Source: an uncultured Candidatus Saccharibacteria bacterium
GTDB lineage: Bacteria; Patescibacteriota; Doudnabacteria; UBA920
DNA length: 38,939 nucleotides
Direction of reading: 5' to 3'
NCBI GenBank assembly: GCA_964561655.1
Contig: CAZLQG010000004.1
Coordinates: 1-38,939, forward strand
The notes under the pieces were generated by a model. The model saw only the letters and a list, made by a program, of their open reading frames with translations. It made no database searches and was not told the DNA's origin. Positions 1 through 38,939 of this stretch are shown here, piece by piece. Position 1 is the stretch's first letter. Each line of letters opens with the position of its first letter. Position numbers and translations under genes: made by a program.

Positions 1-74
1 TGGCAGGGGCGGTAGGAATCGAACCCACGCAAGCGGTTTTGGAGACCGCTGTACTACCATTATACGACGCCCCC
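1..74 (-). tRNA. trnW: tRNA-Trp (anticodon CCA), 3' CCA encoded
   Basis: The reverse complement folds as a cloverleaf. Acceptor GGGGGCG/CGCCCCU. Anticodon stem GCGGU/ACCGC with loop CUCCAAA. T-loop GGGTTCGATTCC. Discriminator G followed by CCA. Confidence 0.9.
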
Positions 75-105
75 CTGTCCCCGCTTTTTGCGGGGTATCC
101 TAAAA

Positions 106-261
106 CTATTTGGTTTCCTTGTGTGCGGTCTTTTTTTTGCAATGCTTGCAGAATTTTTGAAGTTCTAAGCGCTTTTGGGTGTTCTTTTTATTCTTTCTTG
201 TCTGATAATTTAAATTATGGCAGACCGTGCATTCCAAATTTATCAAATTATCTTGAGACAT
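106..261 (-). CDS. rpmG: 50S ribosomal protein L33
   Basis: Shorter than the ORF-track cutoff. Minus-strand ATG at 261-259 and TAG at 108-106. Translation is [51 protein letters not shown], with the CxxC...CxxC zinc-ribbon pattern and HKETK end typical of L33. It lies between tRNA genes, as rpmG often does. Confidence 0.85.
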
Positions 262-317
262 CGTGATATTTTAATTAATGATTTTGTTAAGTGCTGTTTA
301 CCCGTCTGCCGATCGCC

Positions 318-393
318 TGGAGCCGGCTGTCGGACTCGAACCGACCACCTACGGTTTACAAAACCGTTGCTCTACCGGATGAGCTAAGCCGGC
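318..393 (-). tRNA. trnT: tRNA-Thr (anticodon UGU), CCA encoded
   Basis: Reverse complement is GCCGGCTTAGCTCATCCGGTAGAGCAACGGTTTTGTAAACCGTAGGTGGTCGGTTCGAGTCCGACAGCCGGCTCCA. Acceptor stem is a perfect 7 bp. Anticodon stem ACGGT/ACCGT with loop TTTGTAA. T arm GTCGG/CCGAC. Confidence 0.92.
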
Positions 394-576
394 ACCCGGC
401 GACTGGCGGGCAGGCAAAACAGTTAATTCGGGCTGAGCGGAGTTTACCCCGAACCGAACAACGTTCTGGTTCGGGGCTGGCTAACTTTTCAAATTCTACC
501 ATAAAATCGTAAAAAAATCCAGTGTTCCAAAGAGTTTTGAATATTGCTATAATATGTTGGTAATTAATGTAAAATC

Positions 577-1827
577 ATGTCTAAAGTCAAAAATTCCAAA
601 CTTGCAAGGCAGGGAAAATTAAAAATTGAACTGGCACAGTCGCGCATGCCGGTTTTGGCTACCATCAATCAAGATTTTAAAAAGCGCCAGCCTGCGGCCG
701 GGATCACTATTGCGGCGTGTTTGCATATCACTAAGGAAACCGCGGTTTTATTAAGGGCTTTAAAAGCAGGCGGCGCTACGGTTGCGGCCTGTGGAAGCAA
801 TCCCCTTTCCACGCAAGACGATGTTGCGGCGGCTTTGGCCAAAGAAGGCATAAATGTTTTTGCCTGGCGCGGTGTCAGTGACGAAAAATATTATTGGTGC
901 CTGAATAAAGTGTTGGACTTTGAGCCACAGATTACCATAGACGATGGCGCGGATTTAATTTCCACCATCCATAAAAAAAGAAAAGCGCTTTTAAAGAAAG
1001 TTTGGGGCGGGCAGGAAGAAACCACTACCGGCGTAATTAGGCTCAAAGCCATGGCGAAAGACGGCGCGCTTAAATATCCAATCGTGGCCGTGAACGATGC
1101 AGACACCAAACATCTTTTTGACAACTATTACGGTACGGGCCAATCTACGATTGACGGTTTACTTCGCGCGACCAACGTTCTTTTAGCAGGAAAAATCGTG
1201 GTCGTAGCGGGCTACGGCCAGTGCGGCAGCGGCATTACCAAAAACGCGCGCGGCCTCGGCGCGCGCGTCATCATCTCCGAAGTCAATCCCCTGCTTGCGC
1301 TAAAAGCTACAATGGACGGTTTTGAAGTAATGTCGCTTAAACAGGCGGCAAAAGTTGGCGAAGTGTTTTTAACCGCCACGGGCGACAGGGACGTTTACAC
1401 TAAAGAGCATTTTAAATTAATGAAGGATGGCGCGATTTTGGGCAACAGCGGGCATTTTGACGTGGAAATAGATGTGAAAAATCTTAAGCAGGCGGCAGTG
1501 AGCAGCAAGCGGGTTAGGGATAATCTTGATGAGTATACGATGAAGGATGGAAGGAAATTGTATTTAATTGCGGAAGGTAGGTTGATGAACTTAGGCGCGG
1601 CCGAAGGCCATCCCAGCGAGGTTATGGACATGTCGTTTGCCAATCAGGCTTTGGTCTGCGAGTGGTTGGTGAAAAACCATCAAACTTTACAAAATGATGT
1701 CTACGGCGTGCCAAAGGCAATTGACGGCAAAGTCGCGCAGCTTAAACTTTCAGCCCTCGGCGTTAAAATCGACAAACTCACGCCAAAGCAGAAAAAGTAT
1801 TTGAGTTCTTGGAAAGAAGGAACGTAG
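577..1827 (+). CDS. ahcY: adenosylhomocysteinase (S-adenosyl-L-homocysteine hydrolase)
   Basis: 416 aa. NAD-binding GYGQCGSG motif, HFDVEID motif, and a C-terminal KLTxxQxxYL tail typical of SAHH. Confidence 0.93.
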   Translation: MSKVKNSKLARQGKLKIELAQSRMPVLATINQDFKKRQPAAGITIAACLHITKETAVLLRALKAGGATVAACGSNPLSTQDDVAAALAKEGINVFAWRGVSDEKYYWCLNKVLDFEPQITIDDGADLISTIHKKRKALLKKVWGGQEETTTGVIRLKAMAKDGALKYPIVAVNDADTKHLFDNYYGTGQSTIDGLLRATNVLLAGKIVVVAGYGQCGSGITKNARGLGARVIISEVNPLLALKATMDGFEVMSLKQAAKVGEVFLTATGDRDVYTKEHFKLMKDGAILGNSGHFDVEIDVKNLKQAAVSSKRVRDNLDEYTMKDGRKLYLIAEGRLMNLGAAEGHPSEVMDMSFANQALVCEWLVKNHQTLQNDVYGVPKAIDGKVAQLKLSALGVKIDKLTPKQKKYLSSWKEGT

Positions 1828-1859
1828 ATAGATTTAGGATTTAAGATTGAGTAAAAATA

Positions 1860-2675
1860 ATGAAGACAGTTAGTTTAAAATCAGGTCTAAAGATGCCCGC
1901 GCTTGGCTTTGGGACCTGGCAACTTAAGGGTGATGATGCTAAGAATGCCGTGAGTTATGCTTTGGAAATCGGTTACCGCCATGTTGATACCGCGGATGCC
2001 TATGGCAACCATATTGAAGTCGGCAAAGGCATAAAAGAAAGTGGCGTCTCGCGTGAGCAGATTTTTCTTACTTCCAAAGTTTTTTATGACAGTCTAGAGC
2101 CAAAACAAATAATTGCCACCGGCGAAAGGGCGCTTAAGGAGCTGGGCGTGGATTATCTGGATTTGTTTTTGCTTCATTGGCCGAACCGTTCAATTCCCAT
2201 TGCCGACCAGCTAAACGCAATGCAGGAACTGAAAAACCGCGGGTTTGTTAAAGCCATTGGCGTTTCCAATTACACCATCCACCATCTTAAAGATGCTTTG
2301 GAAACCGAGATTGAATTTGAAGTTAACCAAGTGGAATTTCACCCTTCTTTGAACCAAAAAGATTTAAAGCAATTTTGTGATGATAATCACATCATCATCA
2401 CGGCCTATTCCCCTATTGCCCAAGGACAGGATTTGAATTTGCCGGAAGTTGTGGAACTCGCAAAAAAGTATAAAAAAAGCCAGTCGCAAATCATCTTAAA
2501 TTGGCTGATAAGCATTGGACTGGTCGCTATCCCCCGCTCGGCTAAAAAAAAGCACATTAAAGACAATCTCGGGGCTTTGGACTGGGAAATGCAGCAGGCT
2601 GATATAGAAAAATTAAGCGGTATTGATAAAGGCAACAGAATTGTAATTCCCGCCTGGGCGGATTTTGAGTATTAG
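1860..2675 (+). CDS. aldo/keto reductase (2,5-diketo-D-gluconate reductase-like)
   Basis: 271 aa. AKR signatures GYRHVDTADAYGN, LDLFLLHWP, and the C-terminal IPRSxxxxHIxxN motif. Confidence 0.85.
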   Translation: MKTVSLKSGLKMPALGFGTWQLKGDDAKNAVSYALEIGYRHVDTADAYGNHIEVGKGIKESGVSREQIFLTSKVFYDSLEPKQIIATGERALKELGVDYLDLFLLHWPNRSIPIADQLNAMQELKNRGFVKAIGVSNYTIHHLKDALETEIEFEVNQVEFHPSLNQKDLKQFCDDNHIIITAYSPIAQGQDLNLPEVVELAKKYKKSQSQIILNWLISIGLVAIPRSAKKKHIKDNLGALDWEMQQADIEKLSGIDKGNRIVIPAWADFEY

Positions 2676-2711
2676 AAATTAGAGATTAGCCAAGAGTCAT
2701 CAGCCAATAGT

Positions 2712-2749
2712 AAAAGGCTCAAGCGCCGTGCTTGAGCCTTTAGTTTTTA
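2712..2749. terminator. bidirectional intrinsic terminator hairpin
   Basis: AAGGCTCAAGC-gccgt-GCTTGAGCCTT, with an A-run on one side and a T-run on the other. It lies between the convergent AKR gene and tRNA-Tyr. Confidence 0.6.
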
Positions 2750-2751
2750 TG

Positions 2752-2838
2752 TGGTGCAGGGAGCAGGATTCGAACCTGCGTAGCCACAAGGGCGGCTGAT
2801 TTACAGTCAGCTGCGATTGACCGCTCCGCCATCCCTGC
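2752..2838 (-). tRNA. trnY: tRNA-Tyr (anticodon GUA), class II long variable arm, CCA encoded
   Basis: Reverse complement is GCAGGGATGGCGGAGCGGTCAATCGCAGCTGACTGTAAATCAGCCGCCCTTGTGGCTACGCAGGTTCGAATCCTGCTCCCTGCACCA. Anticodon stem GCTGA/TCAGC with loop CTGTAAA. Acceptor GCAGGGA/TCCCTGC. Confidence 0.9.
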
Positions 2839-3091
2839 AAAATGATGACTTCGTTATTAATTTTTTAAAGGCCTCTCCGCCTTTGTATTTTTTAATTTGA
2901 AACTCTCTTCTGTATGCGTCTTGTTTTGAGGCGAAAATTTCTTTATAAACAATCTCCCAAGGCATGCCTTGCTTAGTAGACTTATTTTTTCCTTGGTTGT
3001 GTCTTTTCAGGCGGTTTTCTAGATTATTGGTGTGCCCAATATAATATCTATTTTTTGAATCGCTACGTAATATATAAACGTAATATGTCAT
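2807..3091 (-). CDS. small GIY-YIG nuclease family protein; its 3' end overlaps tRNA-Tyr
   Basis: I place the start at the internal ATG (3091-3089), giving MTYYVYILRSDSKNRYYIGHTNNLENRLKRHNQGK... This carries the GIY-YIG motifs (YVYIL...YIGHT, R..H, and a downstream E). The last ~10 codons and the TGA stop lie inside tRNA-Tyr (2807-2838). Confidence 0.75.
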   Translation of the reverse strand: MTYYVYILRSDSKNRYYIGHTNNLENRLKRHNQGKNKSTKQGMPWEIVYKEIFASKQDAYRREFQIKKYKGGEAFKKLITKSSFCRDGGAVNRS

Positions 3092-3153
3092 CGGGACCGC
3101 CCACCGCCTTTGGCGGGGCCCCGCTGAAAGCGGTGGTCCGCCATCCCTGCAAA
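2842..3153 (-). mobile_element. 312-bp GIY-YIG insertion unit bounded by a 17-bp direct repeat of the tRNA-Tyr 5' end
   Basis: TCCGCCATCCCTGCAAA occurs at 2825-2841 and again at 3137-3153. The unit contains a GC-rich hairpin segment (3092-3136) plus the GIY-YIG ORF. Confidence 0.5.
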
Positions 3154-3224
3154 GTAAATAAATTATTAAATTATGCTGATAAATTTTATCAAATTTTTCT
3201 AGAAAAAGCAACCCTTTAGAGTAT

Positions 3225-3929
3225 TTATCCAGCCAAAATTCCCGCTATCAGGCCTACCCCCAAAGCAATGCCGCCGATGATTAGCATCCTTAAACCGGAT
3301 TTAAGAAAAGGCTGTTTGGTAAATTTGGTGGTGGTCGCGCCTAAGACGAAAAGGCCAATAAGCGTTAAGCCAATGGAAATAGGCACCGCTGTTTTTATGG
3401 GTAATACAAAATAAGAGAACAAAGGAATAATGCCGCCAATTACGTAAGCCCCAAACATATACAGCCCGCCTTTAATGGAAGTGGAATTTTTAGAAGGAAA
3501 AACATTGAGTTCGCGAATAGCCATTTCTTTTAGCATTAGCTTTTGGTTTTGCGAAGCGGTATTGGTCATTTCTTTGGCTAAGTTTTTCGGCCAGCCTTCT
3601 TCAATATAGATTTTGAACAATTCGTCTTTTTCTTCCTGCGGAAAAGAAGATATTTCTTCGGTTTCTTCCTGAATTTTCCTTTTTTCCAACTCTTCTTGCG
3701 ATCGGCTGGACAGGTAAGAGCCGATACCCATAGAAATTGATTCCACCGCGATAATTACTATGCCTGCTAAGACAACGGTGTAATGGTTGCCGCTGCCTAT
3801 GGCAATGCCGGTAATAGAGCCTAAAGTAGATACCATGCCGTCTTCCATGCCGAAGACCACTTCCCTTAAGACATCGCTAAAGCGGGAACTTTGATGGTGG
3901 ACGTAGTCTTGGTTGAAATTATGGTGCAT
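3225..3929 (-). CDS. VIT1/CCC1 family iron/manganese transporter
   Basis: 234 aa. N-terminal FGMEDGMVSTLGSITG motif, a central acidic helical segment, and C-terminal TM helices typical of the VIT family. Confidence 0.8.
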   Translation of the reverse strand: MHHNFNQDYVHHQSSRFSDVLREVVFGMEDGMVSTLGSITGIAIGSGNHYTVVLAGIVIIAVESISMGIGSYLSSRSQEELEKRKIQEETEEISSFPQEEKDELFKIYIEEGWPKNLAKEMTNTASQNQKLMLKEMAIRELNVFPSKNSTSIKGGLYMFGAYVIGGIIPLFSYFVLPIKTAVPISIGLTLIGLFVLGATTTKFTKQPFLKSGLRMLIIGGIALGVGLIAGILAG

Positions 3930-3982
3930 AAAGATATTTTAGCAGATTTAAAAAATTTTAGATATTCAGATATTCAAGCAAA

Positions 3983-4006
3983 ATACCCCGAAAACTTTCG
4001 GGGTAT
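3983..4006. terminator. intrinsic terminator hairpin after the minus-strand tRNA cluster
   Basis: ATACCCCGAAA-ac-TTTCGGGGTAT is a perfect hairpin. On the minus strand it is followed by TTTGCTT. Confidence 0.6.
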
Positions 4007-4011
4007 TTCTT

Positions 4012-4090
4012 TGGAGCCGTTGCGCGGATTTGAACCGCGGACCCCGGTAGTACAACCTTCGGTTGACTACGGGGCAGGCCTACTCCTTAC
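4012..4090 (-). pseudogene. orphan tRNA-Thr-like 3' portion: anticodon-loop 3' half, expanded variable region, T arm, acceptor 3' strand, CCA
   Basis: Reverse complement is GTAAGGAGTAGG-CCTGCCCCGTAGTCAACCGAAGGTTGTACTACCGGGG-TC-CGCGGTTCAAATCCGCG-CAACGGC-T-CCA. The first 12 nt are identical to tRNA-Thr(GGU). I found no matching acceptor 5' strand (GCCGTTG) or D arm nearby. Confidence 0.5.
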
Positions 4091-4199
4091 GTTCTCAGCT
4101 TTTCTCTGGAGCCGATGTCCGGATTTGAACCGGAGACCTACTCCTTACCATGGAGTTGCTCTACCAACTGAGCTACATCGGCAGAGAAAAGCTGAGAAC
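4091..4199. repeat. perfect 16-bp inverted repeat bracketing tRNA-Thr(GGU)
   Basis: GTTCTCAGCTTTTCTC (4091-4106) abuts the tRNA CCA end. GAGAAAAGCTGAGAAC (4184-4199) lies 1 nt from the tRNA 5' end. The two arms are exact reverse complements. Confidence 0.9.
4107..4182 (-). tRNA. trnT: tRNA-Thr (anticodon GGU), CCA encoded
   Basis: Reverse complement is GCCGATGTAGCTCAGTTGGTAGAGCAACTCCATGGTAAGGAGTAGGTCTCCGGTTCAAATCCGGACATCGGCTCCA. The cloverleaf is canonical, with anticodon loop ATGGTAA. Confidence 0.92.
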
Positions 4200-4224
4200 T
4201 ATAGAGTTGCGGCATTTATCCTAT

Positions 4225-5058
4225 TTAGATTTGCTTTTTTTTATTTGGCAAACTTAGCTTCTCTGCTTTTAGCGTTGCCTGTTTTGCTTTTTTAGCCTGT
4301 CCCAGTTTTGCATAGGCATTTGACAGCCCAAGGTAAAACTTTGCGTTTTTGCCTTCCAAGTCGATGGCTTTTTCAAAAGCTAATACTGCCTCATCCCATT
4401 TTTCTAAAGCGCCAAAGCATAAACCTAAGTTATAATAGCGGTTTGGCTGGGTTGAATCAAGGCTTAGGGAAGTTTCGTAATTTTTAACGGCTTGGTCGTA
4501 GATGCCGGTCTGGTAAAAGCATAAAGCTAATTTGGCATGGTAGTCGCTATTCCCCGCTTCGTGGTGCGTGAGGTACAAATAAATATCTTTGGCTTCGGGG
4601 TAATTTTTTTGAGCCAAATAGAACTTGCCGAGATCGTCGTAAAGTTTTAAGTTTTTTGGCTCTTTTTTGATGGCTTCCAAAAAACCGTTTTCATCTTTAA
4701 TTTGTGTTCGGGTTTCGGCAGCAATCTCTTGAGGCGCTGATGCCTGCCGGGCTGTTTTATGGGTTTTTTTGAAAAACTTTTTAATTTGATAGCCGGCCTT
4801 GGCGGAAGGTTTTAAATCTTTGGCTTCCAAAACAAAGTTCCAGAATTTTTTCCACCAAAGCTTAAGCGAAGTTTTAATTTTGGAAATATTTAAAGTCGGC
4901 AATCCCTTGTCAGCCAGTTTCTGGTCGAAAGAATCTGCACTTACGTTGTTTGGCTCTGGGTTTATAGCTGCGGGCAGGCGTCTTAAGATTATGAGGATAA
5001 TCCCCACTACCGCCAATATAAAAATTATGTTTGGTAAGAATTGGTAAGACAAAACCAT
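4225..5058 (-). CDS. membrane-anchored TPR repeat protein
   Basis: 277 aa. N-terminal TM helix (IIFILAVVGIILIIL) followed by several 34-aa TPR-like units (e.g. AKDIYLYLTHHEAGNSDYHAKLALCFYQTGIYDQAVKNYETSL). Confidence 0.7.
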   Translation of the reverse strand: MVLSYQFLPNIIFILAVVGIILIILRRLPAAINPEPNNVSADSFDQKLADKGLPTLNISKIKTSLKLWWKKFWNFVLEAKDLKPSAKAGYQIKKFFKKTHKTARQASAPQEIAAETRTQIKDENGFLEAIKKEPKNLKLYDDLGKFYLAQKNYPEAKDIYLYLTHHEAGNSDYHAKLALCFYQTGIYDQAVKNYETSLSLDSTQPNRYYNLGLCFGALEKWDEAVLAFEKAIDLEGKNAKFYLGLSNAYAKLGQAKKAKQATLKAEKLSLPNKKKQI

Positions 5059-5143
5059 TTAAAAAATTGAACATAATTGACCAAAATTGACAAAAATAGA
5101 TTATGTCAATTATGCTAATTTTAATTAATTTTGGTCAATGACT

Positions 5144-5725
5144 TTAGTTTCCCAAGACAAACCTGGCAAAACGCCTGATTTGAATATTTTCACCAATTTT
5201 GGAAACCGCCTCCGCCAAGAGGTCTTTAATTTTTAAGTCAGGGTTTTTTATGTAGGTCTGTTCCAAAAGGCAGACTTCTTCGTAGTATTTGGCGAGCTTG
5301 CCTTGTATCATTTTATTTGCGACTTCTTCGGGTTTGCCTTTGGTGGATTCCTTGTAAATTTCTTTTTCCTTTTCCACGACTTCTGCGGGCACATCATTTT
5401 GAGATACGTATAAAGGATTGGTAGCTGCTATGTGCATAGCCAAATCTTTCGCCAAATTTTGGAAATCTTCCGTTCTGGCGACAAAGTCGGTTTCGCAGTT
5501 TAATTCCAAAAGTACGCCGATTTTGCTTCCCGGGTGAATATAGCTGGCTATTACGCCTTCTTTGGCTGCGCGGTCCGCTTTTTTTCCAAGCTTGAGCGCG
5601 CCTTTTTTTCTTAATATTTCCACGGCCTTTTCTTTGTTGTTTTTGGCTTCTGTTAAAGCCTGCTTGACTTCTAAAATCCCGGCTCCGGTTAATTCTCTGA
5701 GTTCTTTGACTAAATTATTGGACAT
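5144..5725 (-). CDS. tsf: translation elongation factor Ts (short form)
   Basis: 193 aa. N-terminal [16 protein letters not shown]...LRKKG UBA-like motif. Lies directly downstream of rpsB. Confidence 0.9.
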
Positions 5726-5820
5726 AAATTGAATTTCCGATTTTTAATTTTCATTTAATAATTTAATGTTTCAATTTTTATTTGAAAATTTATTGAAATT
5801 TTTAATTTAAAAATTAAAAA

Positions 5821-6573
5821 TTATTTTTCAGTTTTGGTTTCTTCTTTTGGCGCTGGTGATGCTGGTTCTGGTTTTGCGGCCGTGGAAATCGCCTGTTTGC
5901 CTTCTTTAATGGCTTCGCTAATGAGGCTGCAAATAAGTTCGATGGTTTTGGTAGAATCGTCGTTCGCAGGGACGGGAAAGTCCAAGCCTTCTGGATCGCT
6001 GTTAGAATCCACAATGCCAATGGTTTTGACTTTAGCTTTATACGCTTCCTTAACCGCTATGGCTTCATGTTTAACATCGGTTACGAATATTGCCTCCGGT
6101 AGCCTTTTTAGGCTCTGGATGCCTTCAAACAGTTTTTTAAGCTTCTCGATTTCGCGTTCAATCAGCAGCCTTTCTTTTTTAGTGTATTTAATTTCCAATT
6201 CACCGGAGGCTTTAAGGTTTTCTAGCTTTTCCAGTTTTTTTATGGTTTTTTGGATGGTTCTAAAGTTGGTAAAAGTGCCTCCCAGCCAGCGGACGTTTAT
6301 ATAGGGCATTCCGCAATTTTCGGCTGCTTTTTTAATAATGTCTTTGGTTTGTTTTTTCGTGCCGACAAAAAGGGTAATTCCTCCCTGCGTTGCCAGGTCT
6401 TTGGCAAATTTAGCCGTTGCAAGCAGGGCTTTTTTGGTTTTTTCCAAATCCAGAATATGGATGCCGCCGCGGGACGCAAAAATATAGGGCTTCATTTTTG
6501 GGTTCCATTTGGCGGTGGTGTGCCCGAAATGCGCGCCGCTTTTTAGCAAATCTAAAAGAGAGACGTCTTTCAT
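5821..6573 (-). CDS. rpsB: 30S ribosomal protein S2
   Basis: I place the start at the internal ATG (MKDVSLLDLLKSGAHFGH...), preceded by GGAAAGGA 8 nt upstream. The S2 signature GAHFGH...WNPKM is present, with a Pro/Lys-rich C-terminal tail. Confidence 0.92.
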   Translation of the reverse strand: MKDVSLLDLLKSGAHFGHTTAKWNPKMKPYIFASRGGIHILDLEKTKKALLATAKFAKDLATQGGITLFVGTKKQTKDIIKKAAENCGMPYINVRWLGGTFTNFRTIQKTIKKLEKLENLKASGELEIKYTKKERLLIEREIEKLKKLFEGIQSLKRLPEAIFVTDVKHEAIAVKEAYKAKVKTIGIVDSNSDPEGLDFPVPANDDSTKTIELICSLISEAIKEGKQAISTAAKPEPASPAPKEETKTEK

Positions 6574-6714
6574 ATTATCCTTTCCTTGTCCCGATATAAT
6601 CGGGTTTTCTTCTACCCCGCTAAATCCCATATGTTAGGTCCTCAAACCCATAGGGACAGGAGAAGTTGCGCGGAGTATGCTTGATTAATTAAAGCCTGGT
6701 TATTATATCAGTCA

Positions 6715-6743
6715 TTGACTTTTTTGGCAAGTGTTGGTAGAAT
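6715..6743 (+). promoter_or_regulatory. sigma70-like promoter for rpmE
   Basis: TTGACT (6715-6720), 17-nt spacer, TAGAAT (6738-6743). Confidence 0.5.
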
Positions 6744-6753
6744 GTATCGGTGT

Positions 6754-7014
6754 ATGAAAGACAATATCCACCCAGCCTATCATAATAACGCCAAAGTAGT
6801 TTGCGCTTGCGGCAATTCTTTTACCGCCGGCTCAACTCAAAAAGAAATTCACGTGGAAATTTGCAGTAATTGCCACCCTTTCTTTACTGGCACCCAGAAA
6901 CTTATAGATACCACCGGAACCGTGGATAAGTTTAAAAAACGCGCTGCCGCCGCAGTCAGGCTTAAAAGTCAGGCAAAACCTAAAAAGGCAAGAAAGACAA
7001 GGGAGAAAAAGTAG
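6754..7014 (+). CDS. rpmE: 50S ribosomal protein L31 (Cys-containing form)
   Basis: [10 protein letters not shown]...VCACGNSF...[10 protein letters not shown] is a classic L31 sequence. The start is taken at the internal ATG. Confidence 0.9.
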
Positions 7015-7038
7015 GTTATCATTTTTCGTCTTTTCAAA

Positions 7039-7066
7039 GCACCCTGATGATCAAAGGGTGTTTTTA
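7039..7066 (+). terminator. intrinsic terminator after rpmE
   Basis: CACCCT-gatgatcaa-AGGGTG followed by TTTTT. Confidence 0.6.
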
Positions 7067-7191
7067 TGTTAGAATCTACATTAGTGAAAAGCTAATATTG
7101 AAGAACTAAGAATTATAGCTTAGAACTAAAAGCTTTTAGTTTGAAAATGTGGTTATTTAGATATTAATTTTAAAGTTTTAGTTAAATTATC

Positions 7192-8322
7192 ATGGAACCG
7201 GGATTTCAAAAAATAGTGGATGAATATAACCATCTGACCGAGCAAATGGCTTCGGGCGGTTTTTTGAGTGTTTCCGCCAAAGGCGGATCCGCCTTTGGCG
7301 GAGATATTGCTAAACTGGGTAAAAGGCAGGCAGAATTGGAACCTATAGTTTCAAAAATTAAGAATTACGGGTTAAGGATTAAGGAACTGGAAGAAAATCA
7401 AAAGCTTTTGGACGATGTCAATCCGGAAATAAAATCTATGGCTTTGGATGAATGCCGGCGCTTGGAATTAGAAATCTTAAATCTGAAATCTGAAATTGAA
7501 GAGGCCTTACTTCCCCGTGACCCGAATGACGAAAAAAATTGCATTGTGGAAATCAGGGCCGGTGCCGGAGGCGACGAGTCCACACTGTTTGTAGCGGAGA
7601 TGTTTAGGGTTTACGGAAAGTTTGCGGAAGAGAACGGTTTTAAAATTCATATAGTATCTTCCTCCCGAAGCGAGGCCGGAGGCTTTAAAGAAGTAATTTT
7701 TGAAATTACTGAATCATCAAAAAGTAGTGTTCAAGCGAAGTCAAGAACTATTGATGCGGATCCATACGGTATTTTTAAATATGAATCCGGCGTGCACCGC
7801 GTACAAAGGGTGCCGGAGACCGAAAAGAGCGGACGGGTTCATACTTCTACGATCACGGTTGCCGTAATGCCGGAACTGGAAGAAAAAGACTATCAAATTG
7901 AACCCAAAGATTTAAAAATTGAAGCCACAACCTCTTCCGGCCACGGTGGACAGTCGGTAAATACTACCTATTCTGCCATTCGCATTGTGCATATCCCAAC
8001 GGGCATTACTGCGCAATGCCAGGACGAACGGAGCCAGGCGCAGAATAAGGAAAAAGCTTTGGCAGTAATTCGCGCTCGCGTTGCTGACCACTACCATCAG
8101 ATAGAGGAAAAGAAAATCAAGGACGCGCGCAAAAGCCAGGTCGGCACCGGCGACCGCTCGGAAAAGATTAGAACATATAACTTCCCGCAGGACCGCGTTA
8201 CCGACCACCGCATAAACCAGAACTTTAATCAAATTAACCTGATTATGGAGGGTAAACTCTCCCCTATTTTTGAGGCACTGCAAAAGGCGGACAAGGAAGC
8301 AAAGAAGAATCTAAAAAAATGA
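7192..8322 (+). CDS. prfA: peptide chain release factor 1
   Basis: 376 aa. GGQ motif (SGHGGQSVNTT) and a PxT-type tripeptide (RVPETE) in the RVQRVP context typical of RF1. The stop codon overlaps an ATG (ATGA). Confidence 0.93.
   Translation: MEPGFQKIVDEYNHLTEQMASGGFLSVSAKGGSAFGGDIAKLGKRQAELEPIVSKIKNYGLRIKELEENQKLLDDVNPEIKSMALDECRRLELEILNLKSEIEEALLPRDPNDEKNCIVEIRAGAGGDESTLFVAEMFRVYGKFAEENGFKIHIVSSSRSEAGGFKEVIFEITESSKSSVQAKSRTIDADPYGIFKYESGVHRVQRVPETEKSGRVHTSTITVAVMPELEEKDYQIEPKDLKIEATTSSGHGGQSVNTTYSAIRIVHIPTGITAQCQDERSQAQNKEKALAVIRARVADHYHQIEEKKIKDARKSQVGTGDRSEKIRTYNFPQDRVTDHRINQNFNQINLIMEGKLSPIFEALQKADKEAKKNLKK
7273..7302. repeat. perfect 30-bp palindrome inside prfA
   Basis: TCCGCCAAAGGCGGA|TCCGCCTTTGGCGGA. 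It encodes SAKGGSAFGG in frame and lies in a region where RF1 N-termini are variable. Confidence 0.9.
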
Positions 8323-8399
8323 CGATTAGGAAAGCCTTAAAAAAATATCATAAAATAGAAATTGAACTCCTTTTGGCGCATGTGCTAAGAAAACCGAAC
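8319..8399 (+). pseudogene. decayed copy 1 of the prmC 5' end
   Basis: Its ATG overlaps the prfA stop. It reads MTIRKALK, then needs one extra A in the A-run (8339-8344) to continue as YHKIEIELLLAHVLRKPN. This parallels the intact prmC N-terminus MTIKQALIKYQSVEIEIFLAHLLGKS. Confidence 0.6.
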
Positions 8400-8420
8400 C
8401 TCTCGACCCCGCTTGAGGCT

Positions 8421-8486
8421 TATGACTATCAAAGAAACCTTAATTAAATATCGCAAAGTTGGGCGAGATTTATTGCTTTGTGATTA
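8421..8486 (+). pseudogene. decayed copy 2 of the prmC 5' end
   Basis: Translates as MTIKETLIKYRKVGRDLLLCD followed by a stop. It resembles the first ~21 residues of prmC. Confidence 0.55.
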
Positions 8487-8520
8487 ATGTTGCCCCTCGA
8501 CTTCGTTCGGGGTTAGATTT

Positions 8521-9324
8521 ATGACCATAAAACAAGCGCTAATAAAATATCAAAGTGTTGAAATAGAAATTTTCCTTGCTCACCTCCTTGGTAAATCTAA
8601 GGAGTTTTTGTTTATGAATCCCGAAATCAAAATAACAAAGAAACAATATAACAATTTAACAAAAATTATTAAACGTAGAGAGAAAGGTGAGCCGGTGGCA
8701 TATATTTTGGGGTATAAGGATTTTATGGGCTTGAGGTTTAAGGTAAATAGGGATGTGCTAATCCCCCGTCCGGAGACAGAGCAATTAGTTTATAAAGTTT
8801 ATAAAGGCAAGAAGGCACTCAAGATTTTAGATTTAGGAACAGGTTCGGGATGCATAGCTATAGCGCTTGCCAAACAATTACAAAAATCAAAAATAAAATA
8901 TCAAGTCACTGCCAGCGACGTATCGAAAAAAGCGCTTAAAGTTGCAAGGCAGAATGCCCAGACGCATAAAGTAAAAATCATTTTTAAACATTCTGACATT
9001 CTGCAGAATGTCAGAATGTCGTTTGATGTCATCATAGCTAACTTGCCTTATGTGACTTCAGGCGATTACTACAGATTAAAACAAAACTTGAAGTTTGAGC
9101 CTAAAATGGCACTTACAGATGGCACGAATCGGTGGGAAACCTATAAAAGGTTTTTTGAAGAGGTTGGTAAGCGTTTAAATCCCCGTGCGGTGATATTTCT
9201 TGAAATTGACCCAAGGTCTATAAGTAAAATATTAATTTGGATAAAAAAATACTTGCCTAAGGCAAAAGTAAGATTTTACAAAGACGTGAACAGGCTTTGG
9301 CGGTATGCTATCATAAAAAATTAA
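8521..9324 (+). CDS. prmC: release factor glutamine N5-methyltransferase (HemK/PrmC)
   Basis: 267 aa. SAM-binding DLGTGSGCIAIALA, catalytic NLPY (an NPPY variant), PRPETE motif. Lies downstream of prfA. Confidence 0.9.
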   Translation: MTIKQALIKYQSVEIEIFLAHLLGKSKEFLFMNPEIKITKKQYNNLTKIIKRREKGEPVAYILGYKDFMGLRFKVNRDVLIPRPETEQLVYKVYKGKKALKILDLGTGSGCIAIALAKQLQKSKIKYQVTASDVSKKALKVARQNAQTHKVKIIFKHSDILQNVRMSFDVIIANLPYVTSGDYYRLKQNLKFEPKMALTDGTNRWETYKRFFEEVGKRLNPRAVIFLEIDPRSISKILIWIKKYLPKAKVRFYKDVNRLWRYAIIKN

Positions 9325-9350
9325 AAACCCCCTCAATTGAGGGGGTTTTT
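9324..9350. terminator. bidirectional intrinsic terminator
   Basis: AAAACCCCCTC-aatt-GAGGGGGTTTT, between the convergent prmC and L25 genes. Confidence 0.7.
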
Positions 9351-9353
9351 GGT

Positions 9354-10067
9354 CTATTCCTTTTTCTTTTCTTCTTCGGCGGGCTTTTCTTCTTCGGTTT
9401 TTTCTTTCTTTTCGTTTTCTTCAGTCGCTTCTTCACCTTCTTTCTTTTCTTCGGTCGCGCCTTCAACTGCGGCTACATCTTCGGTAACTTCGGTTTTAAT
9501 TTCTTCCTCGGTTCTTGGCGGCTGGACTTTAGCCACGGTATCCTCGGGGCTTGCCAGAACTTTGACTTTATCGGAAATCTGAAGGTCTTTAAGGTGTAGA
9601 TTGTCTTCAAAAGTTTGAAGTTTAGAAATATCAACTTCTATTGCGTGAGGCAAATCTATAGGCAAACATTCAACTTCCAGGTCGTTTATTACCCTTACTA
9701 GTACTCCGCCCAGATTTTTAACCGCCGGTGATTCTCCTACGAATTCCAAGTTTACTGTTGCCCTGACTTTTTCTGTCATATTAACTTCGTAGAAGTCAAT
9801 ATGGTCTGGTTTTGAACTGAGATAATTTATTTGAACATCCTGTATAAGAACCGGATGAGTTTTGCCGTCTTGAGTTTCAAGTTCAATAATTGTGCTTTCC
9901 CCTGCTTGCCGGAATATTTTTTCAAAATCTTTAAGTTTTACAAACAAGTTTTGGTTTTTTATTTTGTGTCCGTACAGCACTGCCGGGATCAGGCCTTGCT
10001 TCCTTGCTTGTTTGAGATTAGTTTTTAAAGTTTCCCTTTTGCTTGTTTCAAGTTTGAACTTTTCCAT
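9354..10067 (-). CDS. rplY: 50S ribosomal protein L25/Ctc with an acidic, Lys-rich C-terminal tail
   Basis: I place the start at the internal ATG (MEKFKLETSKRE...), with AAGGA 6 nt upstream. It has the RKQGLIPAVLYG L25 motif. The low-complexity tail is EEKKEGEEATEENEKKEK. Confidence 0.88.
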   Translation of the reverse strand: MEKFKLETSKRETLKTNLKQARKQGLIPAVLYGHKIKNQNLFVKLKDFEKIFRQAGESTIIELETQDGKTHPVLIQDVQINYLSSKPDHIDFYEVNMTEKVRATVNLEFVGESPAVKNLGGVLVRVINDLEVECLPIDLPHAIEVDISKLQTFEDNLHLKDLQISDKVKVLASPEDTVAKVQPPRTEEEIKTEVTEDVAAVEGATEEKKEGEEATEENEKKEKTEEEKPAEEEKKKE

Positions 10068-10155
10068 TTGTATCCTTATAACGACCCTGTCCATCTCCGT
10101 TTAAATCAAATAGCGGATACTCACAGGGTTTTAATTGACTGTAGGAGATTATAAC

Positions 10156-10185
10156 AAAAAACCTTGCTTTTGGCAAGGCTTTTTG
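10156..10185 (-). terminator. intrinsic terminator after the zinc-ribbon gene
   Basis: On the minus strand: AAAAAGCCTTGC-caaaa-GCAAGGTTTTTT. Confidence 0.6.
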
Positions 10186-10198
10186 TTATTATTTCAGT

Positions 10199-10588
10199 TT
10201 AGTTTTTCTTTGTGAAAAGGCCGACGAAATCTCCTTTGAAGGATTTTAGTCCTTTATGCATTTTGATAACTTCATTTGCGCTGATTGCTTTGGTATTTTT
10301 GAACTTCTTACTGTCTTTTTGGGTAAGGTCAGTAATCATGCCCACGCTGAATATTTCCGGGCCGTTAATTTCTATATTAAACATTACCGAGCTTTTGCAT
10401 TTGTTGCAGTCGGAATGTATTAAAATTCTGGCGCCGTCTAAAAGTTCATTGTGCGTACTTTCTATTACTTGCGTTTGATCAAGGTTATATTTATGTCCAC
10501 AGATTGGGCATTTTAAAATATGCCCTAGCCACTCGATTACTTTTTTGAAATCGAATCTTTTCATAAGCCGCAAATTCATCAATTTCAC
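10199..10588 (-). CDS. hypothetical zinc-ribbon protein
   Basis: 129 aa. It has two CxxC pairs (CPICGHKY and CNKCKSS). I recognise no family. The start could instead be a downstream Met. Confidence 0.55.
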   Translation of the reverse strand: MKLMNLRLMKRFDFKKVIEWLGHILKCPICGHKYNLDQTQVIESTHNELLDGARILIHSDCNKCKSSVMFNIEINGPEIFSVGMITDLTQKDSKKFKNTKAISANEVIKMHKGLKSFKGDFVGLFTKKN

Positions 10589-10665
10589 GAATCTTAACGA
10601 ACTGTTTTTAGTGCTATTTACGTGACCCGTGCATTAATGATTAATTCTATTATATCACATCTTGC

Positions 10666-11766
10666 TTAAAATCTCAATAGCTTTGATTGCACCGCTACGT
10701 TTTGCGCTAAGCCAAGAGCGCTTAAATTGACAATAAGAGCACTTCCGCCCGCACTTAAAAATGGCAAAGGTATGCCGGTAACCGGCAGTAGTCCCATGTT
10801 CATGCCAATGTTTATCATTATATGCTCAAATAATAGGAAAAAAATTCCCAAGGACAGATACATGCCCAGGTTATCCTTGGCCGTTTTAGCAATTTTTAGG
10901 ATTCTTAATAATAAAATAAAATACAGTACTAGTAGAGCAACAGTTCCTAAAAAGCCTATTTCTTCAGCAGAAGATGCAAAAATAAAGTCGGTTTGCCGTT
11001 CGGGTAAAAATCTGTGCTGTCCCTGCATGCCTTTGCCTAAACCCCAGCCGAATATTTGTCCACTGCCTATGGAGATAGTCGCTTGTTTTACGTTATAACC
11101 TATGCCTTTAGGATCAAGCCTGGGGTCTAAAAAAACTTTAATTCGATCTTTTTGAAAGTCTTTGAGCGCGAATTGCCAGATAATGGCTGCCATTACCAGA
11201 AATATGGTAAGCAAGACGAGCAGAGATTTCTTTTTTATGGGGCTAATTAAGATAATCCCCGCCCAAACTCCTAGGATCATTAAAGTTGAACCTAAATCCG
11301 GCTCAAGCATTACCAAAGTTGCGGGCAGGGCGACGTAAGCTAATGACCACAGTAAAACTGATATGGAATTAATTTGCCCTCTTTTTAAGTACAAAAGTCT
11401 GCCGAGCCCCAAAATTATTGAAAGCTTGATAAATTCCGAAGGCTGGAAAAGCAAAAAGCCAAAATCTATCCAACGTCTGCCGCCGCGAATTTCTGTACCT
11501 AAAATCAGAAGGTATATTAGAGCAGCTATCAGAACCACATAAGCTATTTTGTTGGCTTTCGTGAGATTGTGGTAATCGAAAAAAGCAAAAAACAAAAAAG
11601 TTGCGATTCCAGCGAATACAAAAATTAACTGTCTTAAAAAGACGTTTGCGGAATTTTCGGTTACAGAGGTGCTGTAAAGCAAGGCCAGCCCCGAGATTAA
11701 AAGCAAGAGTGTTGCAACCAAAAATGGAATATCAAAGTATTTGAATTCCCTAAAAAATTTAAGCAT
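10666..11766 (-). CDS. SEDS family peptidoglycan glycosyltransferase (FtsW/RodA)
   Basis: 366 aa polytopic membrane protein with the conserved GxGxGxG...PExxTDFIF...EExGxxG block (GWGLGKGMQGQHRFLPERQTDFIFASSAEEIGFLG). Confidence 0.88.
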   Translation of the reverse strand: MLKFFREFKYFDIPFLVATLLLLISGLALLYSTSVTENSANVFLRQLIFVFAGIATFLFFAFFDYHNLTKANKIAYVVLIAALIYLLILGTEIRGGRRWIDFGFLLFQPSEFIKLSIILGLGRLLYLKRGQINSISVLLWSLAYVALPATLVMLEPDLGSTLMILGVWAGIILISPIKKKSLLVLLTIFLVMAAIIWQFALKDFQKDRIKVFLDPRLDPKGIGYNVKQATISIGSGQIFGWGLGKGMQGQHRFLPERQTDFIFASSAEEIGFLGTVALLVLYFILLLRILKIAKTAKDNLGMYLSLGIFFLLFEHIMINIGMNMGLLPVTGIPLPFLSAGGSALIVNLSALGLAQNVAVQSKLLRF

Positions 11767-11807
11767 TTTGTGAAATCAAATTGAAGCTGTCGGGCTGTGC
11801 TTCCTAT

Positions 11808-12689
11808 TTAGAAGCCGTATGGGTTTGTTTGAGGCCGGTTTAAATCTGAAGAGGAATCTTGTTTTATTTCCGGCGGGGTTAAGTTTGCAGAGTCTAGGGC
11901 GTTGGTTTCAGTCATTACTTTTACCGATTTAATATCGGAGCCGAAAACCGAAGGCCAGAGCTGTTTATATGCCCTTCTTTCATAAGGCCTGAGAGAGTAC
12001 TCGTTTCTTACATTTATGGCGACAATGTCTCCCTTTTTGTCGTAAACCAGGAAAGTAAGTTTGATTTGTTTAATTTGGTAAGGACTGTTGTTGGTTACGC
12101 TGCCCTCTACGGTAAAGCCTAAAGGATCTACCTGGTTATAAAAGTCCGGGATGCTGGTCAGCAGGTCAATTTTAGGAATAGACAGCCTTTTTTGCCACGC
12201 AGGCTCGCTAGGCAGCACAATTTCGGCCCCAACCAGCTGTTCCTGCGCCTCCAGTCTTGGTACGGTGAGATATTTTTTTTGGTTAGGCAGAATGAAAAAA
12301 GTGTCTGAAACTGAAGTTATAAATTCATTTTTTTGATTATAAAACCTGAATTCGTAAGGGACATTTTGCAATGAAAGTTCAAAATTTTCGTTGCTTATTT
12401 CCACAGTAGCCGAGTAGATTCCCTGACCGCTTGTTGTAAGGGTAATATTTCCTACTGACAGAGGTTTGGGGTCCTTAAAACTCGGAGTTGCTGAAACAAG
12501 ATGGTCTTTGTAAGCGGAATTCCAATATCTTACGGAAATGGTTTTGGTTATTAAATAAACCGGCAATAGTCCCAGAATCAGCAAAATAAGGCTCCATTTT
12601 AAAAAGTTAGGCAGATAACCGATATAGCTTTCAGCTTTCAGCTCCGCTTCCTCCGCAGCAAGTTCAATTTTTTCTTTTAGAAAGGGCAT
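11808..12689 (-). CDS. hypothetical membrane-anchored protein with two beta-rich extracytoplasmic domains
   Basis: 293 aa. One N-terminal TM helix, then two similar-looking segments (YEFRFYNQKNEFI and LTFLVYDKKGDIV, resembling an FxLYD-type motif). Lies directly upstream of the SEDS gene. Confidence 0.55.
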   Translation of the reverse strand: MPFLKEKIELAAEEAELKAESYIGYLPNFLKWSLILLILGLLPVYLITKTISVRYWNSAYKDHLVSATPSFKDPKPLSVGNITLTTSGQGIYSATVEISNENFELSLQNVPYEFRFYNQKNEFITSVSDTFFILPNQKKYLTVPRLEAQEQLVGAEIVLPSEPAWQKRLSIPKIDLLTSIPDFYNQVDPLGFTVEGSVTNNSPYQIKQIKLTFLVYDKKGDIVAINVRNEYSLRPYERRAYKQLWPSVFGSDIKSVKVMTETNALDSANLTPPEIKQDSSSDLNRPQTNPYGF

Positions 12690-12872
12690 AAGTTTATTTT
12701 TTTAAGCTTAAAATCATTATAGCAAAATGGGTCTTTTTTTGGTATGCTTATACTGCTCGTTAATATACAAATTTAGTGCAAATATACAAATTGACGACCA
12801 GTTATCCTCATAAGCAAAAGGGCCATATAAACTTTGTATATTATATTTGATTCGTATATTCGCGAATACTTT

Positions 12873-15800
12873 ATGGATTTTACTCATCTCCATTGTCATT
12901 CCCATTATTCCCTGCTTGACGGTTTGTCCAAGATTGACCAGCTGATTGCAAGAACCAAAGAACTTGGTATGCGGGCTTTGGCTTTAACTGACCACGGCGT
13001 TATGTACGGAGCCGTGGAGTTTTACGTTAAGTGCAAAGAAGCGGGCATAAAGCCCGTAATCGGCCTTGAAGCTTACATTGCGCCAAGGTTATTGTCGGAC
13101 AAAGAAGGAAAGCTGGACAGCGATTATTTTCATTTGACTTTACTTGCCAAAAACGAAATCGGCTATAAAAATCTAATTCAGCTTACAACCTTAGCTCATA
13201 TCCAAGGTTTTTATTATAAGCCGAGAATAGATTTAGAGGCGCTAAAGAAATTTAGTCCAGGGCTTGTAGCGCTGTCCGGATGTCAGCGCGGAGAAATAGC
13301 CAGAGCCGTAATTTCCGGGAGCGGCGAACATAGCCAGAAGACTTTGGAAAAATACCTAAGTATTTTCGGGTCCAAGAACCTGTTTATAGAGATTCAAAAG
13401 AACGTTAAAGAATCCGACCAACAGGCCGAAGATGAATTAAACACAAAACTGATTGAATTAGCCAAAAAAAATCATCTACAGCTTGTAGCTACCGCGGATT
13501 GCCACTATATATATCCTGAAGACAGCGAAGCCCAGGATGTGCTTGTTTGCATTGGCACCGCCAAAACTGTTGACGATGCTAACCGTCTGGACATGCGAGG
13601 GGTAGACCTGTCTTTGAAGTCGCCTGAAAAAATGCAGGAATTATTTTATGAATTGCCTGAAGCTTTAGAGAACACACAAAAAATTGCGGAAATGTGCGAT
13701 TTAGAGATAAAGATTAACCAGAGGTATTTCCCTAAAGTTGAAACCCCTCAAGGCATAAGCGCGGAAGATTATTTAAAAAATTTGACGCATGAAAGAGCTT
13801 TAAGCCTTTACGCTAAGGACGGACAAGTGCCTAAGGAAATTTTAGAGAGAATTGATTACGAACTTGATATTATCTGCAAAAAAGGTTTTGCTACTTACTT
13901 TTTAATGGTAGCGGACGTGGTGGATGGCGCGCATAAGCTTGGGGCTATCACCAATACCAGAGGCAGTGCTGCAGGCAGTATTGTAGGCAGAATTTTAGGC
14001 ATCACTAATGTGGACCCTTTATATTACGAGTTGCCTTTTGAACGGTTTTTAACGCTTCACCGTCCTACCCCGCCCGATATTGACCTGGATATTGCTGACA
14101 ATCGCCGCGATGAGGCCATTGAGTATATTACCAAAAAATATGGCAAAGACAAAGTTGCGCAAATCATTACTTTTGGAACAATGATGGCGCGCGCCGCGGT
14201 GCGCGACGTGGGCAGGGCTTCGGGGGTTTCTTACAGCAAATGCGACCGGATTGCCAAAATGATTCCCTTTGGCAAGCAGGGCTTTCATATGACTTTGGAC
14301 AGGGCTTTGGAGATGAATCCTGAACTTAAAGAAGCTTTCGACCGCGATCCTGAAACCCGCTCGGTTTTAACTATTGCAAAAAAACTGGAAGGCTGCGCGC
14401 GCCATGCCAGCGTGCACGCCGCGGGAATTGTCATTACCCCGACTCCTTTAACCGATTATATGCCGCTTCAGAAAGAACCGGACGGCGAGCGCATTATTAC
14501 CCAATACGACATGTACGCGCTGGATGTTAATGCTTCTTCCCGCGCGATTGGTGTGGTCAAGCTGGACCTTTTGGGCATCCGCAACCTTTCTATTTTGGAA
14601 GCCGCGGTTCGTCTCGCAGAAAAACGTCATAACGTTAAAATTGATATTTACAATCTCCCCCATCCTGATTCCAAAACACTTAAACTTTTAGCAGACGGAT
14701 TTACTTTTGGGGTTTTTCAAATGGGCTCTTCCGGCATGACTCGATACTTAAAAGAGCTCAAACCCAATTCCATTTTTGAAATTATGGCTATGATAGCCTT
14801 GTACCGGCCTGGTCCTATGCAGTTTATTCCAGAGTATATCGCCAGAAAAAATAACCCAAAACTTATTAAATATCTTGACCCGTCTTTGGAAAAAATCCTT
14901 TATCGTACTTATGGCATTTTAATTTACCAGGACGATCTTCTTACAATCGCGCATGACTTGGCAGGCTACACTTGGCCTGAGGTAGACAAATTTAGAAAAG
15001 CGGTAGGCAAAAAGATTCCCACAGAAATGGCCAAACAAAAAATTAAGTTTATCCAGGGCTGTCAGGAAACCAGCGGCTGGAGTTTTGAAAAAGCCAGCCA
15101 GGTTTGGAACTGGATAGAGCCTTTTGCGGCCTACGGATTTAACAAAGCGCATTCGGCTTCCTATTCCGTGGTTTCTTATCAGACAGCCTATATGAAGGCC
15201 AATTATCCGGTGGAATTTATGGCGGCTTTAATGACTGCGGAAGCCGGTGATGAAGACAAAATTTACGCGGCCGTGGAAGAGTGCAAAAATTTGGGAATTA
15301 AGGTTTTACCCCCGGAGATTAACGAGTCTTTGGATAATTTTACCGTGGTGGATGGCCATACCGTCCGTTTTGGCCTGAATGCGATAAAGAATTTGGGTAG
15401 CGACGTAATTGCCAGTGCGATACAGCAGAGGCAAGCCGCAGGTAGATTTAAAAGCCTGGAAGATTTTTTAATCCGCGCCCGCACGAAAACTCTAAACAAA
15501 AAATCTTGGGAGGCGCTCTGCAAAGCGGGCGCGCTGGATGCATTTGGCGACCGCGGAGTTCTTTTGGGAAACACCGAAGATGTTTTAAACTTTATGCGCG
15601 AGCATTTTAAAGCTCAGGAAAGCGGACAAAGCTCGCTTTTTGGAAGTGACTTGCGCGCCAGGTTAAAATTAAAAAAATATCCGGAAAGCTCAAAAGAAGA
15701 GAAGCTGGCCTGGGAAAAAGAGCATTTGGGAATGTATGTTTCCTCTCATCCTATGGAAAGTTATTCTAGGGTGCTCAAGAGTTTTAATTCCGTATCATCA

Positions 15801-16331
15801 CTAAATTTAGAAATGCTTGGAGAAAACAAGAGTATGGCGGGTATCATTTCAAAGGTAAAACGTACTCTTACCAAAAAAAACGACCCCATGGCGTTTTTCA
15901 CGCTTAATGATTTAAGCGGCAGCATTGAAGTTTTAGTTTTTCCCAAAGTGATGGAAAGAGCCTTACCGTTTTTGGAAAATGACCAAATTGTTCAGGTCAG
16001 CGGAAGGCTTTCCGACAAAGACGAAGAGTTCAAGCTAATCGCGGAAGATATTCAGGCTTTGCCTAATGATGAAAGTTATTCCGTGGCCCTAAGCGAAATG
16101 GAAAAAAAGAGAAGAGTCACTCTGCATATGTCTGCTATGGCCGGAAAAGGTGTTTTAGAAAACATCAAAAGAATTTTGCAGGAGCATCCGGGCAACGCCC
16201 AGGTTTTTCTTTCCGTAGGCGTGGGACATAACGCAAAAAAAGTTAAAACCCAAACCAAGGTAAGCGTTCAGAATGGTCTGATTGCCCAGCTTCGGCAAAT
16301 CCCGGAAATTAGCAAGGTGGATGTGGAATAA
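12873..16331 (+). CDS. dnaE: DNA polymerase III alpha subunit
   Basis: PHP domain begins MDFTHLHCHSHYSLLDG. Length is ~1150 aa with the polymerase core and a C-terminal OB region. The start is taken at the internal ATG. Confidence 0.93.
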   Translation: MDFTHLHCHSHYSLLDGLSKIDQLIARTKELGMRALALTDHGVMYGAVEFYVKCKEAGIKPVIGLEAYIAPRLLSDKEGKLDSDYFHLTLLAKNEIGYKNLIQLTTLAHIQGFYYKPRIDLEALKKFSPGLVALSGCQRGEIARAVISGSGEHSQKTLEKYLSIFGSKNLFIEIQKNVKESDQQAEDELNTKLIELAKKNHLQLVATADCHYIYPEDSEAQDVLVCIGTAKTVDDANRLDMRGVDLSLKSPEKMQELFYELPEALENTQKIAEMCDLEIKINQRYFPKVETPQGISAEDYLKNLTHERALSLYAKDGQVPKEILERIDYELDIICKKGFATYFLMVADVVDGAHKLGAITNTRGSAAGSIVGRILGITNVDPLYYELPFERFLTLHRPTPPDIDLDIADNRRDEAIEYITKKYGKDKVAQIITFGTMMARAAVRDVGRASGVSYSKCDRIAKMIPFGKQGFHMTLDRALEMNPELKEAFDRDPETRSVLTIAKKLEGCARHASVHAAGIVITPTPLTDYMPLQKEPDGERIITQYDMYALDVNASSRAIGVVKLDLLGIRNLSILEAAVRLAEKRHNVKIDIYNLPHPDSKTLKLLADGFTFGVFQMGSSGMTRYLKELKPNSIFEIMAMIALYRPGPMQFIPEYIARKNNPKLIKYLDPSLEKILYRTYGILIYQDDLLTIAHDLAGYTWPEVDKFRKAVGKKIPTEMAKQKIKFIQGCQETSGWSFEKASQVWNWIEPFAAYGFNKAHSASYSVVSYQTAYMKANYPVEFMAALMTAEAGDEDKIYAAVEECKNLGIKVLPPEINESLDNFTVVDGHTVRFGLNAIKNLGSDVIASAIQQRQAAGRFKSLEDFLIRARTKTLNKKSWEALCKAGALDAFGDRGVLLGNTEDVLNFMREHFKAQESGQSSLFGSDLRARLKLKKYPESSKEEKLAWEKEHLGMYVSSHPMESYSRVLKSFNSVSSLNLEMLGENKSMAGIISKVKRTLTKKNDPMAFFTLNDLSGSIEVLVFPKVMERALPFLENDQIVQVSGRLSDKDEEFKLIAEDIQALPNDESYSVALSEMEKKRRVTLHMSAMAGKGVLENIKRILQEHPGNAQVFLSVGVGHNAKKVKTQTKVSVQNGLIAQLRQIPEISKVDVE

Positions 16332-16494
16332 AATTAGTGCTTAGTGCTTAGTGTCTAACAAAGTTAAAGACTGCCTGGGACATCCGTTATTGTTGGATAT
16401 CCGAAGCAGCCTAGGATTACGTTGCCTCCGGGCGCGTCCCGGCCCGACCTCCGCTTGGCGGAGGGATTGATGGTTGCCGTTAAGGAGGACTTGA

Positions 16495-16770
16495 TTATGC
16501 CTTTTCGTATGGTTGCGAATCCTCCTTTTTTTTTCGTAGCAAGGGCAAGGCTTGGATTCCTCCCCAGGTGAGGGCGCAGAATGCGCCGACTAGGAAAATA
16601 TAGATCCAAGCTGTTTGGAAGATTTGGAATTTGCCATACCTCATTATGAGGCAGGCGAACCAAGCCCCCAAGAGCCAGATGGTGATGGAAAGCCATTTGG
16701 GCTTTTTTGGAGCCAACTCTGGTAATGCCAAGATTACCACGATGGCCAGCAGGGATGCTACAATCTTCAT
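16495..16770 (-). CDS. small hypothetical membrane protein (about 3 TM helices)
   Basis: 91 aa with hydrophobic helices and a basic C-terminus. I recognise no family. Confidence 0.45.
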   Translation of the reverse strand: MKIVASLLAIVVILALPELAPKKPKWLSITIWLLGAWFACLIMRYGKFQIFQTAWIYIFLVGAFCALTWGGIQALPLLRKKKEDSQPYEKA

Positions 16771-16827
16771 ATTTATAGTATAATTGATTCTGTAATTATT
16801 GTGGAAAGCTTAATTGCCTTGGTTATT

Positions 16828-16855
16828 TTGTCCACAAGTACATATTTGCTACAAT
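16828..16855 (+). promoter_or_regulatory. sigma70-like promoter with extended -10
   Basis: TTGTCC (16828-16833), 16-nt spacer ending in TGC, TACAAT (16850-16855). Confidence 0.45.
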
Positions 16856-16861
16856 ATCAAG

Positions 16862-17068
16862 CATTTGTTATATTTAATTTAGTTCATCAAACGATATCAT
16901 CCGGGCTACCAACCTGGAGAGTTTGGAACAATGGTATAAAAAGGTCCCGATGTCTAGAGAATCGGGGCAAGCTGGGACGGAAACGTTCTGGTTATTTTAA
17001 TCAGAACCCCAGGGTTTGGCTTGTCATCTATTGCTGATGATGAGCCGTGTCCTGGGGTTTTGTGTTTT
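16862..17068 (+). promoter_or_regulatory. structured leader or attenuator-like RNA (or stand-alone sRNA) ending in a strong intrinsic terminator
   Basis: It contains a chain of mutually exclusive helices (listed in the findings). The terminator is ACCCCAGG-GTTT-GGCTTGTCATC-loop-GATGATGAGCC-GTGT-CCTGGGGT followed by TTTTGTGTTTT (17006-17068). Confidence 0.4.
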
Positions 17069-17448
17069 GTCATTCCGAGCGAACCCGACAAAGTCGGGAG
17101 AGCCGAGGAATCGCTTATCCGATGATATATGAAAGCGCATCATTATTTTGTATACATCATGGCTAGCGCGTCAGGTACTTTGTATATTGGAGTAACGAAT
17201 AATTTGATAAAGAGAGTTTGGGAACATAAATACGATGTTATCGGGGGCTTTACTTAAAGATATCAATGTCATAAGCTCGTTTATTTTGAACAAACCGACA
17301 ATGTTGAATCCGCAATTTTAAGAGAAAAGCAACTAAAAAACTGGAATCGCAAAAAGAAGGAGCTTTTAATAAAAACTAAGAGCTCACATTGGAAAGATTT
17401 ATATAACAAAATTATTTAAGAGATCTCTCCGCTACGGTCGGGATGACA
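17068..17448 (+). mobile_element. GIY-YIG mini-element with imperfect terminal inverted repeats
   Basis: TGTCATTCCGAGCG (17068-17081) matches the reverse complement of 17435-17448 (TGTCATCCCGACCG) at 12 of 14 positions. The left end also has an internal hairpin, CCCGAC-aaa-GTCGGG. Confidence 0.5.
17129..17419 (+). pseudogene. GIY-YIG nuclease (COG2827-like) with an in-frame TAA
   Basis: Translates as MKAHHYFVYIMASASGTLYIGVTNNLIKRVWEHKYDVIGGFT, then TAA (17255-17257), then RYQCHKLVYFEQTDNVESAILREKQLKNWNRKKKELLIKTKSSHWKDLYNKII, all in one frame. The stop sits where related proteins have Lys. Confidence 0.7.
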
Positions 17449-17458
17449 AAGACAGGCT

Positions 17459-19291
17459 ATGGATAACAATCAAAAATTCCATAACATCCGGCATTCGCTC
17501 GCGCATCTTTTGGCCGCGGCGGTTTTGGAAATGTTTCCAAAGGCACAGCTCGGCGTTGGGCCGGTAATTGAAAACGGATTTTTTTATGATTTTCTTCTCC
17601 CCCGCCCGGTAACGCCCGAGGACATAAAAAAGTTGGAAAAGCGAATGCGGGCTTTAGCGCAGCAAAAGCTGAAGTTTGAACGCGTGGAAATGTCTATGGC
17701 TGAAGCCAAGGAATATTTTGAAAGCCGGAGGCAGCCGTTTAAAGTGGAATTAATTAAGGACATTGAAAAGTTTGGAACCACTAAGGCGGATGAGAAACTG
17801 AATGCAGAATCAGGAATTATGAATCAGGAATTAGGAACGACATCAAAAACGGAGAAAGTAAGTCTGTATAAAACCGGGAATTTTGTGGACTTATGCCGGG
17901 GTGGACATGTGGAAAATACTTCGCAAATTCGCACGGACGCTTTTAAATTAGACAAGGTAAGCGGCGCTTACTGGCGGGGCGACCAGAAAAATCCGCAAAT
18001 GCAGAGAATTTACGGCATTGCCTTTGAAACCAAAATGGAATTGGAGAAATATCAAAAAATGCAGGAAGAAGCAAAAAAGCGAGACCATAGAATTTTAGGA
18101 AAGCAATTAGACCTTTTTACTTTTTCTGAATTAGTGGGCGCCGGCCTGCCTTTATGGACCCCGAGAGGAACCTTGCTCAGAAATTTATTGGACGATTACG
18201 TATGGCAGTTAAGGAAACAAGCGGGTTTTGTTAAAGTTGAAATCCCCCATATTACCAAGAAAGGTTTATATGAAACCAGCGGGCACTGGGCAAAGTTTAA
18301 GAATGAGCTATTTAGAATTGAGACCCGTGAAGGCCATGAATTTGCCATGAAGCCCATGAATTGTCCACATCATATTGAAATTTTCAAGCGCAAACTCCAT
18401 AGTTATAGGGATTTACCGCAAAGGTATGCCAATACCACGATGGTTTACCGAGATGAGCAAACCGGCGAGCTTAATGGTCTGTCCCGCGTGCGCTGTATTA
18501 CTCAGGACGACGCGCATGTTTTTTGCCGCTATTCTCAAATCAGGCAGGAGATTCTGGAGCTTTGGGACGTGATTACAAAATTTTATAAAGCCAGCGGCAA
18601 GTTTAAAATGAGGATTAGGCTTTCTTTTTACGACCCAAAACAATCCCAAAATTACTTAGGAGACAAGGTAATTTGGGAGAAAGCGCAAGAAGAGCTAAAG
18701 AAGGCAATTATGGTAAAAAAAGTAAAATTTGAAGAGGCAGTGGGCGAGGCCGCTTTTTACGGACCGAAAATTGACTTTATGGCGAACGATTCAATGGGGA
18801 GGGAGTGGCAGCTGGCTACGATTCAACTGGACATGAATCTGCCCGAGCAATTTGATTTAACTTGCGTAAACGAAAAGGGCGAGTTGGAAAGAATTGCTAT
18901 GTTGCACTGTGCGGTAATGGGTTCAATAGAAAGATACCTTTCAATTTTAATAGAGCATTTGGCTGGCTATTTCCCACTCTGGCTTTCCCCCGTTCAGGTG
19001 GCTGTTCTGCCGATTTCTAAAAAGCAAAACGCTTATGCTAAGAAGATGATGAAAGAACTATCATCGGTTGAGCCGGATTTAAGGATAGAACTTGATGACC
19101 GTGATGAATCTGTCGGTAAAAAAATCAGGGAAGCGACTCTGCAGAAAATCCCCTACCAAATAATTTTGGGCGAAAAAGAAGTAAAAGCAAAAAAAATCGC
19201 CGTACGCACCCGTAAAGGCAAGGATTTAGGAACCATAGGCCTCAAAAAGTTTTTGGATAAAATCACGGAAGAAATCGCAAATAAAAAATAG
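17459..19291 (+). CDS. thrS: threonyl-tRNA synthetase (no N-terminal TGS domain)
   Basis: 610 aa. Starts in the second additional (editing-associated) domain (HNIRHSLAHLLA). Class II core FAMKPMNCPHH, and a C-terminal anticodon-binding domain. Confidence 0.93.
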   Translation: MDNNQKFHNIRHSLAHLLAAAVLEMFPKAQLGVGPVIENGFFYDFLLPRPVTPEDIKKLEKRMRALAQQKLKFERVEMSMAEAKEYFESRRQPFKVELIKDIEKFGTTKADEKLNAESGIMNQELGTTSKTEKVSLYKTGNFVDLCRGGHVENTSQIRTDAFKLDKVSGAYWRGDQKNPQMQRIYGIAFETKMELEKYQKMQEEAKKRDHRILGKQLDLFTFSELVGAGLPLWTPRGTLLRNLLDDYVWQLRKQAGFVKVEIPHITKKGLYETSGHWAKFKNELFRIETREGHEFAMKPMNCPHHIEIFKRKLHSYRDLPQRYANTTMVYRDEQTGELNGLSRVRCITQDDAHVFCRYSQIRQEILELWDVITKFYKASGKFKMRIRLSFYDPKQSQNYLGDKVIWEKAQEELKKAIMVKKVKFEEAVGEAAFYGPKIDFMANDSMGREWQLATIQLDMNLPEQFDLTCVNEKGELERIAMLHCAVMGSIERYLSILIEHLAGYFPLWLSPVQVAVLPISKKQNAYAKKMMKELSSVEPDLRIELDDRDESVGKKIREATLQKIPYQIILGEKEVKAKKIAVRTRKGKDLGTIGLKKFLDKITEEIANKK

Positions 19292-19320
19292 ATCGCAGAT
19301 ACAGCGAAAACCGTTGTCTA

Positions 19321-19349
19321 TTGCCATCAATCTCTCTTTATGCTATAAT
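19321..19349 (+). promoter_or_regulatory. near-consensus sigma70 promoter
   Basis: TTGCCA, 17-nt spacer, TATAAT. It lies ~195 nt upstream of the RRM gene start. Confidence 0.55.
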
Positions 19350-19543
19350 GCTTTAGTCATCTTAATTTAAATGTTACTTTAGGTTCTTTAAGAGCTCTTT
19401 AAGTGTCCATTTAAATTGTCTTAATAAGTTAGTAAGAGTTTATCCAGCGCTGATTGCGGCTTAGATAATTATCTTTGCCGGGAATAAGGTCGTAGAAAAT
19501 TAGCGTTTGGATGCAAGATGAGCTCTTAAGGTAAGTAGTCTAA

Positions 19544-19846
19544 ATGTCAAAGAAGCTTTTTGTCGGCAATTTGCCTTGGTCAGCTACCAGCGACGATTTG
19601 CAGCAGCTGTTTTCGCAGCACGGCAACGTCACTAGCGCCAATGTGATTACTGATAAGTTTTCAGGGCGAAGCAAGGGCTTTGGTTTCGTGGAGTTTGAAA
19701 ACGACGCGGAAGCCGATGCCGCTGCACAGGCCTTAAATGGTCAGGACTTCCAAGGCAGAAATATTGCTGTCTCTGAAGCCCGTCCAATGGCCGACAGACC
19801 CCCGAGGAAAGATTTCCGCGGCGGTGGTCGCCGGGATCAGTACTAA
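19544..19846 (+). CDS. RRM-type RNA-binding protein with a C-terminal RGG tail
   Basis: 100 aa. RNP-2 is LFVGNL and RNP-1 is KGFGFVEF. The tail is RPPRKDFRGGGRRDQY. Confidence 0.9.
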   Translation: MSKKLFVGNLPWSATSDDLQQLFSQHGNVTSANVITDKFSGRSKGFGFVEFENDAEADAAAQALNGQDFQGRNIAVSEARPMADRPPRKDFRGGGRRDQY

Positions 19847-19855
19847 ATCTGATTC

Positions 19856-19895
19856 AAAAACTCCCATCCCGATATATCGGGATGGGAGTTTGTTT
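19856..19895. terminator. bidirectional intrinsic terminator
   Basis: CTCCCATCCCGATA|TATCGGGATGGGAG is a perfect 14-bp stem flanked by an A-run and a T-run. Confidence 0.7.
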
Positions 19896-19905
19896 ATGAG
19901 TAGTT

Positions 19906-20667
19906 TTAGGTTAGAACCCTACCGCCCTTTTTTCCCACAGCCACCGTATGCTCAAAATGCGCGGCAAGTCCGCCGTCGGCCGTGCGGATAGTCCAGCCGT
20001 CATCGTCAACAGCGATCTTCCATTCTTTTTCACATAACATCGGTTCTATCGCAAGCACCATGCCTTCTTCCAGTTTTAATCCTTGACCTTTTGTCCCGTA
20101 GCAGGGGACCTGTGGATCTTCATGGACGTCATAACCTACGCCGTGGCCTACTAAATCCCTCACTACCGAAAAACCGGCAGCTTGTGCGACTGACTGGATA
20201 ATAAAGCCAATATCCCCGATCATATTTCTTGCTCTAGCCGCTTTAATTGCCTCTTCAAGGCATTTTTTTGTTGTACTGATAAGTTTTGTCGCAACATGAG
20301 ATATTCTGCCTACCGGTACAGTAATCGCGGTATCCGTAAACAGGCCTTTATATTCCATACCGACGTCCAAGTTTATAATGTCGCCTTCTTTTAGAATTTC
20401 TTTTTGAGATGGAACGCCGTGTACGATTACGTCATTGGTTGAAGTGCACAGTCCGGCCGGGAAAGGGTTTTTTTTATCGCCATAATTTTTAAAACTTGAC
20501 CTGCCGCCTGCTTCCCTGATCTTTTTTTCCGTAAACTCATTCAATTCCCAGGTTGAAACGCCCGGCTTTGCCAGTTTGGCCGCGTCGTGCAAAATATCGC
20601 GCAGGATTTTTCCGCCGGCAGCTATAATTTCTATTTCTTCGTTTGTTTTAATTAAGCCTGTTTTCAT
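19906..20667 (-). CDS. map: methionine aminopeptidase type I
   Basis: 253 aa. The metal-ligand context is conserved (DINLDVG, HGVGYDVHEDP, LAIEP, FEHTV). Confidence 0.92.
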   Translation of the reverse strand: MKTGLIKTNEEIEIIAAGGKILRDILHDAAKLAKPGVSTWELNEFTEKKIREAGGRSSFKNYGDKKNPFPAGLCTSTNDVIVHGVPSQKEILKEGDIINLDVGMEYKGLFTDTAITVPVGRISHVATKLISTTKKCLEEAIKAARARNMIGDIGFIIQSVAQAAGFSVVRDLVGHGVGYDVHEDPQVPCYGTKGQGLKLEEGMVLAIEPMLCEKEWKIAVDDDGWTIRTADGGLAAHFEHTVAVGKKGGRVLT

Positions 20668-21274
20668 AATCTTCCAGTTTTGTAAGCAGCCGTTTTCTGG
20701 CCGCAGGGATTGCGCCGTGTGTAGAAATTTTTATAAAAGCATATCTTTTTTTAAAAAATTTGACGACTTGCTTGATGTTTTTTTGGTAATATCGGATACG
20801 GTTCCTAAGCGCCTTATTGTTGTCGTCGGGCCGCTTGGAAAATTTTCCTTTAAAATAGGTTTTGCGGCTGGTCATTCTGTGGATGGTCTCTTTTGGTGGA
20901 ATGGTTAAATAAATAAACAAAACTCGTCTGCGTTTTTCGGCCCTTAGCCATTTAGCGACCAGTTTGGCTTCCCCGAGCATTTTTGGAGTGCCGTTTAAAA
21001 GCACGCCTTGATTTTTAGGTACATTGTGAATTTTGTCGCGTAACAGTTTTCTTACCAGTTCGGTTGGCGTAAGCTTGCCTTTGTCCAAGGTTTTGTCGAG
21101 GCGGTATTTTTTACGCAAGGCTTTGTTGTGGTTTAAAGCTCTGAGCTCCCTTCCCATATCCAAGTCGTAAAGATTGTATTTTTTTGCCAAATATCTTCCG
21201 TGGGTAGCCTTGCCTGCCGCTGGGTCGCCGAGCAGGATGACATTTAAAGGCGCAGTTTTTTTTGAATTCGCCAT
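20648..21274 (-). CDS. adenylate kinase-family nucleoside monophosphate kinase paralogue
   Basis: 208 aa. Divergent P-loop GDPAAGKAT, an NMP-binding-like segment, and LLNGTPKMLGEAK (compare DGFPRTxxQA). Very basic. Overlaps map by 20 nt. Confidence 0.65.
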   Translation of the reverse strand: MANSKKTAPLNVILLGDPAAGKATHGRYLAKKYNLYDLDMGRELRALNHNKALRKKYRLDKTLDKGKLTPTELVRKLLRDKIHNVPKNQGVLLNGTPKMLGEAKLVAKWLRAEKRRRVLFIYLTIPPKETIHRMTSRKTYFKGKFSKRPDDNNKALRNRIRYYQKNIKQVVKFFKKRYAFIKISTHGAIPAARKRLLTKLEDYENRLN

Positions 21275-21278
21275 CAGG

Positions 21279-21857
21279 TTAATTTTTCAGCTTTAAGGTT
21301 TGGTTAATGTTTTTGTCGACTTCTTCAATGCTGGGCCGGCCGTCAATAACAAAAAATTGGGTTTGGTTTTTTAAGTAGTCCAGTACTGGCAGCGTGTCCT
21401 CGTAGTATTGTTTAAGTCTGAGTTCAATTTTTTCTTTGGTGTCGTCTGCGCGGCCTTCTTGCTTGGCACGAAGAAGCAGCCTTTCCAGCGAGTATTCTTT
21501 TGGTATATCTAAAAAGATTGTTGCAAAATTAGTTCTACCCTGTTTTTTTAAAAAATCCATCAAAAATTCAGCCTGGCCTAGGCGCCGCGGGATGCCATCG
21601 AAGATTACCCCTTGGTCTTTGTTTATTTTTGACAGCCTTGATTCTGCAACCTTTAAAAGCAAATCATCACCCAATAAAATTCCTCTATCAACCAGCCTTT
21701 TTACCTCTTTGCCAAGTTCTGTGTCTTCCTTGCCGGCTCCTCTTAAAATTCCGCCCATTTCCCAATAAAAAAAACCAAGGCGTTTGGAAAGAAGGCGGGC
21801 CTGCGTTCCTTTGCCTGACCCTTGCGGGCCAATAAAGAAAATTGTGTTTAAGTTCAT
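21279..21857 (-). CDS. adk: adenylate kinase (short LID type)
   Basis: 192 aa. Motifs GPQGSGKGTQ, GGILR, and FDGIPRRLGQAE. Confidence 0.9.
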   Translation of the reverse strand: MNLNTIFFIGPQGSGKGTQARLLSKRLGFFYWEMGGILRGAGKEDTELGKEVKRLVDRGILLGDDLLLKVAESRLSKINKDQGVIFDGIPRRLGQAEFLMDFLKKQGRTNFATIFLDIPKEYSLERLLLRAKQEGRADDTKEKIELRLKQYYEDTLPVLDYLKNQTQFFVIDGRPSIEEVDKNINQTLKLKN

Positions 21858-21961
21858 AAGTGTTTGTATTTTATCCTAATTTTAGATTTTTTTCAAATTT
21901 ATGTTATAATAATTTTAATTCATATTTATTAGAAACAAAAAAGTTTAGGCATAAAATTTGA

Positions 21962-23686
21962 ATGGAAGAATTTAAATTATTTTACGAAATCACCGCTGTT
22001 TTGGTTGTGGCAGGGCTAATTGCCATGCTGGTTTCGCTGCTTAGGCAGCCAAGCATCATCGCTTTTATTTTAACCGGCCTGATTGTCGGTCCTTTGGGTT
22101 ATTCCCAGTTTCATGCCGGCGCTACTTTGGATACGCTTGGGCAAATCGGCATTGCCCTTTTATTGTTTATGGTGGGTTTGGAACTAAATTTCCGGCACAT
22201 AAAACAGTTGGGCAAAGTCGCGTTAATTACAGGGCTGGGACAAATAATTTTTACCGCCAGCATTGGATATTTAATTGTAAAACTTTTGGGTTTTTCCAGT
22301 ATTCCCGCGCTTTATATTGCAATAGCGCTTACATTTTCTTCCACGATTATTGTAGTTAAGCTGCTTACGGAAAAGCGGGATCTGCAAAGTCTTTACGCCC
22401 GTATTTGCGTGGGCTTTTTAATTGTTCAGGATTTTGCCGCTTTGGCTATTTTAATTTTTTTGGGGGGCATTTCGGCAGTTTCTGGCGATCCGTTCAGGCA
22501 GCTTCCCTCTTGGCAGTTTTTAATAGCCAGTGGTATAAAAGTTTTGGTGCTTATTTTGCTTTTGCTTTGGATAAGCAGGCATGTATTTCCAAAACTTTTG
22601 GGTAGGTTCCAAAAATCCGACGAATTGCTTTTGATTTTTTCCATGGCCTGGGCTTTAGGGCTTGCCGCGTTTATGTCTCTGCCGATTATTGGCTTTTCTT
22701 TGGAAGTTGGCGGTTTTGTCGCGGGCCTTGCTTTAGCCAACTCGCAGGTGCATTACGAAATTAGCGCGCGCATAAAATCTTTGCGCGATTTTTTTATAGT
22801 TATCTTTTTCATAGTTTTTGGTACAAAATTAGTTTTTGCAGGGATAGGCGCTTTGTTTTTGCCGGCAATTTTACTTTCGCTGTTTGTGCTTATCGGTAAT
22901 CCGTTGATTATGCTGTTTATTATGGGGGCTTTGGGTTATAAGCCGAGGACTTCATTTTTTGCGGCCGTAACCGTGGCGCAAATCAGCGAATTTAGTTTTG
23001 TGGTAGTGGCTTTGGGCAACCGCCTGGGCCACGTTTCCGACCAGGTTTTGGGACTAGTCACTTTGGTTGGGATAATTACCATCACAGCTTCTTCTTATAT
23101 GATTTTGTATTCCCGACAGCTTTATAAATTTTTGCGCGTTCCCCTTTCGTGGTTTGATTTTAGAAACGGGGTCAGCGAAAAAAAGTCTAAAGAAGGAGTT
23201 CTAAAGAACCATATCGTTTTAGTGGGCGCACATCGGTTGGGTTCACACTTGGTGAATTCTTTGGAGAAACTTAAAAAATCTTTGGTTATAGTCGATTTTG
23301 ACCCCAATATAGTAAAGCATTACGCGCGTGCCGGGCATAACATAATTTGCGGCGATATTACCGACCCCTATATTCAAGAGCAGGTAAATTTAACCGGCGC
23401 TTCCTTGGTGATTTCCACAGTGCCGAGCATTGATGATAATTTGGCGCTTTTAGACAGCGTGAAAAAGCTTACTTGGGGGAAAAGGGATAAGCCAAAATTA
23501 ATTTTTGCCGCGCAGGATGAATTTGAAACCCGCCAGCTTTACGAAAAGGAAATTGACTACGTTATTTCCCCGCATTTTATTGGCGGGTTGCATTTGGCAA
23601 AAATTTTGGAAGAAGATTTCGGCGGTAGGACTTTAAAGAAACTGCGCGAAAGGCATTTAAGGGCAATAGACCAAAAAACCGCCTAA
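21962..23686 (+). CDS. Kef-type cation:proton antiporter (CPA2) with a C-terminal RCK/TrkA-N domain
   Basis: 574 aa. About 11-12 TM helices, then HIVLVGAHRLG (a Rossmann GxGxxG-like segment) and an RCK region. Confidence 0.82.
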   Translation: MEEFKLFYEITAVLVVAGLIAMLVSLLRQPSIIAFILTGLIVGPLGYSQFHAGATLDTLGQIGIALLLFMVGLELNFRHIKQLGKVALITGLGQIIFTASIGYLIVKLLGFSSIPALYIAIALTFSSTIIVVKLLTEKRDLQSLYARICVGFLIVQDFAALAILIFLGGISAVSGDPFRQLPSWQFLIASGIKVLVLILLLLWISRHVFPKLLGRFQKSDELLLIFSMAWALGLAAFMSLPIIGFSLEVGGFVAGLALANSQVHYEISARIKSLRDFFIVIFFIVFGTKLVFAGIGALFLPAILLSLFVLIGNPLIMLFIMGALGYKPRTSFFAAVTVAQISEFSFVVVALGNRLGHVSDQVLGLVTLVGIITITASSYMILYSRQLYKFLRVPLSWFDFRNGVSEKKSKEGVLKNHIVLVGAHRLGSHLVNSLEKLKKSLVIVDFDPNIVKHYARAGHNIICGDITDPYIQEQVNLTGASLVISTVPSIDDNLALLDSVKKLTWGKRDKPKLIFAAQDEFETRQLYEKEIDYVISPHFIGGLHLAKILEEDFGGRTLKKLRERHLRAIDQKTA

Positions 23687-23698
23687 ACGGCGGTTTTT
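23673..23698 (+). terminator. intrinsic terminator overlapping the antiporter stop codon
   Basis: AAAAAA-CCGCC-taaac-GGCGG-TTTTT. Confidence 0.5.
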
Positions 23699-23732
23699 CA
23701 AATTTAACTTCCTCATGCTAAAATATCATCAT

Positions 23733-25208
23733 ATGCTAAAGCTTTATAATACTCTCACTAAAAAGGTTGAGGATTTTAAGTCAATTGAAAAAGGCCGAGT
23801 GCGGTTTTATGCTTGCGGGCCTACGGTTTACGATTTTGCCCACATTGGCAATTTAAGAACTTATATTTTTGAAGATATCCTCCTTCGAGTCTTGAAATAC
23901 AATGGCTATAAAGTTGAGCATGCCATGAACATTACGGATGTAGGACATCTTGTGGGCGATGGCGACGAAGGTGAAGACAAGCTGGAAGTCGGAGCCAAAC
24001 GAGAAGGCAAATCCCCTCTTGAAATCGCAAAGAAGTATGAAAAAAAGTTTTTTGAAGATCTAGCGGAATTAAATATAATCAAACCCCAAAAGATTTTATC
24101 TGCTACACAATCTATAAAAGAACAAATAGCAATTATTAAAGAGTTAGAGAAGAAAGGTTTTACGTATAAGGGAAAACAAGCTATTTATTTTGACACATCA
24201 AAATTGCCCGATTACGGAAAGCTTTCTGGGCAAAAATTAAGTGAGAAAAAAATTGGTGCGCGTGAAGACGTGGTTATAGATAAGGACAAAAAACATCCTG
24301 CGGATTTTGCTTTGTGGTTCTTTTTAACCGGACGATATAAAAATCATATTCTCCATTGGTCTTCCCCATGGGGAAAAGGTTTTCCCGGTTGGCATATTGA
24401 ATGTAGTGCTATCTCGCGCAAACTCTTAGGACAGCCGTTTGATATTCACGCCGGCGGCGTAGACCACATTGGCACACATCACACCAACGAAATTGCACAG
24501 TCGGAAACTGCTTTCGGTACTCCTCTTGCTAACGTTTGGATGCACGGCGAATTTTTGTTGATCGATTCCGGCAGAATGGGAAAAAGCGAGGGGAATTTGC
24601 TGACGCTGGATGCTTTGAAAGAAAAAGGTTTCAGTCCGCTTGATTATAGATATATGTGCCTGCAGGCTCACTACAGAACGCAATTAAATTTTACAAAGGA
24701 TACTTTGGACAGTGCAAAAGCAGGATTAAAACATACGGAAATCACAGTTTCAGTATTGAAGGCTCTCGCAAACAATAGAAAAGGTAAAATAATCACAGAT
24801 TTTAATTATATCCAATCAGGAAGACCAATTAATCTTTTTAAAAGGTTTGAAGAATCAATAAATAATGACTTAAATATTCCTGAGGCGAAAGCTCAGATGG
24901 ATATATTATTAAGTATGAGTAGCCACTCGCTGGAGGAAGGTAAGTATGCAGCTGAGGATGTGCTAGCGACAATAGAGCATATGGATGAGATTTTTGGATT
25001 AAACTTATCTCAAATACAGCCAAAACTTGATTTGCAAGTATCGGAATTACCATCGGACGTTAAAGAGCTATTTGTTCAACGCCAACAAGCTCGTGAGCAA
25101 AAGGATTTCGCTAAGTGCGACAAACTTAGAAAACAAATAGAAGACTTGGGTTATGAAGTTATGGATACGCCGGAGGGGCAGAAGGTGAAAAAGAAAATAC
25201 GTATTTAA
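23733..25208 (+). CDS. cysS: cysteinyl-tRNA synthetase
   Basis: HIGN motif (FAHIGNLRT) and a KMSKS-like RMGKSEGN. Class I Cys-specific WHIECS. The start could also be the ATG at 23715. Confidence 0.92.
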
Positions 25209-25235
25209 ATACGTATTATAATACTTACTATTTAG

Positions 25236-25267
25236 AAAACACCCCGATACAATTCGGGGTGTTTTTT
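25236..25267. terminator. bidirectional intrinsic terminator
   Basis: AAAA-CACCCCGA-tacaat-TCGGGGTG-TTTTTT. Confidence 0.65.
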
Positions 25268-25277
25268 CGTTTCTAGT

Positions 25278-25397
25278 TTATTGGTTGTCCTGCTCTTCTT
25301 CACTAGCTTCGTCCACGCCTGCCACGCCGGCGTCGCTTGTGTCATCGCTGTCGCCGCCCATGGTTCCCACGGAATCGTCTTCGTCTTCAAAAAACAT
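25278..25397 (-). CDS. possible 39-aa highly acidic mini-protein (speculative)
   Basis: Minus-strand ATG at 25397 and TAA at 25280-25278. Translation is MFFEDEDDSVGTMGGDSDDTSDAGVAGVDEASEEEQDNQ. It lies in a visibly GC-rich island. A TATAAT box sits ~28 nt upstream, there is no clear SD, and the ORF ends at the bidirectional terminator. Confidence 0.25.
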   Translation of the reverse strand: MFFEDEDDSVGTMGGDSDDTSDAGVAGVDEASEEEQDNQ

Positions 25398-25530
25398 TTT
25401 TTTTGCGTTAATGTTCTTGGTGCAAGGATTATATCAGAAGGCAGGCCTTTTAGGCTATAGAGGTTTTCCACAAGGGAAAGTTTTCCACCAGCTATCCCCT
25501 TTTTATGCGGAAATAAGCGCAAAATTAGTC

Positions 25531-25559
25531 TTGGAAGCCCGCCTAAAACAGGCTATAAT
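25531..25559 (+). promoter_or_regulatory. sigma70-like promoter for dnaB
   Basis: TTGGAA, 17-nt spacer, TATAAT. It ends 14 nt before the dnaB ATG. Confidence 0.5.
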
Positions 25560-25572
25560 ATATAGACCATTT

Positions 25573-26997
25573 ATGTCCGATAATCAATCACAAATTCAAA
25601 GAATCCCTCCCCAAAATTTGGAGGCGGAAGGGTCGGTACTCGGCAGCGTTATGCTGGACAAAGACGCGATTATAAAGATCGCGGACGTAGTTTCCGCGGA
25701 CGACTTTTATGACAACCGCCACAGGCTGATTTTTGAAAACGTTTTGGAGCTGTTTGCCAAAAATATTTCCGTGGATATTTTAACGCTGACTAACCTTTTG
25801 GAAGAAAAAAAACTTTTGGAAAAATGCGGCGGAAGCAGCTATTTGACGGAGATGGTCAACAGCGTGCCTTCGGCGGGCAACGTGGTGCATTACGCTTTTA
25901 TTGTAAGAAAAAAAGGCGCGTTGAGAAAGTTGATTAAAACCGCTTCCGAAATTAACGAGCTGGCTTTTAATGAAGAGGGTGAAGTGGAAGAAATTCTGGA
26001 CCAGGCGGAGCAAAAACTTTTTGGCGTGTCCCAGCAGCATTTAAAGCAGAATTTTGTTCCGATTACTTCGGTTTTGCATTCCACGTTTGAAAGGATAGAT
26101 GAACTGCACCGCGAAAAAGGCAAACTGCGCGGGCTACCTACGGGTTTTGTGGATTTGGATAACTTGCTCGGGGGTCTGCAAAAGAGCGATCTTGTTGTTC
26201 TGGCCTCTAGGCCCTCCATGGGAAAGACTTCTTTGGCTTTGGACATTGTAAGAAGCATGGGCGTGCACCATAAAATTCCGGTTGGAATATTTTCTTTGGA
26301 AATGAGCAAAGATCAATTAGTTGACAGGCTGCTTTCCGCCCAAAGCGACGTGAATTTGTGGAAGATCAGGACCGGCCATTTGAATGACGAGGATTTTGAA
26401 AAAATCGGGCAGGCTATGGGCGAACTTTCGGAGTCTCCCATTTTTATAGACGATGCGGCCGGCAGCAACATTATGGAAGTGCGCACCAAAGCCAGAAGAC
26501 TGCACGCTGAGCACGACGTTGGAATTTTGGTAGTTGACTATCTTCAGTTGATGGAAGGACGCTCCCAGGAAAACCGCGTGCAGGAAGTTTCGGAAATCTC
26601 GCGTGCTTTAAAAATTTTAGCGCGCGAACTTAACATCCCGGTTTTGGCGCTTTCCCAGCTTTCCAGAAATGTGGAAAACCGCCCCGATAAAGTCCCCCAG
26701 CTGGCGGACCTGCGCGAATCCGGAAGCATTGAGCAGGACGCGGATGTGGTGATGTTTATTTACCGTGAAGATATGTACAGAGGCAAAGACAGCAGAAGGC
26801 CGAACATTGCGGAAATTTATATAAAGAAGCACAGAAATGGCCCTACCGGGCAGATAGATCTGTTTTTTGATCAGGATAAAACTTCTTTTAAGAACTTGGA
26901 CAAAACTTTTGATACCTCACCGCAGGCGGTAATGCAGAATGTTGAAGAATCTGAAGAAACACCAGGTGGTTTAGAGCCGGCACCGGGACTTACATAA
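25573..26997 (+). CDS. dnaB: replicative DNA helicase DnaB
   Basis: I place the start at the internal ATG (MSDNQSQIQRIPPQNLEAEGSVLGSVMLD). Walker A is SRPSMGKTSLAL, with RecA-like motifs. The 96 codons upstream in the track ORF are low-complexity and non-homologous. Confidence 0.92.
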   Translation: MSDNQSQIQRIPPQNLEAEGSVLGSVMLDKDAIIKIADVVSADDFYDNRHRLIFENVLELFAKNISVDILTLTNLLEEKKLLEKCGGSSYLTEMVNSVPSAGNVVHYAFIVRKKGALRKLIKTASEINELAFNEEGEVEEILDQAEQKLFGVSQQHLKQNFVPITSVLHSTFERIDELHREKGKLRGLPTGFVDLDNLLGGLQKSDLVVLASRPSMGKTSLALDIVRSMGVHHKIPVGIFSLEMSKDQLVDRLLSAQSDVNLWKIRTGHLNDEDFEKIGQAMGELSESPIFIDDAAGSNIMEVRTKARRLHAEHDVGILVVDYLQLMEGRSQENRVQEVSEISRALKILARELNIPVLALSQLSRNVENRPDKVPQLADLRESGSIEQDADVVMFIYREDMYRGKDSRRPNIAEIYIKKHRNGPTGQIDLFFDQDKTSFKNLDKTFDTSPQAVMQNVEESEETPGGLEPAPGLT

Positions 26998-27068
26998 TCA
27001 AGGTAATCATTTAAACATATAAACAATAATGTTTGAATATTGCATACTTAAGTATTTATATAATTTTT

Positions 27069-27674
27069 ATGGCTCGACTTCCGTCCAGCTTACAAAAACT
27101 TATAAATGAACTTTCTAAGCTTCCCGGCATTGGCCCAAAAACCGCCCAGCGGCTTAGTTTTTATTTGCTTAAAAAAGACAATATAGATTTAGAGCAACTT
27201 TCATCAGCGGTCGCAAATTTAAAACAAGGCGTGGTTTTTTGCTCCACCTGTCATCATATGGCGGAAACCGACCCGTGTTCTATTTGCACAGATGATAAGC
27301 GTGACAGGTCTGTAATTTGCGTTGTGGAAGAGCCTATGGATGTTGTCGCAATCGATAAAACCGATAAGTACAATGGCCTGTTCCATGTGCTTGGCGGGGT
27401 TTTAACGCCCCTAGAAGGCATCGGCCCGGAAGATTTGAAAATAGATTCTTTATTGGACAGAATAAAGAATCAAACTATCGCCGAAGTAATTATTGCCACT
27501 AATCCTTCGCTAGAAGGAGAAACTACGGCGATGCATCTTTCTAAAGTTATTAGAGCCTCCCATTCAACAATTAAGATTAGCAGAATCGCCCACGGCCTTC
27601 CTATGGGCGGCGACCTTGAATACGTGGATGATATTACTTTAACGAGAGCGCTGGAAGGAAGAAGGGAGTATTAA
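27069..27674 (+). CDS. recR: recombination protein RecR
   Basis: MARLPSSLQKLINELSKLPGIGPKTAQRL (HhH), a C4 zinc finger (CSTCHH...CSIC), and a Toprim domain. Confidence 0.92.
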   Translation: MARLPSSLQKLINELSKLPGIGPKTAQRLSFYLLKKDNIDLEQLSSAVANLKQGVVFCSTCHHMAETDPCSICTDDKRDRSVICVVEEPMDVVAIDKTDKYNGLFHVLGGVLTPLEGIGPEDLKIDSLLDRIKNQTIAEVIIATNPSLEGETTAMHLSKVIRASHSTIKISRIAHGLPMGGDLEYVDDITLTRALEGRREY

Positions 27675-27944
27675 ATAATGGTAAGAAACATTTATTATTA
27701 AAGATTAAAAGGAATTTTAACAATATGTTTTTCCCAGAGACAATGAGTATCCTGAAAAGGCAATTTTTGACGCACTAACATGCGATAGCAGCGCCGAAGG
27801 TTGTAATCCAGATTGGCGTCATGAAGTTTTATCTAACGCTGATCCAGCGTTAGTCAGAAAAATTCGGCAAGAGTTAAGTAGGAATCTAGACGAATTACCG
27901 CAAGAAATAGAGAGTAGGTTAAGAAAAGAGGGAAAATTATAAAT

Positions 27945-27975
27945 AAAAAACTAACCTAAATAGGTTAGTTTTTTA
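27945..27975. terminator. bidirectional intrinsic terminator
   Basis: AAAAAA-CTAACCTA-aa-TAGGTTAG-TTTTTT. Confidence 0.6.
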
Positions 27976-28281
27976 TTAAATTTTTGTCATTTCTATTTCT
28001 GTGTAGTGCTGTCTGTGGCCTTGGCGCTTACGGTAGCGGGATTTGGCTTTGTATTTAAAGACGCGGATTTTTTTGCCTCTCCCCTGTTTTAAGATTTTGG
28101 CTTCCACGGTTTTGCCTGTCAGGTAAGGTTTGCCAATGTCAAAAGTTTTGCCGTCTTCGGTGAAGAGGACTGTATCGAATTTTATAATGTCACCTTCTTT
28201 GCCGGAAAGCTTTTCTACCCGGATTTTTTCGCCCTTGGAAACCATATACTGTTTTCCGCCGGTTTCAATAATTGCGTTCAT
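27976..28281 (-). CDS. rplU: 50S ribosomal protein L21
   Basis: 101 aa. MNAIIETGGKQYMVSKGEKIRVEKL is a classic L21 N-terminus. Confidence 0.92.
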   Translation of the reverse strand: MNAIIETGGKQYMVSKGEKIRVEKLSGKEGDIIKFDTVLFTEDGKTFDIGKPYLTGKTVEAKILKQGRGKKIRVFKYKAKSRYRKRQGHRQHYTEIEMTKI

Positions 28282-28381
28282 AGAGATTTAGAGAATTAGT
28301 GAGTTAGAAAATTATAAATTTAAAAAATACAATAAGGAAATTTTATCAGATTTTGCGCTTATCGTCAACCCCGTTAGAAGC

Positions 28382-29521
28382 TCAATAAGTCAGCTTATCA
28401 TCAGGTTCGCTAAATGTTTTGTTTCTAACGGGGTTAGCGCCTTTTTTAGCCGCATCAAACAAATCCGGAATATGAGGGTGCTGGCGTTTGTAAATCATTA
28501 CTACCGCAATGACTATTCCCACCATCGTCAGGAACAAAATAATAAGGGCTATAAGTTTGCCCAAACTTTGCAAAAACACCGCTGTGAAGCCAAAAATTGC
28601 GCTTATGGCGTATAGCGTGAGCACAGTTTGGCGGTGCGAAAGGCCTATGTCCAAAAGCCTATAATGCAGGTGCTTGCGGTCGCCCACAAAGGGGCTGGAG
28701 CGGTAAAAAACTCTTCTTACAATAACCCAGGCAACATCCAAAATGGGAATGCCCATAACGAGCAAAGCGGTGGCTATTTTTGCCCCCAAAATAATGGCAA
28801 GAACCCCAAGGCCAAAGCCGGCAAAGGTGCTGCCGGTTTCTCCTAAGAATATGGAGGCCGGGTGGAAGTTGTAAAGAAGGAAGCCTAGGAAAGCCCCGGC
28901 AAAAATTATGGCTATACTTGCCGTAATCGGCTGGTTTACTCTTTCGGTGAGCGAGAGCGCGAACATGGTAAGCCCGCCAATTACGGCTATGCCGGAAGTA
29001 AGCCCGTCGAGTCCATCCAAAAACTTAGTGGTGTAAATCATGCCCATCATCCATACCCACATAATAATCGCGGAAAGCGGGATGGAAAAAATCATATGGC
29101 CGATGTTAAACGGCGCGCCGAATGGATTACTAATGAATTTAATCCCCACGCCTATTCCGGACAAAACAACAATCAAAGACGCTAAAGCTGGAAACAGCCA
29201 GGAAAGTTTTGGCGCTAAATTGAATTTGTCGTCCAATGCGCCGCCAATTGCCAAAATAAAACCGCCTAAAATAACTGCGCCAAAAAATTTTAACGGCACA
29301 ATGTTTAAATCGGGTTTGGAAAAAATCAGAAAAAGAATTATTGAGAGCGTAAAAGCAACATATACGCCTGCTCCTCCCAAAAGCGGCGTGGGTTTTTCGT
29401 GAATTTTTCGGGAGAGGATCGGTAAATCCAAAACTTGGAACTTAATGGCAAGTTTTTTTATAAGGGGTATAAGCAGAAGGGCAAACCCGAACGAAATTAA
29501 GAACCAAAAAGCATAAATCAT
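28382..29521 (-). CDS. polyprenyl-phosphate N-acetylhexosamine-1-phosphate transferase (MraY/WecA, GT4 family)
   Basis: 379 aa polytopic protein with DDKFNL and FLDGLDGL motifs typical of the MraY/WecA superfamily. Its ATG overlaps the stop of the upstream GT2 gene (ATGA). Confidence 0.8.
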   Translation of the reverse strand: MIYAFWFLISFGFALLLIPLIKKLAIKFQVLDLPILSRKIHEKPTPLLGGAGVYVAFTLSIILFLIFSKPDLNIVPLKFFGAVILGGFILAIGGALDDKFNLAPKLSWLFPALASLIVVLSGIGVGIKFISNPFGAPFNIGHMIFSIPLSAIIMWVWMMGMIYTTKFLDGLDGLTSGIAVIGGLTMFALSLTERVNQPITASIAIIFAGAFLGFLLYNFHPASIFLGETGSTFAGFGLGVLAIILGAKIATALLVMGIPILDVAWVIVRRVFYRSSPFVGDRKHLHYRLLDIGLSHRQTVLTLYAISAIFGFTAVFLQSLGKLIALIILFLTMVGIVIAVVMIYKRQHPHIPDLFDAAKKGANPVRNKTFSEPDDKLTY

Positions 29522-31248
29522 TTGTATTTTGATTGCCCGTAACGACTTACGTCTTGCGAAGTCGGGGGGGTCATTCGTAATTTATCGTTTACCGTATTAG
29601 CGGCCTGCATATCCTTCATGGTAAGGCCGGTATTTTCACCCAGTCGGGCTTTTGGGGTAACCCAGAATTCTAAATACTTGCCAAGCATAAGGCGGGTTTG
29701 TGCTTCTATCGCAGGAACGCTGCCAAAAATCACGGACGCTAAAGGTACCAAAAACCATTGCAAATACATAAAAATGCTTCTCCATATGCTATATTTTTTT
29801 GGCCTTGGAGGCAAAAGCACCATATTAATATAGACGCTGAAAATCAAGAAAAACAGCGCAATGTTCATTAAAGTTTTAGTCACTAAAGGCAAATTCAAAG
29901 CAACAACGGTTTCATTGAACTGGTTGCCTCCAATGAAAAGCGGTAGCCAGCCGAGCGTGGAAATTATAATGCTGGCCGTGGCCCAGTTAAAATTGCCTTC
30001 CACGTACTGATAGAGTTTGTACAGTTTGTCGTACAGCGGCGCCTGAAGTTTAAGAAGTTTAGGGATCAGATGCGGGTAATACTCTACATTGTAAGCCCAG
30101 CGCCTTTTTTGTTTATATTGATTTTTAAGCGTCTGCCAGGTACTGGAGGCCAGGCAGGTATCTAAAGAAATCGGGATGAAAAGCGGGACTACCCGGTAGT
30201 CTCCTTTAAAGTGCAGGTAGCATTGCCAAAAAATAAATCCGTCTTCGTTGACAATGTCTTTTTTCCAATACCCCACTTCTATTAGAGTTTTTAGCGGCAT
30301 TGTATGGGAGGAAAATGTCCTTAAGCGGTCTGGACGGCTGCTCTCCGTAAATTGCCAGAAAGAATTAGCAACGGACACCACGCGGATAAGCGCAGGGCTG
30401 TCCCAGATGTTATTGTTATATATCGCTATGGGTTGGTAGCTGCTTTGGTACGGTTTTTCGGCCGTTAAAAATTCGTATATGACTTTGGCAAAATATTGCG
30501 GATGCACAATGGTGTCGCTGTCAAAGTTGGAGACGAGCACTTGCTCCGGTTTGATTTGAAGGTTTCCAAGTTCCGGCAGAAGATTTTGTACGGCGTAGGC
30601 GGCGTTTGCGCTTTTGCCTTTTATTTCATCTGGCAGCCCGTCTGGGTGGATGGTAATAAAAATTTTAAAAAAATCATTTAGGTACTTTTGCCTGATTTGT
30701 TCGGCGTTTGCTTGTGCTTCTTTTCCTGCTCGTTCTTCACAGGCCAGTACCAAAATCATTTTGTCTTTGGGATATTCCGCCAAAGCCAGCGCATTAATGG
30801 TAGAGTCTAAAACTTCATAGCTTTCATCCACAAACGGAATTAGAATTAAGTGAAAATAAGGCGTAAAATCTAGTCGGGTTTTGCCCTGCCTGATTAAACC
30901 GGTAAGTCTTTTTATTTCTTCTCCGTAATATTTTTTTTCGGTTTTGTTTTTGGCTAAGTAGAGTTTGTTTTCCAAAAAATTTATAAAAGTCGGGATATCG
31001 TTGAGTTTTTTTATGTGGTCAATCCACCGGATTTTTACAAAAAATTTGAATTTCTTGTAAGAGGACCACAAATGACTGGCTACATTAATGGCTTTGAGCA
31101 CCCAATACAAATCAAAACAAATAATAAACAACGCGGCCCAAACCGGCTGATAGTAGGAAAGCAAAATTGCGCCGAAAAAAACCAGCCAGAATTGCATCCC
31201 TGGTAAAATTTCCCAAAATCTCTCTTTCGCCGTTCTTTTTCTGAACAT
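29518..31248 (-). CDS. membrane-embedded family 2 glycosyltransferase, processive-synthase-like
   Basis: 576 aa. N- and C-terminal TM helices flank a GT-A domain with FDSDT and a Q-x-x-R-W-type motif (KQKRRWAYN). Confidence 0.72.
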   Translation of the reverse strand: MFRKRTAKERFWEILPGMQFWLVFFGAILLSYYQPVWAALFIICFDLYWVLKAINVASHLWSSYKKFKFFVKIRWIDHIKKLNDIPTFINFLENKLYLAKNKTEKKYYGEEIKRLTGLIRQGKTRLDFTPYFHLILIPFVDESYEVLDSTINALALAEYPKDKMILVLACEERAGKEAQANAEQIRQKYLNDFFKIFITIHPDGLPDEIKGKSANAAYAVQNLLPELGNLQIKPEQVLVSNFDSDTIVHPQYFAKVIYEFLTAEKPYQSSYQPIAIYNNNIWDSPALIRVVSVANSFWQFTESSRPDRLRTFSSHTMPLKTLIEVGYWKKDIVNEDGFIFWQCYLHFKGDYRVVPLFIPISLDTCLASSTWQTLKNQYKQKRRWAYNVEYYPHLIPKLLKLQAPLYDKLYKLYQYVEGNFNWATASIIISTLGWLPLFIGGNQFNETVVALNLPLVTKTLMNIALFFLIFSVYINMVLLPPRPKKYSIWRSIFMYLQWFLVPLASVIFGSVPAIEAQTRLMLGKYLEFWVTPKARLGENTGLTMKDMQAANTVNDKLRMTPPTSQDVSRYGQSKYK

Positions 31249-31250
31249 AA

Positions 31251-31607
31251 TTAATTAACGCGGATTAAAAGTAATGTGGCAGATAAAATAATCAGCCCAA
31301 CAACCAGGCTGGTAAAGATTGTCAAAAAATTAAGAAAATTTTGGTACTTTTTAAGTCTTTTAAAAAGGATGAAGTTGAGTATTGTAATAATCAGCGCCGA
31401 AAGAGGAAGGAGGTAGAGGTTCAAGCCCCTTCCGTACCATTCCACACCCGTGAATATGTTATACTTTAAAGCAATTGTTTCGTCTCTGGGATTAATTTTG
31501 AAATAGACAATAAAAAATGTTATAATGTTGATAATAATCGTCAGGAACCAGAGAAACCAAAACGTTTTTACGTAATTAAATAGAGTTTTAATAAAAGTTT
31601 TGAACAT
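31251..31607 (-). CDS. small hypothetical membrane protein (first gene of the GT2-GT4 operon)
   Basis: 118 aa with about three TM helices. Its stop lies 2 nt from the GT2 start. Confidence 0.5.
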   Translation of the reverse strand: MFKTFIKTLFNYVKTFWFLWFLTIIINIITFFIVYFKINPRDETIALKYNIFTGVEWYGRGLNLYLLPLSALIITILNFILFKRLKKYQNFLNFLTIFTSLVVGLIILSATLLLIRVN

Positions 31608-31684
31608 GTAAAAGCTTTAAATTACTGCCAAGATTATAACAGGCTTAGAGCAGTTATTACAAGGTATTTAAGAATTTGTCTTAA

Positions 31685-33394
31685 ATGTCAAAAAAACAAA
31701 AATATCTTTTTGCCGCGATTATTATTTTAGCCATATTTTTTAGGTTTTATCAGCTTTCTGAAATGCCGGGAGGGCTATTTCCTGACGAAGCCGCTAACGG
31801 GCTTGACGTGGATTTAATTGAGCAGGGCCAAAGGCAGGTTTTCTATGAAAGAGGCAACGGCCGGGAAGCTTTGTTTTTTTATATGCTTTGGGGCAGTGTG
31901 AAGGCTTTTGGGAAAGGCCCTTGGCAGCACCACGCGGTTTCCGCGCTTGTTGGAGTATTATCCGTGGTTTTGTGTTTTGCGGTTTCTAAAAGGCTGTTTT
32001 CAATCCCCCCTTCCTCTCCCTCTCTGCAAGGAAGGGATAATAAGAGGTGGTCTGATCGCGCAACCAACATCGCGCTTTTGTCATCATTTTTAATGGCGGT
32101 TTCTACTTGGCATATCGTGCTTTCCCGAACAGCTTTTCGCGCCATACTAATTCCCTTATTTGTTGCTTCAACTTTTTATCTACTCCTAGTTGCGTACCAG
32201 TCTAAAAGTTTAAAAAAGCAGCTTTTCTTTTCTTTTTTAACCGGCGCGGTTTTTGCCGCAGGTTTTTACACTTACATTGCTTACCGGATGCTAGTTCCCA
32301 TTTTGGCAGTCTTAATTGTCTGGCCGCTTTTGGCGAGTTTAAAAAACAAAATTTTTATTTTGACGATAAAGAAATATTGGAAAGCCGCAGTTTTATTTTT
32401 AATAGGTTTTATAATTTTTATTTACCCTCTGGGTAAATATTTTATAGACCATCCGGGCTCTTTTGTGGGCAGAAGCGGCCAGGTAAGCGTTTTTAATCCG
32501 GAGCTGAATCAGGGAAATCTTCCTGGAACTGTAACGGAAGTTGCTAGGCAGACTTTGCTTGCGTATTTTGCAAATGGCGATTTGAACTGGAGGCATAATA
32601 TTTCCGGCCTGGCTTTTTTGCCTCCTTTTGTAGCTCCGTTTTTTGGGGCGGCTTTGATTATAATCACAATTCTTGCGGCCTGGTATATTTTTGCCCCATC
32701 AAAAAAATCCAAATATTGGAGATACGCGGTTTTAGCCGGTTGGTTTTGGGGCATGCTAATCCCCGTAATAACCACGGCCGAAGGCATCCCTCACGGCCTG
32801 CGCGCCATTGGCACAATCCCGCCGGTATTTATAATTGCGGCTTTAGGATTGTATAAATTTTCTGAGCTTATATTGCGACTCCATAAAGAACTTTGGCGCA
32901 AATACCAAATACAGCACATTGGCAAGTGGCTTGTGGATTTTAGTTTGAAAGTATTAGTTGTGTGTTTTGTTATTGCTTCTATTTTATATTCGTATTTTTG
33001 GTATTTTGCTTATGCTTATAATAGTCCAGATAATTTTTATTCTTTTAGGAGCGACCTTACTGTTGTCAGCAAATATTTAATAAACAGATGCCAGAAAGAT
33101 AACACTTATTTGGTTTTGGACAAATTTTCCTTGCAAACTCCTGATTATCTGACAAACATTGATCCGCGTGAGTCCCCTAACCCTTGCAACAAGTCATATA
33201 TTCAGGTTGATCCAGAAAATTCCTGGGAACTTGAGAGGTTAACACCTGCCGATGAAGTAGTATTTGCCCAGTCCAGCCTGTTTGATACGGTTAAGTTCAA
33301 AAAATACCACCCCGAAGCTTATTTATCGCAAGAAATCAGAAACAAGTTCCAGCAAACGGTGATGGCGGTGTATAAAATAACTGATAACAACTAA
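31685..33394 (+). CDS. GT-C fold glycosyltransferase, family 39 / ArnT-PMT-like
   Basis: 569 aa polytopic protein. It has the first-loop DEA motif (GGLFPDEAANG) characteristic of ArnT/PMT-type enzymes. Confidence 0.75.
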   Translation: MSKKQKYLFAAIIILAIFFRFYQLSEMPGGLFPDEAANGLDVDLIEQGQRQVFYERGNGREALFFYMLWGSVKAFGKGPWQHHAVSALVGVLSVVLCFAVSKRLFSIPPSSPSLQGRDNKRWSDRATNIALLSSFLMAVSTWHIVLSRTAFRAILIPLFVASTFYLLLVAYQSKSLKKQLFFSFLTGAVFAAGFYTYIAYRMLVPILAVLIVWPLLASLKNKIFILTIKKYWKAAVLFLIGFIIFIYPLGKYFIDHPGSFVGRSGQVSVFNPELNQGNLPGTVTEVARQTLLAYFANGDLNWRHNISGLAFLPPFVAPFFGAALIIITILAAWYIFAPSKKSKYWRYAVLAGWFWGMLIPVITTAEGIPHGLRAIGTIPPVFIIAALGLYKFSELILRLHKELWRKYQIQHIGKWLVDFSLKVLVVCFVIASILYSYFWYFAYAYNSPDNFYSFRSDLTVVSKYLINRCQKDNTYLVLDKFSLQTPDYLTNIDPRESPNPCNKSYIQVDPENSWELERLTPADEVVFAQSSLFDTVKFKKYHPEAYLSQEIRNKFQQTVMAVYKITDNN

Positions 33395-33425
33395 TTTATA
33401 ATTGATAATTTCAAGATGTAAAAAA

Positions 33426-35033
33426 ATGAAAACAAAAATGTCCGCCGGAGGCGAAAAATATTTTTGGCTGATTATCATTCTGATAATCGGCACAGCGCTG
33501 AGGTTTTATCATAACACCGACATTTCACTTTGGCACGATGAGGCGTTTTCGGCTTTACTCATTAAATATCCCTGGGGTGAGATGATGTCTCGCATTGGCC
33601 TGGATGTACATCCGCCGATGTATTATATATTCTTGCGTCTTTGGTATTATATTTTTGGCGATTCCTTGCTTTCTTTGCGATCGTTTACGGTGTTTTTCAG
33701 TGTTGGCACGATTTGGGCTTCTTGGGCGCTTGTAAAAGAGGCGTTTAAAAACGAGAGGGCAGCCCTTTGGACGGCGGTTTTGATTGCTTTAAACCCTTTT
33801 CAACTGCAATATGCCACAGAGGCAAGAATGTACACCATGGGGGCATTTTTTGCGGTTTTAGGGGCATATTTTTTGGTTAAAGCCTTGCGGCACCAGCGCG
33901 CTTTGCACCAAGACGAGAATCTTCACATGCCAGACTTGCCGGCTGACATCAATCATAAAAAGAAGATGTTGTGGCACTTTTTTGGTTTTGCATTTTCAAT
34001 GTCCGTGATGATTTATACGCATTACTATATGTTTTTTACTGCCGCGGCTTTGGGATTTTACGGACTTCTTTATCTTTTCTTTCACCATAAGTGGGACTTT
34101 AGAAAATATATTCCGCTCTTTATTTCCTTCATTGCAATAGGTCTTTCCTATCTTTTGTGGATAAAAACTTTCTTGTTCCAATACGGGCAGGTAAGCGAAA
34201 GCTACTGGATTCCCAAAATGGACATCTGGAGCATTCCTACCACTTTGTGGCAGATGTTTTTGGGAATCGGCATAGACATTACAAACAGCACTACCCAAAT
34301 TCAAGTGGCGGTTGCAAGCTTGTTTTTACTTTTTGTGATTTACAGATTCTTGAGAAGAAGCCAAAGCTTTGAAAAATGGCTGGTCTTTTTGGGGATAATT
34401 GCGCCTTTTGGCGGTTCAATTTTGTTCTTGCTTTTAGCAAGATTAAAAGACAGCGAAACTTCCGTATTTTTAGTGAGATACTTTTTGTTCACAACGGCTT
34501 TTCTTTCCATAACCATTGCTGTTTGGCTTTCGCAAATAAAAATAAAATGGCTGGCGGTTTCGCTGTTTGCTCTTTACGCGGCAGCTAATTTAGGAACTTT
34601 TTATAATTACTGGTCGGAACTGGACATAAAAAACAAGACTGGGATGGCCGGAGCCTCAAGATATCTTACAGCTAATGTTGAACCGCAGCACAAACTTTAC
34701 ATTGGCAGCAGTTTTATGTTTTTTAATCTGAAATATTACGTAAATCAATTAGGCATAGCAAGTAAGTCCCTTCTTTATAGTGGCGGTATTACCGAAGTCC
34801 ACCAACTTCCCCACTACGCGGGGACAGCGATTTTGACCAATGAAGATTTATTGCCGGATTTTAATCAATCAGCAAAAAGCGGCGACACTGTTTGGCTGGT
34901 TTGGACTAATGGTTTTGGCGGGAGCAAGCCGGAAACGCCGGTAAATTGGGACAAAATTCGTGAAGAATTTTACGCAGAAGTAAGGCCGTACGTTGGTACT
35001 TATGTTTACGTGACGGAATATAGGGTAAACTAG
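33426..35033 (+). CDS. second GT-C fold glycosyltransferase, family 39-like
   Basis: About 535 aa from the internal ATG (MKTKMSAGGEKYFWLIIIL). It has a DEA motif (SLWHDEAFSAL), many TM helices and a soluble C-terminal domain. Confidence 0.72.
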   Translation: MKTKMSAGGEKYFWLIIILIIGTALRFYHNTDISLWHDEAFSALLIKYPWGEMMSRIGLDVHPPMYYIFLRLWYYIFGDSLLSLRSFTVFFSVGTIWASWALVKEAFKNERAALWTAVLIALNPFQLQYATEARMYTMGAFFAVLGAYFLVKALRHQRALHQDENLHMPDLPADINHKKKMLWHFFGFAFSMSVMIYTHYYMFFTAAALGFYGLLYLFFHHKWDFRKYIPLFISFIAIGLSYLLWIKTFLFQYGQVSESYWIPKMDIWSIPTTLWQMFLGIGIDITNSTTQIQVAVASLFLLFVIYRFLRRSQSFEKWLVFLGIIAPFGGSILFLLLARLKDSETSVFLVRYFLFTTAFLSITIAVWLSQIKIKWLAVSLFALYAAANLGTFYNYWSELDIKNKTGMAGASRYLTANVEPQHKLYIGSSFMFFNLKYYVNQLGIASKSLLYSGGITEVHQLPHYAGTAILTNEDLLPDFNQSAKSGDTVWLVWTNGFGGSKPETPVNWDKIREEFYAEVRPYVGTYVYVTEYRVN

Positions 35034-35083
35034 AAAAGCTTAAAAATAAAGCCAGCCTTGACTAGGTTTTAGCTGGAAGATGG

Positions 35084-35764
35084 TTAAGTGATTACAGTAC
35101 CTCTGAATTTACGGCCTTTTAAGATATTTTCCAGGTTTTTTAAATTTTTTCCGTTTGCAATAATGATCTTTAGCTTGTTTTTCCGGGCGAACATGGCAGC
35201 GGTTGGGTCAAACGGTACGTTTTTGCCCGGAACCCACCGGGAGCCGGTAATTTTAAGCAACTCATTCCAGGAAAGCTTTTCTTGTCTTTTTGCGTTCTTA
35301 AATTTGCGCGGGTCTTTGTCGTAAACGTAAGAGACGTTGCTTAAATTAATAACGGTTGACGCTCGGTAGGTTTGCGCGAATTTAATCATAGCGCCGTCAC
35401 TGCTTCTGCCCGGTTTCCAGCCACCGCCGACCAATACCGGCTCTTTAAAAATAATCTTTTTTTGCGGATCTTTGGCAATTTCTCTGTAAGCCAGTTTTTT
35501 AAACATCAGCTGTACTAATTTAGCGTTCAGCCAGGTGAAGTTTATTCCCATCCAATCCAAAGCTCCTTCATCAATTTTTGATATTTTAGCAAGCGCGTCC
35601 TGGTATTTCCTGCAAATTTTACCGCCGCCTGCTATTAAAATAAATTTATTGCCGCGCTTGGCTTGTTTTTGGATAAGCGCTTTAAAATTTTTGAGAAACT
35701 TTATGTCAATTTTTTCCGGGACAATTAGTGAACCTCCTAGCGATATAACAAAAATTTTTTTCAT
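35084..35764 (-). CDS. pyrH: UMP kinase, archaeal-type (amino acid kinase fold)
   Basis: 226 aa. It reads MKKIFVISLGGSLI...FILIAGGGKICRKY...LVGGGWKPGRSSD. Both the length and the motifs match the short archaeal-like PyrH class. Confidence 0.7.
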   Translation of the reverse strand: MKKIFVISLGGSLIVPEKIDIKFLKNFKALIQKQAKRGNKFILIAGGGKICRKYQDALAKISKIDEGALDWMGINFTWLNAKLVQLMFKKLAYREIAKDPQKKIIFKEPVLVGGGWKPGRSSDGAMIKFAQTYRASTVINLSNVSYVYDKDPRKFKNAKRQEKLSWNELLKITGSRWVPGKNVPFDPTAAMFARKNKLKIIIANGKNLKNLENILKGRKFRGTVIT

Positions 35765-35773
35765 AAAAAAAGT

Positions 35774-36751
35774 TTAATTTTCTAGTAAAGTTTCTTCGGT
35801 TGTGCTTGCCTCTTCGGGCATGGGTTTTTGGGCGCAGGGAGCATTTATAAAGCAAAGGAAACTCCTGTTTTGAAAGCGCATGTCAATGTATTTTAGCCGG
35901 AATTTGTCCTGCTGTCCTACCTGTGACATAAGGAGGTTAAAGTTTTTTATAGTTTCTCCCAAGTCCGAATAAAAGTCAAAATAAATTTTAGGGCCGTTTT
36001 TTTTGGTAATTAAGACTATGTCCGGACTGGAAAAATCGGGCAGTTCAAAATTTTCCAGCTCATAACCGGACGCCGAAGGTAGCTTATTTGCCAGTGTTTG
36101 TAAAACTTTAATTTTATCAGCGTCTAAATACATTTCCCTTTCAGACAGGCTTGATGTTGCCGATAAAGCTATTTTTATTAAATTGGAGGCAAGGCTAGTG
36201 GAGGCATTTTCCGTCTTGCTGATTAATCCGTCATTTGTAAGCACTAGAAATTTTGGACCGGGCTCTTCCACTAAAAACTGCTCAAACCGCGAAGCCAGCT
36301 CTAATTTTAAGGTACCGGGAAAATCTTTTTCTATGGAGATAACGCTCAGGACATTTTGGTTGTTTGCCGTAATGTAAGCGGACGCTCTTTTTTTTGAAAA
36401 AAATAATAAGCTTTTTTGGGCGAAAATTTGGTTTTTGTCTATGTAGCTTAACGCGGTGTCTTTGGCTGACTGCGCTTGTTCTTCCGGCAAGCCTGTAATA
36501 AGTACACTTTTTATGCTAAATGGATTGCTGAAATATCCCAAATAAATAATTAGCAGCAAAACCAGCACTGCAGAAATCTGGACTCTTTGGGAGTCCAGAT
36601 TAAGCGAATAGATTATTTTTTGCCAAAAGTTTTGAGGAAGCAACCTGCCTTCCCTTTTGTATTCCCGCGCGCTTTTAAGCCTGCCTCTGAATTTGGAATT
36701 TTGAAACCGGTAGCCGGACGGGCCTGTTTTTTTGTTTTTACTAAAAAACAT
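35774..36751 (-). CDS. FtsQ/DivIB-like cell division protein
   Basis: 325 aa. Basic N-terminus, one TM helix, then a POTRA-like segment (IKSVLITGL...IEKDFPGTLKLELASRFEQFLV). Confidence 0.55.
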   Translation of the reverse strand: MFFSKNKKTGPSGYRFQNSKFRGRLKSAREYKREGRLLPQNFWQKIIYSLNLDSQRVQISAVLVLLLIIYLGYFSNPFSIKSVLITGLPEEQAQSAKDTALSYIDKNQIFAQKSLLFFSKKRASAYITANNQNVLSVISIEKDFPGTLKLELASRFEQFLVEEPGPKFLVLTNDGLISKTENASTSLASNLIKIALSATSSLSEREMYLDADKIKVLQTLANKLPSASGYELENFELPDFSSPDIVLITKKNGPKIYFDFYSDLGETIKNFNLLMSQVGQQDKFRLKYIDMRFQNRSFLCFINAPCAQKPMPEEASTTEETLLEN

Positions 36752-36760
36752 TTTTGCAGA

Positions 36761-38143
36761 TTACTTTGCTTTTTCCGGCGGTTTTATGAGGTCAATTCCC
36801 ACGTAAGGCTTTAGCACTTCCGGCACAACCACGCTGCCGTCTTCCTGTTGGTAGTTTTCCAAAATGGCAATTAAAATTCTTGGGCTGGCGATAACTGTGT
36901 TATTTAGAGTGTAAACGTGTCTGGTTTTGCCGTTTTTGCCCTTGTATTTTATATTTAACCTTCTTGCCTGCCAGTCGCCCAAATGTGAATCGCTGTGGGT
37001 TTCGCCGTAATTTTTTCTTGCTGGCATCCAGGTTTCTATGTCGTACATTTTGTATTTTCCAGCACCCATATCGCCAGTGCAAATATTAATCACCCTGTGG
37101 GGAAGTTTTAGCTCAATCAGCATTTCTTGGGCAATCTCCCTCATATCTTCTAGCCACTTTTCGCTTTTTATGATATCTGCTTTGCAGATTACCACCTGCT
37201 CTACTTTCATAAATTCACGAATCCGGTAAATGCCTTTAGCGTCTTTTCCATAACTGCCTACTTCGCTTCTATAGCAAGGGCCGACACCGCAGACTTTGAT
37301 TGGCAGATCTTTCTCGTCTAATGTCTGACCAGTGTAGTAGGCTAAAAGTGAAGGCTCAGAAGTACCGGCTAAAAATAGACTGCTGGCATCTTTTGCTTCT
37401 TCCGGCACAACTTGATTAAATTTTACCTTATACGACCCCCTTTCAATTTTATATATCTCTTCGCGCCCGAACGGAAAATGACCGCTGCCGAATAGCGCGA
37501 ATTCCCTAATTAAAACCGGCGGCACCATTAGGGTAAAGCCTTTCTCCCGCATTTTTTTAAGTGCGTGCCATATAAGTCCGTACTGCATTAACACCGCTTC
37601 GTTTTTTAAGTAATAGCCTCTAAATCCGGAAGTTTTAACTCCGGCTTCGGTGTCAATTAAATCCAGTTCTTTCCCTAAGGTGATATGGTCTTTTATTTTA
37701 AAGTTGAATTGAGTGGGGACTTGCTTTACTTTTTCTTTGTCTTTTGGATCTACGTGGCCTAAAGTCGGTGACCAGTAGCTCCAAGGAACGTTGGCGGATT
37801 CGTCTTTGCCCACAGGCGTTTCTGGGCTTGGAATATTTGGAACAATAGACATTAGCCTTTCATAATCGCCGATAATTCTGTCCAGTTTGGCTTTCATTTC
37901 CGTTTCTTTGGCATCTACTTCTTTCATTTCTAAAAGCCTAACCTTTTTTTCCTCACTGGATAGTTTGGGCAATTCTTTGGAAAATTGGTTTTTAGTAGCT
38001 TTTAGACTTTCTAACTCGGTCAGAAAATCTCTTCTTTTGGCATCCAAGTCCAAAAGTTCGTCAAGGTCCAAATTGATATTTTTGTCTTTTATCGCCTTTT
38101 TTACTTTGTCCTGGTTTTCGCGGATAAATTTAATGTCGAGCAT
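36761..38143 (-). CDS. serS: seryl-tRNA synthetase
   Basis: 460 aa. N-terminal coiled-coil arm (MLDIKFIRENQDKVKKAIKDK) and class II motifs (FRGYYL, GTSEPSL, RIREFMKVE, LNNTVIASPR). Confidence 0.93.
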   Translation of the reverse strand: MLDIKFIRENQDKVKKAIKDKNINLDLDELLDLDAKRRDFLTELESLKATKNQFSKELPKLSSEEKKVRLLEMKEVDAKETEMKAKLDRIIGDYERLMSIVPNIPSPETPVGKDESANVPWSYWSPTLGHVDPKDKEKVKQVPTQFNFKIKDHITLGKELDLIDTEAGVKTSGFRGYYLKNEAVLMQYGLIWHALKKMREKGFTLMVPPVLIREFALFGSGHFPFGREEIYKIERGSYKVKFNQVVPEEAKDASSLFLAGTSEPSLLAYYTGQTLDEKDLPIKVCGVGPCYRSEVGSYGKDAKGIYRIREFMKVEQVVICKADIIKSEKWLEDMREIAQEMLIELKLPHRVINICTGDMGAGKYKMYDIETWMPARKNYGETHSDSHLGDWQARRLNIKYKGKNGKTRHVYTLNNTVIASPRILIAILENYQQEDGSVVVPEVLKPYVGIDLIKPPEKAK

Positions 38144-38588
38144 AGAAAAGAATTAAGAAGTAAGAATTTAAAAGTAGAGCTGTTTCTTTAGTATAAGGTA
38201 ATAATTGGTATTTATCTAAGTCCGATAGTTTAATAAATTTTAATTCAGAAATTTTATTATCAAAATTTTTCTTATGGAGTTGTCCGCCAATAACTTCGCA
38301 TTCGTATGATATTAGTAAAACTTGCCAAACATCTTTTTCTACTGTTTCCTAGGTGTTGCAGTAAATTTTTGGCAATAGTCTAATCACTTTCACGTCGAGT
38401 CCTGATTCTTCTTTAGTTTTCCTGATAACAGCCGTTTGGGGATTTTCTCCAAATTTTATATGTCCTCCCACAAATTCCCATTTGCCACTAGCTTTTGATA
38501 TTTCATCATCTTTCCGTTTGGCAAGCAATATCTCCTTTTTGTCATTCTTTACTACCGCCACAACTATTGCTTTTTGGATTTTTTTCAT
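38130..38588 (-). pseudogene. NUDIX hydrolase interrupted by one in-frame TAG
   Basis: The first 79 codons carry the Nudix box GGHIKFGENPQTAVIRKTKEESG. TAG lies at 38351-38349. The same frame then continues for 72 more codons (ETVEKDVWQVLLISYECEVIGGQLH...) to the TAA at 38132-38130, overlapping the serS start. Confidence 0.65.
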
Positions 38589-38639
38589 AATTCAAATTAG
38601 GATTATTCGCGTAATCTGTGCTATTTGCGCATCTGTGAA

Positions 38640-38939
38640 TTATTTTTCCTTCATCGGCGGGAAGATGACGGTTTCTCTGACTGGTTTATCTATTAACACG
38701 CTAAAGAGCCTTTCAGAAAGGCCAAAACCCGCGCACGGCGGCATACCATATTCCATGGCGGTTAAATAGTCTTCGTCCAGCATTTGAGCCTCTTTGTCCC
38801 CTGCCGCTCGCAGTTTCATTTGTTCTTCAAACCTCGCCCGTTGATCAATTGGATCATTTAGTTCTCCAAAGCCTTTGCCTAATTCCGACCCGCACGCCAT
38901 AATCTGTACCCGTTGCACTGCGTTTGGGTTTTTAGCGTC
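38640..38939 (-). CDS. lysS: lysyl-tRNA synthetase, C-terminal part (runs off the window)
   Basis: Class II motif 3 region: GSELGKGFGELNDPIDQRARFEEQ...GMPPCAGFGLSERL. The frame stays open to the window edge. Confidence 0.88.
   Translation of the reverse strand, partial: DAKNPNAVQRVQIMACGSELGKGFGELNDPIDQRARFEEQMKLRAAGDKEAQMLDEDYLTAMEYGMPPCAGFGLSERLFSVLIDKPVRETVIFPPMKEK

Follow-up and report, generated by a model that had tools for sequence, protein, structure and literature searches.

A tRNA-Thr(GGU) gene nested on a hairpin within the anticodon loop of its own older, disabled copy in a CPR bacterium

In the stretch of DNA analysed here (38,939 nt in full; hereafter, the window), a perfect hairpin of 17-18 bp bears one working tRNA-Thr(GGU) gene at its tip and itself rises from the apex of an anticodon loop, that of an older copy of this gene. 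The outer sequence is this older copy in disabled form; it belongs to the same isoacceptor, GGU, and is neither a split tRNA nor a gene of another isoacceptor. The recurrence of this nested layout in CPR bacteria suggests that tRNA genes are replaced in a manner not described before. In the literature searched, neither nested tRNA genes nor tRNA inserts were reported for these bacteria.

Results

Structure of the GGU nest

Every feature of the nest lies on the minus strand (a slash between adjacent positions marks a junction):

4107..4182, minus strand: tRNA-Thr(GGU), CCA encoded (ARAGORN; Rfam RF00005)
4183..4199, minus strand: leader arm of the stalk, GTTCTCAGCTTTTCTCT (perfect inverted repeat; pairs with 4107..4091, i.e. 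A76 and the trailer)
4091..4106, minus strand: trailer arm of the stalk, GAGAAAAGCTGAGAAC, beginning right after CCA (inverted repeat; folds)
4200..4210, minus strand: 5' piece of the outer copy, GC-A-ACTCT-ATA, positions 24-34 (direct repeat D4 with the inner tRNA; position-by-position comparison)
4079..4090, minus strand: positions 35-46 of the outer copy, GTAA-GGAGT-AGG, GTAAGGAGTAGG (direct repeat D2; BLAST 12/12 to the inner tRNA; folds)
4042..4078, minus strand: palindromic insert of 37 nt, CCTGCCCCGTAGTCAACCGAAGGTTGTACTACCGGGG, at 46/47 of the outer copy (same junction in relatives)
4012..4041, minus strand: positions 47-76 of the outer copy (direct repeat D1 with the inner tRNA)
3981..4008, minus strand: terminator-like hairpin AAATACCCCGAAA-GT-TTTCGGGGTATTT, followed by TGCTT (inverted repeat I2; fold)

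The inner gene (4182..4107) forms a full cloverleaf and scores 71.1 bits against RF00005, above the family threshold of 29; ARAGORN likewise calls Thr(GGU) at 4107-4182, where an earlier sequence-only reading had placed it. The gene is bracketed by a perfect inverted repeat of 18 nt per arm (4091-4108 and 4182-4199). The arms overlap the tRNA ends, taking in G1 at one end and C75 and A76 at the other, and extend beyond the tRNA by 17 nt (5' arm) and 16 nt (3' arm), which fits the earlier description of flanking 16-mers, one touching the CCA and the other 1 nt from the 5' end. Pairing of the stalk leaves U73, C74 and C75 as a 3-nt bulge. The leader/trailer duplex has an energy of -33.4 kcal/mol (z = -7.2 against shuffles) and is present in both the minimum-free-energy and the centroid folds. 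No second copy of a stalk arm was found in the 39-kb window with up to 3 mismatches (chance expectation, 0.03 matches; none of 100 shuffles gave 2).

Conceptual removal of the 109-nt block joins the flanks as ACTCT-ATA/GTAA-GGAGT, exactly as had been proposed. GGAGT of the outer copy pairs with ACTCT at 4207..4203 and thereby forms the base of a composite helix in the folds. Because a G is repeated at both junctions, the insertion point is ambiguous by one base (34/35 or 35/36). There is no target-site duplication at the insert, the joined flanks giving an exact 7-nt loop; a TA target duplication of the Correia type was ruled out by the same loop length. Terminal inverted repeats border the insert both here (18 nt, perfect) and in a related locus, L023 (14-nt arms with one mismatch). 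A bulge-helix-bulge at the junctions was rejected on fold geometry, two opposite 3-nt bulges 4 bp apart being absent.

Two more independent metagenome assemblies carry an identical locus, save for a compensatory hairpin pair and a handful of bases close to the 3' end; the nested order is not an assembly artefact. No strain with an empty site was found: every contig retrieved through an exact protein match either had this same allele or ended short of the locus.

The outer copy

Only positions 24-76 of the outer copy are left, with the inner unit interrupting its anticodon loop. The 5' piece differs from tRNA-Thr(GGU) by C31T and G34A. Read 5' to 3', the 3' part consists of TC, the T arm CGCGG-TTCAAAT-CCGCG (4039..4023), CAACGGC (4022..4016), T73 and CCA (4014..4012), so that the T arm, acceptor 3' strand and CCA recognised earlier were confirmed by sequence. 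Neither a D arm nor an acceptor 5' strand is present, as the same reading had it; the only possible trace is GCCG at 4213..4210, conceivably left over from acceptor positions 1-4 (its last base is the first of the 5' piece).

Annotation tools did not recognise the outer copy. Its parts (4210..4200 and 4090..4012) gave no Rfam tRNA match at E <= 10, and ARAGORN, allowing introns of up to 400 nt, reported only the inner gene at the window locus; outer copies elsewhere were likewise not called in place. A permissive Rfam search of 3900-4300 and of four related loci returned intact tRNAs only, with no intron, tmRNA or tRNA-like family.

The sequence-only reading had taken the outer anticodon as AGU or CGU. 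This assignment is not borne out: A34 is a substitution, because less decayed outer copies (in L010, L005 and L006) read ATGG/TAA. The suggestion of a split tRNA whose 5' half lies elsewhere fared no better, since no 5' half for the outer copy is present in the window (the query GCCGTTGTAGCTCAG, in a relaxed search with up to 3 mismatches, matched only the inner gene), there is no bulge-helix-bulge, and all stages of decay are seen in other lineages. What stands is the view of a decaying Thr gene with palindromic or cassette insertions, neither as a different isoacceptor nor as an isolated accident, since the layout is recurrent.

In its 3' part the outer copy departs from the inner tRNA at position 68 and, through compensatory changes, at T-stem pairs 49/65 and 50/64. 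Its T-stem, CGCGG/CCGCG, is shared with the working gene of L003 and with the outer copy of L004; the working genes closest to it are that of L003 and the inner tRNA of L004, with 4 differences each. Because several compensatory stem pairs differ, the inner and outer copies are to be regarded as distinct valid alleles and not as fresh duplicates, and the outer copy would, on this comparison, be a valid different allele of tRNA-Thr(GGU). The inner tRNA is identical (76/76) to the nested tRNA of L023.

The hairpin in the variable loop

The 37-nt palindromic insert begins with CCTGCCCCGTAG and ends with CTACCGGGG, and its excision restores AGG/TC exactly. A hairpin of 33 nt in the variable loop had been described previously; the location proved precise (46/47), while the length is 37 nt and the tip, given as of the C(UUCG)G type on the plus strand, is to be corrected to CAACC-GAA-GGTTG on the transcribed strand. 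The helix shows a 5' overhang of 3 nt and a bulge of 1 nt, and a cut there would not restore AGG/UC.

The same junction and hairpin base were detected in L004 (twice), L005, L006 and L010. The base, CCTG and CCCCGTAG...CTAC(C/T)GGGG, is kept in 7 copies from 5 lineages, as is the 1-nt bulge; the tips vary. In L002, a contig of the same species, the hairpin carries a compensatory G>A / C>T pair. The window hairpin is identical to that of L005 at 36/37 positions, though for L33 the identity to L005 is only about 46%, and the hairpin tip differs from that of the closest relative. An imperfect palindrome with conserved flanks and a conserved bulge in several genomes is what is seen with REP-like elements, which are further marked by many dispersed copies and a partner transposase of the Y1 (RAYT) type. 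The hairpin has one copy in the window, and elsewhere it always occupies the same tRNA-Thr site (public scans by a junction-specific pattern). Two metagenome matches to a 19-mer, L007 and L012, lie in an unrelated context and were set aside as probable chance.

Viral contigs contained 0 matches to the hairpin junction and 0 to a 22-mer covering tRNA-Thr positions 25-46; a phage attachment site is therefore unsupported.

Surroundings of the nest

Judged from its fold, the hairpin at 4008..3981 is the probable end of the transcript; a simple terminator scan did not call it, and a promoter scan directly upstream of the nest gave nothing convincing. Among the 27 largest of the 35 window ORFs of >= 80 aa, Pfam identified no integrase, transposase or reverse transcriptase. 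Neither a tRNA splicing endonuclease nor a ligase nor a complementary 5' half-gene was seen in the 39-kb window, and bacteria are not known to possess a tRNA splicing endonuclease.

A GIY-YIG gene resides inside the D loop of the window tRNA-Tyr, which is restored by a 17-nt repeat. This is a precedent, in the same genome, for insertion with restoration of a tRNA gene. No endonuclease gene was found inside or beside the tRNA-Thr nest.

A second nest in the window and its relatives in other lineages

The window contains a further nested locus:

293..424, minus strand: nested tRNA-Thr(UGU) locus (sequence; fold; duplex z = -2.9)

Here the tRNA-Thr(UGU) (393..318) is carried on a stalk of the CTGCC/GGCAG type (arms 414..398 and 317..301, spacer GGGT), which is homologous to the stalk of L010. 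On either side of the stalk lie AACTGTTTTG (424..415) and TAAACAGC (300..293). We read these flanks as a putative relic of the UGU tRNA's own anticodon arm, broken at 35/36: they match the UGU arm at 9/10 and 7/10 positions, against 6/10 and 6/10 for the GGU arm. An interpretation of the flanks as a GGU-type relic with compensatory changes was dropped in view of the better match to the UGU arm.

Alignment across related genomes, which the sequence-only reading had recommended, revealed nested tRNA-like flanks in other lineages, though many close relatives are without them. The sample comprises a handful of lineages, and several of the short flanks were aligned by eye. In each nest the tRNA and the copy around it are of one kind (GGU in GGU, UGU in UGU, Trp in Trp), and the outer copies are graded from intact to vestigial, down to a bare anticodon arm:

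(i) in L004, a tRNA-Thr is nested in an outer copy that retains its 5' half; in silico removal of five precise inserts yields a cloverleaf with a decayed anticodon;
(ii) in L010, a tRNA-Thr is nested at 35/36 of an outer copy reduced to a stem;
(iii) in L023, a tRNA-Thr occupies the T loop of an outer copy that is full-length but decayed;
(iv) in L010, a tRNA-Trp is nested at 35/36 of an outer tRNA-Trp that is still intact: it is called by ARAGORN after in silico excision and differs from the inner gene by compensatory pairs. A third, older relic lies upstream, so that three different tRNA-Trp alleles are present at this locus.

The outer copies of the window and L004 have C31T and the variable-loop hairpin in common, while their stalks and inner tRNAs are unrelated. 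This pattern reflects either one old event followed by cassette exchange or two independent events.

Leader/trailer duplexes were significant at 8 of 14 tRNA-Thr loci (z = -2.7 to -7.2). They are mostly perfect and mostly unrelated in sequence, the pairing being kept, and the trailer arm begins at or beside the CCA. At tRNA-Tyr no significant duplex was found, and the only tRNA-Trp with some pairing (z = -2.2) was that of L010, which is itself nested. These eight loci display what marks a stalk of the RNase III type: a long enclosing helix whose pairing is kept while the sequence changes across lineages. Processing of this type, put forward in the sequence-only reading, is plausible on these grounds.

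Discussion

Origin of the nested genes

We give somewhat better than an even chance to the explanation that a hairpin-bounded replacement copy of the tRNA entered the loop apex of the resident gene, with the relic flanks decaying and the stalk aiding folding and processing. The outer copy would be the resident gene, inherited vertically, and the inner copy a replacement allele, brought in on a DNA segment bounded by a hairpin. Such a segment would insert at a stem-loop tip without target duplication, killing the resident gene and supplying its function in one step; the disrupted outer copy would decay afterwards. The same process may have operated at the window tRNA-Thr(UGU), as well as at tRNA-Thr and tRNA-Trp genes of other CPR lineages. 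The nest would be transcribed as the tail of the rpsB-tsf-TPR operon, as far as the hairpin at 4008..3981. In this transcript the relic anticodon stem, the stalk and the acceptor stem are predicted to stack as one long rod, which would prevent the tRNA from mispairing with its look-alike flanks and would offer a double-stranded cut site of the RNase III type, probably guiding excision of the tRNA, whose ends would be finished by RNase P and 3' trimming.

More tentative, and in our view possible rather than probable, is a general form of this proposal, in which CPR bacteria harbour small units, mobile or exchangeable and not described before: hairpin-bounded cassettes with a complete tRNA gene as cargo. 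These would enter stem-loop apices of the resident gene for the same tRNA (35/36 of the anticodon loop, or the T loop) with no target duplication, and would do no harm, since they replace what they destroy. Hairpins of the CTGCC/GGCAG family that lack cargo would settle in relic loops; serial replacement and horizontal exchange of tRNA alleles would follow, with the stalk left as a new processing signal.

Local self-duplication involving no mobile unit seems rather unlikely to us. Replication or break repair would stall at the tip of a tRNA-gene hairpin, switch template to the sister copy and return, so that leader, tRNA and trailer would be copied together and the gene would come to lie within itself; the inverted repeats at the border would derive from prior flanking hairpins or from later selection. 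Several observations are in its favour. The L023 insert includes a leader stretch of about 12 nt whose homologue is the leader of the outer copy itself, and the T-stem is the same in the inner and outer tRNAs of that locus; the half of the window stalk nearest the tRNA (CTTTTCTCT / AGAGAAAAG) is similar to native leaders and trailers of un-nested relatives. This native-like proximal stalk and the homologous L023 leader are as compatible with local duplication as with an incoming cassette. The residence of every tRNA within a relic of its own kind and the lack of a mobility gene among the window ORFs searched also agree with self-duplication. Against it speak the several compensatory stem pairs by which inner and outer copies differ (window, L004, L010 tRNA-Trp) and the three different tRNA-Trp alleles at one L010 locus. 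Moreover, the inner tRNA of the window is the same as in the more distant L023 and unlike those of the closer L003 and L004.

The flanks might alternatively be a purpose-built RNA scaffold under selection, in which the anticodon-stem look-alike and the CCUGCCCCGUAG hairpin serve as binding site for a factor (ThrRS, for instance, or a processing enzyme) and regulate or assist maturation of the enclosed tRNA, their tRNA origin being incidental. Constraint of this kind would account for the hairpin base and bulge kept in five lineages with varying tips, and for the compensatory pair in L002. It would likewise account for the relic stem around the UGU gene, whose pairing survives a G-C to T-A change, and for the outer 3' part, which is nearly identical in the window and L004 amid intergenic DNA that is otherwise unalignable. 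We nevertheless consider a scaffold distinctly improbable. The elements of the nest are absent from many close relatives (L003, L013-L016, L021, L022), the extent of the outer copy runs from a full tRNA to a bare stem, and a hairpin tip near-identical to that of a distant lineage and unlike that of the closest relative fits horizontal spread better than vertical constraint.

Even less probable, to our mind, is that the outer pieces are scars of integrative elements, that is, attachment-site remnants (partial 3' tRNA copies) left by elements since deleted, the expected attachment site carrying CAACTCCATGGTAAGGAGTAGG and the hairpin. The outer copy, as a partial copy running from the anticodon stem to the 3' end, has the form of such a relic; partial copies in the window, L010, L006, L005 and L004 have their 5' limit at position 24 or 25, and tandem arrays of them lie downstream of the tRNA in L005, L006 and L004. 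Site-specific recombination in the anticodon loop, however, keeps the halves collinear and cannot put a complete, armed tRNA between them; the working gene sits precisely between the halves of the relic loop, and not as a collinear direct repeat across an element coding for an integrase. Nesting in the T loop (L023) and retention of the outer 5' half (L004, L010 tRNA-Trp) are not explained either, and the searches for an integrase in the window and for viral-contig matches were negative.

Hardly credible is a working outer tRNA produced by removal of the inserts (intron-like, or split and completed in trans), with the inner tRNA freed from the excised piece: all inserts are precise and canonical loops reappear in silico, the window outer copy folds as a tRNA when given a hypothetical 5' half, and the L010 outer tRNA-Trp is intact after excision, yet the window copy is without its acceptor 5' strand and D arm and has G34 mutated to A, its junctions lie in the folds at the helix base, in a symmetric internal loop (AUA / GUAA) at the same end of the stalk, the L023 and L004 outer copies are plainly decayed, and those of L010 tRNA-Thr and the window UGU gene are mere stems.

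Comparison with known systems

Integrative elements in tRNA genes (at phage and island att sites), as Williams reportedly described in 2002 (Nucleic Acids Res), restore these genes with their own copy of the displaced part. The nests resemble them in having a tRNA-gene stem-loop as the target, in that an otherwise lethal insertion brings the replacement, and in that displaced pieces stay as relics. They differ in supplying a whole tRNA rather than a 3' part, in size (about 110-170 nt), and in the lack of an integrase; the repeats are inverted, not direct, and the relic halves flank the new gene, whereas an island has a partial copy at its far end.

Disrupted tRNA genes of archaea and algae (with bulge-helix-bulge introns, split, tri-split or permuted) are said to have been described by Soma in 2007, Randau and Soll in 2008 and Fujishima in 2009. 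Precise inserts in anticodon, D, variable and T loops, together with leader/trailer pairing, are shared features; the present host is a bacterium, however, no bulge-helix-bulge is formed, the outer exons are incomplete or decayed, and the insert is a working gene. Group I introns are reported to occur in anticodon loops of bacterial tRNAs (attributed to Reinhold-Hurek and Shub, 1992) and in cyanobacterial tRNA-Leu. These too are precise insertions in a bacterial anticodon loop without target duplication, in contrast to which the 109 nt found here consist of a tRNA and a 17-bp stem, with no ribozyme core or Rfam intron match and with non-functional host exons.

Complementary flanks that form a long helix around an RNA, with the pairing conserved and the sequence not, recall the rRNA processing stalks that RNase III reportedly cuts (Young and Steitz, 1978) and the Correia-type repeat hairpins of Neisseria, said by De Gregorio in 2002-2003 to be cut by the same enzyme. 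In our case a single tRNA is enclosed, the helix prolongs the acceptor stem and cleavage is only predicted; unlike Correia elements, the unit has no TA target duplication and, in the 39-kb window, no multiple copies.

A free-standing GIY-YIG homing endonuclease gene, SegB, reportedly lies in the tRNA gene cluster of phage T4 (from the work of Brok-Volchanskaya in 2008). The GIY-YIG gene in the D loop of the window tRNA-Tyr, restored by a repeat, is comparable; the tRNA-Thr nest differs in having no endonuclease gene, and homing normally replaces rather than nests. Repair of a broken tRNA gene with a foreign allele as template would carry tRNA alleles along by co-conversion, and we regard this possible GIY-YIG link as a lead.

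The tRNA genes of very small genomes are usually viewed as stable, single-copy and vertically inherited. At the nested loci, working tRNA genes lie inside the wreck of their predecessors, and distinct valid alleles are stacked at one place. If the process is active, it would give CPR bacteria a new route for the turnover of tRNA genes and for the horizontal exchange of their alleles, and would be a natural example of an insertion tolerated for carrying the replacement of its target; it would also point to tRNA maturation that starts from a long double-stranded stalk in these bacteria. In practice, the annotation of tRNAs and the counting of isoacceptors in metagenome-assembled genomes can go astray at nested loci.

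Anatomy of the tRNA-Thr(GGU) locus

The gene order around the locus is rpsB, tsf, a gene for a TPR protein, the tRNA locus, VIT1, a GIY-YIG gene and tRNA-Tyr. The TPR protein has homologues labelled Candidatus Doudnabacteria, which is a CPR lineage; its nearest homologues share just 59% identity with it. In all of the relatives fetched, tRNA-Thr(GGU) comes after the TPR gene. The sequence-only reading had described a tRNA-Thr cassette with flanking inverted repeats, inserted into a second tRNA-like sequence; ARAGORN, Rfam, repeat analysis and a reading of the flanks confirmed that this arrangement is real. All features of the locus are on the minus strand:

4210..4200, minus strand: 5' flank of the outer copy, GC-A-ACTCT-ATA (from the sequence)
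4199..4182 and 4108..4091, minus strand: arms of a perfect 18-nt inverted repeat (repeat analysis)
4182..4107, minus strand: inner tRNA-Thr(GGU), the sole tRNA called there by ARAGORN and Rfam
4090..4079, minus strand: 3' flank of the outer copy, GTAA-GGAGT-AGG (from the sequence)
4078..4042, minus strand: 37-nt hairpin, after the AGG of the flank and before TC
4039..4023, minus strand: outer T arm, preceded by TC
to 4012, minus strand: outer 3' end (CAACGGC, T, CCA), directly after the T arm
4008..3981, minus strand: terminator-like hairpin, 3' of the outer CCA

A search of the window with up to 3 mismatches allowed gave no further copy of the repeat arm (0.03 matches expected by chance). In the predicted RNA fold, 17 leader bases pair with A76 and 16 trailer bases, forming a helix (the stalk) that stacks on the acceptor stem, with U73, C74 and C75 as a bulge. 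The same locus is present in two other assemblies of the same species. The same-species contig L002 diverges from the window directly after the outer-copy CAACGGCTC (L002 1275-1283) and then ends; this is either strain variation 3' of the relic or a branch of the assembly graph.

Identity of the outer copy

The outer sequence had been described as devoid of a D arm and an acceptor 5' strand, and both are indeed absent; GCCG, a possible 4-nt vestige, is found 11 nt downstream of the TPR stop codon (4227..4225). The outer copy gave no Rfam tRNA match, even at E <= 10, and ARAGORN with intron search called only the inner gene at this locus. The proposal of a split tRNA was not borne out in the window, where a search for the 5' half found none. 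Bulge-helix-bulge motifs at the junctions were also rejected, as both junctions fall within an internal loop at the stalk base. As for the AGU or CGU anticodon originally suggested, outer copies with less decay at other loci have ATGG|TAA, and the outer copy is therefore a GGU gene with a G34A substitution.

Comparison of the outer and inner copies revealed seven differing positions (31, 34, 49/65, 50/64 and 68). Those at 31 and 34 represent decay, while 49/65 and 50/64 are two compensatory pairs of the T stem; the two copies are different valid alleles. The outer T stem recurs in the working gene of L003 (a related contig) and in the outer copy of L004 (the closest relative), and the inner tRNA has the same sequence as its counterpart in L023, a more distant relative. 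From these matches we infer that the outer copy was probably the resident gene and the inner copy its replacement.

Nesting in related loci

The junction pattern GGAGTAGG|CCTGCCCCGTAG, a single narrow pattern, was used in scans of public sequences and yielded loci L005, L006 and L010 from other CPR. The comparison covered few lineages, with short flanks aligned by eye. Throughout the nested loci every tRNA lies inside a relic of its own kind, and the inserts are located at, or adjoining, the loop apex. The outer copies form a series, from intact (tRNA-Trp of L010) through decayed (L004, L023) and truncated (GGU locus of the window) to a bare stem (tRNA-Thr of L010, tRNA-Thr(UGU) of the window). 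Plain, un-nested tRNA-Thr loci were found in L003, L013-L016, L021 and L022.

L004 has its working tRNA enclosed by a 13-bp stalk, and the outer copy around them retains its 5' half. The D loop, D stem, anticodon loop and variable loop of this outer copy are all interrupted by precise inserts, whose in silico removal leaves a cloverleaf with a decayed anticodon. Further hairpin-riddled relics follow downstream. The tRNA-Thr relic array at L004 4255-4640 is full of small hairpins that recur: three copies of CCCCGACCCGAAGGCGTCGGGG, and others resembling CCCTCCGAAGCTTTAAGCGAAGGAGGG. The latter type is also present 3' of tRNA-Thr in another genus (L013 6180-6215). L023 (3418-3639) contains a nested tRNA-Thr(GGU) identical to the inner tRNA of the window (76/76). 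Here the interrupted loop is the T loop rather than the anticodon loop, and the outer copy is full-length and decayed (about 13 substitutions and indels). At its borders the insert has 14-nt arms with a single mismatch; the outer copy is enclosed by a leader/trailer stem of its own, with a T run after it. L005 carries tandem relics and an extra precise T-loop insert; in L006 the working tRNA is followed closely by a relic with an empty stalk in its anticodon loop.

L010 has tRNA-Thr nested between positions 35 and 36 (35|36) and, at 3029-3276 on the minus strand, a tRNA-Trp that interrupts an outer tRNA-Trp, likewise at 35|36; ARAGORN accepted this outer copy after in silico removal of the 171-nt insert. 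Inner and outer tRNA-Trp differ by compensatory stem pairs, and the 5' relic directly upstream (GGGGCGTCGTATAGTG) is older and stems from a third tRNA-Trp allele.

The window itself contains a second nest:

293-424, minus strand: nested tRNA-Thr(UGU) unit (tRNA 393..318), with a CTGCC/GGCAG-type stalk homologous to that of L010

Bordering this stalk are AACTGTTTTG and TAAACAGC, which match the anticodon arm of the UGU tRNA at 9/10 and 7/10 positions, respectively, with the interruption at 35|36. These flanks are a relic of the tRNA's own anticodon arm, in which T-A has replaced G-C at pair 29-41. The 5' leaders of this tRNA (441-476) and of tRNA-Thr(GGU) of L006 (3551-3597) share a CCCC...GGGG hairpin followed by TAAACTC; it resembles the stalk-end/CAACTCC junction of L005 and may be another buried relic layer.

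Stalk and variable-loop hairpin

The leader/trailer duplex was significant against shuffled sequences in 8 of 14 tRNA-Thr loci. No significant flanking duplex was detected for tRNA-Tyr, and the only tRNA-Trp with some such pairing (L010, z = -2.2) is itself nested. The trailer arm starts at CCA or adjoining it, and a spacer of 3-5 nt before G1, where present, lets the helix extend the acceptor stem in register. One stalk family (CTGCC/GGCAG) is common to the UGU locus of the window, L003, L005, L006 (empty) and both tRNA-Thr and tRNA-Trp of L010; across lineages stalk sequences are mostly unrelated, with mostly perfect pairing. This retention of pairing while the sequence changes argues for a role of the helix, which may both insulate the tRNA from look-alike flanks and provide a putative double-stranded cleavage site. 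In un-nested L014 (5855-5975) and L016 (3300-3415) a T run follows the leader/trailer helix, and tRNA-Thr looks seated in the loop of the operon's terminator hairpin.

The variable-loop hairpin was never observed in a working tRNA among the loci seen. Its base, CCTG-CCCCGTAG...CTAC(C/T)GGGG, and a conserved bulge are common to seven copies from five lineages, with differing tips; the L002 hairpin shows a compensatory G>A / C>T pair. The window hairpin matches the L005 copy at 36/37 positions, although the L33 protein of L005 shows only about 46% identity; the copies of L004, the closest relative, differ from it. This distribution suggests that the hairpin either spread horizontally or inserted repeatedly into disabled copies of tRNA-Thr at 46|47.

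Possible origin of the nested genes

Insertion of a hairpin-bounded segment at the loop apex, without target duplication, fits all cases. The main rival is local duplication by template switching, favoured by the shared leader in L023 and opposed by the distinct inner and outer alleles at other loci. No integrase, transposase or reverse transcriptase was found in the window, and a search of viral contigs gave no match. The logic of the nested locus is similar to that of integrative elements restoring the tRNA gene they enter, its anatomy to that of archaeal disrupted tRNAs and its stalk to rRNA processing stems, but it departs from each of the three in defining features. No description of tRNA genes nested in their own copies was found in the literature searched.

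A lead to the origin of the nested tRNA-Thr is offered by the tRNA-Tyr locus (2807-3153, minus strand), where a GIY-YIG gene and a G/C-rich hairpin lie at 14|15. A 17-nt direct repeat, TTTGCAGGGATGGCGGA, consisting of a 3-nt leader and tRNA-Tyr positions 1-14 (copies at 3153..3137 and 2841..2825), brackets a 312-bp unit composed of a G/C-rich double hairpin and the GIY-YIG ORF. The endonuclease-family gene thus sits in the D loop of a tRNA-Tyr restored by the repeat, and insertions that disrupt and then restore tRNA genes do occur in this genome.

A GIY-YIG-like frame (MASASGTLYIGVTNNLIKRVWEHK...) broken by a stop codon was also noted at 17060-17460 (plus strand), in the gap of ~760 nt before thrS (17459-19291); flanked by TTTGTCATTCCGAGCG / CGGGATGACAAAG as inverted ends, it resembles a small mobile endonuclease gene that has decayed. 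Elsewhere in the window (20648-21857, minus strand), two adjacent adenylate-kinase-family genes, of 208 and 192 aa, are arranged in tandem.
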